Shown: positions 1 to 11,434 of the stretch, one piece after another | Layout: every line of letters starts with the position of its first letter | Numbering within the stretch: position 1 is the stretch's first letter | Assembly: GCA_050124795.1 (NCBI GenBank) | Contig: JASFEO010000024.1 | Span: forward strand, 1-11,434 | Direction: 5' to 3' | Length of the DNA stretch: 11,434 nucleotides | From: Candidatus Pacearchaeota archaeon | Lineage (GTDB): Archaea > Nanobdellota > Nanobdellia > Pacearchaeales > GW2011-AR1 | Made by a program: the position numbers and the translations under genes | The notes under the pieces: generated by a model | Database searches by the model: none | What the model was told of the DNA's origin: nothing | Seen by the model: the letters and a program-made list of their open reading frames with translations, nothing else

Positions 1-9
1 CGTCAGGAG

Positions 10-130
10 ACATAACAGGAATTTAACGAGAAATGCCTCAGCTCGGCATTTCTCCAAATTTGATTTTCCAGCTCTGTTCCGCTTCGCTTCACGAGGGAAA
101 ATCAAACTTCGTTAAATTCCGATGTTATGT
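10..130 (+). repeat. attC-like structured repeat, copy 1
   Basis: ACATAACA-GGAATTTAACGA (10-29) pairs with TCGTTAAATTCC-[GA bulge]-TGTTATGT (109-130). Ends ACATAAC and GTTATGT resemble attC R''/R'. Inner hairpins are 28-37/45-54 (10 bp) and 59-69/96-106 (11 bp), with GCTTCGC at 81-87. Confidence 0.75.
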
Positions 131-134
131 GCAA

Positions 135-161
135 TTTTGCCTTCGGCATCGTTGCACTAAA
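135..161 (+). repeat. Pre-attC module, copy A
   Basis: TTTTGCCTTCGGCATCGTTGCACTAAA is a near-direct repeat of 1306-1331. CGTTGCACTAAA is identical and the TGCC-TTC-GGCA hairpin covaries with TCCC-TTC-GGGA. Confidence 0.7.
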
Positions 162-186
162 TTTTAGGTCTTCCTGTTGGTCAGAC

Positions 187-295
187 GAATATAACAGCGA
201 TTAAGAGATTCCGAAGTCTTGCAGACTTCTCCATCCAAATTCGGTTTTGTGGGTTGCCTCAAAACCGAACTTCTCTTAATCGCGATGTTATATTC
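187..295 (+). repeat. attC-like structured repeat, copy 2
   Basis: GAATATAACA-GCGATTAAGAGA (187-208) pairs with TCTCTTAATCGC-[GA bulge]-TGTTATATTC (272-295). Inner hairpins are 213-219/223-229 and 240-249/260-269. Same architecture as copy 1 with compensatory substitutions. Confidence 0.75.
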
Positions 296-297
296 AA

Positions 298-333
298 TCG
301 TCGTGTAGATTTATTAAAAGGGGGCTGGCAAAG
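298..333 (+). repeat. Left arm of bipartite inverted repeat flanking the 283-aa ORF
   Basis: TCGTCGTGT (298-306), a 13-nt spacer, then GGGGGCTGGCAAAG (320-333). Both boxes are exact reverse complements of 1290-1298 and 1262-1275. Confidence 0.85.
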
Positions 334-336
334 AAA

Positions 337-1188
337 TTAATAGAAATCGGATAATCCTCTCAATCCAATCATTCTACCCATACCAAAATCACCGAATGAT
401 TGTCTATCTCTATGTCCAAAGGCTCCAAACTCAACAGGAATTCCTTGACTTTTTGCATAATCAAAAATTTCATCTCTTGGAAGTCTTCCCATAAATTCAG
501 GTTTTCCATTTTCAAAATCCCTTCTCATTCCTTCCACATTCAAATCCTCATGGATATACAGAATACTCTTTGGCTTAGCTTCATTTACAAAATCAAGTAA
601 TACTTTATGTAATTGTTCATCCCTTTCGCCAAAATATAAAGTATGAAGTCCTGTTTCTTCTGCTCCAAAAATTACATTTCTTGGATTTTGGACTTTTTCT
701 CTATCGGCGAGATACGCTTCAATAGTATCATAACCTAAATTTCTCGCAACACCTAAATCTCTTTTCATTTGGACTTGGATTGCATCAAGAGCTTTTTGTT
801 CTTTATCTTCTTTTGTTCCTTTATCAAATTTGATCATAGTATCTTCATTAGCAACCAAGTCAATTCCCAATTTATGTGATGTTGCAGAAATATATCTTGC
901 TCCTACTCGCTGTTCTAAATAAGGTATTGCTCCCCAAATATGTGGAGCTGCACCAGAAACAATAACTAAAGCTCCATCCCCATATTGAGATACGTGAGAT
1001 TCAACACATTCCTTTATTTCATCCCAACTAGTAGTATCTCTTGATATTGCTTCTGCTTTAGTATCTGTTTGGAGCCTTTGATAAACTGAGTTTACTCTAT
1101 CATCTGATAAATTAAATAGAGGATTATCTGAATTAGAAAAACCTCTTTCTTGCAATTCTCTTTCAAGTTTACCAATCTGTTTTTCCAT
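337..1188 (-). CDS. Hypothetical protein (283 aa), putative cassette cargo between attC-like copies 2 and 3
   Basis: Long ORF with soluble alpha/beta-like composition and a TATA-like TTTAAATA (1220-1213) upstream. No family recognised. Confidence 0.85.
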   Translation of the reverse strand: MEKQIGKLERELQERGFSNSDNPLFNLSDDRVNSVYQRLQTDTKAEAISRDTTSWDEIKECVESHVSQYGDGALVIVSGAAPHIWGAIPYLEQRVGARYISATSHKLGIDLVANEDTMIKFDKGTKEDKEQKALDAIQVQMKRDLGVARNLGYDTIEAYLADREKVQNPRNVIFGAEETGLHTLYFGERDEQLHKVLLDFVNEAKPKSILYIHEDLNVEGMRRDFENGKPEFMGRLPRDEIFDYAKSQGIPVEFGAFGHRDRQSFGDFGMGRMIGLRGLSDFY

Positions 1189-1212
1189 ATTAATATTAAT
1201 GATAATAACTAG

Positions 1213-1228
1213 TATTTAAATCTTTCTA
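1213..1228 (-). promoter_or_regulatory. Putative archaeal BRE/TATA promoter of the 283-aa ORF
   Basis: The minus strand reads purine-rich AGAAAGA then TTTAAATA, 25-32 nt before the ATG at 1188. Confidence 0.5.
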
Positions 1229-1261
1229 TTCTGTTACTACTTATATGTGACTAAATATACA

Positions 1262-1298
1262 CTTTGCCAGCCCCCAGAAAAAACAATAGACACGACGA
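1262..1298 (-). repeat. Right arm of bipartite inverted repeat flanking the 283-aa ORF
   Basis: CTTTGCCAGCCCCC (1262-1275), a 14-nt spacer, then ACACGACGA (1290-1298). Confidence 0.85.
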
Positions 1299-1300
1299 CT

Positions 1301-1349
1301 TTGAGTTTTCCCTTCGGGACGTTGCACTAAAACTCAATCCCTAACGGGA
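1301..1349 (+). repeat. Pre-attC module, copy B
   Basis: A TTGAGTTT/AAACTCAA stem (1301-1308/1330-1337) encloses TCCC-TTC-GGGA and CGTTGCACT, followed by a TCCC-TAAC-GGGA hairpin (1338-1349). Matches 135-161. Confidence 0.7.
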
Positions 1350-1474
1350 GAATATAACAGGAATTTAACGATTCCAGAGCCTTGCAGGCTCTTCCATCCA
1401 AATTTGATTTTCCAGCTCTGTTCCGCTTCGCTCTACGAGGGAAAATCAAACTTCGTTAAATTCCGATGTTAAAT
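1350..1474 (+). repeat. attC-like structured repeat, copy 3 (last of the array)
   Basis: GAATATAACAGGAATTTAACGA...TCGTTAAATTCC-GA-TGTTAAAT. The R' end GTTAAAT fits GTTRRRY exactly. 1397-1471 matches 53-127 at 73/75 nt, and the first inner hairpin AGAGCCT-TGC-AGGCTCT resembles copy 2. Confidence 0.75.
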
Positions 1475-1482
1475 ACAATAAA

Positions 1483-1725
1483 TCATAATCCTCTTTTCAA
1501 ACTCCGACTAGTCACAACAAAAATAAACAAAAAACTAAACAAATAAACATCCTGCCTTGAAACCAAACTCACCAAACTTCCAATTAAGCAAACTAAACAT
1601 ATTAATTTAAACCACTTTCCCCCACACTTTAATTCTTCTTTAGTTTTTTTGGCTAAAAAATCTCCAATAAAAAAACCCAAAACTAAAACAAAAATTCCAA
1701 TTCCAAATTTCAACACCTCCTGCAT
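1483..1725 (-). CDS. Small membrane protein (80 aa, about 3 TM helices)
   Basis: Three hydrophobic stretches. Starts 2 nt after the trpS stop, so probably co-transcribed. Confidence 0.75.
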   Translation of the reverse strand: MQEVLKFGIGIFVLVLGFFIGDFLAKKTKEELKCGGKWFKLICLVCLIGSLVSLVSRQDVYLFSFLFIFVVTSRSLKRGL

Positions 1726-1727
1726 TT

Positions 1728-2849
1728 TTAATTTTTATATAAAAACCTCTCAACCTCTTTTTTTGCTTTTTCTCTTTTTTCCTGATGAGTCTTCAAAAAC
1801 GCATTTATTTTTTCAATTAAATAATTTTTTAATTCATTTGTTAACATTTTCCCGGACTTATAATCATTATAAATTTTTTCCAACTTTTCATCATCAGGCT
1901 CAAAAAACATTTTCAAATATTGAAAACTCACGTCAATATCAGGATTGCCTCCTTTTTTTCTGTGCTCTTCAATTGTGTCCCGCCCCCCTGAAAAAGCATA
2001 TTTTTTTATTTTCTTTTCAACTTCTTTTGGGGAGTCTGTTGTCCAAATAGAATGTTCTCCTGATGCAGACATTTTTCCTCCAGTTCCAGTTAAAGGCGGC
2101 AGAAAAACACTATGCAAAATTCCTGGTTTGTAATATCCTAGTTTAGGCATGACATCCCGCGAAATTCTAAAATGAGGATCCTGGTCAATCCCCAAAGGAA
2201 TCAGGCATGGAATATTTTTTCCTTTCAATACCGACGGCAAAAAAGCAGGAACCGCCTGCATGCTTGTATAAAAAATGCTCCCGATATTCATGCTGTCATT
2301 AAAACCAAAACTTGTCTTAATCGTCGAGAAAGTTATCTTCTTTGCAACACGGCATGCATGCTTATACATTAAATCAGCATGTTTAGTGTCAATCAGAAAA
2401 TGCGTTTTTTTAGGATTAAACCCAAGAGCAATAACATCAAGCATGTCCTCATAAGTTGCTTTTGCAGTATCCTCAAGTGAAACATCTTTTTTATATAAAA
2501 ACTTTTCTTCATCAGGAAACTGAAACCACATCTCAACTCCGAATTTATCCTGCAGCCATTTGCACATCATCCACGGCATCAGGTGCCCGATATGAACCTT
2601 GCTTCCTTTTGAAGAGGCCCTCCCTGTATAAAGAAAAAAATTGTTGCCTTTTTCATACTCATCAAGAATCCAATTCAAATCACGATTAGCAAAAAAAACA
2701 TTTCTCCTCAAAAATAAATGCAAATCCCCAGTATGTTTTTTAACCCTCTTTAATAATTTCTCATCCAATCTTGAAACTCCAAATTCCTTTATTAACTTGC
2801 TGTAATTAATTTCCCCTGACACCTCATAAGGAGTTACTTTCTCTTTCAT
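1728..2849 (-). CDS. trpS: Tryptophan--tRNA ligase, archaeal/eukaryotic type
   Basis: Motifs VTPYEV, FLYTGR, HIGH, DEEKFL, IPCLIPLGIDQDPHFR, KMSAS, KKYAFSGGR and GGNPDIDVSFQYL. Confidence 0.97.
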   Translation of the reverse strand: MKEKVTPYEVSGEINYSKLIKEFGVSRLDEKLLKRVKKHTGDLHLFLRRNVFFANRDLNWILDEYEKGNNFFLYTGRASSKGSKVHIGHLMPWMMCKWLQDKFGVEMWFQFPDEEKFLYKKDVSLEDTAKATYEDMLDVIALGFNPKKTHFLIDTKHADLMYKHACRVAKKITFSTIKTSFGFNDSMNIGSIFYTSMQAVPAFLPSVLKGKNIPCLIPLGIDQDPHFRISRDVMPKLGYYKPGILHSVFLPPLTGTGGKMSASGEHSIWTTDSPKEVEKKIKKYAFSGGRDTIEEHRKKGGNPDIDVSFQYLKMFFEPDDEKLEKIYNDYKSGKMLTNELKNYLIEKINAFLKTHQEKREKAKKEVERFLYKN

Positions 2850-2861
2850 AAACTTCTAAAG

Positions 2862-2887
2862 AAAATGTATTTTTTAAAACTTTAGAA
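2862..2887 (+). repeat. 26-bp direct repeat, copy 1 (contains the trpS TATA box on the minus strand)
   Basis: AAAATGTATTTTTTAAAACTTTAGAA is 24/26 identical to 3959-3984. Confidence 0.7.
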
Positions 2888-2901
2888 ATTGCTTCGCAGG
2901 A

Positions 2902-3609
2902 TTATTTTTTGGCTACCTTCCACAATTGCTTGAAAAAACTTTTGTATCCCTCTGCAACTTGTTTGCTTTTTATCAGGATTGCATGATATGGTTCATCCCA
3001 AACAAAAATTGCAACCTTGTTTGCATAAACTGCTGTTGCGGATGGAAAAGATAGAAATTCCGGCAAAGTTCTAATTTCCATTAAACTTCTTTTTGCAATT
3101 TTTTTAGTATTTTTAGTTAAAACTTTAACTTTTATCTTTTTTTTATTCATTTGTTTATTGAATTGGGGATAAAAATAAGGCAGCACTTTTTCAATATATC
3201 CTTGTTCCTCAAAAACAACATAATTTTGCTTTTGCTTTAATATATCTTTCAATACTGTTTTCAAACCTTCTTTACCCTTGTAAACTTCAACAATAGATTC
3301 ACTTCTTGAGAAGCTTGTATAACTTTTTAATTTAGGCAAAATATTTTTTATCTCTGCTTCTCTTTCCTTAATATAATCTAATAATTTATCTGGATTAGAA
3401 GCAGAAAAATATTTTCTATTTTCTTTAATTACATAAGAGACCAAACCTTTTTCTCTTAATTTTTCTAATGTATCATAAATATTTGTTCTATGTAATCCAG
3501 TTTCTTGTGCAATTTTGCTTACAAGTGAATCCCCTAGTTTTAATAGAGCAACAAATACTTCAATTTCCCCTTTAGACAGCCCCGCTCTTTCTAATATTCT
3601 TTTGTCCAT
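2902..3609 (-). CDS. TrmB-family transcriptional regulator (N-terminal wHTH plus C-terminal effector domain)
   Basis: GLSKGEIEVFVALLKLG...IAQETGLHRTNIYDTLEKLREKGLV, VEVYKGKEG, YANKVAIF and a C-terminal FFKQLWK. Confidence 0.9.
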   Translation of the reverse strand: MDKRILERAGLSKGEIEVFVALLKLGDSLVSKIAQETGLHRTNIYDTLEKLREKGLVSYVIKENRKYFSASNPDKLLDYIKEREAEIKNILPKLKSYTSFSRSESIVEVYKGKEGLKTVLKDILKQKQNYVVFEEQGYIEKVLPYFYPQFNKQMNKKKIKVKVLTKNTKKIAKRSLMEIRTLPEFLSFPSATAVYANKVAIFVWDEPYHAILIKSKQVAEGYKSFFKQLWKVAKK

Positions 3610-3717
3610 AGTAATATGCTCATTTAATACTATATAAATATTGTTATCGCTGTCTTATATTAGACTACAAATATTTATATGTTTTTCCAAAATACAATTT
3701 ATAGGGGGTAACCAAAA
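3610..3717. promoter_or_regulatory. Divergent promoter region with candidate operator
   Basis: Minus-strand TATA TTTATATA (3638-3631) and plus-strand TTTATATG (3674-3681), with the imperfect palindrome GTCT-TATATT-AGAC (3652-3665) between them. SD-like GGGGGT lies at 3704-3709. Confidence 0.45.
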
Positions 3718-3960
3718 ATGTATAAAAAAATAGAAAGACAAAGCTACTATGGACCAGCAGACCAGCAAAGAGTCGCCAAAGCAGTTTTGCAATCTTTAGG
3801 AGTTCCAGGGCATTCAGCCGCAGTATATGAGCAAAATCATGATACTGGTTATCTTGGATTATGCATTACTTCAACTATTGTTGATATAAGTTTGCAAGAT
3901 AAAGGTTTAGCAAAAAAAGTTAACGAAGCTTTAAATCATCTGGGATTCAACGAGAGATAA
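3718..3960 (+). CDS. Hypothetical protein (80 aa), divergent from TrmB
   Basis: ATG preceded by SD-like GGGGGT and a TATA-like box. Fills the intergenic gap. Confidence 0.7.
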   Translation: MYKKIERQSYYGPADQQRVAKAVLQSLGVPGHSAAVYEQNHDTGYLGLCITSTIVDISLQDKGLAKKVNEALNHLGFNER

Positions 3961-3984
3961 AATGCAATTTTTAAAACTTTAGAA
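3959..3984 (+). repeat. 26-bp direct repeat, copy 2
   Basis: AAAATGCAATTTTTAAAACTTTAGAA is 24/26 identical to 2862-2887. Confidence 0.7.
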
Positions 3985-4034
3985 TATCCTTTCATCACAG
4001 AAGAATTTTTAAATAATAATTTGCTCATTTATCC

Positions 4035-6029
4035 ATGAAAAGGGGAATCCTCATAATACCGCTTGCATTAATTTTCATCTCAGTAATTTCTGCAGAAATA
4101 GTAATCACAACTCAGCCAGATGAAATCTATAACCTCGGAGACACAATAAAGACCCCAGTGACTGTGAAAGCGCTTAGCGATGTTTCAGGAAGTTTCCGGA
4201 TGAACCTTTTATGCAGCGGCCGCGAGATAAACTTTTACAAAAACGGAATAAACCTGCACTATGGCGAAGAAGAAAAATTAACTCCGTCGCTTGTTTTAAC
4301 AAAAGACATAATTGAAGGAATCATTGGAATGTGCAAATTAAAAGCATCCTTTGCAACAGAAGAACCAGTCTTAACAAACGAGTTCAAAATTTCAAATTCA
4401 TTAACAATCACTACAAAAGAAAATAAAACAGAATTCTATCCTGGAAAAAGTATTTTTATAGAGGGGGATGCAATAAAAGAAAACGGAAAAGGTGTGAACG
4501 GATTTTTAGATTTAACTGTTTTTTCAAGTAACGGAACAGAATCAAATTACCTCGAGACAATAACAAATGGAATTTTTTCTGCGAATATTTCACTCGATAA
4601 AAACGCAAAATCAGGAGATTATGTGATTAAGTTTTATGCATATGAAAGAAATTATTTGGGCGAGACAACTAACGAAGGAATATATGAGGAAGTTATTTCT
4701 GTTGTGCAAATTCCGACAAGTTTAGAAATTCTTTTTGAAACCCCGGATGTAGAGCCTGGAACTTCTGCCCAGATTAAAACTATTTTGCGTGATCAGACAG
4801 GAGAGAAAATTGAAGCAACAAAATCAATGATAAAAATAAAAGATAAAAATGGTTTTATTTTGCAGGAAAAAGAAATAACAAATGATGAATTTTTGGAATT
4901 TCCAATTTTGTATAATGAACCCCCTGCGCGATTTACAATTATCGCGGCATCAGGAAAATTAAATAATGAGGCAGAATTTAATGTTATTGGAAAAAAAGAT
5001 TTAAAAATTGAAATAATTAATAAAACACTTTTGATTACAAATATAGGCAATGTTCCTTATAATGATACTGCATTTGTAAAAATCGGAAACCAAACTCTTG
5101 AAATTAATGTTGCTCTTGAATTAGATGAAACAGAAAAATATATTTTAACTGCGCCCGACGGAGAATATGATATTGAAGTGTTGTCAAATGATAAAAGTCA
5201 TATTGCCGAGGGAGTAATGTTAACTGGAAAAGCAATTGAAGTGAAAGAAGCAAGCGAGAGAACAGCCTCAATAATCAAATATTCATTTATCTGGTTTTTT
5301 ATAATTGGAATTTGTGTTTTTGTTTCATTCATGGTTTTAAAGAAAGGATACAAAAGAAGTTTTTTTGGTTATATTTACCCTAAGAGAAAAGAAAAACAAG
5401 TCGCGTCTCCATTAAGAAAAAAATATTTAATTAATTCGCAAAACAGAGCAGAACTTTCTCTTTCAATAAAAGGCGAGAAACAAAATACAAGTTTAGTTTG
5501 TTTGAAAATAAAAAACTTAAAAGAAATTAGCGGAAGAAAAAACAGTGCTCAGGATACATTACAGGAAATTGCAAATTTGTCTGATTCAATGAAAGCTGCA
5601 ACTTATGAAAATAATGATAATTTATTTTTTATTTTAACGCCTCTAAAAACAAAGACTTTTAGAAATGAAAGAACAGCAGTGGACTTGGCAACTAAGATTA
5701 AAGAAATGTTAGCTCATCACAATAAAATGTATAATCAAAAAATTGAATTTGGTATTTCATTAAATAATGGAAATATCGTCGCTAAAGAAGAAGGTGGTGT
5801 TTTAAAATTCATGAGCATGGGAACAATGATTACAACTGCAAAAAAAATCTCAACTCTTTCAAATGAAGAAATTTTCTTAAGTGAAAAAATAAAAGAAAAA
5901 AATATTTCGGGTATAAAACTGGATAAAAAAACAAAAGACGGAATCACTTATTATACAATAAAAGAGTTAAGGGATTCTGATAAACATAAAAAGTTTATTA
6001 ATAATTTTTTAGAGAGATTGGATAAATAG
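4035..6029 (+). CDS. Single-pass membrane protein: signal peptide, beta-rich ectodomain, TM helix, degenerate class III nucleotide cyclase-like domain
   Basis: Signal peptide MKRGILIIPLALIFISVISA and a TM helix at about aa 416-435. The C-terminal SLVCLKIK...NDNLFFIL...IEFGISLNNGNIV...MGTMITTAKKI...EIFLSE follows the class III cyclase motif order. Confidence 0.8.
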   Translation: MKRGILIIPLALIFISVISAEIVITTQPDEIYNLGDTIKTPVTVKALSDVSGSFRMNLLCSGREINFYKNGINLHYGEEEKLTPSLVLTKDIIEGIIGMCKLKASFATEEPVLTNEFKISNSLTITTKENKTEFYPGKSIFIEGDAIKENGKGVNGFLDLTVFSSNGTESNYLETITNGIFSANISLDKNAKSGDYVIKFYAYERNYLGETTNEGIYEEVISVVQIPTSLEILFETPDVEPGTSAQIKTILRDQTGEKIEATKSMIKIKDKNGFILQEKEITNDEFLEFPILYNEPPARFTIIAASGKLNNEAEFNVIGKKDLKIEIINKTLLITNIGNVPYNDTAFVKIGNQTLEINVALELDETEKYILTAPDGEYDIEVLSNDKSHIAEGVMLTGKAIEVKEASERTASIIKYSFIWFFIIGICVFVSFMVLKKGYKRSFFGYIYPKRKEKQVASPLRKKYLINSQNRAELSLSIKGEKQNTSLVCLKIKNLKEISGRKNSAQDTLQEIANLSDSMKAATYENNDNLFFILTPLKTKTFRNERTAVDLATKIKEMLAHHNKMYNQKIEFGISLNNGNIVAKEEGGVLKFMSMGTMITTAKKISTLSNEEIFLSEKIKEKNISGIKLDKKTKDGITYYTIKELRDSDKHKKFINNFLERLDK

Positions 6030-6059
6030 TTTTATAAATTAGTTATTTAATAAGGTTTT

Positions 6060-6413
6060 ATGTGGACTAAGGAAGATAAAGATGATTTTTATCATAAGAC
6101 TGCTGGAAGAATCAACTCTGCAATATGTGGCATAAAGATTTTAGAAATCCCAGAAGATAAAAGAGCAAATTTGTCCGATGAAATAGATGAAGCAAGATCC
6201 ACTAATGAAGCATTAATTAATTCTATTAATCAACGAAAATATCTTTTTGAAACATGGATTGAACTAGCCTTAGAAAAATACAATGAATTTCCTGATAATT
6301 ATTCAAAAAAAGAATTAAGAGAATCTCTTAAAATTTCTAAAGAAATGGATTGGTTTGATAGACAAAAATTAAAAGGATTCCTCAACTGGTTTAGGGCGAG
6401 TGTTTATTATTAA
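6060..6413 (+). CDS. Hypothetical protein (117 aa)
   Basis: ORF with TTTATAAA (6031-6038) 22-29 nt upstream. Helical, charged composition. Confidence 0.7.
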   Translation: MWTKEDKDDFYHKTAGRINSAICGIKILEIPEDKRANLSDEIDEARSTNEALINSINQRKYLFETWIELALEKYNEFPDNYSKKELRESLKISKEMDWFDRQKLKGFLNWFRASVYY

Positions 6414-6424
6414 TTTGAAGGATT

Positions 6425-6976
6425 TTATTCAACTTCTAAAAATCCCTTGACAATTGCCCATTTTATTTCAGGATGTTTTGTTTCTAAATCATTAACAAAT
6501 TTATTAATTTTATTTGCATCTTCTTTTTTTACTTTTGAAAATTTTAAATTTTTTAATTTTGCGTATAATAAAACTTCTTTGTCTAAAAATAAATATAATG
6601 GTTTTATATTTTTTTTATTAACTGATTTTACATTTTCTAAATTCTTAGATTTTCCTTTGATTAATTCATAAATTATTTTTTTACTTTCAATATCAGTGGT
6701 ATTTGACATGGCAATTTTTGTAACCTTCTTTTTTGTTGGCATTTTCATAATTTCTACATAACCTTTTTTTGAAATCATTTTTAGAATTTCTTTTAAAACA
6801 ACTTGTCTGTAATCCTCTTTATCTTCATAACCAATAACATCGCCATGTTTAATCATTTTAAACTTTCTAATTGTATAAAGAACTTTTTTTTCAAACCAAT
6901 GGATAAAACAAGTTTTGCAAACTCGCCGTTGATTAATAAATTCATAAACTGGTTTTGTTTTGCAGAGATTACACAT
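6425..6976 (-). CDS. Degenerate TtuA/Ncs6(Ctu1)/TtcA-like protein lacking the PP-loop
   Basis: N-terminal CxxC...CxxC-F...FEKKV..TIRKFKMI..GD, later KIAMSNTTD and IKPL...DKEVLLYA as in TtuA/Ncs6. No SGGxDS. Confidence 0.7.
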   Translation of the reverse strand: MCNLCKTKPVYEFINQRRVCKTCFIHWFEKKVLYTIRKFKMIKHGDVIGYEDKEDYRQVVLKEILKMISKKGYVEIMKMPTKKKVTKIAMSNTTDIESKKIIYELIKGKSKNLENVKSVNKKNIKPLYLFLDKEVLLYAKLKNLKFSKVKKEDANKINKFVNDLETKHPEIKWAIVKGFLEVE

Positions 6977-7007
6977 GAAAAATAATAAGTAAAATTAGAT
7001 TATAAAA

Positions 7008-7253
7008 TTATTGAATTACTCTTATCATAAAATTATGCTCCAGACAAAGATCTCCAATAGATTTTCTTAAAGAAATTTTTTCATTTCCAGGAACTTTTGA
7101 TAAGTTAATTTTTGCTACCGGAGCACGTTCATCATCATCCCAATTTAATTTAACATATTCCCTAAAACCTCTGGAAGATAATGCTAAATTCAATCCAATT
7201 TTTTTATAAAAATAATTTTTTCTTGTGACACTTCCCTGATATGCAAGTTCCAT
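7008..7253 (-). CDS. Hypothetical protein (about 81 aa; start re-called from GTG 7271 to ATG 7253)
   Basis: TTTAAAAA (7282-7275) lies 22-29 nt before ATG 7253, the same spacing as neighbouring genes. Confidence 0.6.
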   Translation of the reverse strand: MELAYQGSVTRKNYFYKKIGLNLALSSRGFREYVKLNWDDDERAPVAKINLSKVPGNEKISLRKSIGDLCLEHNFMIRVIQ

Positions 7254-7297
7254 ACCTCTTAAGAGTATCACCTATTTTTAAAGATTATTGCACTCGA

Positions 7298-8170
7298 TTA
7301 TAACTTATATTTCTCAAACTTCTCTCTATCCTTTAGTGTTCCTTTTTTTGAATAAGCTTTTATTAGTCTACTAATTTTTTCTTCAAGTTTTTTATTAATC
7401 TGCAAATGTGGATTAACTATTAATGCACTTGGTCCGATATAGTCTGGGATTATTTTTTCACCAACTTTTGAATTTTCTAAAATTTTGTTTTCTTTTTCAT
7501 TTCTTCCCAAAATTATCCAAGCTTTTTTAAATTTAAAATGCCTGCTAACATTTACTAATTTATAATTTTCTTCATTAATCAAATTATTTTTAATTAAAAA
7601 CTCAAACCTTTTTTCTAAATATTTTTCACATAATAAACATCCTCCTGCAGGATTTGGATATTTTATTTTATATTTTTTAGCTAATTCAATTTGTTTTTTT
7701 CTTTGTCTTCCTTTAATTCCTAATTCCATCAACGGGCGAAGTAATTTAAAACCGATTTTAGAATCAATTAATTTTATTGCACTTAGTGTCTGGCTCATTG
7801 GCCTTTGCCCCGGAACTTCGCCAGTTGCAATTACTTTTATCTTTTTTTTATCCGCATATTCTTTTGCTTTTTTGAACATGAAAATTTTGCAGTCGCGACA
7901 AGGGTTAAAACCTTTTCCCCTTCCATGTTTTCCCTTTTTCAAAACATTTAAGTATTCTTTAAAGAGTTCTCCTTTTGTGCAGTCAAAAATTTTAAACTTA
8001 ACTTCTGATACTCGAGTAAAATTAAAATTGCATCCAAAGTCACAGCAACCGCATCCAAACGGCAGATTAAAATGAAGCGCAATAACTTCATATCCTCGCT
8101 TTTGCATTAAGCACACAACTAGCCGACTGTCAAGTCCTCCTGAAAAGAGAACAATACATTTTTCTTTCAT
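7298..8170 (-). CDS. ThiI/MnmA-like PP-loop tRNA thiouridylase with DUF814/NFACT-R-like C-terminus
   Basis: SGGLDS PP-loop, NPCRDCK, ATGEVPGQRPMSQ, LLRPL, PAGGCLL and RHF...ILGRNEKEN. The exact substrate (s4U8 or s2U34) cannot be determined by eye. Confidence 0.85.
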   Translation of the reverse strand: MKEKCIVLFSGGLDSRLVVCLMQKRGYEVIALHFNLPFGCGCCDFGCNFNFTRVSEVKFKIFDCTKGELFKEYLNVLKKGKHGRGKGFNPCRDCKIFMFKKAKEYADKKKIKVIATGEVPGQRPMSQTLSAIKLIDSKIGFKLLRPLMELGIKGRQRKKQIELAKKYKIKYPNPAGGCLLCEKYLEKRFEFLIKNNLINEENYKLVNVSRHFKFKKAWIILGRNEKENKILENSKVGEKIIPDYIGPSALIVNPHLQINKKLEEKISRLIKAYSKKGTLKDREKFEKYKL

Positions 8171-8264
8171 AGAAAAATCAAAAGATAAAGAGTATAAAAA
8201 ATTATTTGTTATTAGGGAATTAAATTTGATAAATCTTTATAAAGCTGGATTAATTCGGAGTTTA

Positions 8265-8609
8265 ATGGCTATTGAAGAATTGTTTGAAGAATTGTTTGAA
8301 GAATTATACAATCTTAATTTGCAAAAAAATTTAAAGGATTCTACAAAAGAAGTTAGGGAGAATTATGATAAACTAAAAATGCATTTTAAGAATTTTCCTG
8401 AAATTCGGGGGGCACTTATTGAGATCGCCCCTTTTGTAGGGGATATTAACAAATACATTGAAACATATAATCTCCTTCAAAAAGAATTCCCAACAACTTT
8501 ATCTATCGAAGAAACTACTGGTTTAATACGATGTACAGCTAATTATATAAATACTAAATCAATTGAAACTTTTATAGAATTATTCTCTTACTTTAAAGAG
8601 AGAAAATAA
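8265..8609 (+). CDS. Hypothetical protein (about 114 aa; start re-called from TTG 8226 to ATG 8265)
   Basis: TTTATAAA (8236-8243) is 22-29 nt before ATG 8265, with GGAG at 8257-8260. Confidence 0.6.
   Translation: MAIEELFEELFEELYNLNLQKNLKDSTKEVRENYDKLKMHFKNFPEIRGALIEIAPFVGDINKYIETYNLLQKEFPTTLSIEETTGLIRCTANYINTKSIETFIELFSYFKERK
8272..8305 (+). repeat. In-frame 12-bp tandem repeat (about 2.8 copies) encoding EELF-EELF-EEL
   Basis: TTGAAGAATTGT twice, followed by TTGAAGAATT. Confidence 0.85.
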
Positions 8610-8610
8610 T

Positions 8611-9429
8611 CTATTTTGTTTTAATCTCTTTCTTTATATCAGTTTTAACTTCTTTTTTAACTACCCCATCTTTTTTCTTAAATTTTTCAAAAAAATTGTG
8701 AATACTAAAACCCACAACAAAAAATTTCATCACAATTCCACTTGCAAGAATGATAATTCCTAAAATAAAACTAATAATAAAAATATGATAACTTTGCGTA
8801 AACAAAAATGAGAAAAATTGCAAGATTGTTTTGTCTGCGAATAATCCTATGAAACTTTCCATTTTTAAAAACGGCAAAGATGCAATAATAAATTCTGCTC
8901 CGACAACAATTGGAAGATTTGTTTTGCCTTCGATTAAGAAAAACATCCCAACTAAAAGAACTAAAAGAACCGGGAGCATAAAATAAAATTTATTTTGAAA
9001 ATAATTTTTTGTGTTTTCTGAAATCAGGAAAAATGGCATACCATCATTTTCTTTAAAGCAATCTAAAAACTTGCAATTGTAGTCTTTATAATAAGTCTCC
9101 TCAACAAAATTATCTATTGCGTCTTCAACTATTAAATCAGGATTGCTTTTTACAGTCTCGCACGAAATTGCGAAAGTCACGCCGCCTTCATTAAAAACAT
9201 AATCAGAATTATTCTCGCAATAAAGTTCAATTAATGGCAAGGCAGCATTTATAGCTTCTTCTAAATTTATCTGGTCTTCAATAGTGCTTTTTACAACAGG
9301 GACTAATTCTCCTTTTAGGTTTTCATACTCAAGAGAACTTGAAATTGTATAAAGACTATTTGCAACTAATAAAGATACAAAAAACAAGACACTCAAAATA
9401 ACAAACAATCCGCCTCTTATAAATCCCAT
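8611..9429 (-). CDS. Hypothetical multi-pass membrane protein with Cys-containing extracellular loop
   Basis: N-terminal TM, an acidic loop with 4 Cys, about three further hydrophobic helices and a Lys-rich tail. Confidence 0.85.
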   Translation of the reverse strand: MGFIRGGLFVILSVLFFVSLLVANSLYTISSSLEYENLKGELVPVVKSTIEDQINLEEAINAALPLIELYCENNSDYVFNEGGVTFAISCETVKSNPDLIVEDAIDNFVEETYYKDYNCKFLDCFKENDGMPFFLISENTKNYFQNKFYFMLPVLLVLLVGMFFLIEGKTNLPIVVGAEFIIASLPFLKMESFIGLFADKTILQFFSFLFTQSYHIFIISFILGIIILASGIVMKFFVVGFSIHNFFEKFKKKDGVVKKEVKTDIKKEIKTK

Positions 9430-9493
9430 AAATTAAAAAAGAAAATCAGGTTTTTAAAATTAATTATTATTTAGAAAATTTGCGAAGCGTTTT

Positions 9494-10372
9494 TTACATC
9501 CCCTCAAGAGCATGAATTCTTTTTTCTATTGGCGGATGAGTGCTGCCTATTCCTTTAAACGGGTTTGAGAAAAATAAAGGTGCAACTGCCTTACTGACTT
9601 TTTTCTCAGGAGGAGAATGGTCTTTTTGAATTTTTTTTAATGCCCGAATAAGTCCATCTGGATAACGGGTAAATTTTACACTTGATGCATCAGCTGCAAA
9701 TTCTCTTTTTCTTGAAATTGCCATTTGAACAAAATAAACAACAATCGGCGCCAAGATTGCCATGACAATTCCTATAAGAATAAAAATTCCTTTGTCTCTG
9801 TCATTGCCGCTTCTAAACCATAAACTTCTTAAGAAAATTTGCGAGACAATTGAAATCACCCCAACCATGACAGCGACGAGAGTCATGTAACGAATATCAA
9901 AATTTGCAACATGCCCAAGTTCATGCGCCAGAACTCCTTCAAGTTCATTTTTATCCAACTTTTCTAGGCAGCCGGTTGTAACACAAACAACTGCGTGTTC
10001 AGGATCTCGCCCAGAAGCAAAAGCATTTATTTGTGTTGAAGGCATAATGAATAATTTTGGCATTGGAAGTCCTGAAGCCAAAGTCAATCCCTCGACAATA
10101 TCAAAAAATTGTTTATGCTCACTTCTTTTAGCCTTTTTAGCGCCAACACTTGCAATTGCGATTTTGTCAGAATTATAATAACTAATTAAGATATAACTTA
10201 GTGAGAAAATTATTGAAATAATCATTGTGAAAAAAAAGAAACCCGGGTCAAATGCAAAACTAATTACATAACCAAACAAAACTAAAATAATGAAAACTCC
10301 AATCATTAAAAAAATAGATTTATGTTTATTTCTATTGATCTGATCTCTAAAATCTATTCTTGAATTTGCCAT
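9494..10372 (-). CDS. htpX: Zinc metalloprotease HtpX (M48); probable start ATG 10372
   Basis: INAFASG, ELEGVLAHELGH (HExxH), ISRKREFAAD and STHPPIEKRI. ATG 10372 has a TATA-like box 22-29 nt upstream, unlike TTG 10390. Confidence 0.93.
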   Translation of the reverse strand: MANSRIDFRDQINRNKHKSIFLMIGVFIILVLFGYVISFAFDPGFFFFTMIISIIFSLSYILISYYNSDKIAIASVGAKKAKRSEHKQFFDIVEGLTLASGLPMPKLFIMPSTQINAFASGRDPEHAVVCVTTGCLEKLDKNELEGVLAHELGHVANFDIRYMTLVAVMVGVISIVSQIFLRSLWFRSGNDRDKGIFILIGIVMAILAPIVVYFVQMAISRKREFAADASSVKFTRYPDGLIRALKKIQKDHSPPEKKVSKAVAPLFFSNPFKGIGSTHPPIEKRIHALEGM

Positions 10373-10396
10373 GAAAGAATAAAACTTCAATAGTTT

Positions 10397-10666
10397 TTAA
10401 TCTTTGTCTTTTGGTTTTTCTTTATCACAGTCGCAATCTTCACAAGTGCCTTCTTCTCCTTGGGGATGCTGGCAAGGACCTTTTCGTTTTGGGTTTTTGC
10501 AAGTTTCCCCACAACCACAATTTTCAGACATAAAAGCAATTCTTTCTAAATTTCCATGCGCGCCTGCAGCAAGAGGAACTCCTGATGCATTATAGAAAGA
10601 CTCGCTGGCTTCTGAAAAATAGTCTTTAATTTTTGCAACTGTAGATATTACATATCCAGTTATCAT
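10397..10666 (-). CDS. Small protein with Cys-rich, metallothionein-like C-terminus
   Basis: 7 Cys and 1 His in CGCGETC...PCQH...CEDCDC. TTTAAATA (10696-10689) upstream. Confidence 0.7.
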   Translation of the reverse strand: MITGYVISTVAKIKDYFSEASESFYNASGVPLAAGAHGNLERIAFMSENCGCGETCKNPKRKGPCQHPQGEEGTCEDCDCDKEKPKDKD

Positions 10667-10706
10667 AAAATAATAATAGATTAAGAACTATTTAAAGATT
10701 TATATT

Positions 10707-11258
10707 CTAAAATTTAACCTTAACATTCTTTTTCTCAGCCTCTGTAATTTGCAAATATTCTTTTTTCTGTCTTCCATAAAGTTTTGCAAAAAACGCACCT
10801 GGCATTGTTGTGCATAAATTATTATATGACAAAATTGAGTCATTGTAAAATTGCCTTGCATAAGCAACTTTGTCTTCTGTTGCTGAAAGCTCTCTTTGAA
10901 GTTCCAAAAAGTTCGTATTTGCTTTTAAGTCTGGATAGTTTTCAGCTAATGCAAAAATTGTTTTTAGTGCAGATTCCAATTGCTTATCTGCTTTGACTTT
11001 TTTCTCTAAATTTTTTGCCCCAACTAAGGCTTTTCTTGCGTCAGTCACAGCCTTAATTGCTTCTTTTTCATGTTTTGCAAATCCCTTGACAGTTTCGATT
11101 AAATTCGGAATCAAATCTGCACGCCTTTTCAACTGAACATTAATTTGCGAAAGTGAATTATCAATTCTATTTGCGAGGACTGCAAATCCATTGAAATAAG
11201 TAAAAAAGATTATTCCTACAACAACTAAAACTCCAATTGTAATCCATAAAGCTAACAT
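10707..11258 (-). CDS. lemA: LemA family protein
   Basis: N-terminal TM, INVQLKRRADLIPNLIETVKG, AENYPDLKANTNFLELQREL and ARQFYND. Confidence 0.95.
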   Translation of the reverse strand: MLALWITIGVLVVVGIIFFTYFNGFAVLANRIDNSLSQINVQLKRRADLIPNLIETVKGFAKHEKEAIKAVTDARKALVGAKNLEKKVKADKQLESALKTIFALAENYPDLKANTNFLELQRELSATEDKVAYARQFYNDSILSYNNLCTTMPGAFFAKLYGRQKKEYLQITEAEKKNVKVKF

Positions 11259-11308
11259 AAAAAATAAAGGGATGAATAGTTTATAAGTTTAACTAAATCA
11301 CTTATCCA

Positions 11309-11434
11309 TGTGCTCCCACCTGACATATGTCGTAGGCTAAAATAACAAACTAAAATCATTATAAACTTCATCAGGAGTTTTTCTTTTTAGGCTCGTGTGA
11401 GGTCGAAAATGATTGTATCTCATTCTCCAAGATT
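11309..11434 (-). mobile_element. Right end of an IS481/IS3-type insertion sequence (truncated by window)
   Basis: The transposase C-terminus is followed 28 nt later by ...GGTGGGAGCACA (TGT at 11309 on +), matching the 5'-TGT termini typical of IS481. The boundary is inferred. Confidence 0.6.
11337..11432 (-). CDS. C-terminal fragment of rve/DDE transposase (partial)
   Basis: Manual translation gives SWRMRYNHFRPHTSLKRKTPDEVYNDFSLLF*, containing the YNxxRPHxSLxxxTP motif of IS3/IS481 integrase cores. Confidence 0.85.
   Translation of the reverse strand, partial: SWRMRYNHFRPHTSLKRKTPDEVYNDFSLLF

Follow-up and report, generated by a model that had tools for sequence, protein, structure and literature searches.

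Branched hairpin elements at the distal end of an archaeal cassette array as probable recombination sites of a XerA-derived system

Three hairpin elements, here called e1, e2 and e3, lie near the left end of the window (the whole stretch of DNA analysed, 11,434 nucleotides). We interpret them as folded-DNA recombination sites, analogous in function to integron attC sites, that delimit mobile cassettes where a chromosomal array of a DPANN archaeon (Pace-/Woesearchaeota-type) comes to its distal end. They would be served by a XerA-derived recombinase mechanism, and we put the probability of this reading at roughly 80%. The evidence comprises the fold of the elements and its covariation, the organisation of their arrays, the complementarity of short N6 sequences between neighbouring elements, the synteny of a recombinase gene with an attI-like site, and the absence of the IntI-specific insertion from that recombinase.

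Structure and conservation of the hairpin elements

All three elements are found on the plus strand, and their exact landmarks were located where the earlier note had placed them. Element e1 (8–132; 134.6 bits with covariance model R1) is an attC-like site with N6+AAC at 8–16 (AAC 14–16), a GA bulge at 121–122 and GTT at 124–126, directly followed by the N6 of the next cassette (127–132). It adjoins the contig end, and an identical copy opens contig C31, the two sequences parting after GATGTTA. Element e2 (187–295; 104.3 bits) is an attC-like site of a second sequence subtype, with N6+AAC at 187–195 (AAC 193–195), GTT at 287–289 and the next cassette's N6 at 290–295. The array's last attC-like site, e3 (1350–1476; 131.4 bits), shows N6+AAC at 1350–1358 (AAC 1356–1358), which is the exact complement of 287–295, and GTT at 1468–1470, with core genes downstream.

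From the outside inward, the fold shared by e1–e3 consists of a stem of 5–9 bp, a 2-nt GA bulge placed one base 5' of GTT, a 12-bp (L) stem, and two inner hairpins bordered by CCAAAT and AACTTC. RNA folding gave z-scores of −5.3 to −10.9, with none of 200 shuffles equally stable on either strand, in agreement with the common fold that had been proposed, and DNA folding gave z-scores of −6.1 to −10.1. Moreover, e1 and e3 differ from e2 on both sides of the 12-bp stem while pairing stays intact, and each of the 25 model pairs persists in every one of the three elements. The earlier proposal that the stem covaries and that it is the structure that is conserved also held for the family as a whole: in an alignment of 43 distinct copies from 11 genomes, fitted to the model structure, 18 of 25 pairs carry changes on both sides, as do 10 of the 12 L-stem pairs, and paired cells amount to 90.5%, as opposed to 74.8% in shuffles and 32–52% with a slid partner. 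The AAC/GTT pairs are near-invariant (CG in 41/43 copies, AU in 43/43 and 42/43, with one gap), and one mostly empty column is all that breaks the collinearity of the L arms in the model alignment. A plain MAFFT alignment analyzed with RNAalifold recovered the outer stems only, because the inner hairpins were out of register in that alignment, and the structure for covariance model R1 was therefore supplied by hand.

In the model alignment of the 43 copies, no extrahelical base was found in the L stem and the R-L spacer is mostly paired, just as had been noticed from the window alone; the sole conserved irregularity of the elements is a bulge of 2–4 nt one base from GTT. The branched tip, which had been listed as a further deviation from attC sites, does not hold as one, since large attC sites such as VCR also have a complex branched terminal structure in the available part of Bouvier et al. 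2009 (PMC2727003).

Arrays, cassettes and cassette borders

The source genome (G000) is a 1.06-Mb MAG of 38 contigs, 90% complete and with 4% contamination, in which several arrays are on small contigs. Scanning it with an Infernal model, a check set out in the earlier note, returned 24 copies on 8 of the 38 contigs, all in same-orientation arrays and not scattered singly; across these contigs the R1 scan detected no solitary copy on large contigs and none outside arrays. The cargo of the arrays is accessory. Recognizable types include NYN nucleases, an M28 peptidase, a methyltransferase and a member of the 2'-5' RNA ligase family, and further cargo comprises ArsR with an Fe-S protein, an IS transposase and many proteins without known family. 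Mechanically called ORFs of at least 80 aa run antisense to the array in 15 cases and sense in 10, and some intervals between elements contain several ORFs while others contain none. G000 offers no homologous cargo pair suited to comparing the two orientations inside one cassette frame. The array on contig C5 is bordered by SRP54 and FtsY.

In the window, e1 and e2 enclose an "empty" short cassette (127–186, plus strand) without an ORF, whose content is limited to module B (133–165) plus a small CC-TGTT-GG hairpin. Module B, overlooked in the earlier note, is a second conserved module that lies 5' of both e2 and e3 and is also present ahead of elements on contigs C29, C30 and C5. Its first copy is composed of a stem, a GCCTTCGGC hairpin and an unpaired CGTTGCACT; the second (1301–1337) has a 9-bp covarying stem, a CCCTTCGGG hairpin and the same unpaired sequence, and is followed by a small CCC-TAAC-GGG hairpin at 1339–1348 (together 1301–1348, plus strand). 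The e2–e3 cassette starts with GTTATATTC and e3 with GAATATAAC, exactly as previously described. Its cargo ORF (337–1188, minus strand; 283 aa) is antisense to the array direction and has its own AT-rich upstream region, and its product had no match in Pfam, NCBIfam or Atlas. This cassette also contains private inverted repeats that had gone unnoticed before. Their right-hand arms (298–333, plus strand) start directly after the N6+AA 3' of e2, and pair with left-hand arms at 1262–1298 (plus strand), namely 298–306 with 1290–1298 and 320–333 with 1262–1275. The array ends at e3, beside core genes: the chromosomal flank that forms its distal border (1483–3609, minus strand) encodes an 80-aa protein, a class I (Trp/Tyr-type) aminoacyl-tRNA synthetase and a TrmB-family regulator.

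We then focused on the cassette borders. In 13 of 42 neighbour pairs (7/16 in G000 and 6/26 in relatives), the N6 that follows GTT in one element, read as reverse complement, is identical to the N6 that precedes AAC in the next, while the same match occurs in 2.0% of 3210 non-neighbour pairs and between an element and its own flank in 4 of 56 cases; none of 10,000 permutations reached 13 matches. The match always ends at 6 nt, and in 10 of the 13 perfect cases the element's own flank is mismatched. On sequence grounds, this complementarity between neighbours is the signature of cassettes that would excise as circles, and it is the decisive evidence for the interpretation given above. A perfect match is missing in 29 of the 42 pairs, several of which match at 5/6 positions; many of the imperfect pairs are separated by over 2 kb, in which unrecognised sites may be concealed. 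Moreover, elements of different subtypes share the sequence that comes behind them, and the shared part begins exactly after GTT (contigs C29 and C23; C34 and C3). Together with the co-oriented copies and the end beside core genes, the circular-permutation signature of the N6 sequences sustains the earlier view that the window captures the distal end of an integron- or CALIN-like array. In the assembled contigs of four public runs, no circle or deletion junctions of this organism were detected. The window itself is present in one public run, which is probably its source, and in three other metagenomes the joints connect modules that belong to related elements of different organisms. Unitig depth of the elements was 79–326, versus 31–35 for unique parts, as expected for repeats.

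These border data also bear on whether the elements could be structured ncRNA genes, transcription signals or MITE-like relics gathering in a variable region, which we consider barely credible. Such an origin would fit the strong covarying structure on both strands, the GC content of e1–e3, which is higher than that of their flanks, the terminal inverted repeats, the high copy number and the presence in other metagenomes. However, it leaves unexplained why the 5' N6 matches the neighbour and mismatches the element's own flank (10 of 13 perfect cases), why a unique hairpin-less attI-like site lies beside the recombinase, and why the elements are strictly co-oriented in arrays; for MITEs in particular, there is no target-site duplication pattern and no copy outside arrays. 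Nor was any Rfam family or tRNA matched: scanning the window with Rfam 15 gave no match at gathering score and three chance-level ones (E 4.6–7.9), all inside an ORF, and tRNA/tmRNA scans of the window gave 0 tRNAs and nothing relevant.

Array-linked recombinases and attI-like sites

The interpretation of e1–e3 as recombination sites calls attention to the recombinases of the genome. G000 has only two PF00589 genes, one each on contigs C3 and C5, and both adjoin arrays, divergently, at 0.34 kb and 1.1 kb. The suggestion that a divergent tyrosine recombinase is encoded left of the window was thus right as to the kind of gene and its association with arrays, but these genes are on other contigs, and a position directly left of the window is unsupported because the window starts at the contig end. 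Furthermore, a recombinase with the IntI-specific insertion, which the earlier note had advised looking for, was not what the genome offered; the array-adjoining genes encode XerA-type paralogues without it, of 274 aa on C5 and 260 aa on C3. Against the IntI model TIGR02249 (cut-off 265), the scores of the two copies were 177.5 and 179.8 bits, with the match broken in two and profile positions ~180–237 skipped. Similarly, the alignment with IntI4 (2a3v) leaves out residues ~198–237, while that with XerA 4a8e is continuous. The XerA structures 4a8e and 5hxy are the best structure matches, the catalytic motifs are intact in the alignment to XerA, and with the archaeal XerA model NF040815 (cut-off 220) the C5 copy scored 234.5 bits and the C3 copy 200.8, below the cut-off. 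Judged by these alignments, the array recombinases are XerA-like proteins without the IntI-specific insertion (I2 helix region). Five more array-linked paralogues scored 179–201 bits on the IntI model and housekeeping XerA copies 198–229 bits, and the idea that array-linked recombinases are closer to IntI than housekeeping XerA was rejected on these values.

In a tree of 44 recombinases, the housekeeping XerA proteins form a clade of 29 members (SH-aLRT 99), none of which is array-adjacent. Ten of the 11 array-adjacent recombinases fall outside it, the C3 and C5 copies among them, and both kinds coexist in six genomes. No housekeeping-type XerA was found in G000 (90% complete) or G002 (88% complete), where the array-linked enzyme may double as dimer resolvase. 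A hairpin-less attI-like site is located 40–110 nt 5' of the recombinase start codon. Its GTT+N6 is complementary to the N6+AAC of the first element at 9/9 positions in G002 and G036, 8/9 in G047 and at the C5 site of G000, and 7/9 at the C3 site of G000. The site is unique in G000 and on contig C1 of G002: over 22 nt it matches with 0–1 mismatch, and every further match has 4–5. In G002 it consists of two 9-nt inverted arms and a 6-nt spacer, while the C5 site of G000 has no dif-like palindrome and a cassette-specific right arm.

It is conceivable that the system is IMEX-like, with cassettes that exploit the host dimer resolvase XerA and pile up at dif, which would then be the "attI", and no dedicated integrase. 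Xer-exploiting elements are represented by the CTX phage, with its hairpin attP, and the Acinetobacter pdif modules, and with the CTX phage Xer enzymes do use hairpin-folded ssDNA, which lends this possibility some plausibility. The best scores of the array recombinases against the XerA model (234.5 against a cut-off of 220 for the C5 copy) and the XerA structures point in the same direction, as do the lack of a housekeeping-type copy in G000 and the fact that the sole tyrosine recombinase of G002 (2 contigs) is the array-adjacent one. In addition, the arms and spacer of the G002 attI-like site follow the general dif layout as given in the accessible text of Cortez et al. 2010 (PMC2958812). 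Nevertheless, six genomes have a housekeeping-type XerA plus a separate array-adjacent paralogue, with 0 of 29 clade members array-adjacent; the C5 site of G000 has neither a dif-like palindrome nor a right arm that is independent of the cassette; and the G002 array lies 55 kb from cdc6/orc1 on a 511-kb contig (C1) whose GC skew is noisy, without clear turning points, and indicates no terminus. Moreover, the Thermococcales dif sites described in the same excerpt (Cortez 2010, PMC2958812) do not adjoin xerA. We therefore regard exploitation of the housekeeping enzyme as improbable, and a dedicated array recombinase as the better account.

The synteny of these genes is relevant to another alternative, namely that the array is a classical integron remnant (CALIN) with ordinary attC sites, a canonical IntI that was not assembled or acts in trans from other members of the community, and XerA-like neighbours by coincidence. 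The AAC...GTT ends, the R/L box logic, the VCR-like branched terminal structure and the cassette ends split at GTT are all in line with it, and the attC clusters without IntI described in Nanoarchaeota MAGs in the available text of Ghaly et al. 2022 (PMC9668308) might include the present family. However, G000, at 90% completeness, has no IntI-type gene among its two PF00589 matches; all proteins tested on the IntI model scored 177–229 bits, below the cut-off of 265; and the elements are without extrahelical L-stem bases and have a mostly paired R-L spacer. The layout of recombinase, attI and array recurs in the same orientation in all 10 relatives that have both recombinase and array on one contig within 10 kb, and the N6 of attI matches the first cassette. 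Prevalence argues in the same sense: the family occurs in 57 of 150 genomes here, versus 75 of 6718 archaeal genomes by a standard attC/IntI screen, as reported in the portion of Ghaly et al. consulted (PMC9668308), a difference which suggests that the standard screen mostly misses these elements. A classical remnant is, in our view, highly improbable.

Proposed mechanism, relation to known systems and distribution

We propose a dedicated tyrosine recombinase of XerA descent, whose gene would head the array in divergent orientation beside a unique, double-stranded attI-like site. This enzyme would bind the L arm (AACTTC-NN-TTAA) and the R arm (TT + N6) of a hairpin formed by one strand, and would catalyse strand exchange inside the invariant ATGTT, within which the exact crossover is not placeable. 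Recombination of hairpin with hairpin would excise the cassette as a circle and let the site regain a perfect 9-bp R stem, and recombination of hairpin with attI would insert the cassette; the system could still be active at present. The substrate is probably the minus strand of the window, to judge from the mismatches in the elements, which on the plus strand are 31 A.C versus 7 G.T; one conserved position runs against this asymmetry (G.T in 33 of 43 copies), and the strands differ by just 0.2–1.1 kcal/mol in DNA fold energy.

Integrons, defined by IntI, are the textbook platform for gene capture and shuffling, and the arrays resemble them in several respects: a tyrosine recombinase gene that lies next to a co-oriented array and is transcribed away from it, a double-stranded attI-like site beside it (predicted here), imperfect palindromes that end in AAC...GTT and contain R and L boxes, a border in the 3' GTT with the two ends of each cassette complementary, sites kept in structure more than in sequence and more alike within one genome, and accessory cargo mostly of unassigned function. 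In contrast to integrons, the recombinase is a XerA paralogue without the IntI-specific insertion, the R stem has 9 bp instead of 7, the L stem has no extrahelical base, the R-L spacer is paired except for the bulge of 2–4 nt on the R'/L' arm, the junctions carry invariant CCAAAT/AACTTC motifs, and there are additional components around the cargo, namely an upstream hairpin module and private inverted repeats. Most integron cassettes consist of one promoterless ORF that is co-oriented with the array and expressed from Pc, whereas the cargo here runs either way and has upstream regions of its own, and, unlike in typical integron cassettes, some intervals have several ORFs or none.

The elements are comparable to VCR (Vibrio cholerae repeats, long chromosomal attC sites) in their length of ~105–165 nt, in being uniform within a genome and in the variable, branched structure that tops the L stem, as described in the accessible sections of Bouvier et al. 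2009 (PMC2727003). According to the available parts of PMC2727003 and PMC4792948, strand choice in VCR depends on three extrahelical bases together with a central spacer that stays unpaired, and IntI recognises these through its extra domain. In the present elements, both features are absent or give way to a single small bulge. The Xer/dif system shares with the arrays a core of two arms and a short central region. The dif site is a ~28-bp duplex with two 11-bp inverted arms and a 6-bp spacer, present once per chromosome. The arrays differ in having a separate paralogue, sites that are ~110-nt branched hairpins instead of a 28-bp duplex, and dozens of cassettes stacked at one locus. The recombinase family is that of the archaeal Xer/dif system as presented in the accessible text of Cortez et al. 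2010 (PMC2958812), with intact catalytic motifs.

Archaeal integrons and CALINs have been described by Ghaly et al. 2022 (PMC9668308, available text). In the open literature, that is, outside subscription journals, we found no description of XerA-type cassette arrays in archaea. On balance, we lean slightly towards an integron analogue, widespread in this DPANN class, that would have evolved out of XerA separately from bacterial IntI, its components being a dedicated recombinase without I2, an attI of its own, and branched attC-like hairpins lacking extrahelical bases. If true, single-strand hairpin cassette capture would be independent of the IntI-specific domain, which would bear on the origin of integrons, and standard integron screens would overlook a major archaeal gene-exchange platform. 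Escudero et al. 2016 (PMC4792948, available text) describe a "chicken-and-egg" question, namely which came first, the IntI domain or the attC sites, and a natural platform with folded sites and a plain Xer-type enzyme would exemplify the "missing" state or a convergent solution. Moreover, the platform is frequent in small-genome organisms (0.5–1.5 Mb) with poorly understood accessory gene flow, and the enzyme (260–280 aa) and the ~110-nt sites are small enough for direct biochemistry.

Of 60 relatives, 27 contain the element family, and a sample of 150 high-quality genomes from across the class yielded it in 57. Among the 27 model-positive relatives, nine have the recombinase within 2 kb of an array (G002, G006, G007, G011, G027, G036, G038, G042 and G047) and one at 10 kb (G020), which together make up the 10 layouts counted above. 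In a pattern search for relatives of the recombinase, bacterial XerC/D predominated among the 80 loci; R1, run on 10 of these, gave two chance-level matches and one clear element, the latter upstream of a 79%-identical archaeal relative.

The element family and its arrays

The three attC-like hairpins that the earlier note had placed at 10-130, 187-295 and 1350-1474 (hereafter e1, e2 and e3) are real and present at those positions. The window spans positions 1-11,434 of contig C24 in the source genome (G000; 1.06 Mb in 38 contigs, approximately 31% G+C). On either strand, e1-e3 adopt a common shape. The outer stem has ...TAAC and GTTA... ends; further in come a single A-T pair, a 2-nt GA bulge and then a 12-bp stem, which opens into a three-way junction whose two hairpins are framed by unpaired CCAAAT and AACTTC. 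Folding z-scores ranged from -5.3 to -10.9 for RNA, with 0 of 200 shuffles equally good, and from -6.1 to -10.1 for DNA. Scans for tRNAs and Rfam families returned no match. The covariation proposed earlier for the 12-bp stem was also observed, as one version is found in e1 and e3 and another in e2, with 25 of 25 model pairs intact in all three.

Further copies were sought by BLAST, then by a motif scan, and then with a covariance model trained on 11 copies, which recovered 24 in the source genome: six on contig C5, four on C30, three each on C24, C31 and C29, two each on C3 and C23, and one on C34. They are co-oriented within each contig and spaced 0.2-3.2 kb apart, and the model scan found no copies elsewhere on the large contigs. 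Thus, instead of single copies scattered over the genome, all 24 belong to co-oriented arrays; a 25th model match, the reverse strand of e3 (E = 0.7), was not counted. Many copies sit at contig ends, and the assembly is thus broken by these repeats. The copies are mosaics with interchangeable stem and hairpin versions, in which AAC-A, CCAAAT, AACTTC, TTAA and ATGTT are invariant. When 43 distinct copies from 11 genomes were aligned to the model, 90.5% of pairing cells were paired, against 74.8% in shuffles and 32-52% with partners slid, and 18 of the 25 pairs showed changes on both sides; fitting to the model somewhat favours structure. The slid controls were run on the identical alignment.

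A second module precedes e2 and e3 (133-165 and 1301-1337) as well as copies on C29, C30 and C5. Its covarying stem of 6-9 bp encloses unpaired CGTTGCACT and a small hairpin that also covaries, and a tiny CCC-NNNN-GGG hairpin comes next. The other copies carry a different GC-rich module at this position, and in the elements of a relative, genome G002, the unpaired CGTTGCACT is found inside the first inner hairpin. This motif is partly complementary to a frequent cassette start, ...TGCAAT.

Cassette borders and probable folding strand

Conservation tapers off on the left side of the elements, whereas on the right it ends sharply after GTT. Identical downstream sequence starts exactly after GTT behind differing element subtypes (C29/C23 and C34/C3), and C24 and C31, which have an identical first element, part after GATGTTA. 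The 6 nt 3' of each GTT (N6) were compared with the reverse-complemented 6 nt 5' of AAC in the next element. The set comprised 59 elements, namely the 24 own copies and 35 of 37 model matches from ten stretches of relatives; one minus-strand match (E = 0.68) and one unparsable match were left out, four ends were corrected by eye and one degenerate end was masked. A perfect 6-of-6 match was obtained in 13 of 42 neighbour pairs (7/16 in the source genome and 6/26 in relatives), as compared to 2.0% of 3210 non-neighbour pairs and 4 of 56 comparisons with the element's own flank, and none of 10,000 permutations reached 13. The e2/e3 border, given earlier as an example, is among the perfect cases. 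In 10 of these 13 an element does not pair with the flank downstream of itself, and the complementarity stops at exactly 6 nt in every case. The remaining 29 pairs include several with 5 of 6 matches and many that are more than 2 kb apart; diverged sites may have been missed between neighbours at such distances.

This is the pattern of integron cassettes, with the border within the 3' triplet. A cassette therefore opens with bases complementary to the beginning of its own site, and on excision the circle would regain a perfect R stem, here of 9 bp. No recombination products were seen in the assembled contigs of public runs; we infer where crossover takes place, which strand reacts and how single-stranded DNA arises. 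Regarding the strand, plus-strand stems contain 31 A.C mismatches versus only 7 G.T; since A.C on the plus strand is a G.T wobble on the minus strand, it is probably the minus ("bottom") strand that folds, as in integrons, even though one conserved position points the opposite way and the fold energies of the two strands barely differ. In addition, 25 of 38 neighbour pairs contain private inverted repeats, in which a stretch 2 nt past the first N6 complements one approximately 40-70 nt upstream of the closing element (threshold: 95th percentile of 1406 mismatched pairs). In the window, 298-306 pairs with 1290-1298, and 320-333 with 1262-1275. With such repeats, an excised cassette could form a branched hairpin much longer than the core element, as modelled with RNA parameters only.

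Recombinases adjoining the arrays

The source genome has only two tyrosine recombinase genes, and both adjoin arrays. The C3 gene (C3:922-1704, plus strand; 260 aa) begins 0.34 kb from that contig's two elements, both of which are on the minus strand. The C5 gene (C5:24013-24837, minus strand; 274 aa) is 1.1 kb away from the first element of a plus-strand array of six. A tyrosine recombinase of divergent sequence had been suggested as possibly encoded to the left of the window; the two genes found are on C3 and C5, each transcribed divergently from its array as in integrons. With SRP54 at one border and an MFS transporter and FtsY at the opposite one, the C5 array is chromosomal.

Archaeal XerA was the best model for both enzymes (cut-off 220), with the C5 copy reaching 234.5 bits and the C3 copy 200.8. 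The integron-integrase model scored 177-180 bits (cut-off 265), in a split match that skips the IntI-specific region, so the expected IntI-type insertion is absent. Moreover, among solved structures Pyrococcus abyssi XerA and Thermoplasma acidophilum XerA matched best, both in a single stretch, whereas Vibrio cholerae IntI4 aligns in two, with approximately 40 of its residues left out. In the alignment to solved structures, the catalytic set (R, K, H-x-x-R, H and Y) is retained.

Between each recombinase start codon and the first cassette there is a hairpin-less, attI-like site, which ends in GTT, N6 and AAT and is similar, in its left half, to the L'-R' part of the elements. N6 plus AAC of the first element agreed with the complement of this site at 9 of 9 positions in relatives G002 and G036, 8 of 9 in G000 C5 and in relative G047, and 7 of 9 in G000 C3. 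Its 22-nt core is unique within G000 and within G002 contig C1. The left arm (TTCGATTAAAAG-type) occurs a second time, inverted, within the 5' end of the recombinase gene, the two bracketing start and promoter region (G000 C5:24803-24824 and 24876-24897, and alike in G002 C1 near 371.8 kb); this inverted copy may serve for autoregulation or as an accessory site of binding.

A tree was built from 44 recombinases, which represent 38 genomes. In this tree, 29 short-branched sequences form a clade (SH-aLRT 99) of 23 enzymes with no array nearby and six second copies. No member is array-adjacent, and of 11 array-adjacent recombinases 10 fall outside the clade, on longer-branched lineages. Array adjacency requires 3 changes on the tree, compared with 9.9 when labels are shuffled, and none of 500 shuffles was as low. 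Six genomes have both kinds. The array-linked enzymes are thus a paralogue, separate from the XerA that is presumed to be the housekeeping one. On the IntI model they score 179-201 bits, as compared to 198-229 for the housekeeping copies, and are thus not the more IntI-like. A copy of the housekeeping clade was found neither in G000 (90% complete) nor in G002 (88% complete), where the array-linked enzymes are the sole tyrosine recombinases; a double role is therefore possible there, and in genomes with no second copy the array-linked enzyme may also resolve chromosome dimers.

Elements were detected in 27 of 60 relatives (E up to 0.001; 20/36 of the same family and 7/24 of other families of the order), and in 57 of 150 genomes of an even phylum sample (E up to 1e-5), again in co-oriented clusters; every genome listed from that sample belongs to this class or family, with a completeness of 95% or more. 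In 9 of the 27 positive relatives, a recombinase gene has an element on its upstream side within 2 kb, and in one more within 10 kb, always in the same divergent orientation, these relatives being kin and not independent cases. In the remaining positive genomes, elements and recombinase are far apart or on different, mostly small contigs. G002 also has a lone element (C1:94690-94797, locus L066), distant from its main array (371-391 kb) and followed by GTT+CCCAG..., the first bases of which are common to the downstream flanks of two G000 elements.

Relation to integrons and cassette cargo

Integrons have been reported in 75 of 6718 archaeal genomes by standard attC and IntI screens, with six IntIs bearing the IntI-specific domain and sites that fold as bacterial attCs (Ghaly et al. 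2022, PMC9668308). Extrahelical bases, an unpaired central spacer and a variable terminal structure, the last branched in the Vibrio cholerae repeats, were defined by Bouvier et al. (2009, PMC2727003), and Escudero et al. (2016, PMC4792948) linked the I2 domain with the extrahelical bases and raised a chicken-and-egg question. Every structural test that we ran came out integron-like; however, the IntI domain, extrahelical bases and co-oriented promoterless cassettes that define integrons were not found. Based on these three differences, the archaeal system, as read from its sequence, is classed as an integron variant, alike in structure, and not as a true member. Our full-text searches gave no description of XerA-type cassette arrays, although the supplementary lists of Ghaly et al. 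may include such clusters as CALINs; the accessible part of a review on archaeal tyrosine recombinases (PMC8371274) treats integrons only in general terms.

Array cargo is accessory or has no known function, and 15 ORFs are antisense and 10 sense in the G000 arrays (mechanical ORFs of at least 80 aa). Four cassettes encode NYN-domain proteins, predicted RNases (C31:337-885, C31:4235-4843, C30:2817-3365 and C5:27883-28401), and NYN cassettes C31:4335-5048 and C5:27893-28607 share 92% DNA identity. An rve-family (DDE) transposase gene within the C5 array (C5:26972-27823; L147:3973-4824, minus strand) indicates that an insertion sequence has landed there. Beside the C3 recombinase, the first cassette and its element are tandemly duplicated (C3:98-862, locus L031; 393 nt, 98.7% identity, 373 nt apart), and the sequence downstream of the C3 attI-like site is identical to that of the first element. 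A common cassette start occurs behind three different contig-end elements (C3:1-104, C31:5192-5295 and C29:1-113), which implies either three copies of one cassette or differing cassette orders in the sampled population. Cassettes C23:11144-11353/12824-13073 and C29:212-424/930-1169 have ends that are 92% identical and differing middles (two ORFs versus one), and in a contig of another metagenome window position 324 is joined to 1279 with other sequence between; together, these cases suggest that cargo is exchangeable inside a conserved cassette frame. Outside the array, a 664-aa ORF at window 4035-6029 (plus strand) has a weak, sub-threshold match to MG2 (alpha-2-macroglobulin-type).

Follow-up and report, generated by a model that had tools for sequence, protein, structure and literature searches.

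Integrons are the textbook device for gene capture, and the crossover box is generally regarded as the end of their recombination site. In their classical form, small and mostly single-gene cassettes stand in arrays, between them folded imperfect palindromes whose ends show the conserved TAAC...GTTA, and a divergently oriented tyrosine recombinase gene adjoins the array; because the crossover lies in the 3' box, each cassette begins with the bases that complete its own site. Plasmid dif modules, in turn, have copies of a single short, conserved Xer site at their borders. Two reports describe such modules as discrete carriers of accessory genes in Acinetobacter (PMC6449649, PMC13141974). Integrons have also been reported in Archaea (Ghaly et al. 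2022, PMC9668308), and the term 'inverted repeat' does not occur in the main text of that report.

The DNA analyzed here (the window) is the whole contig of 11,434 nucleotides from a Pacearchaeota-like (DPANN) genome, and its start lies within an integron-like array of attC-like cassettes. The array has the classical features listed above, with the crossover predicted in the 3' box, but differs from classical integrons in several respects. The recombinase tested is a predicted Xer-like enzyme of 274 amino acids from which the IntI-specific insert is absent, a structured linker stands ahead of each site, and, in contrast to promoterless and co-oriented cassettes, the cargo has a putative promoter of its own and shows no strand bias. 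Moreover, the palindrome extends 36–100 nt past the crossover, and the cargo lies between private inverted arms. Whereas the extra-helical bases of classical attC sites are described on the R''-L'' arm opposite the cleaved arm (PMC2727003, in part), an asymmetric loop (1 vs. 3 nt) here puts the extra bases on the top-strand 3' arm, beside the GTT of the inferred crossover. The large attC repeats of Vibrio cholerae, as far as covered in the same source, resemble the sites described here in their length, their branched interior and their similarity among the cassettes of one genome, but their pairing does not go beyond the R box, and the next cassette takes over only a few bases; the portion of the source consulted describes no pairing across the cargo for them. 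With the Acinetobacter modules the array shares head-to-tail units that are bounded by Xer-type recombinase sites and shuffled between replicons. Unlike in dif modules, each cassette has arms of its own, which vary with compensation; what is conserved is the folded site together with its linker, about 170 nt in all.

The cassette array and its recombinases

A covariance model (R1) built from 16 sites of the window's own genome detected 24 sites in this genome; of 150 further genomes from the same family, 74 also contained sites. All sites in the window are on the plus strand. Site 1 (8–134, 132.9 bits) folds around a three-way junction, and its upstream part is cut by the contig start; site 2 (187–297, 92.5 bits) ends with the R' box GTTATAT (287–293) and the conserved flank TCAA (294–297); and site 3 (1350–1478, 128.2 bits) is the last of the array in the contig. 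The crossover of site 2 probably falls after G287, as judged from the sequence, and cassette B comprises positions 288–1468. Among the 16 sites, 14 base pairs were predicted and compensatory changes were found in six of them, the 5-bp helix TAACA/TGTTA being near-invariant and the basal stem covarying. The sites share with attC an imperfect palindrome with paired R and L boxes, conserved end triplets and a structure conserved above the sequence.

The linker of cassette B (1299–1349, plus strand) was defined by linker alignment and pair counts. It contains a stem P1 (1301–1309/1329–1337), which encloses a hairpin (1310–1318) and the conserved motif GTTGCACT, followed by another small hairpin. 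P1 is paired in 99.3% of the cells of an alignment of 17 linkers from 16 sources, with compensatory changes at five of the nine pairs. Many linker hairpins are closed by plus-strand C-TTCG-G loops, e.g. at 1311–1318. An Rfam scan of the whole window at E values up to 1 yielded no family, and ARAGORN detected no tRNA. Searching the loci of cargo homologues by nhmmer with a profile of three site sequences gave no match; the covariance model then found one weak site in the homologue locus L010.

Two tyrosine recombinase genes of the genome (C5:24013–24837 and C3:922–1704) each adjoin sites and are divergent from the top strand of these. The C5 enzyme (274 aa) matched TIGR02249 in two stretches with 179.8 bits, which is below the cut-off of 265, and its residues 179–191 occupy the place of positions 179–248 of the IntI model profile. 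It passed the archaeal XerA model NF040815 (234.5 vs. 220), and the C3 enzyme (260 aa) was matched to Pfam PF00589. By these profile matches, the neighboring recombinases are classified as short Xer-like enzymes, that of C5 being without the IntI-specific domain. The attC-like array, the R1 sites and the adjoining recombinase genes bear out the integron-like character that an earlier note on this DNA had proposed for the locus.

The inverted arms of cassette B and its relatives

The cargo of cassette B is a minus-strand gene (337–1188) for an orphan alpha/beta protein of 283 amino acids, which belongs to a family of 12 members and contains no transposase domain. A BRE/TATA-like box at 1211–1226 on the minus strand, located some 24 nt before the ATG and within the inner arm, is the putative archaeal promoter, and such a box is also kept in the loci L010 and L011. 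No match of the protein was found in Pfam or PADLOC, NCBIfam gave a single chance-level match far under the cut-off, and a PDB sequence search retrieved only chance-level eL6 matches. Its AF2 model (pLDDT 81) had no convincing match in the PDB either (best Foldseek E value 2.4e-3 with TM 0.21; best VIA-align Z 5.4). Another ORF of 283 aa in the C5 array was rejected as a paralogue of the cargo, being an unrelated rve-type transposase.

Gene and promoter are bracketed by two pairs of inverted boxes. The inner boxes of 14 nt (320–333 and 1262–1275) are 100% complementary, the left one standing 3 nt from the stop codon of the gene, and the outer boxes of 9 nt (298–306, TCGTCGTGT, and 1290–1298) are exact complements, the right one abutting the linker. 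The spacers between them, 13 nt on the left (307–319) and 14 nt on the right (1276–1289), are mutually non-complementary. On the minus strand, the left spacer is a T-rich, AGAWTTATTAAAAG-like tract directly after the gene, which is conserved in nine frames and may double as terminator of the cargo gene; the right spacer is A-rich on the plus strand and resembles those of other frames of the same family. The boxes, the non-complementary spacers and the distance to the stop codon are as the earlier note had described them. For its proposed extension of the pairing from TCAA (294–297) to TTGA (1301–1304) across a bulge, another explanation is preferable: TCAA is the conserved flank of the preceding site, and TTGA is the start of the covarying stem P1, so the extension competes with a better-supported pairing. 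A coding repeat (417–430/1067–1080) was rejected as a third helix because compensation does not maintain it in distant homologues.

In 300 mononucleotide shuffles of positions 294–1304, an inverted repeat of 14 nt was never reached and one of 13 nt twice. The arms cofold at -31.1 kcal/mol (DNA parameters), compared to -9.5 ± 2.0 kcal/mol with a minimum of -17.4 kcal/mol for 200 shuffles of the right arm. The exact 14-mer has no second copy among the 38 contigs of the genome, and the 9-mer has one further copy (C1:7819).

To see how general such arms are, we surveyed 65 cassette interiors of 300–3300 nt from the window's genome and 12 related genomes for exact complementary blocks between the first 60 and the last 220 nt of a cassette, using 4000 cross-cassette pairs as control. 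Blocks of at least 10 nt were present in 49 of the 65 cassettes vs. 5.5% of the control pairs, in a set that was picked with the model built on the window genome's own sites and that comes from relatives rather than independent genomes. A block of 12 nt was reached by 40 cassettes (control 1.4%), two colinear blocks adding up to at least 20 nt by 37 (control 0.95%), and the direct-repeat control had its maximum at 11. By count, 38 of the 65 cassettes have a block that begins at the first base past the site, with a partner that extends as far as the linker. No block of at least 10 nt was found in 16 cassettes and none of at least 8 nt in seven. Mismatches are rare in the arms (4 in 1353 stem pairs, two of each kind), too few to tell which strand folds. 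Private inverted arms are the rule for the cassettes of this archaeal family, and we found no description of such a design in the literature searched. The arms are not copies of a single short Xer site, as shown by the 5.5% of cross-cassette pairs sharing a block and by the inner boxes, among which only 1 of 72 cross pairs matches. The 65 cassettes include 32 whose longest ORF runs on the top strand and 29 with it on the opposite strand; in the arrays of the window genome itself, the cargo is mostly on the minus strand.

The frame of cassette B recurs around other genes. Among 400 other genomes of the family, 20 show its outer box after the same R' flank. Eight loci were taken from as many other genomes, and all of them have this flank together with the outer box and spacers around blocks of 795–2702 nt, in which none of 19 ORFs of at least 90 aa resembles the cassette B gene. 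The right-arm pattern alone (13 specified bases) occurs at 27 places vs. about 19 for the reversed control and is uninformative, so only its co-location with the left pattern was used. The inner box is private to the cargo of cassette B, with variants and matching partners in the eight other frames; exact complementarity over at least 13 nt was found in six of nine own pairs, compared to 1 of 72 cross pairs. The search for the boxes around unrelated ORFs, as proposed in the earlier note, thus gave a positive, though modified, result, the outer box and spacers being shared with eight related genomes while each inner box is its own. Spacer polarity is the same in nine of ten frames of this frame family, whichever strand the cargo takes. 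Locus L011 of one relative agrees with the window from the left flank to the outer box and then continues with the window's right spacer, inner box, promoter and gene, i.e. with the block inverted.

Contigs of four metagenome runs (X1, X2, X4 and X6), which represent assembled sequences from which rare forms may be dropped, contained no inversion or deletion of 334–1261, no circle junction and no excision scar. In X2, the box regions are about 10–20 times deeper than the gene interior, and five contigs track the window up to position 324 and then diverge into a different inner box; in X6, only the right box is about 10 times deeper. One contig of X4 joins 324 to 1279 with unknown letters between.

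The crossover and the proposed split palindrome

If the crossover lies within the 3' box, the bases following it belong to the next cassette. We compared the 5 nt before the 5' box of a site with the 5 nt after GTTA and found that the 5' end of the site's own cassette pairs at 3.9 of 5 positions on average, that of the array neighbor at 2.4. Own-end pairing was better in 26 cases, worse in seven and tied in five (n = 38). Furthermore, identical sites precede different DNA, and the same DNA follows different sites. As a cassette begins with bases complementary to its own site and not to the preceding one, it is most likely that the arms represent the distal helices of a branched, crossover-split palindrome of about 265 nt. 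The predicted fold of the circular junction of cassette B has -68.3 kcal/mol, compared to -36.7 kcal/mol in the array context, and uses exactly the pairings 1262–1275/320–333, 1290–1298/298–306 and 1350–1357/288–295, all eight bases of the 5' extension of site 3 (GAATATAA) being paired with 288–295.

We therefore regard an integron-like array with a crossover-split site palindrome, whose outer helices are the arms and pair in single-stranded DNA, as the probable explanation of the locus. Each cassette ends in a folded attC-like site with a structured linker ahead of it, and recombination would cross over at the GTT of the 3' box. The palindrome of the site would run on past this box with two further helices, the outer and the inner box, and an internal loop between them. 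With the crossover inside the palindrome, one half of the helices would come to lie at the 5' end of the cassette and the other half just before its own linker, and this splitting would be the reason why, in the array form, private inverted repeats seem to surround gene and promoter. The arms would anneal to each other in single-stranded DNA. Within an array, this would extrude the cargo as a loop and bring the preceding site beside linker and site of the cassette itself. In an excised circle, the result would be a single uninterrupted branched hairpin of about 265 nt, closed around the point of crossover. Such pairing presumably takes place in vivo in single-stranded DNA and may aid the Xer-type recombinase in site folding or synapsis. 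Of the options offered by the earlier note, looping out of the whole gene by single-strand pairing is most plausibly the right one, and its second layer of recombination sites becomes unnecessary, since beyond the crossover point the arms carry on the palindrome of the site itself. One observation does not follow from the split palindrome: homologous end-modules occur with different linkers, a finding that a strict unit of cargo and own site would predict only if additional recombination had taken place.

Alternative readings and implications

The locus may also be read differently, with the hairpin frame as an acceptor and a second activity inserting genes between the inner arms, which would then be the footprint of cassette birth. 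A single frame family with nine unrelated cargos in nine genomes agrees with this, as do inner boxes that move along with the cargo, in contrast to the shared outer box and spacers, three cassettes with common end-modules and different interiors, and a near-empty frame (L036 6417–6550) in which a 15-bp inverted repeat encloses only about 65 nt. We nevertheless consider gene capture between the inner arms unlikely. Site families common to unrelated cargo are normal in classical chromosomal integrons without a loading step, the inner boxes have no conserved cleavage motif beyond a G-run and a CCGCC-like end, and no extra recombinase was identified in the inspected arrays except for one cassette with an rve-type transposase. 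In addition, the 'empty' unit of the window (approx. 128–286) looks truncated rather than pristine. It reads GTTATGTGCAA and then directly the module, compared to GTTATATTCAA and then the inverted-repeat block in the filled unit, and had been taken for one side of a snapshot of gene loading. Its linker (135–186, plus strand), compared with 17 linkers, contains a hairpin, the conserved motif and a second small hairpin, but the 5' strand of P1, which is present in other linkers (cf. L026), is missing, and unlike in most cassettes its 5' flank pairs worse with its own site (3/5) than with the neighbor (5/5). Because of the missing strand and the mismatch to its own site, the unit reads as a deletion derivative; it looks like a deletion product and not like an acceptor waiting to be filled, which leaves the snapshot interpretation unsupported.

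It is very unlikely that the arms serve to flip the gene block, be it through a recombinase or through template switching, and thereby act as a switch or create variation. The inverted block of L011 indicates that inversion, which the earlier note had considered, occurred at least once in evolution, and the cargo strand is unbiased in the family (32 plus vs. 29 minus of 65), but the assembled contigs of the four runs, from which rare forms are dropped, hold no strand-changing joints. Flipping would also leave expression unswitched because the promoter lies inside the arms, spacer polarity is constant in nine of ten frames whatever the cargo strand, and arms of 9–14 bp that vary between cassettes are not invertase sites. 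Pairing of the arms at the RNA level, as processing or insulating stems of read-through transcripts with terminator and promoter in the loops, appears quite unlikely as well: both spacers are T-rich on the gene strand and many linker hairpins carry the C-TTCG-G loop, a type known for its stability in RNA, but the mRNA of the gene would be without the 5' arm because its promoter is inside the inner arm, the polarity of the arms is fixed while the cargo strand varies, and the Rfam scan was negative. Archaeal rRNA processing stems of the bulge-helix-bulge type were set aside on geometry, the internal loops being 13–45 nt rather than 3-nt bulges. Terminal inverted repeats around a single gene also recall an IS or MITE, yet transposase and flanking direct repeats are both absent at this block, the 14-mer is unique in the genome, and the arms differ per cassette but always abut site and linker; a chance repeat is contradicted by the shuffles. 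That either accounts for the arms is hardly credible. The earlier note had held uniqueness of the repeat pair, or a match to IS or MITE ends, against its own reading; the pair is indeed unique in the genome, yet it belongs to a conserved frame family and does not form the ends of an IS or MITE.

These results point to a widespread archaeal relative of integrons that uses a short Xer-like recombinase and a much larger palindromic site. As the crossover would split this palindrome, every cargo gene, together with its own promoter and in either orientation, would lie within a DNA hairpin private to it; as promoters and terminators of the cargo lie in or beside the arms, these may have a transcriptional role too. 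If the arms act in single-stranded DNA, they would offer a simple way to join the two sites of a cassette regardless of cargo length, may also stabilize the site in the excised circle, and would add to the forms of structure-specific recombination known so far. Conserved frames that carry unrelated cargo are concrete material for models of cassette origin and, should they indeed prove to be acceptors of genes, would be a direct footprint of how cassettes are made, a question still open for integrons. They also provide a practical means of recognizing such cassettes in genomes of DPANN, and possibly of CPR, that standard integron finders may miss.

Inverted boxes around the cargo gene

The genome comprises 1.06 Mb in 38 contigs with 31% G+C, and the window represents the entire contig C24 (11,434 bases). 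Its cargo gene, a minus-strand ORF of 283 aa (337–1188) with nearest relatives in Candidatus Pacearchaeota, is flanked together with its predicted promoter by two arms of inverted boxes. The inner boxes (320–333/1262–1275) form a perfect 14-nt pair and the outer boxes (298–306/1290–1298) a perfect 9-nt pair, separated by mutually unrelated spacers of 13 and 14 nt. These boxes, the lack of complementarity between the spacers and the distance of 3 nt from the stop codon to the end of the inner box were all reproduced as described in the earlier note, whose observation is confirmed as real. A 14-nt inverted repeat was reached in none of 300 shuffles of 294–1304, and cofolding of the arms yielded −31.1 kcal/mol vs. 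−9.5 ± 2.0 kcal/mol with shuffled partners. The remainder of the genome (38 contigs) contains no second copy of the inner-box 14-mer. Another perfect 14-nt inverted repeat (417–430/1067–1080) lies entirely within the cargo ORF (codons QRLQT and FGAFG); it is kept at 12/14 and 13/14 positions in close homologues and uncompensated in distant ones, and may be due to chance or lineage-specific.

Sites, linkers and cassette boundaries

The window contains three attC-like sites of about 110–130 nt each (8–134, 187–297 and 1350–1478), which share a common three-way-junction fold. The basal helix TAACA/TGTTA is nearly invariant in each site and the second helix varies by compensation, with double changes at 6 of the 14 pairs in an alignment of 16 sites. 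Using a covariance model built from the sites of the window's own genome, we detected 24 sites in the genome itself (contigs C24, C31, C30, C5, C34, C29, C23 and C3); of 150 other genomes from the family, 74 also contain sites. Upstream of each site, about 50 nt of linker carry a conserved GTTGCACT motif together with a closing stem and a small hairpin. Across 17 linkers (16 sources), 99.3% of the closing-stem cells are paired and 5 of the 9 pairs show compensatory change, a degree found in 0 of 500 shuffles. The TTGA at 1301–1304, previously taken as an extension of the arms, is the start of this stem.

Two tyrosine recombinase genes are present in the genome, both adjoining sites and divergent from the top strand of these. 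The recombinase on C5 (274 aa) passed the archaeal XerA model and failed the integron-integrase model, with a gap precisely at the IntI-specific domain. The C5 array also contains a cassette (L001 8973–9824; C5 26972–27823) with an rve-type integrase/transposase gene, likewise of 283 aa and unrelated to the ORF of the window. The second recombinase gene, on C3 (L038 922–1704), is directly preceded by a tandem duplication of about 373 nt with site-like elements (106–851). In the window, an 80-aa ORF and a class I Trp/Tyr-type tRNA synthetase gene (1483–2849) directly follow the array end at 1478; therefore, the contig carries the distal array end next to core genes. Window 1–134 and C31 1–131 (L004) show the same opening site (99% over 130 nt) and diverge directly after GTTA, so the break in the assembly lies at a fork of the array, which could reflect two arrays or population variants.

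The DNA directly 3′ of GTTA differs behind near-identical sites, and identical DNA is also found behind different sites. To locate the cassette boundary, the 5 nt before each site's own 5′ box were paired against two candidate partners in 38 cases. One partner, the 5 nt after GTTA at the cassette's own 5′ end, paired at 3.9/5 on average; the other, the 5 nt that follow that site's GTTA in the array, at 2.4/5. The own end was the better partner in 26, the worse in 7 and tied in 5 cases. From the better own-end pairing and the DNA switch after GTTA, we place the crossover at the 3′ box, as in integrons, which defines cassette B, the one carrying the cargo gene, as 288–1468.

Private arms and shared frames in the family

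At least five cassettes of the window's genome exhibit the same layout, with the outer box starting from the first base past the site flank, the inner box 22–28 nt deeper and the partners of both immediately 5′ of the linker. To extend this to the family, sites were placed by the covariance model in 20 array regions of 14 related genomes. Of 108 site matches, 104 were used, leaving out three echoes on the opposite strand and a single weak match in L010, a locus with a cargo-gene homologue; of the resulting 77 cassette interiors, 65 (300–3300 nt) were analyzed, with 3 shorter and 9 longer ones set aside. We searched for complementary blocks between the first 60 and the last 220 nt of each interior, using 4000 cross-cassette pairs as control. 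Exact blocks of at least 10 nt occurred in 49/65 own cassettes (control, 5.5%), of at least 12 nt in 40/65 (1.4%), and two colinear blocks summing to at least 20 nt in 37/65 (0.95%); because the sampled genomes are relatives and the model derives from the window's genome, these figures describe the family and not independent trials. Direct repeats reached a maximum of 11 nt. The block begins at offset 0 in 38/65 cassettes by manual count, its partner finishing at the linker start (CT...), and an 8-nt block was absent from 7/65. Inverted repeats are thus a rule of these cassettes and no local event.

The left junction of the window (the site's 3′ box, four free bases, CAA and the outer box) recurs in 20 of 400 other family genomes when one mismatch is allowed, against 4 matches for a reversed-pattern control; the 13-base right junction by itself does not exceed its control in frequency. 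It does, however, follow 790–2700 nt past the left junction, on the same contig and strand, in at least 8 genomes. In all 8 fetched loci the outer boxes are the same, the spacers are similar and the right arm is followed by a linker. The enclosed blocks comprise 1–4 genes, in either orientation. Among their 19 ORFs of ≥90 aa, none resembles the window's gene, and only 3 pairs of cargo ORFs are mutually related. The inner boxes are private to each frame (outer boxes, spacers and inner boxes around one cargo), with a G-run, a CCGCC-like end and a variable core matching its own partner: in 6 of 9 own frames the match is exact for 13 nt or more, vs. 1 of 72 cross pairs. The search for the same boxes around unrelated ORFs in relatives, as proposed in the earlier note, was therefore successful for outer boxes and spacers, with differing inner boxes. 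In another frame family, three cassettes from three genomes have both boxes in common, with about 145 nt on the left and 46–150 nt on the right, around different interiors.

Metagenome runs, examined as assembled contigs, fit this picture: box regions in X2 are about 10–20-fold deeper than the gene interior, and five X2 contigs track the window to 324 and then run into another inner box. In X6, the right-box bin is about 10-fold deeper than the covered gene parts; the left-box bin is not deeper. Sites and linkers near-identical to those of the window (1–300, 1300–1480) are present in X2, X4 and X6 contigs (groundwater, salt marsh, marine), at a high summed depth, far above that of the cargo gene. 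A different frame type (L004 135–2887 and 3046–5067; L006, L022, L030, L031) carries a GCGCGC palindrome at its ends beside a CCCACCC motif, the latter on the same strand at both ends. The right spacers of frames in L003, L002, L024 and L036 contain a conserved short hairpin followed by TTGATAC, which could alternatively represent a five-codon ATG...TGA mini-frame.

The observed reuse of one frame for unrelated cargo would fit the loading of new genes into frames, as would an almost cargo-less frame present in L036 (6417–6550, a 15-bp inverted repeat enclosing about 65 nt), but we consider such a mechanism improbable. The empty unit of the window (128–286), formerly proposed as acceptor, is made up of the flank of site 1 and, fused to it, a linker without the 5′ strand of its closing stem (cf. 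the linker of L026); only 3/5 positions of the unit's own 5′ flank pair with its own site. It therefore looks like a deletion derivative rather than a virgin acceptor. The interpretation of the earlier note is supported in part: its option of arms that pair to loop out the gene is the most plausible one, and a snapshot of loading into an empty cassette is not supported.

Inversion of the cargo had also been suggested. At L011 (homologue with 81% protein identity), the left flank corresponds to the window's left side as far as the outer box; from there on, right spacer, inner box, promoter and gene of the window follow in reverse complement, as an exchange within the outer boxes would produce. 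At L010 (83%), the window orientation and the 3′ arm are kept and the 5′ arm is lost. The cargo strand is unbiased across the family (32 vs. 29, of 65). No strand-changing joint was found in the assembled contigs of four runs, including X1, the probable source, where a 1150-nt contig is identical to 233–1382. Because the promoter moves with the gene, flipping would leave expression unchanged, and we therefore regard inversion as a by-product of the arms.

Predicted folding of the joined ends and relation to integrons

Since a cassette and its site are completed by the cassette's own 5′ end, the simplest reading of the arms is a continuation of that site's palindrome past the crossover. When the ends of cassette B were joined in silico, one branched hairpin of 267 nt formed at −68.3 kcal/mol (other strand, −69.5), in which precisely the inner boxes and the outer boxes pair and the R helix is extended by 8 bp (1350–1357 with 288–295); the same 5′ part with its array neighbour folded at −36.7 kcal/mol. 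In the array form, pairing of the arms would loop out the cargo and bring the preceding site beside the linker and site of the cassette. Perfect boxes with unrelated spacers, together with compensatory change within homologous frames, argue that this pairing is maintained; with only 4 mismatches in 1353 stem pairs, they indicate neither its timing nor its strand. Recombination of attC sites proceeds on folded single strands (PMC2727003), and from this analogy we infer that the paired single strand would be the working state of the arms.

The system probably works like an integron. In contrast to classical ones, it fails the integrase-domain test in its C5 recombinase, differs in the position of the extra bases and lacks their arrangement of promoterless, co-oriented cassettes. 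Archaeal integrons were described with arrays of classical structure, and the main text of that report does not mention inverted repeats (PMC9668308); the dif modules of Acinetobacter plasmids appear to be a looser analogue. Full-text literature searching retrieved no account of cassette cargo enclosed by private arms. The feature represents one well-preserved case of an apparently undescribed integron-like cassette variant.
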